Positions 1 through 64,000 of a stretch of DNA of 64,000 nucleotides are shown piece by piece. A program made the translations under genes and the position numbers. The DNA is from Carcharhinus amblyrhynchos (taxonomy: Eukaryota), in contig OZ336891.1 of NCBI GenBank assembly GCA_965287045.1, positions 47,120,001-47,184,000 of the forward strand, given 5' to 3'. Position 1 is the stretch's first letter. Every line of letters starts with the position of its first letter. The notes below the pieces were generated by a model. That model was not told the DNA's origin. It saw only the letters and a list, made by a program, of their open reading frames with translations, and did no database searches.

Positions 1-59
1 AGTGACAGTAACACTATCACCTGAAGCCCAAAAAAGGACCTCAATAAGTGTTGATTACT

Positions 60-1660
60 GTTGAAGTTTAACAAGTGCACAACTCATCCTCAGTTCTTAA
101 GGGACTATTGGAAGCGCATGATCAGTAAGATTCACACATGAGCAGTTAGAAGAGAGTATATCCTGGGTCAGACAGCCAGACTGTGTGTGTATTCGGTGCA
201 GAGGGAAGAGAGGCAAGGTGCTGTTTGCTTTCTAATTTTTAAAAATCTTCAGGGTGATTGTGCCCTACCTGAATGAATAGAGGCTACAAGGGAGACTGCT
301 GATTGGCAAGTAGCTTCTCAAATTTAAAGCAACACTACAGAAAGGCAAGAGTTCTAACTTTTAAAACAAAAACACCTTACATAATTCAGGTAGGAGTCTT
401 TTAAAGACGACTGGGGAGCTCAGTCCTGTGTTTTGCATGGTCTGCATTATGTGGACATTGTGCAATCTGGATCAAGTATAAGAATAGGAGAATAGAGCAG
501 ATGAATGTGTGGCTGAACACATGATACAGAAGGAAGGACTTTAGTTTCTGGGGAAGGGGGGGGATCTGTACAAATGAGTTGCACCTGGTTTTTTGGGGGG
601 GGGGGGGGGGGGAAGGAGAAGGGGGGGTTAAACTATGAGGTCACATTGTGGAGGTACAGTGAGGGGGAGGGAAGAGTAATGCAGAGCCAAATTAGGTGAG
701 CCTGGAAGATAGTGGAAAGAGTGACATGTTAAGGCACAAGGGAATATGGCAAGATAGATGGCATTTATTTTAATGCAAGGAGTCTTGTAGATAAAGCAGA
801 TGAACAGAGTGTGTTGATTAACACATGGGAGTCTGATTTATTACTGTATACTGCAGAACCTCCCCCCCTCCAAAGTCAGGAAGACAAAAGCAGAAATGTA
901 GGCAAATCTCAGTTGTAAAAAATAAGTTAATAATAGTTGGGGCTTTCAACTTCCAATATTTGAGATAGTTTATGAAAAAAGTGAACATTGGTCCTATAGA
1001 CAAGACAACCTTGGGAGATGGCAGATGTACTGAACAGGTAGTTATTTTAAATTGGTCTTCACCACAGGAAGACACAAGGAACATCCCAGAATTAACCTTA
1101 AAGTCAGGAATTGGAAGGGAAAGTTGAACAAGGAAAGTGGTACTGAGCAAATAACTGGAACTGCAGGCTGACAAGTCCCTGCATCCTGATGAACTTCATT
1201 CTAGTGTCTTAGAGTGACTGAGGTAGTCGATGCATTGGTTTTAACTTTCCAAACTTCCCAGACCTGGGCAAGGTTCCATTAGTTTGGAAAATGGCAAATG
1301 TCACTGCTTTATTCAAAAACAGAAATCGGAAAGCAGGAAACCATGGGCCAGTTATCTTAACTTTTTCCCTATGACAAATGTTAGAAGCTAGTTATTAGGC
1401 AGAATCAACATGATTTGAGAAAGGAAAATCATGTTTAACCAATTTATTGGATTTCTTTGAAGTGACATGCTGTGGATGAAGGTGAACTGGTGGATGTACT
1501 GTAATCACACAAGACAGTGCAACACATTTTTGGATGATAAGGGAACGAACAGAAATGGGGTCAATGTGGGCAAGTGAAATCGAAGTAGATCACATTATGG
1601 AATGGTGGAGCAAGCTTATGCCCTTGTGTAACAAAGTCAACATTTTGAAGTCAGCTGGAC
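60..1660 (+). mobile_element. Old, internally deleted CR1 LINE (ORF1 esterase remnant plus ORF2 EN/RT remnants)
   Basis: Degenerate motifs: LNVWL..(ORF1 SGNH end) ~500, YFNARS ~765, DKS.HPD.LH ~1170, WKMANVT.LFK ~1285, GKSCLTNLL ~1422; many indels and stops. Confidence 0.8.
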
Positions 1661-1689
1661 ATAAATGTCAAGGCTCATTCTGAACAGAG

Positions 1690-2105
1690 TGAAATGGACT
1701 GGCTCTGTACTCAGAATTTAGAAGGATGAGGGGGGGGATCTTATAGAGGCGTACAAGATAATGAGGGGGATGGATAGGGTAGAGGTAGAGAGATTCTTCC
1801 TGCTTAGAATGGGTAGCAGGACTAGAGGAAACAGCCTCAAGATAAGGGGGGCAGTTTAGATCAGAGTTGAGGAGGAACTTCTTCACTCAAAGGGTGGTGA
1901 ATCTCGAATTCTCTGCCTGTTGAAGTGGTGGAGGCTACCTCGCTGAATATATTAAGTCATGGTAGATAGGTTTCTAATAGACAGGGGAATTAAGGGTTAT
2001 GGGGAGAAAGCAGAATTGAACCACTTCAGATTGGCCATGATCTTGTTGAATGGCGGGGCAGGCTTGAAGGCCTACTCCTGCTCCTATTTCTAAGGTTCTT
2101 ATGAT
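1690..2105 (+). mobile_element. CR1 LINE 3' fragment, related to the young family at 26.1-29.2 kb
   Basis: GLYSEFRRMRG...ELRRNFFTQRVVNL; tail ctcctgctcctatttctaaggttcttatg. Confidence 0.9.
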
Positions 2106-2222
2106 TTATGAAAAGATTTTTCAATCTATATGCTTGCTAGTAAATTCCACTATGTTCAAAGAATCTGCCACATTTAAAAATGCACTTACATTTTTAAAGA
2201 TGATTAAGGAACAAGGCATTAC

Positions 2223-2329
2223 CTTGACAACAAGATCCACATAGCCTTTGTCATCATCACTGCTAACTGGAGTATATGGTCGCACAACAAGATTTCCATC
2301 AATTGTTGCAGAGAGATACACATGTTTTC
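2223..2329 (-). CDS. cyb5r1: NADH-cytochrome b5 reductase 1, coding exon 4 (107 nt)
   Basis: tttcaatgcag|...|gtaatg splice sites; (G)[35 protein letters not shown] includes the FAD-binding RPYT motif; 107 nt matches the CYB5R family exon as recalled. Confidence 0.95.
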
Positions 2330-2419
2330 CTGCATTGAAAGATCCAAGTCAAACAATTGATGTTTAAACATTAAAACAAAGAACCTCTAAAAAGTAATGC
2401 ACAAAACTGAAGTAACTAG

Positions 2420-3340
2420 CTGATGTCCTGGGATATTAAAAGCTGAACAAGAGTGAGCAGTGCCTGCACAAGAGAAAGTAGAAGAACAGCAATGGAATGG
2501 AAGACTAAAGAAAGCATAGCCGGGCAGACAAAGCTACAAGATGTGGGGCACAGTACCCACAGATGGAGTACGATATTGGTAAATGAGGTCATCCATTTTG
2601 GTAGGAAAAACAGCAAAATGGACTAGTTAAGTGGTAAAAAAATTGCAGCATACTACTGTGCAGAGGGACCCAGCTGTCCTTGTGCAAGAATCACAAGGAG
2701 TTGGTTTGCAGGTAATTAAGGCAAATGGAATTTTGTCCTTCATTGCTAGAGGGACAGTTTAAAAACAGCGAGGTTATGTTGCAGCTGTATAAGGTGCTGG
2801 TGAGGCCACACCTGGAGTACCGTGTACAGTTTTGAGAAAGTATGTGCTGGCACTGGTGGAGGTGCATAAGAGATTCACTAAGTTGATTCTGGAGTAGCAA
2901 GAGTTGGCTTATGAGGAGAAACTGAGTAGACTGGGGCTGCACTCATTGGAATTCAGAAGGGACCTTATAGAAATAAAAGATTATGAAGGAAATAGATGTT
3001 AGAAGCAGGGAAGTTGTTTCCACTGACAGAACTAGGGAGCATGGCTTCAAAATAAGGGAAAGCAGAATTACGACTGAGTTGAGGAGGAACTTCTTCACAC
3101 AAAGGGTTGTGAATCTGTGGAATTTACTGACCAGTGAAACAGTTGAGGCTACCTCATTAAACGGTTTTAAGGCATGGATAGATAAATTTTTGAACAGTAA
3201 AGGAATTAAGGTTATGGTGAGCAGGTGGGTAAGTGGAGCAGAGTCCATGAGAAGATCAGCCATGATCTTATTGAGTGGCAGTGCAGACTCAAGGGGCCAG
3301 GTGGATCCTACTTCTAAATCATATTGTTTTGGGTTTCTAT
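2420..3340 (+). mobile_element. CR1 LINE 3' part (RT C-terminus and 3' UTR), decayed
   Basis: EVIHFGRKN, LYKVLVRPHLEY, ELRRNFFTQRVVNLWN. Confidence 0.9.
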
Positions 3341-3810
3341 TAGTTTACTGGAAAAGAATTTGCAGGTAAAGATTTTTATTCTTGGGATCACACGAATCCT
3401 AAATATATGTAGACTAACATTTAAAGCAACATCAATCAAAATCTTTTAATTGGATAATAGTTAGGGAGTGCCATGGAAGTTCTACTCAGTTTCTTCCCCC
3501 CGCCCCCCAAAGTGGCTCTAAACAAGAACATTGCACCATGTGAATGGCTGCTGACAAAAAGCAAACATGAAGATCTAACCAAATCACAGATAAAATGGAA
3601 GCACTAACAATGATGCACAAGAGCAAATAAAAAGCTCAAAAATAGCATGCATGGGTACAAGTAACAAAGAATGTGGTACTGTATGAGTACAAGTATTGAC
3701 TAGATCTTCAGCAGTGAAAACTTGCTCCATAAAAAGGGAGAAGTCTCGTGACCAGTCAATCCAGGAGTTTGCAGCCAGTAAAGCAGCTGCTCAGGGTTTA
3801 AATAACTTAC

Positions 3811-3883
3811 CAACAGGCAAACCAAGAATGTGATCGGCTGAAGGAAGAGCAAATCGAAATCGCCTGGTGTCATGACTCACAAC
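3811..3883 (-). CDS. cyb5r1: NADH-cytochrome b5 reductase 1, coding exon 3 (73 nt)
   Basis: ttttaaacag|GTTGTG...CCTGTTG|gtaag; [24 protein letters not shown](G); absent from the ORF track. Confidence 0.95.
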
Positions 3884-3971
3884 CTGTTTAAAAATCAAAA
3901 GGAAAGTGACAGTCCTTCCACCTTTTAGTAATTTTTGAAAGACTGAATACTTTGAAAAAAATTGCACTCAC

Positions 3972-4121
3972 TTCCTTATCTATCAGTCGCAGTGGGTACT
4001 TCTCATTGGCATCTTTCAAAGTGATTGCAGGTTTCTTCTTTTTGGAAAGAACGTAATGTCCCACAATAATTCCGACTGTCGTTACAAAAGCAGCACCAAT
4101 TGCAAAAAATACTCCGGAAGT
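3972..4121 (-). CDS. cyb5r1: NADH-cytochrome b5 reductase 1, coding exon 2 (150 nt; membrane anchor)
   Basis: gttacag|ACTTCC...AAGGAA|gtgagt; TSGVFFAIGAAFVTTVGIIVGHYVLSKKKKPAITLKDANEKYPLRLIDKE; hydrophobic anchor resembles CYB5R1 rather than CYB5R3. Confidence 0.93.
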
Positions 4122-4599
4122 CTGTAACAACATGTTTACATCCACCTTTAATATGAAGTTGGATCAGGATTACTTAGTTCAGGTGGCAGAATCAAATGGA
4201 GTTTGTACTTATAAAGATCAGTGTAACAAAAGCCAACACCAGTATATACTTAGTTAAAATGGCAAAGAACAAAATCACAGCTAAGAATAATTTTACATGA
4301 ACATAAAAGATGCACTAAGATTGCATAGCTTAACTTCAAGGAAACTGCTTTTGCAGTTGGAAGCCTATACAATTACTTTGCCTAACATTTTATCAAGAGC
4401 AATCTGCACAGGCAAAGGAAACATGGATTCCCAGTTCATGTTTAAAACAGCTTGCCATTAGAGCATTAGTTTTATCATGATGATTCATTAGGTAATTTCT
4501 AAAGTTAATGGGCCAGAACTTCCTGTAATCGGCAAATAAACAATGTCATCCTTCAGACTGACCCAGCCAATTTCAACAAGTTTTAATTGTCTGCCCAAG

Positions 4600-6160
4600 A
4601 ATAGTGTGTTATAAAAATGGAGATCTGGAGGCAATTGAGAGGGGAGGTATCAGATCAGATATAGTTGGGATTACTAAGAAATGGCTACAGAAAATCAAGA
4701 CAGACTTAAACATCGCAGGTATAACAGAAAAGACAGACTGGGAAGGAGATTTGAAAGTTGATTTCAAAGCCACTAGGGTGGCTTTACTTAGGGAAAAATG
4801 GAAGTGCAGCTATTAGAGAGATAGAAGCGGTTAAAATGATCTGCCACTAGTGGGGACAAAACTAGAGCAGAGCTAGCAAAAGTAGGGAAACATCTAAGCA
4901 ATAGCGATCATAATATAAAGATAAAAGAACGAGAGATCAGGGTAGCCAATTATAGGAAAGTTGATTGAGGCTAAACAGAAATAGGGAGAATAAATATTGA
5001 CAATGATGTAGTACAATTGGAAAAATTACGTGAAACAGGCACATGGAGGAAAATGGATATGAGAATATGGTCATTAAAGGATAGTTGGGATCAGAAGCAG
5101 GAATAATGAAGTGGCAAAAAATTACTATTTCAGTATTTATCAGGGAGAAGTGGGAATGACAGAGGGTAGCAGTAGAAGGGTGCATTTCTGCATGGAGGAC
5201 AGTGACAAGTGACATTTCTCAGGGATCAGTGCTGGGAACTTTGCTATTTGTAATACAGACAAATGATCAAGGGAAATGTAACTGGTTCGATTAATAAGTT
5301 TGCGGACGACAAAGGTTGGTGGATTTGCAGATAGCGATGAGGACCAGAGGACACAAGTCAGTTGGAGACTTGGGCAGATGGAGTTTAATCTGGACAAATG
5401 AGGTAATCATTTTGGAAGGTCTAATTCAGATAGGAAACATACAGTAAATGGCAGAACCCTTGAGAGTATTGATAGACAAAGGGGTCTGGATTACTGGTAC
5501 ACAGGTCACTGAAGGTGGCAATGTAGGTGGAGAAGGTAGTCAAGGCAGCATACAGCATGTTTGCCTTCATCAGCCAGGACATTGGCAAGTAATGTTGCAG
5601 CTTTTCGAACCTGTTAGGCTGCACAGAAATAGTATTCAATTCTGGACACCACACTACCAGAAGGATGTGGAAGCTTTGGAGAGGGTACAGAAAAGATGTT
5701 GCCTGGTATGGAGGGCACTAGCTATGAGGAGAGATTGGAGAAACTTGGTTTGTTCTCACTGGAATAATATAGGTTGAGGGGAGACCTGAGAATCTACAAG
5801 ATTATGAGGGGCATGGACAGAATGGATAGTCAGAGGGCTTTTCCCAGGGTGGAAGAGTCAATTACTAGGGGGCACAGGTTTAAGGTGCAAGGAGCAAAGT
5901 TTAAGGGAGATGTACGAGGCAAGTTTAGTTTTTTTTTTTAAACACAGGGTGGAGGAAGCCTGGAACTTGCTGCCGGGGGAGTTGCTGGAAGCAGATAAGA
6001 TTGTGACTTAAGGGGCATCTTGACAAATACATGAATAGGATGTGAATAGAGGGATATGGTCCCCAGAAGAGTAGGGGTTTTTTTAGTTCAGTCAGACAGC
6101 ATGGTTGGTGTAGGCTTGGAGGGCCAAAGGGCCTGTTCCTGTGCTGTAACTTTGTTCTTT
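4600..6160 (+). mobile_element. Decayed CR1 LINE (EN remnant, RT remnant, 3' tail)
   Basis: DIVGITKKWL, SQGSVLG, KFADDK, IQFWTPHYQKDVEALERVQKR; tail gggcctgttcctgtgctgta. Confidence 0.85.
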
Positions 6161-6442
6161 ATTGATCATTGCATTTAACATAAAGGATGTCAATTCATAA
6201 ACTGACAAAGCTGGAGGATCAAACTCCTGGTTCAGACAGATTGTACTTATGCATTCTGAAGCTAGGGATGAGATATCATTCATTAAAAAAAAACGTGTAG
6301 TGCTACATGGACAGGCAAATAACTAGCATTATGGGGCAGTTTAACATCAATAGTAGGAAAAAAATAGAATCTCTTAAATGGCAAAAATAAAAACAATGAA
6401 TAGTTAAGAGGAAACTGCAACATTAGCCAAGAATAATAGATT

Positions 6443-7373
6443 GCCAAAAGGACGTGGAGGCTCTGGAGAGGGTTCAGAGGAGGTTTACCAGGATGTTGCC
6501 TGGCATGGAGGGGCTGGGGTACGAGGAAAGGTTGGAGAAACTGGGACTTTTCTCCTTGGAAAGACGGAGGTTGAGGGGGGACACGATAGAGGTATATAAG
6601 ATGCTGAAGGGAATAGATGAGTCAATAGCAAGAGACTGCTCCCTAGACTGGGTACAAATACGAGAGGTCATGATTTAAGGGTGGGGGAGGTATAATTTGG
6701 ATGTGAGAGGAAGGTTCTTTACGCAGAGAGTTGTGGGGGTATGGAACGCGCTACCGAGGAGGGTGGTGGAGGCAGGAACGTTGGACTCGTTTAAGGTTCA
6801 GTTAGACAGACATGAGTGAAACGAGGATGGAGGGTTATAGTAGGGGCTATTAAATAAGGTCAGAACCTCGGGAGACACCGGAAATGCAGACTTGTAAGTT
6901 AACATTTTTGCCTTTTTATTCCACAGGTGGAGGTCCACCTCGTTGTCAAACGAGGGGCATGCACATGGTGGGTCGTGCGTGGGCTGCTCTTGGAGGTTCC
7001 GGGAGTGGCCTAGTACTTCGTGTTGGCGTGTGTGCTTGATCGTGGACCAGTAGACGGGCGCCGCAACAGCTCGGTGACTAGCACTGCTGGCTGTGCAGAT
7101 ACATGGATTTGGGCCTGTGTCTGTGGGAGTTTGTGCATTCTCCCTGTGGTTGTGTGGGTTTCCTCCGAGCGCTCCGGTTTCCTCCTACACCCCAAAGATG
7201 TGCTCTTAGGCTGATTGGTTTACTAAATTGACACTATTCTCCCTTGAATCTGGCTAAGTTAGGGGTTCCATTCGTAGACACGCAGGGTAGAATAGGTGTA
7301 GGGTGATGTGGTGGCGCGGGCTCGTTGGGCCGAAGGGCCTGTTTCCCGTGCTGGGTTGTTCTTTGTTTGTTCT
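6443..7373 (+). mobile_element. CR1 3' end whose 3' UTR contains a V-SINE-like segment (LINE-SINE chimera)
   Basis: KDVEALERVQRRFTRMLPG...; after the ORF end a unique CpG-rich segment, then ggagtttgtgcattctccctgtggttgtgtgggtttcctcc (V-domain-like), then CR1-type tail gggccgaagggcctgtttcccgtgctg. Confidence 0.75.
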
Positions 7374-7964
7374 AAAAGGCCTTTGATTAGGTACTACATT
7401 ATAGATAACATAAAGGTCAGGGAATGTAGAGTCAGAGATGGAGTGGCAGTATGGATAGCAAACTGGCTGAAGTATAGAAAGAACACAGCTAAGGGGGCAG
7501 CTACTCAGACTGTGGCAAGTGGCCACAAAAGGATCAGTGCTATCAACACTTGCTCATTAATGATTTAGAGACATTGGAAATACTGACTGTTGCTCAAGAC
7601 GAGATAAACATCAAGTTAAACTTAAAATCAGAGGAACAGATATTTTAGGCTGAAGGATCAGATTCTATGCTGTACATTTCATTACCCAACAAATACCTGG
7701 GGTTTGTGCAAGGAGGGCAAGTAACTCAACCAGACTGACAAATTTAACAATGTTTCCTGGACAGCAGCTTCTGGATTTTACAGTTTAACTGCACATTTGT
7801 ATCTGCCCGAGGATGTTGTCTAAATTGCACATAAAGTGCCGAATGCCCTCGTTCCACTGTTGAACGGTCAATTTTAGCCCATTTGCATAGACTGCAAGTC
7901 TGGTCAACAGTATTATGCAAATAAGTCAGCAGTTCAGTACTAAAAACAAATTCAATTTGATTAA

Positions 7965-8248
7965 TTTTTTTATTACAATTCAATCAAGTCCAATTCAGAG
8001 TCTCAATAAGTGAGACATTCCCAATCCAAGCTGACAAGACAGAGCTTTCACCTCCTGTCCTGGGCTTGATCTACATGATCCAGACTGATTGGAGGAAGAG
8101 CTATGCCTACTCCAAGGCTTGATCTCATTTACATCTTAGCCAAAAGGCCGAGATGCTGCTTTTAAAAGTTGCTTCAAATGAAGCTGAAATGTAACCTAAT
8201 GACTTCAACCAAGCACAGCTTATTGATACTACACTTGATCTTAGCCAA
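7965..8248 (-). mobile_element. Short element with two U2 snRNA-derived segments (Keno/Utopia/SINEU-like)
   Basis: Minus strand: 8248-8225 = U2 nt 17-40 (ttggctaagatcaagtgtagtatc); 8153-8133 = U2 nt 7-27 (tctcggccttttggctaagat); ends in gtaataaaaaaa. Confidence 0.75.
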
Positions 8249-8309
8249 TAATCAAGCAGGATAAATCTGACAATTTTTATAAAAAAATTGAGTTTCACCT
8301 ACAGTAAAC

Positions 8310-8560
8310 TTTAAGAACACGAATAAGTCACTCAGCCCCCCAGGTTTGCTCCATTCAAATAGATCATAGCTGAGCTAGTTCAAATACCATTTTCTCCCCA
8401 CACTATTCCCATATCTCAAACTCCTTATCATCCATAATCTAGCAACCTCTGTCTTTAATAGAAAGACTGAACTGCCACAGCCCTCGCAGGGTAGAGAATT
8501 CCAGATATTCACTGCCCTGTGTGAAGCAGCTCCCCCTCATTGGAATCCTAAATGACTTGA
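8310..8560 (-). mobile_element. CR1 3' fragment
   Basis: Reverse complement resembles MRGSCFTQG..W followed by a CR1 3' UTR. Confidence 0.65.
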
Positions 8561-8639
8561 TTATGCCAAAACTTGTTCTAAAGAATGCTACACAACTGAA
8601 ATTGCTCAATGAGTATAGTAGCCAAACCTCATGCACCAT

Positions 8640-8892
8640 AACTTTAGTTTATTTATTAGTCACAAGTAATGCTTACATTAACACTGCAATGAAGTTATTG
8701 TGAAATACACCTAGTCACCACTATCCAGCATCCGTTTGGGTCAATGTACCTAACCAGCACGACTTTTAGATTGTGGGAGGAAAGCCACAAAAACACAAGG
8801 AGCGTGCAAACTCCATCCAGGCAGTGACCCAAACCAGGAATCGAACCCAGGTCCTTGGCAGAGGCAGCAGTACTAACCACTTGCTGCCCCTG
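8640..8892 (-). mobile_element. HE1-like tRNA/V-SINE, tail type b
   Basis: gtggttagtactgctgcctc head; tail ttcacaataacttcattgcagtgttaatgtaagc...ctaataaataaac. Confidence 0.85.
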
Positions 8893-9649
8893 TGAGGCAA
8901 AGTGCCAATGATAAGCAAGTGATGGGTACATAATGAACCCAAGATGTGATTGAATGGACTACCACAACACTGCAAAAAGGAACTGCCTTACAGTTTGGTG
9001 CATTTAAATAATTCCATGCAATACAAGTGTGCATCATGTCAATATTATAACATGAAAGAATGATCATTTAAAACATCCAAGATCACGTTATTGAAGTCAG
9101 TTTAAAAACAAAAGGTAACTGACCCAAGGTTAGTACTCAGGACAAGAACATGTAAACAGGATAGGGTGGTAAACCTGAATCCTGTCACTTAATACATGAG
9201 TTTGTTCAAACTCAAATATTTCCAATCCAGTTTAAAAAATTTCCAATCTGACCCGACATGAACATAATAACTACCTGATATTTATTCTCTCTCTTACTAT
9301 ATATTGAACATCTGCACATGTAAAACTACAAATAAAGTAGCACAAATGACATTAGATCCTATTTTGTACCCAACTTGGCTATCGTTTGAAAACTTGGGTG
9401 CCAGACATGTTTGGCTGTTGCCAAGGGTCAGTATGGGCAGGCGGCTATTCCCACTGACATTTAAAATAAGGCTGGTACAGCTAGGCAACTTTTATTGTGT
9501 CAATGTTGAAACTTCTCCCTAGGAGGAGGAAATGGGAACCCGTTAGCAGTTACAGACCTGCTGGAATGTTGACAGATTCACCTAAAGTAAGACTGTTGAT
9601 TTGCTGAATTTAAGTTTGTAAATCATGATCAGAATACGATATGGAACTG

Positions 9650-11172
9650 CACAGAATCACTGATGATCTAGTTCATGAAAGCTGTCCTTGTCTGACCTCA
9701 GTCTCATAATACTGACTATCAGCTTACAATTCTTCCGTAAGAAGCTGGATCAGTTCCCACCCGCCACCCCCTCAGCTGCTTCGACCACTAGATCCAAACT
9801 CCAGCACGATGTGTCAAAAATTCCACTTTACACAAATACAGTCAAGCTGGGATCTTTATACAATCAAAAGCACCAAACAAATTTCAAGTGGTTCGTCCTA
9901 GATTCTGCCAGAACCACTTGGCTCCCCACTCAGTCCATATTTGGACCAAAGCTGTAAAAAGCTGATTCCAGAGGTGATTGATAACAAGGCAGTATTTAAC
10001 CAAGTACGACATCAAGGAGCCCCAAATCCCTAGTTAATGGGAGTCGGGGAAAACACTCCCCTGGCTGGAGTCATACCTAACAGAAGCAGATGGTTGAGAT
10101 TGTTAGAGGTCAAATCACAGTCCCAGATCACAGGATAGTCCAAGGCCAAATATCCTCAATGACCTCTCCTCCAGATCAGGGGGTGTTTGCTGATGGATGT
10201 TCAGTGCCATTTACAACTTAAACACCAGAGCAGTCTGTGCTCGCATGCAAGACCCAGACAACATTTAGGCTTGGACTGGTAAGTGGTGAGTAACATTCAA
10301 ACTATGCAAGTTCCCAAGCAATGACTGTCTCCAGCAACCAAATCCAACCATCTTTCCATAAAAGCTCAACACCACCATACTGGAAGTTATCATCCACAAA
10401 AATACAAGAGGTTGCAAATTCTGTAAGTATCTCAGCTTTTAACTCCCCAAAGCCTGTTCATTATCCCAAGCACAAGTTAGGGGCATGATGAGATATTCCC
10501 CACTTGTCTGGATGAATACCATTTCAATACTCCAGCAGCTCAGCACCATTCACGGTAAAGCAGCCCACCTGATCAGCACCCCAACTATCACCTTAAAAAA
10601 CACTACTCAATCACTGTAGCAACTCACCAAGAGTCCTTTGACAACATCTTACAGACCTGTGGTCTCACTTAGAACAAGGGCAGCAGACACATGGGAATAT
10701 GGAGCAGCACATGGTTAGCACTGCTGCCTCACAGCACCAGGGACCCAGGTTCAATTCTGGCCCCAGGTGGCTACTTGTGTGGAGTCTGCATGTTCTTCCC
10801 ATGTCTGCATGGGTTTCCTCCCACAGTCCAAGAGATGTGCAGGTCAGCTCCACTGACCATGCTAAATTGCCCCTTAGCATCAGGGGGAAATCAGGCCTCA
10901 GTGGGATTTTGTCAGAGCAGACTCAATGGGCCAAATGGCCTCCTGCACTGTAGGGATTCTATGATTACTTGTCCAAGGCATATACCATCTTGACTTGGGA
11001 ACTTTCATGCCATTCCTTCAACAGTGGGCCAAAAATCATGGAACTCTAACACCGTGGGTGCACCTTCACTAGAAGGATTACAGCAGTCCAACAAAACAGC
11101 ATACCATTATTTTCCTCAAGGGCAATTAAGGCCAGCCTTGCCAACAACGTTCACATCCCACAAACGAATAAA
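9650..11172 (+). mobile_element. Decayed CR1-group LINE of a second family (KAAFDRVWH-type RT), with a SINE nested inside
   Basis: caaggcagtatttaaccaagtacgacatcaaggagcc, WLESYL, VFAD; tail ctcaagggcaatta...cacatcccacaaacgaataaa. Confidence 0.7.
10702..10965 (+). mobile_element. HE1-like SINE, tail type a (CR1-derived)
   Basis: ggttagcactgctgcctcacagcaccagggaccc...gggccaaatggcctcctgcactgtagggattctatga. Confidence 0.9.
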
Positions 11173-12019
11173 GCTTAAATTCTCATTCACTATTTGAGGG
11201 CGGGGAATTTTTAAACAGAGGACCACACCCAATTACTCACTGAAAAACCTTTAAAACTGCAGGCCAATAATCAAGTGTTCCAATTCAAGTTCTGTAGTAC
11301 TTAAAAAGGGCATTATATATAGCCTAAAGCCGAAAATAGCTAAGACGGCAGAATGAGTCAGATTTTGCATGAAGCAGACAACTGGAAACACTCCCAACAC
11401 TCCTAGCCCACCGGCGCAAAAAACTGAGGTTTGTTACTGATAACAGGATCTATTGCTGCCCTTAATACTAACGAACAATTCATAAGAATCGATTTGACAT
11501 CACAAATCTGATCACACCAAAACAGCTAAAGCTAGTTTTAAAAGCTGATCTGAAAGGATAGCGTGATAAAATAGTGATAACAGCATACATATTTACTGGT
11601 GAGCAGGACAAAGAACAGATGGCAAAAAGGGAGAGACATCCCCAACCTGGTAAGTAGTGATCTAATTCTGAGCACTTTCCCCAAGTTAGAGGTACAGAAC
11701 AAGACAACCCATTTCATAATATGATGCAGGATGGCTACAAAGCAGACAGACTATCTCCTACTTCAATACTGCAAAAAGATATTGAAAATATTAAACTGCC
11801 ACAGGTCTGTACAGTTGGGACAGCTCTCAAACTGTGCAAAGCAATGACATTTTGAATTCTGGGTTTAGCAATGTTCAAAGTACTTCTTGCACTGTTGCTG
11901 TAGGATTATGCACACTACTGTGCACACTAGATAACAGCAAATGTTACATTTAACACAAAGGTAGGATGCAACTGTTTAGACATCTTTGTAATTGCCTGCA
12001 AGTCAGCACAGGTCTGTTC

Positions 12020-12350
12020 TCAGGAGTCTCAGTACAGAAGGCCTATCAAGTCTACACTAAACCCATTTTCTAGCACTTCGCCCACAGCTTTGAACTTTAT
12101 AACATTAAGTGCTCATCCATGTGGTTTCTGAAAGGTTGAGAGGCTTCCCACCTTTAATATGCCCCCAGGCAGTGCATGCCACACTCCCGTCACCCTGGAG
12201 TGAAATTTTGTTTTCTCAAATCACTTTTTTCCCCCAAAGCTCTTCCCCACAGATTTACAGGCGAACTGCCAGTTCCTATCCATACCCCTCAAATCATGTC
12301 CCCTCACCCCACCCCCCAGCCTTCTCTGCTCTAAAAAGAAAACAACCCAA
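12020..12350 (-). mobile_element. CR1 3' fragment, decayed
   Basis: Reverse complement resembles LFSLE.RRL and FHSRVTGVWHAL followed by a tail. Confidence 0.55.
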
Positions 12351-13419
12351 TTTCAAAGAAGCTTCAGAAACCTGACAAGAAATGGTCGAGATAAATCAAT
12401 AAGATATCTCAATGCCAAATGTATGTTCATCACAAGTGTTTTGTGCATGCTTTGCTTATTAGCTCAAACACTGCAAGTTACAGCTTACATTTAAAAACAA
12501 ACATCTATGTTGGGACCAGTAACTTTTCAACTCCTGACTCTACAACATCAGCACAAAATCCAAGTTCAGGTCTGTTGGAACTGCTAATATTGCCACTAGA
12601 AGTATATAGTGACAAACAGCTACTGGATATACCCTAAATTTCCTATTAAAAATAAAAAAAAGCTAGAAGTAGACAACAGATCCATCACCTGAAAAACAAG
12701 AGTAGTTTTTTGGGATGGAGCTGCTCTAGAAAAATGTCATAAACAAATAAATTTAACCAACTGCCACTGATGGAAACCATTTGTCAGAAATCCAACCATG
12801 CTTCAGTTCCAAATCATTGGCACAATGCAGTGCCGTGACTCTTATTACAGACAGTAGCACCACTATTTGTGGAGCAGACTTGGAGGTTTCAATAGCCCCC
12901 ACCTGTTCTGTCTGTACAGTATTATATCAATTCCTTTAATCTCATGGGCTGACCAGTGGAACTGTTATTTATTAAGCACAGAGACAAATCTTTCTGGTCA
13001 AATCACTGAGTGCATAGAGTGCTTCCACTCAAATAAAAGTTTACTTTAAGTAAATGTTACAAAGCCATACAACAACTATAGCAGCTTGTCACTATCAAGT
13101 GAAATATAGCACTTCCATCAACTTCTAAAGCATCGTTTTCTTTGTTGTTTTCAAGAATTCATGCCTTCTCCTCATGGAGGAGATCTTCACACAAGCCTGT
13201 TTCTGGTTTATACATTCGTATTAGGGGTAGAGAGGAAAATAGAGTTGAAGATGCTCTTTATCAAAGTGTCAGAGAAGTCAATTAGCTGAATAGCCACTTT
13301 CTGCACTGTAAGGATTCTATGAAAATGGTAGAGCAGCCTTGAGGGGGTAACTGGCCCTTAATAAGTTTAAAAATGCATGTGCACAAAGTTTTGACATGAG
13401 CCACTGTTTATGCAATTAG

Positions 13420-13700
13420 GGCAACGTAGTGGCTCATGCTGTTCAGTGCCAGGGACCCAATTCCAGCCTCGAGTTTGCACATTTTCCCTGTTTGTGTGCA
13501 TTTCCTCTAGGTGCTCCAGTTTCTTCCCACACTCCAAAAATGTGCAGGTTAGATAGACTCTGCATTCTAAATTACCCATGACAGGGGGATTAGCAGGGTA
13601 ATTACATGGGATTATAGGGATAAGGCCTTGGTGGGATTGTTGTCAGCACAGGTTCAATGGGCCAAACAGCCACCTTCTATATTGTAGAGATTCTATAAAT
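13420..13700 (+). mobile_element. HE1-like SINE, tail a
   Basis: gagtttgcacattttccctg...gtttcctctaggtgctccagtttc...attgtagagattctat. Confidence 0.85.
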
Positions 13701-15179
13701 AAAATGAACAGGGATACTTATTCAGGAACTGAACAGAAATAATTCAGAAAAATGCAACAGCAAGCTCTTTACTGTTATAGCTGTTGCCTTAAAAATGGGT
13801 TCCAGCATACAAGTGAATCAAAACAAATTACTTAAGGCCTTACACTTCAACTGATAACAAGAACACAATAGTCATAACTACTTCAACATTTGTTACATAG
13901 ACACTGTCATCTTCTGGGGCAGTTTGAGCAGAAATCAGTTAAAAATCAAAATTCAAACCAAAACCTTTGAAGAGAACTATGCCTTGGGGGTCAAACGCTT
14001 GTAGTTTCTTTTTATAAAGAAAGGAATTCACAACAAAATACCCTCTCTAGCTCAGAGATGGCCTGCAAGTACTATTTTCCATCACACTGAAGTGAGTTTA
14101 AACAGACTCAAACCATAGTGCCACAATATCACATTGATAGGTCATTGGATCAAAAAAGGTATTCACTTGAGGCATTTATAGCTGATCAAGTACAGTATTA
14201 TCAATTTAAAGAAATGGCTATTTCTAGAAATGGAAACTCAATGTTTTTTCCCCCCAGAGTTATACCAAAACTGTGATCTAAAATATTTCCCCCTGATCTC
14301 AAGGACTATAAATTGGAAAATAAAATTACCAGACTGCATTGAAAGATATGAACAGAATATAGTTAGAATAAATGTTAACTTTCCTGATCTCCCTTATTGA
14401 TGTATTTTCTTCCTACCATCTTGATTACTTGTTCAATGAGCACTACTGTTACCATCAATTTATTCTAACCAAGTTTAATAAGGTAGCAGCCAGCCATCAC
14501 ATCAGCCCCTCCTCTATCCAAGCACACAACTTAGAGAATTAGTTCTTTCAATAAAAGGGAAAATTCTTTAATTTGAGCCAACATTTAAAGCAAATGATTG
14601 TCATTAATATTTTCCAGTAGCAGTGTCAAATTCTTGAGCAAAACATTTTAAAGCAGGCTACTGTGGTGTAATATTATTTGATAACAGTTGGACTTTGTTC
14701 CAACTCATTAAAGTTAATTGTAATATCCCCTAATTGATTGCAATAGCCATTTCTTCAAAAGGCAAATTAACTTTCAAACTGATTCAAGGACATCCTGCCA
14801 CAGGAACATTTTTAGATCCTGCAGCATTTTTGGCAGTATTTTCCACTATGTCTCACCCACTAGTCAAATATTCCTGCACAACCTTCCAGGTGCATTTATT
14901 TAAACTCAGGGCGTTTCCCCCACCCCGAATCATACCAAAAAAATTTTTTTTTTTCCACAATATTTTTCCAGTGCTGCTGGCGAATTACAGAACACCCACA
15001 GAGTGACCAGAACCAATATTCAAACCTGCTTCCACAGCAATGAAAGCCACTCTGTAAAAAGCAATAACTTTGCTGCCAGACAGCCTGTTTACACAGGGGA
15101 ATGGTTGTTGATAACTAGCCGGTGATGAAAGCTCTCTGCACAAAGCCCATTCCCCCCACCCTCACAATCTCCCACCACA

Positions 15180-15550
15180 GTGAACGGTGCCTGCGCCGCT
15201 CCGTGTGGCCTGTAAAGCCGCGGTGAGCGGTATTCTCACTGACCAGTGAAAACCCCATCGCCAGGCTGGATCCAGGACAGCGTCTCCTCCCCAACAACCA
15301 GCCTTCACTCTCCCACAAACCCCTGCGTCTTATACGCACGCGCACTCCGCCGGGCGGCACCCGCCAGGGCGGAGACAGCGCCAACTCTCGCCTGGGAGGA
15401 CTCGGCGCAGCTCGGAGGCTGCGCAGGAGGGCGGGCCGGGAGGACTCCTCTGTTCAGGGATGGCGCCACCCGTGGGCTAGGAGGACTCAGCGCAGCTCGG
15501 GGACAGCGCCACCAGCGGCTGGGAGGACTCATCTCTGTTTGGAGACACTG
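15180..15550 (-). promoter_or_regulatory. cyb5r1: CpG-island promoter / 5' UTR of cyb5r1
   Basis: Strongly CpG-rich non-TE segment; GC boxes (gggcgg 15347-15372, 15428); cgcacgcgca element; overlaps the first coding exon. Confidence 0.8.
15244..15258 (-). CDS. cyb5r1: NADH-cytochrome b5 reductase 1, coding part of exon 1 (MGFSL)
   Basis: gcgATGG Kozak context, ATGGGGTTTTCACTG|gtcagt; phase 0 joins exon 2 to give MGFSLTS (Gly2, Thr6 myristoylation-type motif); 55 aa through exon 2, equal to human CYB5R1 as recalled. Confidence 0.8.
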
Positions 15551-15869
15551 TTGGCACTATCTGTAACCCCCATAACTTGCCTGGGTTTGCTAAACCTCAC
15601 TTACTGTCTGGAGTCAACACACATCTCTTTAACCTGTGCTCAGTGCTCTTTCCACTCACATTGTTGGCCACTTTAAGACTTGAATAGCAGGTTAGGTGTA
15701 AAGATTCGCATTCTAATCAGTACTCTGTAAATTTTCTGTGCTGTTATCTGCTCTGTCTGAGGCCAGAACTCTCCATTCACCTGACAAAGGGACAAACCTC
15801 GAAAGCTTGTGACTTTACTATCAAATAAATCGGTTGGACTGAAACCTGGTGTTGTCAGACTTCTTACTG
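15551..15869 (+). mobile_element. Penelope-like element 3' fragment (pseudo-LTR) with 11-bp TSD
   Basis: Matches 38360-38680; TSD tggagacactg at 15540-15550 and 15870-15880; degenerate hammerhead ctgacaa...gaaagctt at 15777-15812. Confidence 0.85.
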
Positions 15870-16130
15870 TGGAGACACTGCCCCCAGCGGCTGGGAGGAT
15901 TCATTGCAGCAGCAAACAAACACTGTTGTTTGCATTTACCAGAGCCCCTTTACTGCATGAGGACACCCTGTTAGGTCTGGCCATGTACGGAACACGCCTA
16001 TTTAACCAGATTCCATACATGCTGGAACCTGAAACCTGGGGCAGCATCACAGTAATGTCCAGAGGTTCTGGCTAATACTGTGGGGGCATTGGTTCAAATC
16101 CCACTGCAGCAGCTGGTGGGAAGGATTTGG

Positions 16131-16398
16131 GGGCAGCATTGTGGCACGGTGGTTCGCACTGCTGTGCCACAGCGCCAGGGACCTGGGTTTGATTCCAGCC
16201 TCGGGTCACTATTGCACATTCTCCCTGTGTGGGTTTCCTCTGGGTGTTCCCATATCCTCCCACAGTCCAAAGATGTGTGGGTTAGGTGCATTGGTCACAC
16301 TAAATGTTTGGGGTTATGGGGATAAGATGCTCCGTTGAAGAGTCAATGCAGGCTCAATGGGCTGAATGGCCTCCTTCTGCATGGTAAGGATTCTATGA
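16131..16398 (+). mobile_element. HE1-like SINE, tail a, preceded by a family-2 SINE head (16040-16120)
   Basis: gtggcacggtggttcgcactgctg...gaatggcctccttctgcatggtaaggattctatga. Confidence 0.88.
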
Positions 16399-16399
16399 A

Positions 16400-16497
16400 A
16401 CAACAATAGAAAATGCTGGAAAATCTCAGCAGGTCTGACAGCATCTATGGAGAGAGAATAGAGCCAACGTTTCCAGTCTGGATGACCCTTTGTCAGA
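16400..16497 (-). mobile_element. Non-autonomous Penelope-type pLTR fragment (second family) with degenerate hammerhead
   Basis: Minus strand ctgacaaagggtcatccagactggaaacgtt...gacctgctgagattttccagcattt. Confidence 0.6.
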
Positions 16498-16639
16498 CAC
16501 TATGCACTGTTGACACATTCTGGGACGGTGGAGAGAGAATGGGATTCCAGGGGACAGATTTTCAACTTGTCTCTGGTGCCGCTGGCAAATTTTGCATGTA
16601 TTGTCCAGCCCCAGTTGGCTGCCTCTTGCCACTATGTGA

Positions 16640-17060
16640 ATAGGAATAGTTTCTTCCATGTATGCTGTCCAAACTCTTTATGATTTCCAACACCTCCAAA
16701 TGTCCTCTTAATCTTCCCTTTTCCAATGAGAACAGCACAGCTTCTCCAATCTATTCTCATCACTGAGGTTACATCTGGAACCATTCTTGTGGATCTTTCC
16801 TGATGCTTTGCCATTACCTTCACATTTTAGTTGCCCATCAACTATTGACTCTAAATGTTGCATTAAGTTTGAAATCATCAAAACGAGAAGCAGGAGGAGG
16901 CCATTTGGCCCTTCGATCTTGCTCTGCCATTCATTATGATCATGGCTGATCATCAAATTCAATATCCTGATTCCCCCTATGAACTCTTGATCCCTTTAGC
17001 TCCTATTTTCTTGAAATCGCACAGTGTTTTAGCCTCAATTACTTTCTGTGGTAGTCAATT
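16640..17060 (-). mobile_element. CR1 fragments
   Basis: Reverse complement QERSTRMVP, LEKL, WELTTTES, plus CR1 3' UTR. Confidence 0.65.
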
Positions 17061-17494
17061 CCATCCTTATTTTCAAATCTCTCCATGGCCGAACAATATG
17101 GGCAGGATCGACCTGAGGCTGGAAAATCCTGCCTGAGGTAATGGACCTTCCCATTGTCCGCCCCATCGCCCGCTCTGATTCCTGTGGTGGGTGGGGTGGT
17201 AGAATTCCAGCGTATATCTGTACAACTTTCTCCAGTATTATTTTCTTTATCCGACCCCTCAGTCCTCTGCCTGCGTCCTCTAGCTCTTTCATTCCACTAC
17301 TTCCTGCATGCTGGCACTAATTCCAGGTGCACCCACCTTGAATCCCAAAATCTCTCCAAGTTCTTTTCCAGTTTTAAAATGTTTTCAAAGCCCACTTTCA
17401 AACAAACCTTTTGTCACCTCTGTTTATATTGCTCCGTGGCTTAACATCAATTCTTCTTCAATCTCTACTTGTATTTTCAGAGAACACTATGGTC

Positions 17495-18640
17495 CGTAAC
17501 TTCCCGGCTCTCCAGATTTGGGGGATACTGCAAAGGTGTACTGGGGAATCCATCTCAGAGGTTCTCAGGTAAGGCTGTATGGGGCAATTGTCCAGAAGGG
17601 TTAACTTCCCCTGGCCAATTATGCTGAGCTGGGAACCATCCTATCGCTAACTTTAGGTGGTTCTGCTAATAGTTGCTGGATGGCCTACTCCTGCTCCTAT
17701 TTCTTATGTTCTTATGTTCTTATGTGAAGAGACTGAAGAGGTGAGGGCAACACCAATAGTGGTGCACAGTCCCTGATATGCCACTCTGCCAGGGCAGACA
17801 GGTTCCACCCTCCATTTCTATGCTGAGCTGGACAGCACTGTGCTGCTGGACCCACTCCTGTGTCACTGTCTCTGTTCAGTATTGCGCCTGGGGTTGGGGA
17901 GTACAGAGGTCTCCTTCCCCGAGGTGCCACACTCCAGTGCCTACCTGGACAGCGCTGCGCTATGGACACATGCAGCCACCACAACAAAGGTTCAAAGGAT
18001 GACCAGGAGTGGAGTGTTAGTCCTGGGAGAGGCAGTGAAGGGAATGTGGCCTAATGAGGACAAGGGGGGCACTGTGGAAGGACGGCTGTGTAGGGGAGTT
18101 GGGAGAATGGGGAGCTGCAGAGGGGAATGTGCGAAGGCTCACGCTGGCATGGAGAGGGGCAAGGAGATGAATGAAGGAGGTGAACAATGGACGGCAGAGG
18201 GAAGACCGAGGAGAGGGAAGCTGGGCCCCGACAAGGCTGCATGTAAAGCTCATAAACAAGAGGGTCAAAATGATACCACATTGTTTACTGGAAGGGGATG
18301 CAGGAAGACACCTGATGTGGTGGACAGATGTCCAACTGGGACATGGGCACCTCACAGGGCTCGACAGGGAGGTAGTTGAATCAAGGAACAGATTCCTTCT
18401 TGAGGCTGCTGGCCCCTCTGGGCTGCGAACACCCTGAGCGGACTGGTGAAGACAGGTGGGCTGGAGAGAGTGATGTGAGTGTGCTGGACTGCTAATTAAA
18501 TATGGCGCTGCGACCCTTTGAACACATCAGCCGAGGGAGGGTGGGCGAATCAGCTGCTGGCCTGCGAGGTGACCCAGAGGGAACTCCCTTGTGCACAGAA
18601 TCTGGTGCAGGATCTGCCATTATGGACATTTACTGTCAGA
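17495..18640. mobile_element. GC-rich non-autonomous DNA transposon (Harbinger-type) remnant carrying a tiny CR1 tail at 17675-17725
   Basis: GC/G-rich interior like the other MITEs; gatggcctactcctgctcctatttcttatgttcttatgttcttatg. Confidence 0.4.
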
Positions 18641-18659
18641 GCCACCCACCACACCACAC

Positions 18660-19193
18660 TTACATCTCAGCTACGACTCTCACCAACTTTTACAGAGGCA
18701 CCATAGAAAACATTCTTTCTGGTTGTATCACAGCTTGGTCTGGGCTCCTGCTCTGCCCAAGACCGCAAGGAACTACAAAAGGTTATGAATCTAGCCCAAT
18801 CTATCACTCAGACCAGCCTCCCATCCATTGACTCTGGCCACACTTCCCACTGCCTCGGCAAAGCAGCCGGCATACTTAAGGACCCCACGCACCCTGGACA
18901 TTCTCTCTTCCATCTTCTTCCTTTGGGAAAAAGATACAAAAAAGTCTGAGGTCACGTACCAACCGACTCAAGAACAGCTTCTCCCCTGCTGCTGTCAGAC
19001 TTTTGAATGAACTTACCTCGCCTTAAGTTGATCTTTCTCTACACCCTAGCTATGACTGTAACACTACATTCTGCACTTTCTGGTTTCCTTCTCTATGAAC
19101 AGTATGCTTTGTCTGTACAGCGCTCAAGAAACAACACTTTTCACTGTATGTTAATACATGTGACAATAATAAATCAAATCAAATCAAATCAAA
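18660..19193 (+). mobile_element. Rex1/Babar LINE 3' end
   Basis: LTNFYRGTIENILSGCITAW, HPGHSLFHLL, RLKNSF; (aatca)n tail. Confidence 0.88.
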
Positions 19194-19199
19194 CTTAGT

Positions 19200-19660
19200 C
19201 TCAAGATGGGGAAATTGTATTTGACCTGATTCTCAGTAATTATTCACCTAACATGCATTACACAGCATCTTTTTCTTTGATTCAACATAATCTATCTCCC
19301 TCGACATCCAAAGAAGCCTAACTTTAGTTCCCCTATTTTTCCCTCTCATTAGAATGTATCGAGCCTGTAACTGAAACTTCTCTTCCTTCAAGATCACCCA
19401 TTGTTCCGTTATAGTTTGTCCTTGTCTTGCCTCTCTTTCCCGGCGTTATCGTACCTTCTCTAATCAACACCGCCTGCCTTTTTTGTTCCCCTGTTTTTTC
19501 TGAACGCAGTGAATGTGATGCGCCCAGCCTGCACCATTGTTAAGCCATCTTTCTGTTATTGCCACTGCCTCATATTCCCACACGGCCATTTGTGTTCACC
19601 AACCATATTCACCATGCTTTGTGTGTTTATATCACAGTGCCAGTCACTGCGGTAATCTGA
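19200..19660 (-). mobile_element. Old CR1 endonuclease fragment
   Basis: Minus strand INTQSM...WEYEAVAITERWL...FRKNRG..K.GGV. Confidence 0.65.
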
Positions 19661-19671
19661 GAAGGAGAATA

Positions 19672-20222
19672 TGTGGGTTAGGTTGATTGACCACGCCAAA
19701 TTGATCCTTAGTCATGAGGACTCGCTAGGATAAGTGCATGAGGTTATGGGATAGGACCTGGGTGGGATTGTTGTCGGTGCAGGCTCAATGGACCAAATGG
19801 CCAAGAAAGATGAGTGGGGATCTTCTTGAAACTTACAGGATACTGCGAGCCCTGGATAGAGTGGACACGGAGAGGGTGTTTCCACTAGTAGGAAAAGCTA
19901 GAACCAGAGGGCACAACCTCAGGCTAAAGGGGATGATCCTTTAAAACAGAGATGAGGAGGAATTTCTTCAGCCAGAGAGCGGGGAATCTGTGGAACTCTT
20001 TGCCGCAGAAGGCTGTGGAGGCCGGGTCATTGAGTGTCTTTAAGACAGAGATAGATAGGGTCTTGGTTAATGAAAGGATCAGGAGTTATGGGGAAAAGGC
20101 AGGAGAATGGGGATGAGAAAAATATCAGCCATGATTGAATGGCGGAACAGACTCGATGGGCCGAGTGGCCTAATTCTGTTCCTATGTCTTATGGTCTTCT
20201 GCACTATAGATTCTATGATTCT
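19672..20222 (+). mobile_element. SINE 3' half (tail a) split by a CR1 3' fragment (19805-20197)
   Basis: SINE ...ggaccaaatggcc | CR1 MSGDLLETYRIL...ttcctatgtcttatggtct | tctgcactatagattctatgattc. Confidence 0.85.
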
Positions 20223-20539
20223 GAGAAATCAGAATAAAAGTTTGATGTAATACACAACAATTGTAGTTCATTGGTTAAGCACTGGATGTCACTGTTCAGC
20301 TGTTTATTCAGAAGACCCTGAGGCATGCTCTTAAACAGACAGTAATGGTTAAAGCAAAAGATTTATTGTAGGATTTTGCTTCTTAACATTCAAAAGCCCT
20401 CACTGCATTTGGGACTAATTATACAAAATTACACAATTAGTGCTCTTAAAATTGCTGGTTTACCTTAGGGTTCCTGAAGAAATAAAGATTATGCTCTGTG
20501 AATCACCACTTATTGAACTACACAATTATAGAGTGAAGG

Positions 20540-21218
20540 GGAGTTGGTGGCCTCACTGGACTGGTAATGTAGAGATGTAGGTCCTGGGAACATGTGTTCA
20601 AATTCCATCATGGCAGCTGGTGGCATTTAAGTTCAATGAATAAATCTGGGATATAAAGCCAGCTTCAGTAAAGACCACCATGAAACTATCACTGACCCAT
20701 CTGATTCACTAGTGTTCTTTAGGAAACAAAATCTGCCTTCATCATTCAGTTTGATTAACATGTGATTCCAGATCCACAGCAATGTTGGTGGCAAGGCAGC
20801 ACAGTCATTAGCACTGCTGCCTCAGGGACCCGGGTTTGATTCCCGGCTTAGGTCACTGTCTCTAAGGACTCTGCACATTCTCCCCGTGTCTGCGTGGGTT
20901 TTCTCCGGGTGCTCCGGTTTCCTCCCACACTCCGAAATATGTGCTGGTCAAGTGCATTGGCCGTGCTAAATTCTCCCTCAGTGTACCCAAACAGGTGCCG
21001 GAGTGTGGTGATTAGGGGATTTTCACAGTAACTTCATTGCAGTGTTAATGCCAGCCCACTTGTGACAATAAAAAACAAATTTTAAGATCTTTTACGTGGT
21101 TGACTCTTTGCTCTCCCTTGAACGCACCTAGAAAGTCATCCAGTCCACAGGCAGTTAGGGACGGCAACAAATGCTGGCCTTGGCAACAGTGACCACATCA
21201 CATGAAAGAATAAAAACA
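20540..21218 (+). mobile_element. Family-2 tRNA-SINE interrupted by a HE1-like SINE with tail b (20790-21075)
   Basis: cactggactggtaat...gttcaaattccatcatggcagctggtgg; resumes gtggttgactct...aaatgctggcc...gaataaaaa. Confidence 0.85.
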
Positions 21219-21522
21219 ACTCACAGACTGAGAGAGGCCCCTGTGGTGGCTGTATTTATAAGCCAGTCTGTACTGGAAAATTATATGTCTTCACTTATAA
21301 CAAGTTACTAAAGAAAGATCATAGGAAGATATACAGTATTATTACTCTGAAAGAAAATCTCACCGTGACTTCTCGAGGGGATGGATGGAAATCATTAACT
21401 TAGTCTAATTTTGGGAGGAAGTTACAAAGTTAGTGCATGATGGGAGCCCAGTAAATTTCCATATCTTAAAAATAACTTTCACTAAGATGCAGCAAACAGA
21501 CAGAACAATGAACCACCATTTT

Positions 21523-21870
21523 AAAACTTCATTTGTGGGACATGGGCGTTGCTGGCTAGCCAGCATTTATTGCCCATTTCTCGTTGCCCGAGGGTAGCTG
21601 AGAGTCAGCCACATTCCTGTGTCTCTGGAAACACATGTAGGCCAGACCGGGTAAGGACAGCAGATTTCCTTCCCTAAAGGACATTAGAGAACCAGATGGG
21701 TTTTTCCAACAATCGACAATTGTTATCAGTAGATTCTTAATTCCAGATTTTTTTTATTGAACTCAAATTTCACCATCTGCCATGGTGGGATTCGAACCCG
21801 GGTCTCCAGAATAATTGCTGAGTTTCTGGACTAATAATCTAGCTATAATACCAACAGGCCATCACCTCCC
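21523..21870 (-). mobile_element. Family-2 tRNA-SINE
   Basis: gcatttattgccc...gtaaggacagcagatttccttccctaaaggacattag...gggattcgaacccggg. Confidence 0.88.
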
Positions 21871-21948
21871 CAATGCATTCGCTTCAACAGGAAGTAGTTA
21901 TTAATGGCAGAGACTGTACATGGTGACCAGCCTCATATAAAATTCTGA

Positions 21949-22068
21949 TGTGGAGATGCTGACATTAGACTTGGGGTGGGCACAGTAAGAAGTCTCACAA
22001 CACCAGGTTAAAGTCCAACAGGTTCATTGGAATCACGAGCTTTTGGAGCGCTGCCCCTTCATCAGGTG
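21949..22068 (-). mobile_element. 120-bp Penelope pLTR mini-copy with hammerhead core and 14-bp TSD
   Basis: TSD atataaaattctga at 21935-21948 and 22069-22082; minus strand cacctgatgaaggggcagcgctccaaaagctcgtg...gttggactttaacctggtgttgtgagacttcttactgtg. Confidence 0.85.
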
Positions 22069-22071
22069 ATA

Positions 22072-23940
22072 TAAAATTCTGAGAGGGCTGGACAGGCTGG
22101 ACGCAGGGATGTTGCTCCCTCTGGCTGAAGACTCACTGCCTCAGGATATGGGGTAGACCATTTAGGGCTGAACTGGGGAGAAATGTCTCCACTAAGAGGG
22201 TGGTGAACCTATGGAATTGTCTACCACAGAAAGCTGTGGAAGCCAAATCACTGCATATATTTATAAGGGAAATAGGTAAGTTTCTAGACTCTTAAGGAGT
22301 TAAGGGATATGGGCAGACTATGCTGGAGTATGGTGTTGAGATAAAGGAATGGCCATGTTCATACTGAATGGCAGAGCAGGCTCTAAGGGCTGAATGGTCT
22401 ACTCCTGCTTCTACTTTCCTATGTTTCGATGTTTCCATATCACTGACAGAACCCCATAGGGATCAGAGTTGGGCCACTGCTTTTCATCTCCTTGATAAAC
22501 GAGCTGAATGACAACGGGGGAGTTAATATCAAGATAGGTAGAAGGGGAAGTTGTGAAGGGGACTTACGGAATCTGTTAAGGGATGTAGGTAGGTTAAGTG
22601 GGTGGGCAGAAATCTGTCAGGTGGAGGGAAATGTGGGAAAATGTGGGGAAATGTGACCTTGTCCATTTTACAGGAAGAACAGGAAAGCACTACGCTATTT
22701 ACATGGAGGGTTATTGCAGAACTCGGCAGCGCAGAGGGATCTGAATTGTGGTACATGAATTAGTACTCAGGTACAGCAGGTGATCAGGAAGGTAAATGGA
22801 GATTGTCATTTATTACATTGGGAATGGAATATGTGAGTCAGAATGTTCTGCTACAGTTATACAGGGTGCTGGAAAGACCACATCTGAAATACTTAGTACA
22901 ATTTTGGTCTCCTTACTCAAGAAAGCTGAGCTTAGTGAGATATATGTAAGGTCCTGAGGGGACTGGACAGGGTGGGTACTGAGGGGATGTTTCCCCTTGA
23001 AGAGGAGACTAGAACCAGGGGGCACAATTTTAAAATAAGGGGCCTCCCAATTAAAGAGGAGATGAGGATTTTATTTTCTCCGAGTGTTGTTAATTTGTAG
23101 AATTCTCTTCCCAAGAGAGGAGTGGAGGCTGGGTCATTGAATATTTTTTAAGGTTGGGTTGGATAACTTCTTGACTGATGAGGCAGTCAAAAGTTATTGG
23201 GGTTCATAGAGTCATAGAGTCAAAGAGTGCAGAAGAAGGCCATTCGGCCCATCAAGTCTATACCGACCACAATCCCACCCAGGGTTTGACAGGGAAATAG
23301 AGTTGAGGTCACACTGATCTGATCATGGATCAGCCTCAAGGGGCCAAATGGCTTAGCCCTGCATCCATATTGTGTGTGTATGCTTGTGTATAATGCAAAG
23401 CTATGTATGCATGTAAGGAATTTGGATGAGAAAGGTAAATGGGAGACAGATCTGGATGCAGTGGGTGAATGGGCTGAAAGCTCACAGATCTGGAGATCTT
23501 TCATCCTAGCGAAATGAATGGAAACTTTAACCATGGACACGCTGTGCAGGATTGCCCGTTCAAACCGAGAGTGAAAAGGTTCTTGGCTTTGTGGTACATG
23601 ATTCCTCAAAGGTCCATAACCAGTACTGAGACTTGTGGAAGCGTGTTAGAATATACTTCCAGGGCAATTAAATATATCACAAGAAACACTATCCTTTATT
23701 TGTACATCCTTTATTGTCAGGCTATGTCTGGAATCTATAAGGAGTGATGGGTCCCATCACATGGTGGGAGGTGAAACTGCTGGAAGAGTTTGAAAGGAGG
23801 GTGACCAGTCCATATTTAGTTTAAGCGACCTTTCCAAGTCAGCTCTGAGAGCTGGGGCTGTTCAATTTGTAACAGTGTAGGTTTTGAGAAAATTTGATTG
23901 AAATCTTTGAAAGAATGAAAAGATGAACGCAGGTCCAAGT
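22072..23940 (+). mobile_element. Cluster of decayed CR1 fragments (with SINE tail at 23205-23282 on the minus strand)
   Basis: RVVNLWN, SELGPLLF, LYRVLERPHLKY, RTRGHNFKI motifs in successive fragments. Confidence 0.75.
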
Positions 23941-24279
23941 GTGCTAGGGGATTTTCACACTAACTTGTAGTGTGAATGTAAGCCTACTTGTGATTAATAA
24001 ATAAACTTTAACTTTAAGTGTACAGGATAGTTCAGCTGATAGATTAGTGAGGACTCTGAAATATGTGGCCCAAATCATTTGCCATACTTGTATTCTGTAT
24101 TGACTGATGCCAGCTTCAAAATGAGTGAAACATTGACAATACTTCAGCACAAACCACAGAATTATTTAAGAGTGCAGCTTTGGATACAAGGCAGATTGTG
24201 CATATGTTCCATTCAACAAGGATAACTCATTTTCTTTGAATAAATGATGTATAAAACATGTACATTCATCACATTGAAT

Positions 24280-24765
24280 TTTTTTTTAATTCACTCATGG
24301 CTGGCCAGCATTTATTGCCCATCCCTAGTTGCCCTTGTTCAGAGGGCAATTGAGAATCAACTACATTGCTGTGGATCTGGAGTCACATGTAAGCCAGACC
24401 GGGTAAGGACAGCAGATTTCCTTCCCTAAAGGACATTAGTGAACCATGGGCGGCATGGTAGCGCAGTGGTTAGCACTGCTGCTTCACAGCTCCAGGGTCC
24501 TTGGTTCGATTTCCCAGCTCGGGTCACTGTCTGTATGGAGTTTGCACATTCTCATCGTGTCTGTGTGGGTTTCCTCCAGGTACTCCGGTTTCCTCCCACA
24601 GTCCAAAGATGTGCGGGTTAGGTGAATTGGCTGTGCTAAGTTGCCTCTCAGGGTCAGGGGACTAGCTAGGGTAAATGGGGTTATGGGGATAGGTCCTGGG
24701 TGGGATTGTGGTCGGTGCAGACTCGATGGGCTAAGTGGCCTCTTTCTGCGCTGTAGGACTCTACG
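24280..24765. mobile_element. Family-2 SINE fragment (minus, 24280-24445) abutting a full HE1-like SINE with tail a (plus, 24448-24765)
   Basis: gcatttattgcccatccc...ggacattagtgaacca then gggcggcatggtagcgcagtggttagcactgctgc. Confidence 0.88.
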
Positions 24766-26292
24766 ACCCCTTCATCCTTCATTTTAGCTTAAATAAAGAG
24801 TCAGTCCCAAGTCGCAACAATCAAATAAACTTCATACTTGTAACAAATTGGTTAGATATTTGGAAATGAAAAAATTGCAGAGCTACAGGGAAACAGCCGG
24901 AATATGGGATTAATCGGACAGCTCTTTCAAATAGATGGGCTGGGCATCTTCTTTCCACGCTTATGATTCCATGAAATTATGTCCTAAATCTGTTTAATAT
25001 TTTCTCCACATCGTATATCTTCTCCTGATTGAGTGGTGTTGTACACAATCTGCTGCCAGATCTTTGCTGAGTGTTCTATTGACCTGACTAACTGCTCGAA
25101 AATGTCCAAGAACAGCTTGGTGTTAGGATGTGTGCCAACTCTGCCCTGCACCTCGCTAGTGTAGCAGATGCCACATTGCAGGCACAGTTACTTTGGCTCA
25201 GACTGGGAGAACCCTGTTGCAGTACTGTTACGTGTGGGAAATTGTGATACTTTCACAAGGCAGGTTGGAGTTTATGAATTTTTGGGTAAATTAAGTGCAG
25301 TGGAATATTGGCATGACACAGTGGCTTAATATGACGTGATTTAATTAGTGAGAGCTTGGGTTTTAAACACAGCCCTGGGTGATAAGATTAAAGAAATATC
25401 AGTTCAGGAACATGGAATACTTTTCAACATTCAGAGTCAGCTTAAAACACATCTGGAAAGTAAAGACCTCATCGCTTTAATGCATTAATGTTCTGTTGTT
25501 ATAATCTCCAATGGTTCACTCGCTGCTACACTATGGGGAATTATTTTCCAATTCCCAGCCATCTCAATTTGCTTTGACAATACAGATTGCCACTTGACCC
25601 AAAACCAAGAATGTTTTGTATTTTGCTTAGTTGGAAATGTTCTGAGAAGCCAAAATTTATTTTACAACTGTCAGAGAGCAGGTGAGCGATCAAAGCTTCT
25701 CAGTCTGGACTTAATCCAAGGTCACAGAAGTGAAATACTGGAGAGCAGAAGTGCTGGCGTGCAGACGAGAGGACAACTTCAATCTCTGGAACGTTGCAGC
25801 ACAAATAAAGTATATCAGAAATTTCTGATAACAAAGGGAGGGATCTTCCGGCAGCGCTTGCCCGAAGACCAGGAATTCCCATGGGAATGGGAGCGGGGGG
25901 AGGTTGATGGACCTGGAATGGTCTGATTCCTGTGGTGGGTGGGACGGGGAACTCTGGTCAAAGTGACATTAAAAGTGGAAAATGTGATTCGCTTAGATTT
26001 GCACAAGTCTTTGATAACGTTCCTCGTGACAGATTGTTACTGAACTGGAAAGTATCAGGCGGGCGATTCCCCAGTTAGAGCAGTTAGAACAGCGCAGTGG
26101 GCCAGGTTGGTCTGAACCGTGCTGGGATCAGAGTCCTGGCGAATCGTGTAAATAGGACTGTAGGTAGGGCTTTAAACTAATTGGGGGTGGGAGGGTGCGA
26201 GGGTAGGTGACATTACGGGGTCTAAAGTAAAGGAGAGGGTACAGGTAAAGGAAGAGGCCAAGGATGTCCCAATAATAAAGGGAGTAGGGGGC

Positions 26293-29155
26293 GTGAGTAT
26301 GGTCGGTGGCGTTCTGGCAAATAGGGTCCAGGTGAAGGCTGGGATGAAGGCGCTTTATCTGAATGCACGAAGCATTCGGAATAAAGTGGATGAGCTGGTG
26401 GCGCAGATCGACACAAATGGATATGATCTGGTGGCCATTACAGAGACGTGGCTGCAAGGTGACAGGGACTGGGAGCTGAATGTCCAGGGGTATCAAGTGT
26501 TTAGGAAGGATAGGCAGGAGGAAAAAGTGGGGGGGCGTAGCTCTGCTGATTAAGGATAGCATCAGGGTGGTAGCAAGGGATGATATAGGAACCAAAGAGC
26601 AGAAAGTGGAGTCGTTGTGGGTAGAGATTAGGAACAGCAAAGGGAAGATGACGCTGGTGGGTGTCGTTTATAGGCCCCCAAATAATGATCTGGAGGTGGG
26701 GCGGGCTGTTAACGCGCAAATAAGTGCGGCGTGCAGGAATGGAACGGCGATAATTATGGGGGATTTCAATCTACATATTGATTGGCTGACCCATGTTGGA
26801 CGCGGTGGGCTTGAGGAGGAGTTCTTGGAATGCTGCCGGGATAGTTTCCTTGAACAGTGTGTGTTGGAGCCGACGAGGGAGTGAGCTATCTTGGATCTGG
26901 TGTTATGTAATGAGGCGGGTAAAATTAGGGACCTTGTGGTGAAGGATCCCCTTGGGAAGAGTGATCATTGTATGGTGGAGTTTCTGATGCAGATGGAGGA
27001 GGAGAAAGTGGGTTCCTGGACATGTGTCCTTTGTTTGAACAGAGGGGAGTACGGTAGGATGAGAGAGGAATTGGCGAATGTTGATTGGGGGAGCGCGTTG
27101 GAAGGTAGGTCTGCTGAGGAACAGTGGAGGATCTTTAAGGAAATCTTTCTTGGTGCTCAGCAGAAATTTATTCCAATGGTTAAAAAGGATCGTAGGAGGA
27201 GAGGTAATAAGCCGTGGATAACGAAGGAGGTGAAGGAAAGTGTTAAATTAAAAGCAGAGGCGTTTAGAGTAGCTAAGAGTAGTGGGCGAGAAGGGGATTG
27301 GGAGAGGTTTAAATGTCAACAAAGATTGACAAAGAAGTTGATAAAGAAGGGTAGGAGAAACTATGAAGCTGGGCTAGCGCTTAACATAAAAACGGATAGC
27401 AAGAGTTTTTATAAATATATGAAAAGGAAGAGGCTGGCTAGGGTGAACGTTGGACCCTTAGAGGATGAGAGGGAGGACTTAGTGGTAGGGGATGGGGAAA
27501 TGGCTGAGGCCTTGAATAACTTTTTTGTTTTGGTCTTCACGGAGGACGACGTGAATAATTTGCTGGGTGTTAGAGATGGAAAGGTGGTAGGAGTGGAGGG
27601 CCTGAATGACATTATTGTTACTAGAGAGACAGTGCTCGACAGACTGGAGGGACTGATTGTGGACAAGTCCCCAGGTCCGGATGGAATGCATCCAAGGGCT
27701 CTGAAAGAAATGGCGGAGGTGATAGTGGATGCCTTGGTGATTATTTTCCAAACGTCGCTGGGTTCCGGGGAAGTGCCAGAAGATTGGAAAACGGCTAATG
27801 TTACGCCGTTGTTTAAGAAGGGTGGCAGGCAAAAGGCGGGGAATTATAGGCCGGTTAGTTTAACGTCTGTTGTAGGTAAAATGTTAGAATCCGTGATCAA
27901 GGAGAAAATAGTGAGGCATCTTGAGGAGAATTGTTTGATAGAGCAGACGCAGCATGGTTTCGTTAAGGGGAAGTCGTGTCAAACGAATTTATTGGAGTTC
28001 TATGAGGATGTGTCTCGGGCGGTGGATAGAGGAGAGCCGGTGGATGTGGTGTTTCTTGATTTTCAGAAGGCATTTGACAAGGTGCCTCACAAGAGGTTAT
28101 TACAGAAGGTCAGGGGGCATGGAGTTGGGGGTATGGTGTTAGCGTGGATAGAGGATTGGCTGTCAAATAGGAGGCAGAGAGTGGGGGTCAATGGGTGCTA
28201 TTCGGATTGGTGGTTGGTGACTAGTGGAGTGCCCCAGGGGTCGGTGCTGGGGCCTCAGCTATTCACCATTTATATAGATGATCTGGAGGAGGGAACCGAG
28301 TGTATGGTGTCGAAATTTGCTGATGACACCAAGATTGGTGGAACGGCAAATTGTGCGGAGGGTGTGGAGAGTCTGCAGAAGGATCTAGATAGGCTGGGCG
28401 AATGGGCCAGGAAATGGCAAATGGAATTTAATGTTGGCAAGTGTGAGGTGGTCCACTTTGGTAGGAATAATGGTAGGAAGGACTATTACTTACGTGGCGA
28501 AAAACTGCAGCAGGCGACGGTGCAGAGGGACCTCGGGGTCCTTGTGCATGAGTCGCAAAAACCCAGCTTGCAGGTGCAGCAGGTGGTCAGGAAGGCGAAT
28601 GGGATGCTGGCCTTCATAGCGAGGGGGGTTGAATATAAAAGTAGGGAGGTCTTGCTGTGGCTGTATAGGGCACTGGTGAGGCCACAGCTGGAGTACTGTG
28701 TGCAGTTTTGGTCGCCGCACCTGCGCAAAGATATTTTGGCCTTGGAGGGAGTGCAGAGGAGGTTTACTAGGCTGATACCAGAGTTGAGGGGGTTGAACTA
28801 TGAGGAGAGGCTGAATAAACTAGGCTTGTACTCGTTAGAGTTTAGAAGAATGAGGGGAGATCTCATTGAGACGTATAAGATGATGAATGGGATGGATAGG
28901 ATAGAGGTGGAGAGACTCTTCCCGCTCAGAAAGGACAGTAGGACTAGGGGGCACAGCCTCAAGATAAAGGGGGGGAGGTTTAGAACGGAGTTGAGGAGGA
29001 ACTTCTTCACTCAAAGGGTGGTGAATCTCTGGAATTCTCTGCCCGTTGAAGTGGTGGAGGCTGCCTCGCTAAATATTTTTAAGTCGCGGGTTGATGGGTT
29101 TTTGATAAGCGAGGGGATTGAGGGTTATGGGGAGAGGGCGGGAAAGTGGAACTGA
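26293..29155 (+). pseudogene. CR1 ORF2 (APE endonuclease + reverse transcriptase) with one +1 frameshift and one in-frame stop
   Basis: YLNARSI/ITETWL (26293 frame); GVVYRPP/MGDFN (26480 frame); TGA at 26882-26884, then the same frame continues: SDH, DFQKAFDKVPH, GVPQGSVLGP, FADDTK to the stop at 29155. Confidence 0.95.
26891..29155 (+). CDS. Uninterrupted 754-codon RT-containing portion of CR1 ORF2
   Basis: ORF track; all non-LTR RT motifs present. Confidence 0.85.
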   Translation: MDLVLCNEAGKIRDLVVKDPLGKSDHCMVEFLMQMEEEKVGSWTCVLCLNRGEYGRMREELANVDWGSALEGRSAEEQWRIFKEIFLGAQQKFIPMVKKDRRRRGNKPWITKEVKESVKLKAEAFRVAKSSGREGDWERFKCQQRLTKKLIKKGRRNYEAGLALNIKTDSKSFYKYMKRKRLARVNVGPLEDEREDLVVGDGEMAEALNNFFVLVFTEDDVNNLLGVRDGKVVGVEGLNDIIVTRETVLDRLEGLIVDKSPGPDGMHPRALKEMAEVIVDALVIIFQTSLGSGEVPEDWKTANVTPLFKKGGRQKAGNYRPVSLTSVVGKMLESVIKEKIVRHLEENCLIEQTQHGFVKGKSCQTNLLEFYEDVSRAVDRGEPVDVVFLDFQKAFDKVPHKRLLQKVRGHGVGGMVLAWIEDWLSNRRQRVGVNGCYSDWWLVTSGVPQGSVLGPQLFTIYIDDLEEGTECMVSKFADDTKIGGTANCAEGVESLQKDLDRLGEWARKWQMEFNVGKCEVVHFGRNNGRKDYYLRGEKLQQATVQRDLGVLVHESQKPSLQVQQVVRKANGMLAFIARGVEYKSREVLLWLYRALVRPQLEYCVQFWSPHLRKDILALEGVQRRFTRLIPELRGLNYEERLNKLGLYSLEFRRMRGDLIETYKMMNGMDRIEVERLFPLRKDSRTRGHSLKIKGGRFRTELRRNFFTQRVVNLWNSLPVEVVEAASLNIFKSRVDGFLISEGIEGYGERAGKWN

Positions 29156-30244
29156 GCCACGACAGATCAGCCATGATCTTATTGAATGGCGGGGCAGGCT
29201 CGAAGGGCTAGATGGCCTACTCCTGCTCCTATTTCTTATGTTCTTATGTTTCGGAGACACCGGCGGAGACCATTTTGCAGGTTTTCCGCTGGGCATCATG
29301 ACCTCCGCGTGTCTCCCAGCCAATGATTTCCAGCGTCATCAGCTCTGTGCCGAAAATCTGGGCCCACTAGTCTTTCACACTCCCCCATTGTCCCTTGATG
29401 CCCAGGGCCATTTTGGCACTGCCAACTAGGCATGGGGTAGTGCCAAGAAAGTGGGGCCTAATGGGGGCATGTTCTGATGGGGGTGGGGCCTCTGGGTGGA
29501 GATTGGTGGGGCCGGGGGGTTCTGCTGCCACTCTACAGCCAGGATCGGTGGGCGAGGGAGGGAGGATAGCGATCGTGACTAGCCATCGGTGGTGGGGGTT
29601 AGGGGATGTGTAGCCAGCTGGTGGGAGGGGGACGGTGGGGCGGCTGTAGGGGGGGATCAGCACTGTGAGGGTGGGTGTGTTGGGACTGCTAGTGGAAGGG
29701 GGGGGTGGGAGAGTTAGGAGTGTCAGTGGTGGAAGGGGAGGGCGGGTGGAGAGGGATTGAGGCAGGCTGGGAATGGGGATGTCGGTGCTGGGCCCAGACA
29801 TGTCTGGGGGTCCAGTAAGTGGACCATGGTGAGCGGGGGGGGTGGGGGTTTGCACAGCCAGTGAAGCGGGGGTCATGAGGCTGGCCAACTATCTTGGCAT
29901 GGACAGTTCGGCGCGTGTGCAGTGGCCCATTCAGTGGCAATAGATTTTCTGTGTGGTTCACATTAATGCACTCAGCAATGCACAGATTGTGGGACATTCA
30001 TTTTTAAACTCCTGCTGAAAAAAACCAGCATGATTTACTCCAGTTTTAACGCAAGTTCGACACTTGGAATTTTTTTGGGAGATTCACCCCCCTGATATCA
30101 GATCAACTGACTGTTTTAAACATGTTCTGACTATATTTCCCAGACTTCAAACCATTCACAAAGTAAATCAGTGGACAGCAGGAATAAACAAAACATTTAA
30201 ATAATTAGTCATAACTATCAGACCAGTTGAGTATCATTTAGGAG

Positions 30245-30647
30245 ATTTGATTTGATTTGATTTATTATTGTTACATGTATTAACGTACAGTGAAAAGTAT
30301 TGTTTCTTGTGTGCAATACAGACAAGGCATACCGTTCATTGAGAAGGAAGTGAAAGAGTGCAGAATGTAGGTTACAGTCATAGTTAGGGTGTAGAGAAAG
30401 ATCAACTTAATGTGAGGTTGGTCCATTCGAAAGTCTGACAGCAGCAGGGAAGAAGCTGTTTAGAGTCCGAAGGTACATGACCTCAGACTTTTGTATCTTT
30501 TTCTGGACGGAAGAAGGTGGAAGAGAGAATGTCCGGGGTGCGTGGAGTCCTTAATTATGCTGGCTGCTTTGCCAAGGCAGCGGAAAGTGTGGACAGAGTC
30601 AATGGATGGGAGGCTGGTTTGCGCGATGCATTGGGCTACATTCACAA
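30245..30647 (-). mobile_element. Rex1/Babar LINE 3' end
   Basis: THPGHSLFHLLPSRKRYKSLR; (tgatt)n tail on the plus strand. Confidence 0.88.
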
Positions 30648-31254
30648 ACTAAAATTGTACCATGCCTTGGTCAGGCCTGCACTGTGTTGGGTTTTGGGCA
30701 CCATGTTACAAATCAGTCAAGTTACGTAAGTAGGGCAGAGAAAATCGATAACTCTTGATCTCTTAAAGATTGAAAGTGGACTTTCTTGAAATGGAGAAGG
30801 TGCTAAGGCTAAATTTAGAGCATTGGATCATTAAACTATTAGACCAAGAGACTTAAACCAGTGATGGGGATATTTATGGTAGAAGACAGGAAACATTTTC
30901 TCATGTTCAAATTAATCAGCATCTGTCATGTATTCATGTTATCCTAGTGGGAATGGGAATTACAGATTAATTCAAGGGTTAGTGATGGAGGAATCTTGAT
31001 TTGTCTTATATCTGGCAGTAATGAACCAAGATAAGTTTTACGACTTTTCTTCTGTGATATTTCTCCTGTGATGTTGCACAGGAACTGTCAATCAGGAATT
31101 CCTGCAATCTGGATTGGAGTCAAGGAACATTAGGAGAGAATTCCAAACATCCTGAGATGTTTTTGGGATAGTTGACATGTTATAAATCAAACTAAAAAAA
31201 GCAATAATGTTTGGCATGTAAGGCATGTGCTTGTTTGAAAAGAAGCACTGGTGG

Positions 31255-31720
31255 TGTTTTTCTTCCGTTCGTTCACGGGATGCTAATTGGGCATTACTGG
31301 CAAGACCAGAATTTGTTGTCCGTCCCTCACATGCTCTTGAGAAGTTGGCATGAGCTGCTTTCTTGAACCACTGCTGTCCATCCACAGTAAGTAAATGTAG
31401 AGTTCCAGTGGGGAGGGAGTTCCAGGATTTTGATCTGGCAACGCTAGATGTAATTCCGAGTCAGGATGGTGTGTGGCATGGAGGGGAACTTGGAGGTGGT
31501 CACATTCCTATGTATCTGCTGCCCTTGTCCTTCTAGATGTTGAAGAAGCTTTTAATGTATCTTGTGTATGATACACACTGCAGTGAGCCAGTGATGGAGG
31601 GAAGGGGTGATTCTATGAGTACGATGACGTCAGGCTGTGTCTTAACCAGCCTGGGGGAACAACTCTTCTAACTTTAGCACAATTTTCCAGATGTTAATGT
31701 GGAACCATTGGTAGGAGTCA
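31255..31720 (-). mobile_element. Family-B CR1-group LINE 3' fragment
   Basis: Minus strand KILELPP, QQWFKKAAH and the shared tail. Confidence 0.65.
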
Positions 31721-32433
31721 CTGGACATTGTAGATGGAATTTTACTGGTCTGTCCGCCCAAAGTTTGTACGATCCCGTCCAAGGCCAATGGAGAATGTCA
31801 TTCTCCGAGCCTTGCCCGCCCCCAGAATTCGGATGGGTGTGCAGGTAAAATTTTGGTCGGTACCTTCATTGGTGGCGAAGGTGTTGCTGTTGTAATATGC
31901 CTTTAAAGACTAGCAACATGATATCACCCGAAGGGAAGAATGTCATGTGATCCAGTTTTTGTTTCAATTATACCTGTAAGCAGAATACAGCACTGCTTGG
32001 ATGTCTTCAAGCTTTTTATCCATGAGTATCAGTTCCTAGTCTTAATAAATAAACTCATCATATCTTTATCCAATCCCTTAGCAGTGATTGGTACTTTTAT
32101 ATCGTTATAACAACACAACATGGCATTCTGCAAGATTAATTTCAGGTAGGACATACTGAATAGCCTTAGATCATGCTGCTTGGCATCAGATAATGTTTGA
32201 CATTCTGGTCAGTTGGCAATGGAAATGCAATTTCGGAGAGTGTTGAATTTGGATTGTGGTGACTGTACTGCTTGGAAGATGCAGAGCTCAAACTAAAAGC
32301 TGCAAAGAAGCTGGATCCCTTAAGGTGACATAACCTGTCAGTCCAGTGAGTGGAATAGCATGTTGAGAGGACCAGCACTGGGTTCAATTGGGAAAAGTGA
32401 GTGACCAGTGTGTGAGTCGGATTAATAGTGATT

Positions 32434-32735
32434 GCAGCACGGTGGCACAGTGGTTAGCACTGCTGCCTCATAATGCCAGGGACCTGGGTTTGATTCCGGC
32501 CTTGAGTGACTGTCTGTGTGGAGTTTGCATGTTCTCCCCATGTCTGCGTGGGTTTTCTCTGGGTGCTCCTCCCACAATCCGAAGATGTGTGTGTTATGTT
32601 AATTGATCGTGCAAAATTGCCCCTTAGTGTCTGGGTGATTAGCAGGATAAATATACGGGGTTACAGGGATGGGGCCTGGGTGAGATTCTTGTTGGTGCAG
32701 GCCCGCTGAGCTGAATGCCCTCCTTTTGCACTGTA
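32434..32735 (+). mobile_element. HE1-like SINE, tail a
   Basis: gcagcacggtggcacagtggttagcactgctgcctca... Confidence 0.9.
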
Positions 32736-32994
32736 TGAAGGCAAATAAATAAACCATGATAACACTGGGCCAGAGGAGGTTAGCATTATGACAGGTAGCT
32801 TCAGGGAGTTACTGAAACAAATGGGAAGGTCAATTGGAGAGTGTCGGAATGTCCACAAAATTCCTCAGTTTGAATGGGGGTGCAGAGGACCCAATATCTC
32901 TCACGCTGATGCATCACAGCCAAGAATTACTCCTGGGCCGATTGAACTTCATAAAGGGAGGTGTGTGTTTTTAAAAGAAAGACAAGCAAAGATA

Positions 32995-33275
32995 GTTTAG
33001 TTTATTAGTGTCACAAGTAGGCTTACATTAACACTGCAATGAAGTTACTGTGAAAATCCCCGAGTCATTACATTCCGGTGCCTGTTCGGATACACTGAGG
33101 GAGAATTTAGCTCAGCCAGTGGACCCCTAACCAGCATGTCTTTCAGACTATAAAAGGAAACTGGAGCACCTGGAGGAAACTAACGCAGACACTGGGAGAA
33201 CGTGCAGACTCCACACAGACAGTGACATAAGCCGGGTCCCTGGTGCTGTGAGGCAGCAGTGCTAACCACTGTGCT
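32995..33275 (-). mobile_element. HE1-like SINE, tail b
   Basis: tttattagtgtcacaagtaggcttacattaacactgcaatgaagttactgtg...gaggcagcagtgctaaccactg. Confidence 0.9.
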
Positions 33276-35164
33276 CCGACCCCTCCCAGCTCTCTGCCCC
33301 ACCCTTCCCCTGCCCAACCCTTCCTCCCCACCAACTCCTACCCCTCCCAATCTCTGGCCCCAAGTCTCTCCCCCACCAGCTCTGACCCCTGACCCACCCC
33401 CTGCCCCACGCCTGTGAGCTAATCATGTTTTTTAAAAAAGCCTTTCTGTAAAGGTACACTAACACTACGGATGTTAGTGGGACACAGAAAAGCCAGCCAT
33501 CTCCTGCAAAGGCAGCTTATAGGAAAAAGCTATCTTTCTCTCTCTCCCTCTGTTTATGGAAGAAATCTGAAAAAAAGCAACAAGCTAAAAGAACTCGGAA
33601 AGCCTTTCAGTCCCCCTGAAGAATCCAGTGTCCCTAGACTAATTGCTAACCTGCCAAAGTCAGCTGTACTGGAATCACCTAATTTAATGGCTGCAACATT
33701 TTGTTACATACGCTCATGGGCAAACCAAAGACTAATCCATTTAAGAAAAAATTTTTATCCGGACTTTTAACTTCTCATCTGATCTGTGTGTGATTATGTA
33801 TTGCGTGCTTTATTATTTCCTTATCTTTTTGACTAATGACGTTTTGACTCAAAAAGGCCTTGGCTACTTCTAAGAAGTAAATATGTTTGGATTGAAAAAA
33901 GTATTCATGGGGAAGGAATTCCTTTTAGATTAACCTCGTTTTAAATGAAGCTATTTTGATCCCCTTGTGATCAAAGGAAGCAATATAGAACAGTGAATAA
34001 AGAAGGAAAGCCAGCTAATACCTCCTCACCCAGGAGAATAATAACATTGGGGTCCCACCTGAGAAGTTAAGAAATTTAGGATTTATTTGGAGAGCAGTTA
34101 TATCCAAATTCACAGTGTTGAAACCGTCTACAGAGCTATGGCTTCTCAAGTCAGGTGTGTTTGAACCAGACAAGCAAGCCATTAAAATTCACCCAACAAT
34201 TGGGAATGAAGGTCTATACAGGCTGTAAATGTTAGGAATAATAGCAGAAGAACTAAAGGATCCCCAAAAGATAAGGAGCACATTGGAAGGCCAGTTCAGA
34301 ATCAAGTTAAACCTCCGTATTCATTGACCAGAGTTCATGTCATTTTGACAACTGCCTATAAAATCTATAGACCACTTCAAGTTTGTCTCCAGGATCCCAT
34401 GGAATGTACATGGCAACCTGTCAAAATGACAAGATTTGCGCAGAACCAAGGTCCTATGACATCATTACACACAAACGCGCAATAGTGATGCATAACTGAG
34501 GATTAAATCAGATCCTTTCCATTTCTTCCACCACCCTACAGTCCCATTGCACCAGGACTAGATTTCAAATACAACCAGAAGTAAAATCCAAAAACAACAA
34601 TCCCACAGATCACTTTGAACAATGAAAGAAACTTCCAGACCAGGTTACCATTGCACGGTCTGGGTATGCTAGCAGATTACCCTTCACTATAGAGAATCAT
34701 GGATTCATCAGTTCCATGTGCTGATGTAATAGTAAGTTAACAAGAATATGTATTGCAAATAATTCCACCTTTAAAAAGAAAGGGTTATATTATGTTATGC
34801 CTTTAAAGGATAACAGCATGAAGTCACTAGAAGGGAAGTGTGTCGTGAGGTCTAATCTTTTAGTTTCACGTTTACCTGTGAGCAAAACAGAGCATATCTC
34901 TCATGCTTTCAGGCATTCTATTCATATTTATCTGTTTTCATGTGCCTGGTCTACATTAATGAACCCACAGCATGTTTACCCCATCCCCTATGAGTAATTG
35001 TTGCTTTTATATTATTATAACAACAGGACAGATGCTAGATGGTGCAATTTTTACTCTAGTTTTGCATAGTCATTTGATACAACCATGTAGTTGCGAGGGT
35101 GATTACACACACCGACAACCCCACAGCTACAGGTCACATATAGGTTACACTGGATGTACATGTC

Positions 35165-35420
35165 CTTCCTTAAAGGACATTCGAGAACCAGATGGGTTTT
35201 TGCGATTATTTGGTAGTTTCATGATCATCGTTATTGATATTTTTTTTTTTGCTAGAATTATTTAATTAACTGAAATTAAATTCCCCCCGCTGGCATGGTG
35301 GGATTTGAACCAATGATTCCTGATCATCAGGCCAGGTCCCAGGATAGCTTAGCACAATAACAGTAATGGTAACTAGTCTAGTAAGGCAGCGGCTATGGCG
35401 TAATGGTATATACTGATCAC
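35165..35420 (-). mobile_element. Family-2 SINE fragment
   Basis: ttccttaaaggacattcgagaaccagatggg...ggtgggatttgaac. Confidence 0.7.
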
Positions 35421-36507
35421 TATATCCATAAAATTCTGATCCAGGACCCTGATCCAAAATTCTGATCCATAGAAACATAGAACATTACAGCACAGTACAG
35501 GCCCTTTGGCCCTCAATGTTGTGCCGAGCTATGTCCAATCCCAAGATCAAGCTATCCCCTCCCTATAATCGCCTCCCTGTATGATCCAGATCCTATTAGT
35601 GACATTTGGAGTCTTTCCTCCATTCTCTATTCTAACACAGGCATCAACTTATTTTAAATAGATTAAATCTCATGGTTGAATGTAATAGAGCCAGCAATGT
35701 GATTGTTTTACACTAATATAGATAAAAGGGAGAGCATATCACCTTAAATAACACCAGGCAATATCTGGAGAGTTGGGTTTTCCTGTAATTGTGATTTAGT
35801 CAAACACACTTTAACACTGATAAATAGAAAAGCAGCCTTGATGGGCACTCAGCTGTGACTTGCTTTAAGGATCTGATATTCACGCGAGACACCAGGAACA
35901 GGACATGAGAGGCAGGATTTTCCTTTATTTCAGTGGGCTTACTGTTGATGGCAGGCTGCACATTGTAAAAAAAATTTGGACCGGGATTCATTATGTTGGA
36001 TCTCTGCCCATTTGTGCGCCCAATCAGCCTTTGTAGCAGCACTTTTACTGCTGCCAGAAGTGGAGTTAGTGCAATGGAGCTTATGTCGCAGGATTAGTAA
36101 TCCAGAGGCCGAGAATAATGTTGCGGGAGACAAAGACACTGCTAAGGGCACTGGGAAATCCCAGTCAAGTGTTAGCCAGCTGGGACATGCCCATGCCCAC
36201 TTCTGGTTTAACCCAGGAGGGTTTTCAGGCAAGTAGAGAATGCTCGTGCCGTTGTTGAGTAAACCATTATCAACTACAAAGAGGCAATTAACTCCAAACT
36301 TAACCCAACAATCTAGTCAGTGCAGTCGTTTCCTGAACTGTGCAAAAATTGCCAGGGTCACTGAGGTGAGAGTGTGGCAAAGAGCTCAGTGAGACTGACG
36401 CACTGGGAAGCCTTTAAAGAAAGAAATTGCGAATCCAGTGACCAGTCTAAGCCAGTGCTCGCAGGTTTTGTGTTAAGTGCCTGAATTTGGTGGTTTGTGA
36501 GTCAAAC

Positions 36508-36820
36508 AGGCACGGTGGCACAGTGGTTAACATTGCTGCCTCACAGCGCCAGGGACCTGGGCTCGATTCCGGCCCTGGGTTACTGTCTATGCGGAGTTTG
36601 CACGTTCTCCCCGTGTCTGCGTGGGTTTCCTCCGAGCATTTTGGTTTCCTCCTACAGTCCAAAGGTGTGTGGGTTAAGTGGATTGGCCACACTAACTTAC
36701 TCCCTAGTGCCAGATGGATTAGCTAGGGTAAATACATGGGGTTATGTGCTTAGGGCCTGGGTGGGATTGTCGTCGGTACAGACTCGTTGGGCCGAATGGC
36801 CTCCCGTTACACTGTAAGAT
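36508..36820 (+). mobile_element. HE1-like SINE, tail a
   Basis: ggcacggtggcacagtggttaacattgctgcctcacagcgccagggacc... Confidence 0.92.
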
Positions 36821-37102
36821 TGAACGAATTCTTTTTATTCTACGAACTTTCTCAAATTTTTGTAAGAGTTTTCAACTTGGAGTTTATTCAGCTTCATATC
36901 AGGTTTCTTGCTGAAACTCTCACTGCTTATACGGTGATAACCTGGAACTCTGATCAATAGCAGCAACACTGGCCTCCCCTATAGCCGCGTGCCGCAGGGT
37001 AGTGGGAGTGGACACGGTGCTCGAATGAGGCACAGGGTCTACACACAGCGGGTGAGCTTACCCAGCGTGACAGAGCAGCAGGAGGCAGGTCCTCACTGAC
37101 AC

Positions 37103-37392
37103 AGAATCATAGAATCCCTACAGTGCAGAGGGAGGCCATTCAGCCCATTAAGTCTGCACCAACAACAATCCTATCCAGACCCACATATTTACTCTGCTAG
37201 CGCCCCTGACACTAAGGGTCAATTTATCATGGCCAATTGACCTCACTTGCACATCTTTAGACTGTGGGAAGAAACCAGAACAGGAAACCCACACAGACAT
37301 GGGAAGAACGTGCAAACTCCACACAGACAGTGATCCGAGATTGGAATTGAACCTGGTGCTGTAAGGTAACACTGCTAACCACTGGGCCACCC
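37103..37392 (-). mobile_element. HE1-like SINE, tail a
   Basis: agaatcatagaatccctacagtgcagag...actgctaaccactg. Confidence 0.9.
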
Positions 37393-37601
37393 CGACATCT
37401 GCCGTCTCCAGGAAGAAAACCTCCTTCCACCTCATACAACACATGGAGAGAGGAGCTGCAGGAAGAGGAAGGTGCAGAGTGACTGGAATCCTTTGTAGGG
37501 AAGGGGGGAAGAGGAGGGGGAAGCAGGTGTAGCCGTGGTGCCTGCTGCCTCTCACCTCTCCGCTAGAGAAGCTCACGATCGATTATTCCGGGTATGTTTT
37601 A

Positions 37602-38372
37602 ATGAATACAGATGCTGCCAGACCTGCTGGGTTTTTCCAGCATTCTCTGTATGTTTCCGATCGGCAGTTTCGATGCGCCACAGCGAAAAACCGCACCGAT
37701 CTCCTCAGAAGACAAACACGGGACACAGTGGACAGAGTTCCCTTCGTCGTCCAGTACTTCCCCGGAGCGGAGAAGCTACGACATCTTCTCCGGAGTCTTC
37801 AACATATCATTGATGAAGACGAACATCTCGCCAGGGCCATCCCCACACCCCCACTTCTTGCTTTCAGACAACCACACAACCTCAAACAGACCATTGTTCG
37901 CAGCAAACTACCCAGCCTTCAGGAGAACAGTGACCACAATACCACACAACCCTGCCACAGCAACCTCTGCAAGACATGCCGGATCATCGACATGGACACC
38001 ATCATCACACGTGAGAATACCATCCACCAGGTACATGGTAAATACTCTTGCAACTCGGCCAACATTGTCTACCTGATACGTTGCAAGAAAGGATGTCCCG
38101 AAGCATGGTACATTGGGGAGACCATGCAGACGCTACGACAACGGATGAATGAACATCGCTCGACAGTCACCAGGCAAGACTGTTCCCTTCCTGTTGGCGA
38201 ACACTTCAGTGGTCACGGGCATTCAGCCTCTGACCTTCGGGTAAGCATTCTCCAAGGCGGCCTTCACGACACACGACAGCGCAGAGTCGCTGAGCAGAGA
38301 CTGATAGCCAAGTTCCGCACACATGAGGACGGTCTCAACAGGGATCTTGGGTTCATGTCGCACTATCTGTAA
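37602..38372 (+). CDS. Penelope-type C-terminal thumb/linker and GIY-YIG endonuclease (5'-truncated; real homology starts ~37658)
   Basis: VPFVVQY, PLLAFRQP.NL, C..NLCKTC, NIVYLIRC...WYIGET..TLRQRMNEH, V.EHF...H, E..LI..F.T...GLN. Confidence 0.88.
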   Translation: MNTDAARPAGFFQHSLYVSDRQFRCATAKNRTDLLRRQTRDTVDRVPFVVQYFPGAEKLRHLLRSLQHIIDEDEHLARAIPTPPLLAFRQPHNLKQTIVRSKLPSLQENSDHNTTQPCHSNLCKTCRIIDMDTIITRENTIHQVHGKYSCNSANIVYLIRCKKGCPEAWYIGETMQTLRQRMNEHRSTVTRQDCSLPVGEHFSGHGHSASDLRVSILQGGLHDTRQRRVAEQRLIAKFRTHEDGLNRDLGFMSHYL

Positions 38373-38586
38373 CCCCCGTGACTTGCCTGGGTTTGCAAAA
38401 CCTCACTTACTGTACTGTCTGGAGACAATACACATCTCTTTAAACTGTGATCAGTGCTCCTACCACTCACATTATCAGCCACTTCAGGTCTTGAACAGCA
38501 GGTTAGGTGTAAGGATTCGCATTTTAATCAGTAATCTCTAAACTGTCTGTGCTTTATATGCTCTGTCTAAGGCCAGAACTCTCCAT

Positions 38587-38624
38587 TCACCTGACGAAGA
38601 GGCTGTCCCCTCGAAAGCTAGTGA
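38587..38624 (+). ncRNA. Minimal type I hammerhead ribozyme of the Penelope pLTR
   Basis: tcac CTGACGA a gagg-ctgtcc-cctc GAAA gc TA gtga: stem I tcac/gtga, stem II gagg/cctc, palindromic stem III agct. Confidence 0.7.
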
Positions 38625-39114
38625 GAATATTATCAAATAAATAGGTTGGACTAAAACCTGGTGTTGTCAGACTTTTTACTGTGTTTACGCCAGTCCAACG
38701 CCGGCATACCCACATCATGTTTCCGATAATCCCATGGATGTCAGTTGACCTTTGAAGCCTTGAAAATTCCATTCAAAAACAGGAGTCAACTGTTAAGTAT
38801 AAAAATGAAAGATTGGTTTTGGGATGGGTGTCGTAATCTTTGTCATTTACCGGGTGGGATCTGCTCTGAGTGAATGTGTGTTAATCCCCTGGGCATCTTC
38901 ACAACGTAGTCTATTGCTTGTTCCCTTGTGCCCAGTTATAAGGCGCCGATAAATAAACATTCGTTTGTGAGGTAAAGCTTTGAAACTGATTACTAAGGGG
39001 AGTGTAGCAGGTTGTGGCTGCCTCATGCAATGAGCACATGCAAAAACATAATGTTCAGGGGAGGGGAACTGGGACACTGAGCCGACATCTGCACAAGGAT
39101 CTATAATTACAAAA

Positions 39115-39517
39115 GGAACTACAAAAGGTCGTGAATGTAGCCCAATCCATCACGCAAACCAGCCTCCCATCCACTGACTCTGTCTACACTTCCCGCTGCC
39201 TCGGCAAAGCAGCCAGCATAATTAAGGACCCCACCCACCCCGGACATTCTCTCTTCCACCTTCTTCTGTCGGGTAAAAGATACAAAAGTCTGAGGTCACG
39301 TACTAACCGACTCAAGAACAGTTTCTTCCCTGCTGCTGTCAGACTTTTGAATGGACCTACCTTGATCTTTCTCTGCACCCGAGCTATGACTGTAACACTA
39401 CACTCTGCACTCTCTCGTTTCCTTCTCTACGAACGGTATGCGTTGTCTGTATAGTGCGAGAAACAATACTTTTCATTGCATGTTAATACATGTAACAATA
39501 TTATATCAAATCAAAAT
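39115..39517 (+). mobile_element. Rex1/Babar LINE 3' end
   Basis: HPGHSLFHLLLSGKRYKSLRSRTNRLKNSFFPAAVRLLN. Confidence 0.9.
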
Positions 39518-39759
39518 AGTATCGAGGCTGTTTTACAGTGCCGTCAAAACCTCTGGACACTCCCTCAGCTCAGACAAAATTCAATCCAACAGTCAAAAAA
39601 CCTGATCATACCATTAACCTGTCGGTTATTGTCCGGAGTCCATTGCAGCTGCAACAAATGTAGAGGCCAGGAAAATAAAGAGTTCAGAGAGAGTGTTATT
39701 CTAACGCTGGTTATATTGTGAAACAAACCCAAGTGGATCATTTTGTGCAACCGTTAATA

Positions 39760-41080
39760 TTCGTATTTGCTTCCCCTTCTCCTCCTGATCTGCCTCTGGT
39801 TTAGCTTTGGTAGATCCTTGGGACAGACTGTCCTCTCCCCAGATCTGACAGCTGTGACGCCCATGGCGGATGTCCTTTGGATTTTGGAGCCTGCCCCACC
39901 TGCACCAGTGCCGGGGCAGATCCATCACTGGGGAAGAAAGCAGCATGTGTGGCCCTGTCCAAGGGTAGGGATGGGGAGGAGGGTGACATGGGACGAGAGG
40001 TCATGGAGGGGAGTTGTGTGTGGGGATGTTGATCCAGCTGCAGTCAGCGTGTACAGACTATTGGTCTAGACCACAATACATTAAGCATCCTGCCCCCTGT
40101 ACTTCTCCAAGAGAGCAGTCACTCTTTCCATGGAGGTGATCATCAGTATGAATCCCTGAGACATCATGGCATCCGTGCTAATGATAGGCTCCTCCAATCT
40201 CTCTCCATAGTTACATGCTGCCTCTGGAATTGCTGAGAGCAGTAATATATGTTTGCTTTCTCTGCTCCACAACTTCCTTTTCCATTGGAGGAAGCTCAGT
40301 GTTTCCATCCAGCTGAGGAGAGGTTGGAGTGCCCTGCATCCTCAGACCAGGGCTCAGCTGTTCCAGTCTCCGGTACCTGCTCCTGCTCAAATGTAATGTT
40401 AAAAGGCCATTGTTCCAGATGATCACAGGTTGCTTTCTCTGTCCCCTTTGAGCGGGAGAGCTGACTGGTGGTGATTTCACCTGAGATGAGGGGCAAAGTT
40501 GGGAAGGCATGAATAACCTCAGCCTTGAGTTGATCCTGCGCTGTTGGCATTGCTCTGCATCACTCACCAGCCGTCCAGACAACTGAGCTAAACAATTCCC
40601 TGCAATGTTCATCCAGTATGTGACAACCTGTCTATCTCTATTTCTATATCCAATGAGAGTGTTTGGTCAGGATGGCTGACCTCTGCCCCCATCACCTGTC
40701 CATAAGGAGGGGGACTTCCATTCTGGCCCTCACTGTCTCCAGTATGAGCTCCAGAAAAGAGAAGTGAACAGGAGAGCTTCCTTCTATTGTCTTACCTTTA
40801 GTTTACTGAAGAAGCTGCTTCCTGCAGGCATTTTGCCCCTTGCCAGAGTCTCATTAAATGCATCACCTTCATTGACAGAGTACACCGTCCCTGAATGATC
40901 ATTGACAGAGTACACCGTCCCTGAATGATCATTGACAGAGTACACCGTCCCTGAATGATCAGGAGACCCTGAAGTAGGATTTGAATGACTGCATGAAGGA
41001 GCCAGGTTTAAACTTGCTTCAACTACAACAAGTTCCTGACCTGCTGCCTCCCCTCTGCTATGTGTGGGTCTATTCTGTTT
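39760..41080 (-). mobile_element. Degenerate PIF/Harbinger remnant (Myb/SANT-like ORF), with a third tRNA-SINE family inserted at 40410-40600
   Basis: Minus strand ~40780-40690 FLELILETVRARMEVP; SINE head tagctcagttgtctggacggctggtg. Confidence 0.5.
40870..40961. repeat. Perfect 30-bp tandem repeat, 3 copies
   Basis: (cattgacagagtacaccgtccctgaatgat)x3. Confidence 0.97.
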
Positions 41081-41099
41081 CCAATGTGTCCATGAGTTT

Positions 41100-41410
41100 A
41101 AATCTCAGCATGGCAGCTGGAGAATATTAATTCTGATAATTAAATACATCAGGACTGGTGACGATATAACTACCGTCCTGGAATAAAAAAAAACCATGTG
41201 GTTCACTAATATTCACAAAGGGGTGAAATCTGCTATATCTAAATGTGATCCACAACAATGCTGTTAACTCTTAACTTCCCCCTGAAATGGTCTAGCAACG
41301 CATGTAGTTACCAAGAAGATAGTTCACCAACAGCCTCTTAAGCGACATTAGTGATGGACAGTGAATGTTGGCCTTGACAATGATACCCACACCCTGTGAA
41401 TGAATAAACA
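41100..41410 (+). mobile_element. Degenerate family-2 SINE
   Basis: aaatctcagcatggcagctgg...ggttcactaat...aatgttggccttgac...gaatgaataaa. Confidence 0.6.
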
Positions 41411-42156
41411 AAAAGCTGACCAAACAAGGACAATAAATATTGTAAGAATGACCACACGCATTTCTTCCATCACCACCTCAGTGACCCTGGAGATTACCAC
41501 CGCCTGGGTAGAGCAGGTGTCCAGTGCTGTTAGGTATTGTAGCGTGAGGAAGCTTTCAATCACAGTGGTGATTTATTAAAGAACAGCAGCAATGCAGTAT
41601 ATACCAGCTCAACACTGATACAGTTCTTCCTCTGACTCCCTGGGCTTGCAATGAGGGCTTCCCAGACCTGGACTCTACCACTCTATAGGCCAAAATTCGC
41701 ATGCTCCATTCCAATAGGCCCAGGCAGATCACATGACGCACAAACTATTGCCCCTTAATGGGGCCTCACAATCACTTTACAGTTTGGAATAAAAAAAACA
41801 AATGTCTACGACACAGAATCCAATCAACAGAGTGACTGTAACATGCCAATCCCACACGTTGTTTCATTGAATCTCTTCCTGGTGCAGCAATGATTGAGAC
41901 TGGCTGCCCCTTTGAGCTGTCACTGGTGTCTTAACTCCACAGCAGCAAACTTTTATTGTCTATACTTGGCAAGTGGAAAGCATGTCTTATTAAATTTAAA
42001 CCCTACTCCAGGGAACTAAACCACCGTCCTCTATGAGCCACAGTGTTACACACAAACTTAGAGACATTTGGATTTGTTACTTCTGAGGAAAGGTCACTGT
42101 CAAAACTCGACCAAATTAATTTCTTTTGAACATTATTGTCCTGCTGAGCATTCAGC

Positions 42157-42440
42157 TTAAAGTTTATTAGTATCACAAGTAAATTTACATTAACATTGCA
42201 ATGAAGGAACTATGAAAATCCCCTAGTTGCCACATTCTGGCACCTGTTCGGGTACACTGAGGGAGAATTTAGCGTGGCCAATGCACCCTAACCAGCACGT
42301 CTTTTGGACTGTGGGAGGAAACTGGAGCACCCAGAGGAAACCTATGCAGACATGGGGAGAATGTGCAAACTCCACACAGGCAGTGACCCAAGCTGGGAAT
42401 TGAACCTGGGTCCCTGGTGCTGTGAGGCAGCAGTGCTAAA
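42157..42440 (-). mobile_element. HE1-like SINE, tail b
   Basis: tttattagtatcacaagt...gtgaggcagcagtgcta. Confidence 0.9.
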
Positions 42441-43999
42441 TCTGTGTTGCTTTAAGGGTTTGTGTGGGAGTGGTGTGGAAATGATGTTTTCCCTCCTTTT
42501 TCCTCCTTCCATGTGAGGAAGTTTTTGCTGTGTGGGGCCTGTGGCTATTTGTGAACATTCGTTGGTAACTCATCATGTTAGAACCATACCCTGATAAAGG
42601 AACCCCTTTTGTTAAGTGTATATTATTGATAAGTAGATAATGCACAGTACCAGAATCCTGGATAATAATCTTCAAATAATCTGGAATACTGTAGTTAAAA
42701 CTAACCTAATATCATATGTTTCAAAGAATATTGTAAATACAGAACAGCAGTAAACTTCAGAAAGTAGGTTCCCAGCACAGTGTAATACATAGGGACTCCT
42801 CCAACTTGAAAACCTTTAATGATTTAAATTGTTATGCCCAATCAAGGTATGTTCTACTCATCACTTTAAAACATGTACTGTGCTTTTATGGAAGTTTCTG
42901 AAAGTGTTTTTTGTTTTTTTTACAATGGACACTGGCCAGGTGACCATGATGGCTGCCAAGAGTTAGGTAACTTCTAAATTCAACTCCGACCACATCAAGT
43001 TTCTAGAAAGTTTCGAATTGAATCAAGCTCAGTTTAACATTTTTGCATTAGCCTCAACAGTTTCTACCATGTTTGGGCAATCTATTTGACAGAATCCTGT
43101 CCAGTCACCAACATAAAAGATTACCCTCAGGTGTAGGACTTTTATACACTGTATTCAACGGAGTTTAGAAGGATGAGGGAGGATCTGCCAGGCCATGGGA
43201 GGGGGGTACCAGGGTACACCTGGGTGAAAAGTGTTTGCTGGTTTGCTTGCTGTGCGCTGGGATAGTGTTTAAAAACAGTGCCCAGATCATAAGTGTCAGA
43301 TTTGATGGTGGTTCCAGGGATTCGGAGCTGCTTGTCAGTGATGGAAGCTCTGATTGCGAGTTCTTTTTCTAAGTTCCTGACCACATGGCAGCAAAAGCCG
43401 ACATTTCTGTTGGTGGCCTCAACACAGCTTCTCCGTCCGACATCAGTCTTTGCCGAGGATATCCCGGCCTACATCCTGGGACATAGCTGCCACTTACACT
43501 GACCGACCTCTATCAGAAATTGGAGCCCAGTCAAACCAAAACCAGCTGAGTGTAATTACTTTTATATTTATTCACATTTACTGTATTGTATTTATTATGT
43601 TTTGGTAATTTATTTGACTTTGCAAGTTATGCCAGCCAGGAATGTGCTGTATGTACTGCACATGTATGTTACAGAATTTCAACTGCACATAGTTTGCCCC
43701 AGGTGAGAAATGTCTGACGGTACCTAACTCTGGCTTTAACATTAATGTCAATGGGAACCGACGATTCACTTAAAGTTGTTTCACTCAAAGTCGTGATGGC
43801 CAGGGTACCGTAATCCAAACTACCAATCCACGTTATTCTTGCTGGGAGAGATCGAGATGATAATCTAAACATTGACACTGCAGGTAAGTGAAGGTAAACC
43901 GTGTGTTCAGTTCAATATCTTGCTATGTAATTTTTTGAAAATTGTGTGTATTACACATTCCAGTTTGTACTAGGCTATATCCTAGCCCAGGGCCAAGAG

Positions 44000-44612
44000 G
44001 TATTTGATTTATTATTGTCACATGTATTGCGCTGGACAGACAAAAACATATTTGTTCATAGAGTACGTAGGAGAGAAGGAAAGGAGAGGGTGCAGAATGT
44101 AGTGTTACATTCATAGCTAGTGTGTAGAGAAAGATCAGTTTAATATATGATCGGTCTATTCAAAAGTCTGATGGCAGCAGGGAAGAAGCTGGTCTTAAAC
44201 TGTTAGACATAGGAGCAGAATTAGGCCACTTGACCCATTGAGTCAGCTCTGCCATTCCAAATGGCTGATAAGTTTCTCAACCCTATTCTTCCACTTTTTC
44301 CTTGTAACCTTTGATCCCCTTAACAATCAAGAACCTATCTATCTCTGTCTTAAATACTTAATGATTTGGGTTCCACAGCCTTCTGTGGCAATGAATTCCA
44401 TAAATTCATATGCTCTAGCTGAAGAAATTCCTCCTTTTGAGTCTGTTGGTACATGTTCGCAGACTTTTGTAAATTTTCCTGATGGAGAAGGGTGGAAGTG
44501 AGTATGTCTGGGGCGCATGGGGTCCTCGATAATGTTGCCTGCTTTGCTGAGGCAGCGGGAAGTGTAGACAGGGTCGATGGATGGGCTTGTGTGATGGATT
44601 GGGCTATGTTCA
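44000..44612 (-). mobile_element. Rex1/Babar 3' end split by a CR1 3' tail (44200-44435, minus)
   Basis: gcagcagggaagaagctg | gacataggagcagaattaggcc... | gttggtacatgttcgcagacttttg. Confidence 0.8.
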
Positions 44613-45559
44613 GGTATGAGGACAGCAATGAATTCTCTGGGTAAAGTATTCTGCTCTGTAAAGTGAGGCTGGCCTAATTTCCCAGCTAAGGAATAGTTGG
44701 ATTCTGCAGCAATTTCTCTGAGGTTAGAATTGCACTGAATCATTTCCTGTATCACGTGCCTTTCCCACTATCCCAGCGGCGAGCAGGCCAAACAAATCTA
44801 TTTTATGGCACTGCTTACTTCCCAGATGCTGCTGGAGTCAGTTATGGCACAGATGAGCTCAAGCACTGGAGCAACATACAGGCAAATCGTGAGGTGCCAA
44901 AAGAAATCGGACATACTGCAGGGGTGTAAGTTTAACAACTGGGAAGGTGAGTTGTGTTTGTGTTATTCTCACTTAAAAGCTGTTGATTGATTGTGTGCAT
45001 TTGTTAATTTTAAACGAGTTGTTGTGGCTGTAAGGGAAAGTCTGCCTCTGTGGGACATGATTGTGAAAGAAAACGAAAACTTCTCCTGGACATCTCCTCA
45101 AGACATTTACTTTTGTCAGGGTAACACAGTGCAGATGTTTATGTAAAACTTCCTTGAACGCTGCAATCTAAACCTCTAATCCATCTAAATCTGTTTCTGT
45201 ATGTGTGGATCCTCGTGTGGTGCTGAACATTTCCAACTCCTGTTACTTTCCTCTTCCACATCATCAGATTAGATATGTTCAGCTCCAAAGGTTTACAATT
45301 TCAAACCAAAGTCCCAGAGGTGGGAGAAGTACGGTTTTTAGGACTGAGACTGATCATGAAACAGCTGTTAAAGGAACAGGCAAGTGAGAATGTTCCAGCC
45401 TGAAATAATACTCGCCGTAGCCCATATTTACACCAGCCCATCCTTGTCACATTGCGCTGGCTTCCGTGCCCCAGGTCCTCATCCTCACTTTCAAATCACT
45501 CCATGGTCTCACAACCCCCTACTTCTGTAATATCCTCCAATCACAGAGCATCCTGGAAG

Positions 45560-45740
45560 AAAATGCTGGAAAATCTCAGCAGGTCTGGCAGCAGCTGTAA
45601 GGAGAGAAAAGAGCTGATGTTTCGAGTCCAGACCACCCTTGGGTCATCTGGACTCGAGACGTCAGCTCTTCCATCTCCTGCTGAGCTTTTCCAGAGTTTT
45701 CCCTTTTGGTTTCAGATTCCAGCATCTGCAGTACTTTGCT
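45560..45740. mobile_element. Head-to-head inverted pair of Penelope-type pLTR fragments (hairpin)
   Basis: Arms 45609-45638 and 45641-45670 are 26/30 complementary; outer arms aaaatgctggaaaatctcagcagg / cctgctgagcttttccagagtttt. Confidence 0.75.
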
Positions 45741-45869
45741 AGAATCCTAGAATCTTGTGGCACACAAGAAGGCCATTCAACCTGTCATGCCCATGCCAGC
45801 CCTTTCAAGCCTTGCAGGTTCTGCAGCTCCAACACACTGTTATTGTCCATTCCCCATTGCCTCTGGGCT

Positions 45870-46590
45870 TATGGGCAGTGATCCATCAGCCACCATATCA
45901 ATACCTCTGGATGTCTGTCTGTAGGAAACAGTGTGCAGTGGCAAAGACCTCAAACCTAGCACCATGTTCACGGTCTATGGGACTGCAATGCTTCCTGCCT
46001 CCTGTCGCAATCAAAGATGTGGACAACATACAGCACACATCTTAAATTCCTGGAGAAATATCACCAGTGATGCCTCTGCTAATTCCTGCAAATTCAGTGG
46101 CAGGATAGGCAGTGCCCTCTCTCGCTGACGTCCATAGTGACGAGGTATTGGTTATAGGTAATCAGCTATATTGGCTGGGCCACATCATCTGCAAGACTGG
46201 CATTCCAAAATAAGCTCTGTACTCCGAGCTTCACCACGGCAAACGGTTACCAGGAGGGCAGAGGAAATATTTCACGGATGGCCTCAAAGCCTCTTTGAAA
46301 AATACAACATCCCCACTGATACGAGGGAATCTCTTGTTTGACGCCACCCAAACTGGAGAAGAAGCGGCTGCGTAAGTGCAGGCCCAGGTGGGAGGCCAGC
46401 TGCAAACAGCAGAAGGTGCGTATCAAAATCCAAGCTTCCCAACTACCTCATCGAACACAACCCACCCCCACCGATTGCAGAGTGTGTGGATCCAGCACTG
46501 GACTCTTTCGACTCCTCGGGACTCACACCCTCGGAGTGGCAGAAAACCATCCTCAGTTCCGAGGAACTGCCCGGGAAGAAGAGGAAATGA
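45870..46590 (+). mobile_element. RTE-clade LINE 3' part, inside an L2 remnant
   Basis: WLGHI, IPK.ALYSELHHGKRLPGGQRK.F.D.LKASL, CRVCGS.TGLF..L.TH. Confidence 0.8.
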
Positions 46591-47921
46591 CCCCCTGGGA
46601 GCAGCCGCCCCCCCCCCCCCCGCCCCCCCGCCCCCCCCCCCCCCCACTTTCTGCTTTGCCACCTTCTTCCCTGTTTTCATCAGTCTCTTCCTAATCCCCC
46701 TCTTCCTGTGTGCATCGCAGTCCATCACCTAACCTACAAACATCTCTGTGTACACCAAGCCTGCTGTGTAAATGTAACTTGAGACAGTTGATGATAAGTT
46801 AATGGATCAGTTTTGGGTTAAGGGCACTGCATGAAATATTAACCTTTCTTCTTGAGGTATTGACTGACCTCCGGGCCAAGATTTGTTGTCAAAATAATAA
46901 TGAACCCAATGTTCGTTATTTGTGTGTAAACGGTGGAGTGACTTGAGGTAATGAGCAGATCCCCGGTTAAATGCAAATACCCAAAGGTTGCTGGTGAGTT
47001 GTGTCACTCTGCTCTTTGTGACAATGGCGTTTCTTTGTCACATCTCCCTTAAAATGCGCTGAATGTTGTGAACCTGGCTGTATCTGCAAAGAGAGCTACA
47101 AGCTAAATGCACCGCAGCTATTTAGAACCCGTGATTAACGGTGTAAGTAATTATGTGGTAATTGCTAATTACCGCCAGTCAACATCTCTGGCACTGAAAA
47201 CTAACTACTACATCTTCCATTACTTCAGACTTTTAATTATTTTGGGGAGATTCTAAAAAACGCCAAATATAATTATTTTCTCATTCTTCTTTTTCTGTCT
47301 CTTTCTTCCCGCTCTTAATCTAACCTCTCTTTCCCTCTCTTTGTTGCTTTCTCTGTTCCAGATTTAACATTAAATTCACCCTCCTCGAAGTCCTTCCACT
47401 ATTTGTCTCCCAACCCATTAATCTTGTTGTTTAAGGAGTTGGTAACTTTGATCACCTGGATCTCAGGCGCCCTGGTTCCCTCGCCACCATGCTATCAGCT
47501 CACACTGGCTGTAACTTTGTGGTCAGAAAGAATTTTGAGTTGCAGATTACGTGGCCAAGAGTAGGTAACAGGAGATGGTCTGCTGCAGCAAGGTCTGGTG
47601 TACAGCTAGTATTTTCTAATTTTATTACAGATTTCTTGCAATTGTTCTTATTTTGCCTTTGATTTGTTAATATTAAATGCTTTGGCCACCAGATGTCAGC
47701 AACCATATTTTGTAAATATTAGATGATAAACTATTTGTTCGTTGTCTCGTGACTGCTAGAAGCCAGGTAGGTGTGATTGCATTAAGGAAGGGTCAAAGTA
47801 AGAGCTTCTTTAAGTGTAATTCTGTGGTTGAATTAAATAATCCAGCAATCCAAATTTACAGTGTGTTCCTCTAACTCTGAGTAAATGCAAATATCCAAAG
47901 GTTCAACATCAAATCCCTTCT

Positions 47922-48650
47922 TTTTGATTTGATTTATTATTGTCACATGTATTGGGATACAGTGAAAAGTATTATTTCTTGCACGCTATACAGACAAAGC
48001 ATACCGTACATAAGGAAGGAAACGAGAGAGTGCAGATTGTAGTCTTATAGACATAGCTAGGGTGTAGAGAAAGATTAACTTAATGCAAGGTAGGTCCATT
48101 CAAATGTCTGATTGCAGCAGGGAAGAAGCTGTTCTTAGATTGGTTGGTACATAACCTCAGACTTTTGTACCTTTTTCCTGATGGAAGAAGGTGAAAGGGA
48201 GAATGTCCGGGGTGGGTGGGGTTCTTAATTATGCTGACTTCTTTTCTGAGGCAGCAGGAAGTGTAGACAGAGACAATGGATGGGAGATTGGTTTGCGTAA
48301 TGGACTGGGCTACATTCATGACCTTTTGTAGTTCCTTGCAGTTTTGGTCAGAGCAGGAGCCCATACCGAGCTGTGGTAAGCCCAGAAAGAATGCTTTCTA
48401 TGATGCATCTGTAAAAGTTGGTGAGAGTCGTAGCTGACATGCCAAATTTCCTTAGCCTCCTGAGAAAGTAGAGGTGGTGGGCTTTTTTGACTATAACGTC
48501 GCCATGGAGGGATCAGGACAGGTTGTTTGTGATTTGGACACCTAGAAACTTAAAGCTGAAAGACCATTTCCACTTCATCCCAGTTGATGTAGACAGGGGG
48601 ACATCCTTCACTACGCTTCCTGAAGTCGATGACTATCTCCGAAGTTTTGT
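47922..48650 (-). mobile_element. Rex1/Babar LINE 3' part
   Basis: ELQKVMNVAQSIT...HPGHSPFHLLPSGKRY; upstream FKFLGVQI. Confidence 0.9.
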
Positions 48651-49003
48651 TAACACTGCTGCTCATCTAGGTACTGCACCTCAGTGATAGAATCCGTAGG
48701 CATGGGACCAGCTTACGCGACTTAACTCTATCCTTCCATTGACTGTTGGGCTGCTCTCGCGACATCCGGTGTTTGTTGATTGAAAATTTTCTTCAGCTCA
48801 GGGTGAGAGAGATTGAAGTCATTGTTTTGAGATCCTAGCCACAAATTTTACTCCCTTGTTACTCATTTCATCCAACTCTGAGCCACTGAGTCAGATTGAG
48901 TTAGACGGATTACTATTTGGAGTCATCTCTGCTCTGAACTGACCTTACAAATCTGTATCGCCTCAACCTAATGTACATCTATCACACTCCTCCCCCTCTT
49001 AAC

Positions 49004-49135
49004 TCTGAAAAGAATCATACAGACTCGGAGCATTAACTGTTTCTTTCTCTCCACTAATGCTGCCAGACCTGCTGAGATTTTTCACAATTCCTGTTTTCAT
49101 TTCGGATTTCGAGCATCCACAGTATTTTGCTTCTA
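49004..49135 (+). mobile_element. Penelope-type pLTR fragment (second family), degenerate
   Basis: tctgaaaagaatcatacagactcgg...atgctgccagacctgctgagattttt. Confidence 0.55.
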
Positions 49136-49349
49136 AAATATGCATCCTTCTATCTCTGCAATATCAGCCAATAACCTCCTCCCATCAAACTTTCTGAAAC
49201 CCTTGTGAATGTTTTTGTCACCTTCAACTTCTCTGTCAATCTCCGCTCTGGCCTCCAATCCTCAACTATTCAACAAACTCTGCTGTACAGTCCACTAAGC
49301 CATTACCTCACTTCCTTTTGTCCAACAAAACATTCAATTTAAAATCCTC

Positions 49350-49860
49350 ACAAGACCATAAGGGCAGAAGTAGGCCATTTGGCCCATTGAATCTTCTCTG
49401 CTTTTCAATAAGATTATAATTTATCTGATATGATAATCCTCAACTCCATTTTCCCTCCTTATCCCCTTGACTGCCTTACTAATTAAAAATCTGTTTATCT
49501 CAGCCTTGAACATATTTAACAATCCATCCAAAAACCTCTGTGGAAAAGAATTCCACAGATTCACTACCCTCTGGGAGAAGTTCCTCCTCATCTCTGTCTT
49601 CAATGGGTGCCCCCTAACTCTGAATGTATCTCCTCTGGTCCTAGACTCTCAATACCTACCCTGTCAAGCCTTCTGAGAATCTGATATATCTCAATAAGGT
49701 CGCCTCTCATTCTTCTAAACTCCAGTGAGTACAGACCCAACCTACTCAACCTTTCCTCATGAGAAAATCCCACCACAACCAGGATCAACCTAGTAAGCCA
49801 TCTCTGGACTGCCTCCAGTGCCAGTGTATCTTTCCTTAGATAATGGGACTGACCCAGAAT
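49350..49860 (-). mobile_element. CR1 3' fragment
   Basis: LRKDTLALEAVQR...LGLYSLEFRRMRGDLIE; EMRRNFSQRVVNLWN. Confidence 0.88.
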
Positions 49861-50092
49861 GAGTGCAGAGAAAGGGCTGGGTGGAAGGACCTGTCTCTGT
49901 ACTCCAGCACGGTGTTTTATATATAATAAAAAAGAACATGCCATACATCATTCCTGACTAGGAACTATAAATCCTCCCTAACAGCACCATGACTGTATCT
50001 ACACCATATAATCTGCAGGGGGTGGAGAAGACCAACTTCTCAAGGGCAACTGTGGACGGGCAATAAGTACTGGCCTCATCAGCGACACTCAG

Positions 50093-50395
50093 TTTTAAGT
50101 CTATTTTCTAGTGTCACAAGAAAGGCTTACATTAACACTGCAATGAAGTTACTGTGAAAAACTCCTAGTCGCCACACTCCGGCGCCTCTTTGGGAAGGGA
50201 GAATTTAGCAAGCCAGTGCATTTAACCAGCACCTTTTTCGGACTGTGGGAGGAAACCGGAGTACCCAGAAGAAACCCACACAGACACGGGGAGAATGTGC
50301 AGACTCTGCACAGACAGTGACCCAAGCCGGGAATCGAACCCGGGTCCCTGGCGTTGTGAGGCAGCAACACTAACCACTGTGCCGCCGCACCGCCC
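50093..50395 (-). mobile_element. HE1-like SINE, tail b
   Basis: gtgtcacaagaaaggcttacattaacactgcaatg...ctaaccactgtgccgcc. Confidence 0.9.
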
Positions 50396-51406
50396 AATCC
50401 CATGATGGAATAAAAGAAATGGAAAAAAAAAGAAGCGACTTGACAGTTGTGAGAGAATTGATGGTTTCTTTTACCTCAGGATGCTTGTTTAAGAAGTCTG
50501 TCCAAAAGCATGAAGGAAATGGCAGATTGTTCGTGCAGATGTAAATGTTGACATGCCAGGAGCAAAATACTGCAAGTATATTGTCCCACCTGGACATGGG
50601 GTGGGTGGGGTGTCTGGAAACTGTGTGGGTAAGAGGGATGGCGATGGGTAGGTGATGTTAGGACCCTTGCTGCGCTGTTCTCTGAAGTGCCAACGTCAGA
50701 TTCTTTTCTGAGGATATCCATTCTGTAAGGCCCCTGCTACACGGAGCAGTTTAGCAAAGTATGCAATTTGGTGCTAAAATGTGTTGCTCCTGCCATATCA
50801 TTTCAAAACTATTTCCTGTCTGACTGTTTTGTATGCAATTCTAAAATAGTTACAGATGTCGAGGTGGATGCCAGATCTTGCAGTCTTGTGATGAGAAATG
50901 TATATGCTTTGGAAACTCTTGGGGGAGAGTAAAACATTCTTGAGGGAAATAATGTTCATTGGCAAACATTCGGAACACGGTCATCAAGAAAATTATTCCT
51001 CATTATAAACTTCTCTTAACATGCTCCTTCCTGGCTTTGAAAAGGAAAAAAAATATCATTAGTGTGCAATACTTACACAAATACATTAACTCGGTACACG
51101 GATTTAGATCATTTCTGTGATTAATTAAGTGTTGTTTTTTTTAAACTCATTATTCTTCAACAGGAGGATTGGGCCAATTATTGTCTAGTTATGGATGGCA
51201 GGCTCCCTCAGTTATTCGCACAAGTTTCAGCTATTATGTGAACTGAGAGGTGGGCCTAAGGGGGGATTTGTTCTGGACGCTGTGTGTAGCAACATTGCAA
51301 ATGTGTTTGTAAGGAACATCCTTGTGAAAGCATTGAGAGTCAGCATTGCCGCTCCTCCCCGTCAACCAGTAGACTTCATCGAAGATTTGGACTTCCCACC
51401 AACTTG

Positions 51407-51718
51407 TATCATGGAGTCCCTGCAGTGTAGAAGAAGGTCATTTGGCCCATCGAGTCTGCACTGACCACAATCCCACCCAGCCCCTATCCCCATAGCCCCA
51501 CCCTGCTAATCCCCCTGACATGAAGTGGCAATTTAGCATGGCCAATCTACCTAACCTGCACATCTTTGGAGCGTGGGAGGAAACTGGAGCAACTGGAGGA
51601 AACCCACGCAGGCACAGGGAGAATGTGCAGACTCCGCACAGACAGTGACCTGAGGCTGGAATCGAACCTGGGTCCCTGGCGCTGTGAGGCAGCAGTGCTA
51701 ACCACTGTGCCACCGGGC
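51407..51718 (-). mobile_element. HE1-like SINE, tail a
   Basis: atcatggagtccctgcagtgtagaag...gctaaccactgtgccacc. Confidence 0.92.
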
Positions 51719-52379
51719 CATCCCAAACTCCTGGCAGACATTTCCAGCTAAGGCCATTTTGAAATGTTTCAGCTTGCACGGGTACACATGAACAAAAAAT
51801 GTCTAGCCGTGATCTGGGATCTGATTTATATGATGGAGTGGATACTGTGGAAATTAAATTGAGTGAGGTAGCCTCTGATTTTTAGGCCCTTTGCCACCTC
51901 AACAACCTACACTTACATAGCACCTTTAACACGGTAAATGTGATTCACAGGAGCCTTGTATCAGAACTCTGGCATATCCAGGTTTAATCCAGTGTGTTCA
52001 GCCCTGTGTGAGCAACCCCTTTGGGTTAATTAGCACATTTTAATCACTCAACGAAAGTGAATTTAACTCTGATTTTTGATTCTCCTGTGCGATTGATGGA
52101 TTTCTCTGAATTCTGGAACTCGCTATGGAAGGTGAGTGAAAGAGTTATCGATCTCTGAGAATATGGCATTCCTTGCTCAGCACTCACAGCTTCCCTCCCA
52201 ATGGGAGAGGGTTTGTTCACAATACCCCTCCTGGGAGTTGACTTCCTACACGTGAGAGGTTTCTTTCACAGGGCGGATTGCTCTATCAGATCAGTCTGGG
52301 TGTCGCTGCTTTAATTTGGACCTCAGATGAAGAGAAAGAGGAGTAAGAACGATATAGATTGGTGGTCACAGCTGTACAG

Positions 52380-52810
52380 GAGAGAGAGGGGAAGCTAAAA
52401 GGGCAGCAGCAAGGCAGCAGAGAGGGGATTGGCAGATAGGAGGAGCAGTGATGGGAGGAGAGGCAGAGAGCAGAGGAAGAGGGGAAGGGCCGAGAGCGGA
52501 GGGGAGGAGGGGCAGAGAGCAGAGGGGCAGAGGGCAGGGGCAGAGAGAGCAGAGGAACAGCGAGGGGAGGGGCAGAGTGGGGAGGGGCAGAGCAGGGAAG
52601 GGTAGAGAGCAGAGGGGCAAAGAGGGCAGGGGCAGAGAGTGGAAGGACAGCAAAGGGAGGGACAGGGAGGGGATGGACGGTGACATAGGGGATGGTGAGT
52701 GAAGGGACGTTGCGGGGAGGGACGATGAGGGGAAGAACAGTGAGGGGAGGGGCAGAGAGGGGAGGGGCAGAGAATGGAAGGATAGTGAGGGGAGGTGATG
52801 AGTGGGCAGA
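52380..52810. repeat. Purine-rich low-complexity (gggcagag-like) tract
   Basis: Recurrent aggggcagagag / gggagg units. Confidence 0.85.
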
Positions 52811-53069
52811 GATTTAAATGTGGGTCTCACCTGCTGGTTGGATAGCCAGCAAGAGCCCCACATTGCCTCTTTATTGGGAAGGTCCATCACATGAATTGCC
52901 ATCAGGCAGTTAACTGGGCAGACTTAGTCCTTCCCTGGGATCAAGGACCTGGGGATAGACAGCTGAGAGCTGTCAGCCAATCAGTGGCTGGTAACTGGGC
53001 CTCGCTTGACCCTGCCACCATGGGTAGCTGCTGCCAGAACCACGTTCACCCAAGGCCCCAGGAGGTGGT

Positions 53070-53407
53070 GGCCTTCCGTCATTATCGCTAGATGCCAGAA
53101 ACTCGGCTAATGTTCTGGGGATCAAGATTCGAATCCCGCCACGGCAGATGGTGGAATTTGAGTTCAGTAATAAATATCTGGAATTCAGAATCTACTGATA
53201 ACCATGAAACTATTGTCAGTTGTCAGAAAAACCCATCTGGTTCACTAATGTCCTTTAGGGAAGGAAATCTGCCGTCCTTACCTGGTCTGGCCTACATGTG
53301 ACTCCAGAGCCACAGCAATGTGGTTGACTCTTAACTGCCCTCTGAGGGCCACTTAATAAATGTTGGCCAGCCAACAACGCCCATATCCCATGAATTAATT
53401 TAAAAAA
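53070..53407 (+). mobile_element. Family-2 tRNA-SINE, near full length
   Basis: gattcgaatcccgccacggcagatggtgg...gtcctttagggaaggaaatctgccgtccttacc... Confidence 0.9.
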
Positions 53408-54039
53408 ACTCCATAGAACCCAGGAATCATTGTCTTTGACCCCCACATGCTGCATATGGGACTCTGTAGCAGATATAAATCAGCACATGCAAAGTAAGGA
53501 TTTTATAAGGATTGATTATGAAGATAGGTATATTTCACTAGCTGTTAATATCAAATCAACATAACTCAGTGCCGTATGACACATATCACCTGGACAATTA
53601 CAATCCTCCCATTTCCAGCTCCAGGCAGGCTAAAACTTCACTGCTCCTCCACCTCATCCTCTGTACTTGTGAGCCGCAGAGTGGCGGAAGGGTCACCTCC
53701 GGCTCTCTGCCTCTTCCTGGTTCTCTCTGCTCTCTTTTCCTGAAAGGCAGGAAAGAAATAAAGCTGTGATTGAGTGCAATGGCTTGTGTTCACCTGATGG
53801 ATGGAGAACATTTGTTAAGGGTGATTATGAGAGTGAGGCATGATGTTGCGTAAAGATGAGGGTGTGTGTCAATGACGGACGGATAGATGAGGATGTGATG
53901 AAGTGCACAGTTGGGGAAGGATGGCAGTCGTTGCAAGCAAGTGGATGTGAAAAGTGATGAGATGGAAAAGGTTTGGGAAGACAGTGTGAGGGAATGGAGT
54001 GAAACAAGATGTCTGTGAATTTGCTTTTGAAAATATTAC

Positions 54040-55010
54040 TCTGCTTTTCAAGAAAGGAGAGAGAGAGAGAAGACAGTGAACTACAAACCGTTAAGTTAAC
54101 ATCACATGTTGGGAAAGTGCTGGAAGGTAATATTCAGGAAGCCTTAATAGTGCAGTTAATAAAGCAGAGCATGATTAGAACAACTTCACATTGTTTTTCT
54201 GAATGTAAATCCTTTTTAATCAACTTACTAGAGTTTTATCTGAGAACGTAACTGGTAAGGTAGATAAGAGAAACCAGTAGATGTAGTATGCCTGAATTTC
54301 CAAAGACATTTGATAAAATGCTAGACAAAATGTTAGTAGACAAGGTAAGTGTGCATGAAGTTGGAGGTAATAGAAGATTGCTTAACAGATAGGAAGCAGA
54401 GACTGGATATAAACTTCAATTTGACAGCTAGTGAATGGTGGAGTAACACATTGGCTTGGATTCTGTGGATCCCCAGACATGTTTCTCAGCCCACCATTGG
54501 TCAGCGGTGGGATCTCCTTGGCCTGCCACTGTCAATGGGATTCCCCATTGAATCCAGCCCCTCCTGCTGGGGATCCCACATAGGGGGTACACCATTGGCA
54601 GTACCAGAGGATCCTTCCAGCATGAACGACCCAAAGATCTCATCCAATGGTCAGTACTGAAGCCTCAGCTTTTTGGAAACTATATTAATGACTTAGATGA
54701 ACATAAGAACATAAGAACATAAGAAATAGGAGCAGGAGTAGGCCATCCAGCCCTTCGAGCCTGCCCCACCATTCAGTAAGATCATGGCTGATCTGTCGCT
54801 GCTCAGTTCCACTTTCCCGCCCTCTCCCCATAACCCTTAATCCCCTCTCCTATCAAAAACCCATCAACCCGTGTCTTAAAAATATTTAGCGAGGCAGCCT
54901 CCACCATAGTAATAGACTGAGGTTTGCTGATTGTGCAAAGGTTGGTGGAAATATAAGCTTTGGGGAGGATACAGAGAGGCTGCAAAGAGATATAAGTGAG
55001 TGGACACAAG
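54040..55010. mobile_element. Old plus-strand CR1 RT remnant interrupted by a young CR1 3' tail (54701-54909, minus)
   Basis: VKLTSHVGKVLE, FDK; the insert starts (acataaga)n and matches 29050-29250. Confidence 0.85.
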
Positions 55011-55404
55011 GGCTTCTGCTGCTTAGTGTGATTGTGTGTCCTCTCTCTCTCTATCCAGGCCCCTCATGGTATTGCACACCTCTATCAACCCTGCTCTCTA
55101 CCTCCCCTTCTCTAAGGAGAACCATCCCAGCTTTCCCAGTCTATCCCTGGAACTGAACTTCCTCTGGCTTCTCCCAGCTCTCAGCAGCAGGTCCAGGAAT
55201 CATTGTATTAGCCTCTGCACATCTCATCCACATCCTGCGCCTTTCTCCTCTTGAATTATAATGCCACAAAGTTGCATATTTGCATTGAGTGTTTAAATAT
55301 TGGATAGGATTGCATCCTGTGGGTTTTCATCTTGCTCACTCTCACCTGATTGGATGGAAAACCCGGAAGCAAAGTGATAATGAGGTGGCTGTACTAAACA
55401 GCCA

Positions 55405-56199
55405 GGCTCTGATTTTACCATCGCGTTGTGCTCGTTTTTGGGTGTGCAAACTTGGTAAAGGCGGGCATAAGGTGAGTGTGCCAATTCCCCCTTTACCAAG
55501 GCCCGAAAATGTCTGTGATTGGGCGATCAAATGGTTTTGCATACATTTAAATTGATTTAATGAGTGCGCACCCAACCTTAACGGCATCCCCCCCCCCCCC
55601 GCCCTCTTTACCACTGTGTTCGCCCATCTAGAATCGGTGTGAAACAGGCACACTCCACAAAAGTCCGATTCGGGTGCTCCAGTTAGTGAGGAGGTGGGTG
55701 CTGAGCATCTGAAAGCTCTTTACCTGACATCGATGGGGGCGGGGAATCCACTGCCACTCTACCTGTGATCGGGAGTGGGGGAATCCACTGCCATTCTACC
55801 TGTGATCAGTGTGTGGGGAAGGGGGGGGAGGGGCCCATGTTCAGTCTGGGTGGCAGGTGGGATGGGGGGGATAAGGGGGTCAGTTATGCTTTGGGGGGGC
55901 AGGGCAATGTCTGTGGGGGCCAGGAGGAGGCACTATCCGGCCGGGAGCCGTGTGGCAGGGGAGCAACATTCGATCATTTTTTCTGCGCGTGCGCAGTTGG
56001 AGGCACCAATCGGAGTGCAGGATTTCGGGTGCATTAAGCCCCGCCCACAGGCTTGTGCAGCACAATTTGGAATCGCTGATATTTTTTTCAGGCAGTCTGT
56101 GTATGGGGGAGCCTGAGAACGGGTCTAAAAGTCAAATCTGAAACACTCCCAGTTTCAAATCCACCCAGCACTCAGAATCAGAATGGTAAAATAAAGCCC
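55405..56199 (-). mobile_element. PIF/Harbinger-type MITE, same family as 60501-61446
   Basis: TIRs ggctctgattttacca / tggtaaaataaagccc; subterminal similarity to the 60.5 kb copy. Confidence 0.7.
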
Positions 56200-56566
56200 C
56201 GAGTGACCGGCACACTTCGTACACCTCTGGGTCTCTCGCACACAGAATCTCTCCCAGATAAAATCAGAGCCTTGAGCTGAGCATTGGGCCAAGTAGAAGC
56301 TAATTAAACAAAGTCCCTTGTGAATATGTGATGGAGAGGCCGTGTCAGGCTGATCTTGTTGAATTTTTTTGAGATAACCAGTTGCTTAGTTCATAGGAAA
56401 GTGCCAATGGGTTTATCGCAATGGACTTCAACACATTTGTGATGTGAATTAGTTATAGAATAGAAGGTAAGAAGGAGAGAGTACAGACAACAAAAATGGA
56501 CTTTGCCTTGTGAGACATAACTGGTGACACCCGCAGACATCCATACTGGGGCCTCAACCCTTCATG

Positions 56567-57112
56567 AGAACATAAGAACATAAGAAATAGGAGCAGGAGT
56601 AGGCCATCTAGCCCTTCGAGCCTGCCCCGCCATTCAATAAGATCATGGCTGATCTGTCGTGGCTCAGTTCCACATTCCCGCCCTCTCCCCATAACCCTTA
56701 ATCCCCTCTCTCATCAAAAATCCATCAACCCGCGTCTTAAAAATATTTAGCGAGGCAGCCTCCACCACTTCAACGGGCAGAGAATTCCAGAGATTCACCA
56801 CCCTTTGAGTGAAGAAGTTCCTCCTCAACTCTGTTCTAAACCGCCCCCCCTTTATCCTGAGGCTATGCCCTCTAGTCCTACTATCCTTTCTGAGAGGGAA
56901 GAGTCTCTCCACCTCTGTCCTATCCATCCCATTCATCATCTTATACGTCTCAATGAGATCTCCCCTCATTCTTCTAAACTCTAACGAGTACAAGCCTAAT
57001 CTATTCAGCCTCTCCTCATAGCTCAACCCCCTCAACTCCGGCATCAGCCTAGTAAACCCCCTCTGCACTCCCTCCAAGGCTAAAATATCCTTGCGTAAGT
57101 ACGGCGCCCAAA
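56567..57112 (-). mobile_element. Young CR1 3' fragment with intact ORF2 C-terminus
   Basis: ORF 56664-57077 is near-identical to the C-terminus of 26891-29155; (acataaga)n tail. Confidence 0.95.
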
Positions 57113-57977
57113 AACATCAATGAATTGTATGAATTAAGCAATAAAAGGTTGTACATCTAAATTTTCAGGTGATACTGAGACACAGCAGATTGACAGCAGG
57201 AAGTTACAAAGGGACATATAATCTAAGAGAAGTGGACTCTAGTGGATGGACTTCATTGTGGGGTGATCTCACTGAAACATATGACATTCTTAAAGGACCC
57301 CTGATTGAAGAGTCTAGAATTAGGGGGCTTAGTCTCAGGACAATGGGTTGGACATTGAAGACTGAATACTGGAGAAAATTCTTCACTCAGAGAGTTGTAA
57401 GTTTTGGAAATTCTGCTGTTGGCTTGGATGCTGTCCCTTGGTTTGAGGATGATGTTTGCTCAGGATTGTGAGTTTCTGTTGTGGATCTTCATGTGACTGA
57501 GCAAGCTGATTCTTGATCTTTAGATATTTGGGTGGATGGGGCAGGATATCCAGGAGGCAGTGGATCCAGAGTGCAGGATTTGCTCCCTCAGGGGGGTTTG
57601 GTGAGTACTCTCCGGACAGAGATCTCTGCACACCAAGGAACATGGGAATGATGCAGGGATGGACTTTGTTCAGAAATTTGGCCAGATTCTTAGTGAATAG
57701 TGTGGCAGCCTTGAGGGGCCTTATAGCCCACCCCTGCTCCTATTTCTTACCTTCTTAATCTAGAACCAAAGGTACATACATTCAAATTAAAGCTATGACA
57801 TTTCTGTGCAAAATTGTGAAGGAATTTTCACACAAGTGGGGAGAGGAATTCTGAGTGCCAGAAGGCTGATTCAACTGAACTTTTCCAGGTAGACACCCTT
57901 AGATTTTGGTCAGTCTTTGGGTATTAGGAGATACAGAGCAACTCAAGCGGAAGTACAGGTCAACCATGAATTTATAC

Positions 57978-58295
57978 ACTGGCCCAGTTGTTAGCATTGC
58001 TGCCTCACAGCGCCAAGGACCCGGGTTCAATTCCGGCCTCGGGTCACTAGCAGTGTGGAGTTTGCACATTCTCCCTGTGTCTGTGTGGGTTTCCTCCGGG
58101 TGCTCCAGTTTCCTCCCACAATCTGAAGATGTGTGGGTTAGGTTGATTGGCCGTGCTAAATTGACCCTTGTGTCAGGATGACTAGGAGGGTAAATATGTG
58201 GGGTTACGGGGATGGAGCCTGGGTGGTATTGTGGTCAGTACAGACTCGATGGGCCGAATGGCCTCCTACTGCATGGTAGGATTCTATGATTCTAT
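57978..58295 (+). mobile_element. HE1-like SINE, tail a
   Basis: gttagcattgctgcctcacagcgcc...ggattctatgattcta. Confidence 0.92.
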
Positions 58296-59194
58296 AAATT
58301 GAAAAGTATAATCTCCTCGACAGGTTAATTGGCAGCTGCTGTTCCTATTCAGCTTCAAAACAACAGTGACTGCATTTCAGAAATAACTCATTGGCCATAA
58401 CTTGCTTGGGGTAATGTCCTGAGACTGCAATTGGTGCTGCGTGCGTGTAAATTCTTTTATATCACATTTTGAACATGTGTTGCTTCCATTTGACTGTTAT
58501 AAATAGAACGTTATTTTTTGCTCATATTCTTGTTGCCTGCTTAAAAAACATAGGTTTTTCTTCAATCAAAATGTCTGCAAAGAATACCAGGCAACTAGAT
58601 CGCACTAACCTGCCTCTCTGGAGTCTCTGTGACACAATCAAGATGGTCCAAAAATACTCTGGGTTCCCAGACTGAACAGGGTCAGTTCCGCAGCTGAAGA
58701 ACGATCAGTGCAGAAAAATAACAGTCCTTTGATTAGAGAAATATTCGGATTACATAAGCATTGAATTAAGGGTTGTGAAATTGCCTAAACATTCCCCTGA
58801 AATGTTGACAATGTGCTTGACCAGAACTGGGAGCAGACAACAAGAAATTTATGGCAGTGTTTTTCGCCAACGCATTCGGAATATTTGCTCGTGAAAGTTA
58901 TGAACATTTCCCTCGAGAGCGTCTTTACGCTTTTGTACATTTCAAGCATGATCGTAGTAACAGCCCCACACAGCCGGAGTTGTCACTATGGGAACTGTAT
59001 CAATTAAGGATAAGCAAGTCTGATGTGAAGGGCAGACTTGAGGGGCAACTATAGCCTCACAACCGAGATTTGCATTTCCACCCCAATTCTCTTGCCTCTT
59101 CTCCTGGAGAATTAATTCATGGCATGTACCTTCAAGGATACCAATTCCTTTAGAAATATTAACCAAAGGGCGGGGGTGTGGGGGGTGGGGGTGT

Positions 59195-59500
59195 TGTGGT
59201 ACAGTGGTCAGCACTGCTGACTCCTAGTGCCAGGGGCCCGGGTTCAGTTCCAGCCTTGGGTGACTGTCTGTGTGGAGTTTACACATTCCCCCTCCCGTAT
59301 CTGCATGGGTTCCCTTCAGGTTCCTCCCACAGTCTGAAGGTGTGTGGGTTAGGTGGATTGGCCATGCCAAATTGCCCCACAGTGTCAGGGAGATTAGCAG
59401 AGCAAATATTTGGGGATAGGACCTGGGTGGGATTGTTGTCAGTGAAGGCTCGATGGGTGAAACGACTCCCTTCTGAACTGTGGGGGTTTATGATTCTATG
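59195..59500 (+). mobile_element. HE1-like SINE, tail a
   Basis: gtggtacagtggtcagcactgctg...ttatgattctatg. Confidence 0.88.
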
Positions 59501-60500
59501 CTCTGATTCTAAGTGGCCACTATTCAGGCATCAGCCTGGTAGGTAAGTGCTGTCGATTTGCTGTCACCTGGAGGTTGATTTTTTAAACAATGCGCATTAA
59601 GCATAAAGAAACAGCAGAAGTGGCTGATCACACTGTTTTTCTGAACTTTCTGTTGATCATCTGTTGAAGTAATAGCAGGAGACTGGGAACAACAGTCCTT
59701 GAAAAGCCCAAATGTGCACCTTCTGGTAATAATGGTGATCTGGAGATGCTAATTTGGCTTAATTGGTAGGTGTCTCCTGAGTTTCTTTGGTGGAATGATA
59801 TGGTGACTCAGCTCCCTGGGCTCTGGGCCAATTCCACTGCCCACCCCTGCCTATCAGTGGACCATTCGACCACATCCCCAGAGGTCAGTGTTCACTAACA
59901 TCTTGAATAGATTCACTGTTTAGGTAAAACCACCATTGTCACGTTCTTCCTTAAAGAGACCAACCTTGGACTGTTTGTCTCTTCCAACTACTAAACCTAA
60001 CCATTGCTGTGAATCCAGGATCTGTAAATGTGCCATTGTCTCCCATTTGTGTGCTCAGCTTTTCCATAACTCACTGACTTCTTTCAATTCTGTTTCCACC
60101 CTAACCACAGAACTGAGATCATCCTGGTTAAAGTCACTAATTATATCCTCTCTAACTGCAACAAAAGACACTTTATTCTGTCTTGTCCTCAATACCCTGT
60201 ATGACAACACCAAACATGACTTCTCCTGATGTCTTCCTTTTGTGATTTACGCCCATGGAATTGTTCGCATGTTTCCGCTCTTCCCAATCCCATCACTCCT
60301 GATGGCTTCTCCTCCATATCCTGCAAGGCCTCCTGTTCACTTCTCTAAAGATCAATCCTTTAGCACCTTCCTTCTCATTCTCCACATGTTATCCCTGGAA
60401 TGTTATTCACAGACATGTGGTCAGTGTCCACGTGTATACAGACAACTCAATCGACTATCAATTTTGATCCAATGCCCATCCTGTGCTTAACTGATGTTAA

Positions 60501-61446
60501 GGGTGGTATTTTACCATTTTTAGTCTGGGTGGGGAACTGGGAGAGTTCCAGGTCAGTATTTTTGGGCATGCTTTAGCACCCACCCCCACCCCATATACAC
60601 AAATTCTGAGTGAGCTTGTTGCTTGCTGCAGAAGCCTCTGGGTGGGGCTAAACCTGCCCAAAAGCTGCAGAGGGAGCTAGTGCGCACGTGCAGGCCTCTG
60701 ATACTGGCTCATGCGCGTTAGCAGTAGCAGGGCCCTGACAGACAAAGAGAGACCTGTCACACCCCTGCTACTTCAGCTAGCCTGAAGCAGCTCCCCACCC
60801 CTGCAATCCTGGGGGCCCGCAGTTATAGATGCAGCCCATGCTGAGCCCCACTGCCACCCAGACCTTCCTACCCACTAATCACAGCCCCGCTGTCCTCCCA
60901 TCACCTATTGCTGTAGAATGGCAGTGGACCCGTCTCCCCTTAGCTCCACTCCCACTGGCTCCTGCCCCATTAGCCCCTCCCCACTGGCCCCTTTCCCCAC
61001 TGGCTCCTCCCCTGGCACTGCCCAGTAGGCATTGCCCAGGTGCCAGGGTGGCACTGCCAGTCTGGTACTGCTCAAGGGGCACCCCCTTGTCCTTGGCCTC
61101 CTCAGCGGACCCCAATGGCCTCCTGTTCCATAGGCGAGGCCAAGTCCATTGCTCCCTGTTGATGGGGGGACGTGTCTACTCCTTGCCGGTGAGAACCTTT
61201 CCTGGTGAGGTCATAAAGGGGGTGGGGCACGGACAATTGAGTGCCAGACTTGCTAATGGCATTGAAATTCTTATTTAAATAAATTTCAATAATTTCCGGT
61301 GAGAGGTTGACCATACCAGGAATCCTATTGTTGTAAAATAATGCCAGTTGTGAAAACCAGCGCCAATCACGCTAATCACTTCACGCCCCACTTTACGACC
61401 ATGTCACACCCAAAAATGGGAGCAATGTGATAGTAAAATCCCGGCC
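60501..61446 (+). mobile_element. PIF/Harbinger-type MITE with TAA target-site duplication
   Basis: taa|gggtggtattttacca ... tagtaaaatcccggcc|taa. Confidence 0.8.
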
Positions 61447-61457
61447 TAAAGTTAGAG

Positions 61458-61774
61458 TGTAATCAGTGACAACTTTGTATTGGATGCAATGTGACCAATG
61501 GGAACAAGACGTAAGGGTCAGCTGACCCAGTAAACCAATTACACAGTGATGTAATAGTCAGCTGATTCACTATAAATAAATAACTATGTAGAACTGTGGA
61601 GAGTTTGGAGTGGCCCAGGGCGAGGTCCTAAGCTTGGAGTAATGATGTTTCTTTATCAAACCCTTCCTTAGATTTATAAGTTGGAGTAAGTTTTGTTGTA
61701 TTTTCATTAACTGCATTTTGAAGAATTCCTTCTAAACAAATACCTAAGACATAAATAAGCCACAATTTGTTACA
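61458..61774 (+). mobile_element. Putative solo LTR
   Basis: tgtaa...ttaca termini, CCAAT boxes, tataaata; flanks agag/acag. Confidence 0.5.
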
Positions 61775-62399
61775 ACAGAACATTGGGAGTATCAAACCTA
61801 TCATTTACCACTCTCAACTTCAACAATTTTGACCCAGAGTTGAACCTCAAACTCCATACCGTATTTAATAATTGCTTCCACCTTCGCAACATTGCTTACT
61901 TCCATCCAACGGTTCTCCTACTACGGCCTACTACTCCTTTATGTCTTGAAGACACCTTTACACTTAACCATTCCAGTGCCCTCCTTGCATGACTCCCGCC
62001 TAAATGAGCTTCTAACTGTGTAAAGCTCTGCTGCCTGTATCTCATACTACTGTAATCTCTACTGTAACCTTTGTCCTCATGGACCTACTTTGGCTTCTGT
62101 CTCTGCCCTTTGTATCCTTTCCTCCCACCAGCTCCGAGGCAGCATTCTCAGTCACATCCATGTTACCCATTGAAACTCACTTCTCAAACCCCTTCTCTAC
62201 CTCCCACTCCTCACCTTTAAAAACCTTCTCACAACATACCTGTTCAACAAACCTCTAGCTGCTCCTCCCAGTCCTTCCAGAAAGGCTCCTTTTCTGTTTG
62301 ATGCAATGAGTTGGGGTGTTTTCCTAAATTAAAGTTATTAGAAACAGACAGTTTTTATTGTTTGACTGATTTGAGATCCACGTCAGCGCTAGCTTGAAG

Positions 62400-63300
62400 G
62401 AAGTCTTGTGGCTCAATAGGTAGTACCCCTTCCTCGACTGGATGCTCTGGATTCACGTCTCACTCTGTGATGTCTAACTATGTTAGGGGCTGTGGATTTG
62501 ACACAAAAGTAGAAGGTATGTGCCGGAACTCTACCTCCTCACCCGCCACAGAGTTGGAGTAGACAAGGGTTCGACAACAGAAATCTCTGTTGACCCCAGA
62601 CCGGTCTCGCTTGAGTGAGGCTGTAAAATCTCACCCATTGTTTGCACACATAGAATGGAACTTCCCTGCCCTGCCCACCAAAGAAATTGTAGTGGGCGGA
62701 ACACGGATCGTGCAAAGGTTCGTTGACCTCAGGTGGGATTTTCCGACTTTGAGGTGGGCGCATCCGGAAAATCCCGTCAGTAGATTCAAACTAACACACG
62801 TCAGGTTTTATTGAAAGAGATGCTCTTTACACTGCACAGAGTATTAACTGAAAGTAAAACAGCAGCCTGTGGCAACACCCTAATGACATCACCATCAAAT
62901 CATGCAATCAGCTCTAAAAGCAATCTGCAACTCTTTTAAATATATAACATGCTCCAAGACGTGCTGGCTACAGCAGTAGCATTCATGATATGGGTTCATC
63001 AGTTGTCTATCAACCTGCTGATGATTTCAATATATTCCCACTATTCTTCAAAGGGGAAAAGAGCATGTGTGAAGTTGTGAAATGTACAATCTGGACTGAT
63101 ACTCTTATACACTACTGTGGGAGTGCTGCATTGTCAGAGGTCAAGCAATATGGATGGAGTGTCAATCTGAACCTCCTTGTCTACCTGTTCAGGTGCACAT
63201 TAACAGGCAGGGCCTCCGGGAAGATGGTGCTGAAGAGCCCTTTCATCGTTGAGGCCAAATGTAATATCTCCACTTCTCCTGTAGCTGAAAGCAGACCGTG
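62400..63300 (+). mobile_element. Ancient Deu-domain (SacSINE1-like) SINE split by an inverted LTR-like piece (~62480-62949) and a small MITE (~62522-62780)
   Basis: Head gtggctcaataggtagtacc; body ctgtgggagtgctgcattgtcagagg...ctacctgttcaggtgcacatt. Confidence 0.45.
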
Positions 63301-63329
63301 TTAGAGAGAGCAACAAGTCTCCAATTTTA

Positions 63330-64000
63330 GCATCTGTTTACCATGTTTAAAAAGAGATTGGATGAAGTTCTCCCATCTGGCAGGGGTGGCAACATAGAAT
63401 GTTTCCTGCTGTGAAGGTTGGCGGGAATCCCATATCCTCTGTCTCTAACCTCATTAATTATCTACCTCGGAGTTTTGCACCATACCCTGCGATGGGGCAA
63501 ACCTGAGCCCTGACATCATATCCTGGTGCCACATTGAAAGGGTGCCCAACATTACTGACCCACCATTGAAGAAAGTAAATAGATCTCCAGCAACACTCAG
63601 AGACTGGAAGAGGACCCACTCCAGGACACTGAATCTGGAATGTCTGCCTGTAAATGCTCTCTCTCCCAACCCACTCCACCCACTGCTGTGGTTCCCCTGG
63701 GTTCAAGCCTCCATCCTGAACTCAGGAGGCAGCCCTGGCACTGATCAGGTGAGTCCTGCCTTCTACACGGTACGTTACTCCAGATGTGTCCTGAACTGAT
63801 GCATTTTCCTGCCGGCGTCCTGGAGAATTAGGACTGGAGGTAAGAATCTGATCGAGCCTTATTCTACACCCCATTGGCAGGATGCAAATCGGTTTCACAA
63901 CAGCCTCCACCAGATCACTTGATCATAAGATCCCTACAATGCTCACTGAGGAATATTGAGGCCACAGCAGGCAAGCATGACAGTTTTCCTTCCTTGAAGT
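63330..64000 (-). mobile_element. Possible DIRS-type RT/RNase H fossil
   Basis: Minus strand FLQWWVSNVGHPF...AGYGAKL resembles the DIRS L.WW...G.PF...GWGA pattern. Confidence 0.4.

Follow-up and report, generated by a model that had tools for sequence, protein, structure and literature searches.

A short U2-headed retroposon family in a shark genome, with traces of insertion in U2 snRNA genes at the target base of a Keno-type LINE

The genome of Carcharhinus amblyrhynchos carries a dispersed, non-coding retroposon family with a unit of about 305 nt, a head derived from U2 snRNA and about 3,000-4,000 copies. One copy lies on the minus strand at 7965..8248 of the window, by which we mean the whole stretch of 64,000 nucleotides that was analyzed. 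From the sequence record of the copies, we consider it probable that the masters of the family sat in U2 genes at nt 37/38, that Pol II transcribed them from the promoter of U2, and that they were retrotransposed by a Keno-type LINE of the Tx1 clade. The initial annotation had described the element as a dispersed, non-autonomous, U2-headed retroposon of SINEU type, and this description was borne out. The window copy itself is unremarkable.

The window copy opens with an exact 24-nt match to nt 17-40 of a U2 gene from the same genome (8248-8225, minus strand) and contains a second exact match, to U2 nt 7-27 (8153-8133, minus strand), as the initial annotation had stated for both pieces. AATAAA and a run of seven A close the unit at 7974-7965 on the same strand. 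With the window alone, Rfam gave E values of 0.48 and 1.8 for the two pieces, and no hit was obtained at the gathering threshold across the window. The same layout was found at about 3,000 places in the genome, so the U2 pieces of the window are not chance matches. The head was correctly read as nt 17-40 in this copy, but the family head is longer, comprising U2 nt 1-40, of which nt 1-16 are missing here. Two segments initially taken as unique turned out not to be so. The first, of about 70 nt, starts by repeating the U2 head, inverted and imperfectly, and the second, of about 160 nt, is really two duplicated hairpin modules and a 3' hairpin. The features of the window are listed below.

7965..8248, minus strand: whole element, a 5'-truncated subfamily A copy, family nt 17 to about 304 (genome search, alignment)
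8225..8248, minus strand: head, with the branch-pairing GUAGUA, matching nt 17-40 of the genome's U2 exactly (sequence)
8192..8221, minus strand: family nt 44-73, repeating the U2 head imperfectly and inverted, for which pairing with U2 nt 11-38 is predicted (alignment, fold)
8171..8184, minus strand: small 5-bp hairpin, then a U-run, T5-6 in the family majority (sequence, fold)
8131..8156, minus strand: second U2 piece (nt 7-27 exact), stem-loop I plus three extra pairs (Rfam, sequence, fold)
8077..8125, minus strand: hairpin module 1, its base starting with U2 nt 24-31 (sequence, fold)
8095..8110, minus strand: module-1 loop with a 16-nt micro-inversion (carried by the window copy and L012, 2 of 120 near-full copies)
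8023..8072, minus strand: hairpin module 2, duplicating module 1; the two share their base and differ at the apex (sequence, fold)
8000..8016, minus strand: 7-bp 3' hairpin, with one pair U-A in subfamily A and C-G in subfamily B (subfamily alignment)
7965..7995, minus strand: pentamer-repeat tail, AATAAA (7974-7969) and A tail (sequence)
4121-3972, minus strand: host exon 2, cytochrome b5 reductase-like, bounded by AG and GT (PDB search, reading of splice signals)
15244..15258, minus strand: host exon 1, putative, with a coding part of five codons, ATG at 15258 and GT at 15243 (sequence reading)

The window copy is old. It is 89% identical to the subfamily A majority and 84% to the B majority, it is the most diverged of 30 aligned loci (90%), and its 3' hairpin is damaged. 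No TSD is visible, the longest word common to both flanks being 7 nt and A-rich. The module-1 loop micro-inversion is shared with L012 on a different chromosome and represents either a minor lineage or a recurrent event. From the placement of exon 2 and the putative exon 1, the copy appears to lie within putative intron 1, in the sense orientation of a cytochrome b5 reductase-like gene, with some 3.8 kb between it and the 3' splice site. The orientation agrees with the initial annotation, but the assignment of the gene is weaker: cytochrome b5 reductases made up the top 11 of 12 PDB hits for the exon 2 protein, with a best E value of only 0.046. Most likely, the copy is an inert intronic passenger.

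To size the family, we combined several counts. Genome searches gave 2,961-3,273 first-look candidates, and in the search that returned 2,961 the 40 scored matches covered nearly the whole query. Exact 22-mers from the 3' hairpin (subfamily A form) and the 5' body occurred 861 and 1,661 times, respectively, while the reversed controls occurred 0 times. Capture-recapture from the overlap of the 22-mers on C1 (20/43) gave a rough figure of about 3,600 copies. Sampling 390 kb at random yielded one copy of 237 bp and one tail of 35 bp, which is not enough to size the family. In the aligned copies, the unit runs from U2 nt 1 to the A tail and the flanks are unrelated; the sequences shared among the flanks of 55 copies were Keno ends (3) and one other repeat (3). 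This other repeat lies in the upstream flanks of L008, L019, and L109, and its orientation differs among them. Copy number, consensus ends, and TSDs together describe a multicopy family with a shared body, not a single-copy sequence. Words of the element were also present in 20 of 24 listed sequencing runs, which comprised ten coded organism labels and unlabelled runs; none of the runs listed as containing it was of RNA.

Typing of 120 distinct near-full copies assigned 86 to subfamily A, 26 to subfamily B, and 8 to neither. The closest neighbors of a good A copy were 94-96% identical, and a B copy had 34 neighbors at 99% among 40 scored matches. Thirty copies of the youngest group were examined: 12 were identical to the majority over 290 nt, every 5' end fell at U2 nt 1-10, exact TSDs of 9-18 bp were found in 10, and no common upstream flank was seen on inspection. 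The 99% neighbors, majority-identical copies, and TSDs indicate that part of the family is very young. In older copies, TSDs of at least 8 bp were found in 11 of 55, compared with 0-2 in shuffled pairings. The 5' end lay at U2 nt 1-8 in 37 of 54 position-ordered copies, and no target-site consensus was found in 41 3' flanks of dispersed copies. The head/body junction is fixed at nt 40/41 and subfamily-diagnostic positions are present. To judge from these sequences, the family was amplified from master copies and is not a sum of independent chimeric retrocopies. Diverged relatives with 78-84% identity to the majority were also observed (L360:1855-2144, minus strand; L170; L177), as was a copy with its final 26 nt inverted (L307:1732-1757, minus strand).

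Much of the body derives from rearranged U2 sequence. Family nt 44-68 correspond imperfectly to U2 nt 13-39 in reverse complement, and the two duplicated modules measure 49-50 nt each. Colinearity with U2 is confined to nt 1-40 and 4-27, which excludes a U2 processed pseudogene. On a young full copy, U2 was the sole meaningful Rfam match, with no tRNA, U1, U4, or U5 hit. With 51.8 bits against Rfam U2, a full-length element (L296:1382-1573) passed the gathering score of 46, so such copies could be mis-annotated as U2 genes.

In the predicted fold, nt 11-38 pair with nt 45-72 and GUAGUA is covered. The unpaired probability of GUAGUA was at most 0.06 at five of its six bases in the A majority and at most 0.04 at all six in the B majority. 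Fold z scores were -4.2 for the window copy, in which the head hairpin is kept, and -4.4 and -6.6 for the majorities. Pairing was found in 98% of cells across 33 copies, and two pairs showed shared two-sided changes (16 U-A to 15 C-G at one, 25 U-A to 5 C-G at the other). By a pair-count measure, the three two-sided pair changes were not in excess, since 292 of 500 shuffles scored equally high. The two common pair changes count as single inherited events, and palindrome repair could produce them too. Selection on the RNA structure is suggested, and the inverted strand is predicted to fold over the U2 head and block its pairing with U6 or branch sites. The initial annotation had proposed such pairing within the host pre-mRNA, which does not fit well with a head predicted to be locked in a hairpin and located kilobases from a splice site. 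Its proposal that the second U2 piece acts as a target mimic is weak, because nt 28-57 around the Keno cut site are absent from this piece, which folds as an extended stem-loop.

We then characterized the U2 genes and the LINE that resides in them. U2 arrays of two kinds are present, with units of 407 bp and 10.5 kb, and the LINE occurs in both. At full length it measures 5.4 kb, with intact ORF1 and ORF2 and the Pfam domains Exo_endo_phos (APE), RVT_1, and zf-RVT; its ORF1 (L080:1022-2278) matches zinc knuckles as well as ZCCHC3 RNA-binding-domain profiles. Along 281 kb of the array with 407-bp units (C98:1-281000), we counted 397 intact units and 36 interrupted by the LINE. The 3' junctions of the LINE lie at nt 38 in 35 of the 36 and at nt 39 in one, and the 5' junctions run to nt 45-59. 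The U2 of the 407-bp array (C98, also C334) is a variant with 88% identity to the canonical copy over nt 1-186. An APE enzyme at U2 nt 38 fits the description of Keno in the available part of the source, where the downstream flank is given as U2 nt 39 (PMC4640811). Many LINE ends are dispersed, and the Keno-end motif occurs 1,051 times in the genome. Some Keno copies carry their own U2 5' head (L362:1474-1589, L357:1493-1574, L192), which suggests that the LINE too may be co-transcribed from U2 genes. Elsewhere, about 13 Keno-type copies stand head to tail behind one U2 promoter (C45:1795690-1848955; L273-L278, L067). These copies have a 5' end unlike that of the C98 family, and U2 nt 38-57 lie between copies at the two junctions that were read.

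The element is strongly associated with this LINE. On C1, 8 of 44 Keno-end motifs had an element motif within 400 bp, with 0.03 expected, and in the first 30 Keno-end loci inspected the element lay directly downstream on the same strand at 6. At L082, nearly the same target word follows two LINE ends and the element. This co-location and the shared target base uphold a tie to a Keno-type LINE, as initially suggested. The suggestion that the element is derived from Keno did not hold. Its body and tail contain no Keno sequence, a Keno-like tail is absent, and BLAST found only the U2 part in common between the element and the resident Keno. The comparison of the 3' part with the autonomous UTRs, which the initial annotation had called for, gave no match above shuffles: Smith-Waterman scores of body and tail against the Keno UTRs and the whole length were no higher than the best of 40 shuffles. 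The subfamily B tail and the Keno end have a 9-nt word in common around the poly(A) signal.

Traces of insertion in U2 genes were found in several copies. Seven tails continue into U2 from nt 38/39 onward (all inspected; 0 in the control), and L353 is an eighth. The U2 sequence runs on to nt 126 in L180, nt 112 in L183, and nt 50 in L288. In L157, L181, L182, and L290 it ends at nt 47/48, and a second A-run comes next, at a distance of 20-26 nt from AATAAA. A search for this double-A-tail pattern gave 3 hits, two of them elements and one unrelated. L290 reads, in order, U2 12-50, a full element, A, U2 39-48, and an A-run. We interpret it as an element that entered the Keno site, the target being duplicated, and then moved elsewhere as a unit. 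L353 consists of a LINE end, U2 38-192, a 215-bp spacer (82%), U2 1-37, the element, and U2 39-45, in line, so that a whole array unit is preserved.

At the 5' side, a search for extra U2 gave 12 hits, namely 10 elements with a U2 piece ending at nt 37-58 and 2 Keno copies with an additional U2 head, one of which is inside the array. Taken alone, extra 5' U2 pieces could arise by template switching onto U2 RNA. Four copies (L232, L235, L263, L358) carry 8-37 nt of U2 upstream flank, and both array types are represented. Beside the 10.5-kb array lies a duplicated pair of loci, L230/L231, with decayed sequence from upstream of U2 (80-85%, in pieces that reach to about -810), U2 1-14, a retrocopy, and element nt 25-168. 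The retrocopy is an antisense processed pseudogene that interrupts the U2 head of the relic locus (L230:2030-2456, and L231), and it reads like a putative ribosomal protein S18 copy. In all, the copies in a U2 context, found by targeted patterns, number about 20 of roughly 3,500 (<1%).

Copies within U2 arrays had been one of the checks proposed initially. Decayed loci with U2 upstream sequence exist, and no element body was present in the 407-bp array that was read. None was found among the 397 intact and 36 interrupted units, 290 of the 745 kb of C98 having been read. Flank searches for both U2 gene types found no intact master behind canonical U2 upstream sequence, only the decayed pair L230/L231. 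About 265 kb of C45, 20 kb of C334, and 290 kb of C98 were read directly, and what remained of C98 and C334 was searched with exact patterns only, including tail-plus-U2 patterns. An intact live master did not turn up in any of these searches, so the very young group has no visible source in the sequence covered.

These observations fit a cycle in which source copies would reside in U2 snRNA genes at the Keno target base. There, the U2 promoter would drive a Pol II transcript from U2 +1 through the element, polyadenylated at the element's own AATAAA. Transcripts from snRNA promoters normally end by a 3' box and not by polyadenylation. The ORF2 protein of Keno would then capture the element RNA. 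Most new copies would go to dispersed sites without a promoter, and a rare copy landing in a U2 gene would regain one and found the next master, which would explain the successive subfamilies. Throughout, the inverted strand would mask the U2 head from U6 and branch sites. From the sequences, both transcription from the U2 promoter and reverse transcription and insertion by the resident Keno-type LINE are likely. Counting against the cycle are the usual 3'-box ending of snRNA-promoter transcripts, the small number of copies in a U2 context, and the lack of a live master, of a Keno-like tail, and of a target consensus in most copies. More tentatively, and with somewhat more doubt than belief, we put forward a fuller version in which the family is a still-active retroposon of two habitats, its masters renewed by homing to U2 and its selected antisense strand disarming the U2 head, which would spare the spliceosome from poisoning by the RNA.

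The main alternative is that the element is a SINEU-like retroposon mobilized by Keno but transcribed mainly from unrelated host promoters, with U2 heads acquired by template switching and the copies in U2 genes being dead ends. We consider this unlikely. It would account for the absence of a live master in the U2 arrays examined and for the 10 copies whose 5' ends bear additional U2 pieces, differing in length, and the available text on SINEU-2 describes repeated head addition and transcription from an upstream flank (PMC4494074). However, mature U2 RNA does not contain the upstream flank seen on four copies, nor can it give downstream U2 followed by a second A-run, as seen in four copies at different loci. 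Unrelated promoters also fit poorly with young copies that start at nt 1-10 and show no common upstream flank on inspection, and with the fixed head/body junction at nt 40/41.

Three other explanations have far less in their favor than the U2-gene cycle. A classical Pol III SINE, with internal boxes arising by chance from U2-derived sequence, is very unlikely: a 9-mer that agrees with the B-box consensus occurs twice in the body, but there is no A-box match, T-runs at nt 15 (T4), nt 97 (T5-6), and nt 120 (T4) would terminate transcription before the B-box words, and the spacing from AATAAA to the A-run suits Pol II cleavage. The classical Pol III SINE class was rejected for the lack of an A box and for these T-runs. 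We give just as little credence to an internally deleted (SIDE type) derivative of a Keno-like LINE, possibly extinct. The same target base is used and the 9-nt poly(A)-signal word is shared, but the part found by BLAST is U2 only, alignment to Keno stays within the range of shuffles, and the body is made of U2 inversions and duplications. As a class, LINE-tailed SINEs and SIDEs were rejected since the 3' end, and for SIDEs also the 5' end, is not shared with the partner LINE. That the window copy regulates splicing of its host gene by pairing with U6 or branch sites is the least credible of all. Its sense orientation in putative intron 1 and the exact U2 17-40 match would suit such a role, yet pairing is predicted for the head, no other locus of the aligned set is as diverged, the 3' hairpin is damaged, and the splice acceptor is 3.8 kb away. 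A role in splicing is unlikely.

The closest known systems in design are the crocodilian SINEU-1, -2, and -3, which in the available sections of their description are also shorter than 500 nt, with a U2-derived head, a poly(A) tail, and internal oligo-T runs (PMC4494074). Some SINEU-1 subfamilies have a second U2 piece, as does the shark element, and further likenesses are the lack of a LINE-shared tail, tandem insertions, and a Tx1-clade partner deduced from target use (PMC4494074). The shark element has a U2 nt 1-40 head, is short, non-coding, and poly(A)-tailed, has TSDs, and was apparently amplified from master copies. Mobilization by a Tx1-clade LINE would fit the strong co-location and the shared target base. 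The partner and target differ: SINEU has Tx1-Mar as its partner and a Mariner element as its target (PMC4494074), whereas the partner here would be a U2-targeting Keno-type LINE, and some insertions lie at U2 nt 38. This different partner and target suggest an origin independent of crocodilian SINEU. SINEU were found in crocodilians only (Kojima 2015), and in the text available their transcription was left open, since the U1/U2 promoters lie outside the RNA, and masters in U2 genes were not proposed (PMC4494074). Searches of the open literature listed no such family outside crocodilians; an entry in Repbase or Dfam may exist. SINEs known from cartilaginous fishes, SacSINE1 and the CmiSINEs, are short retroposons with tRNA heads, Deu or CORE domains, and L2 tails, and the words "snRNA" and "SINEU" are absent from the available text of the paper on them (PMC5499810).

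The sequence record offers a candidate answer to the open question of SINEU transcription, namely insertion into a U2 gene at the site of the partner LINE. If the two-habitat reading is true, it would supply the missing mechanism, together with an independent origin outside crocodilians. The family also suggests how a LINE can mobilize an RNA with which it shares no tail, and because one subfamily is very young and the partner LINE is intact, the mechanism is directly testable.

Keno itself has an APE endonuclease, belongs to the Tx1 clade, and targets U2 in the descriptions available (PMC4494074, PMC4640811), and the resident LINE has an APE-type endonuclease, a reverse transcriptase, and a fixed insertion near U2 nt 38. 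The LINE inserts at nt 38 with U2 duplications up to about nt 59, and the element uses the same base. Unlike Keno, the element encodes nothing, contains no Keno sequence, and is mostly dispersed. The R2 SIDEs of Drosophila, as far as the available text describes them, are likewise non-autonomous, lie within a multicopy RNA gene targeted by a LINE, and depend on co-transcription (PMC3414825). They have R2/R1 ends and a ribozyme that releases them from the co-transcript (PMC3414825), whereas our element has no LINE ends. In contrast to R2 SIDEs, its head is the 5' piece of the target itself, and it occupies thousands of non-target sites. In design the element is SINEU-like, and it resembles R2 SIDEs in a likely dependence on the promoter of the target gene.
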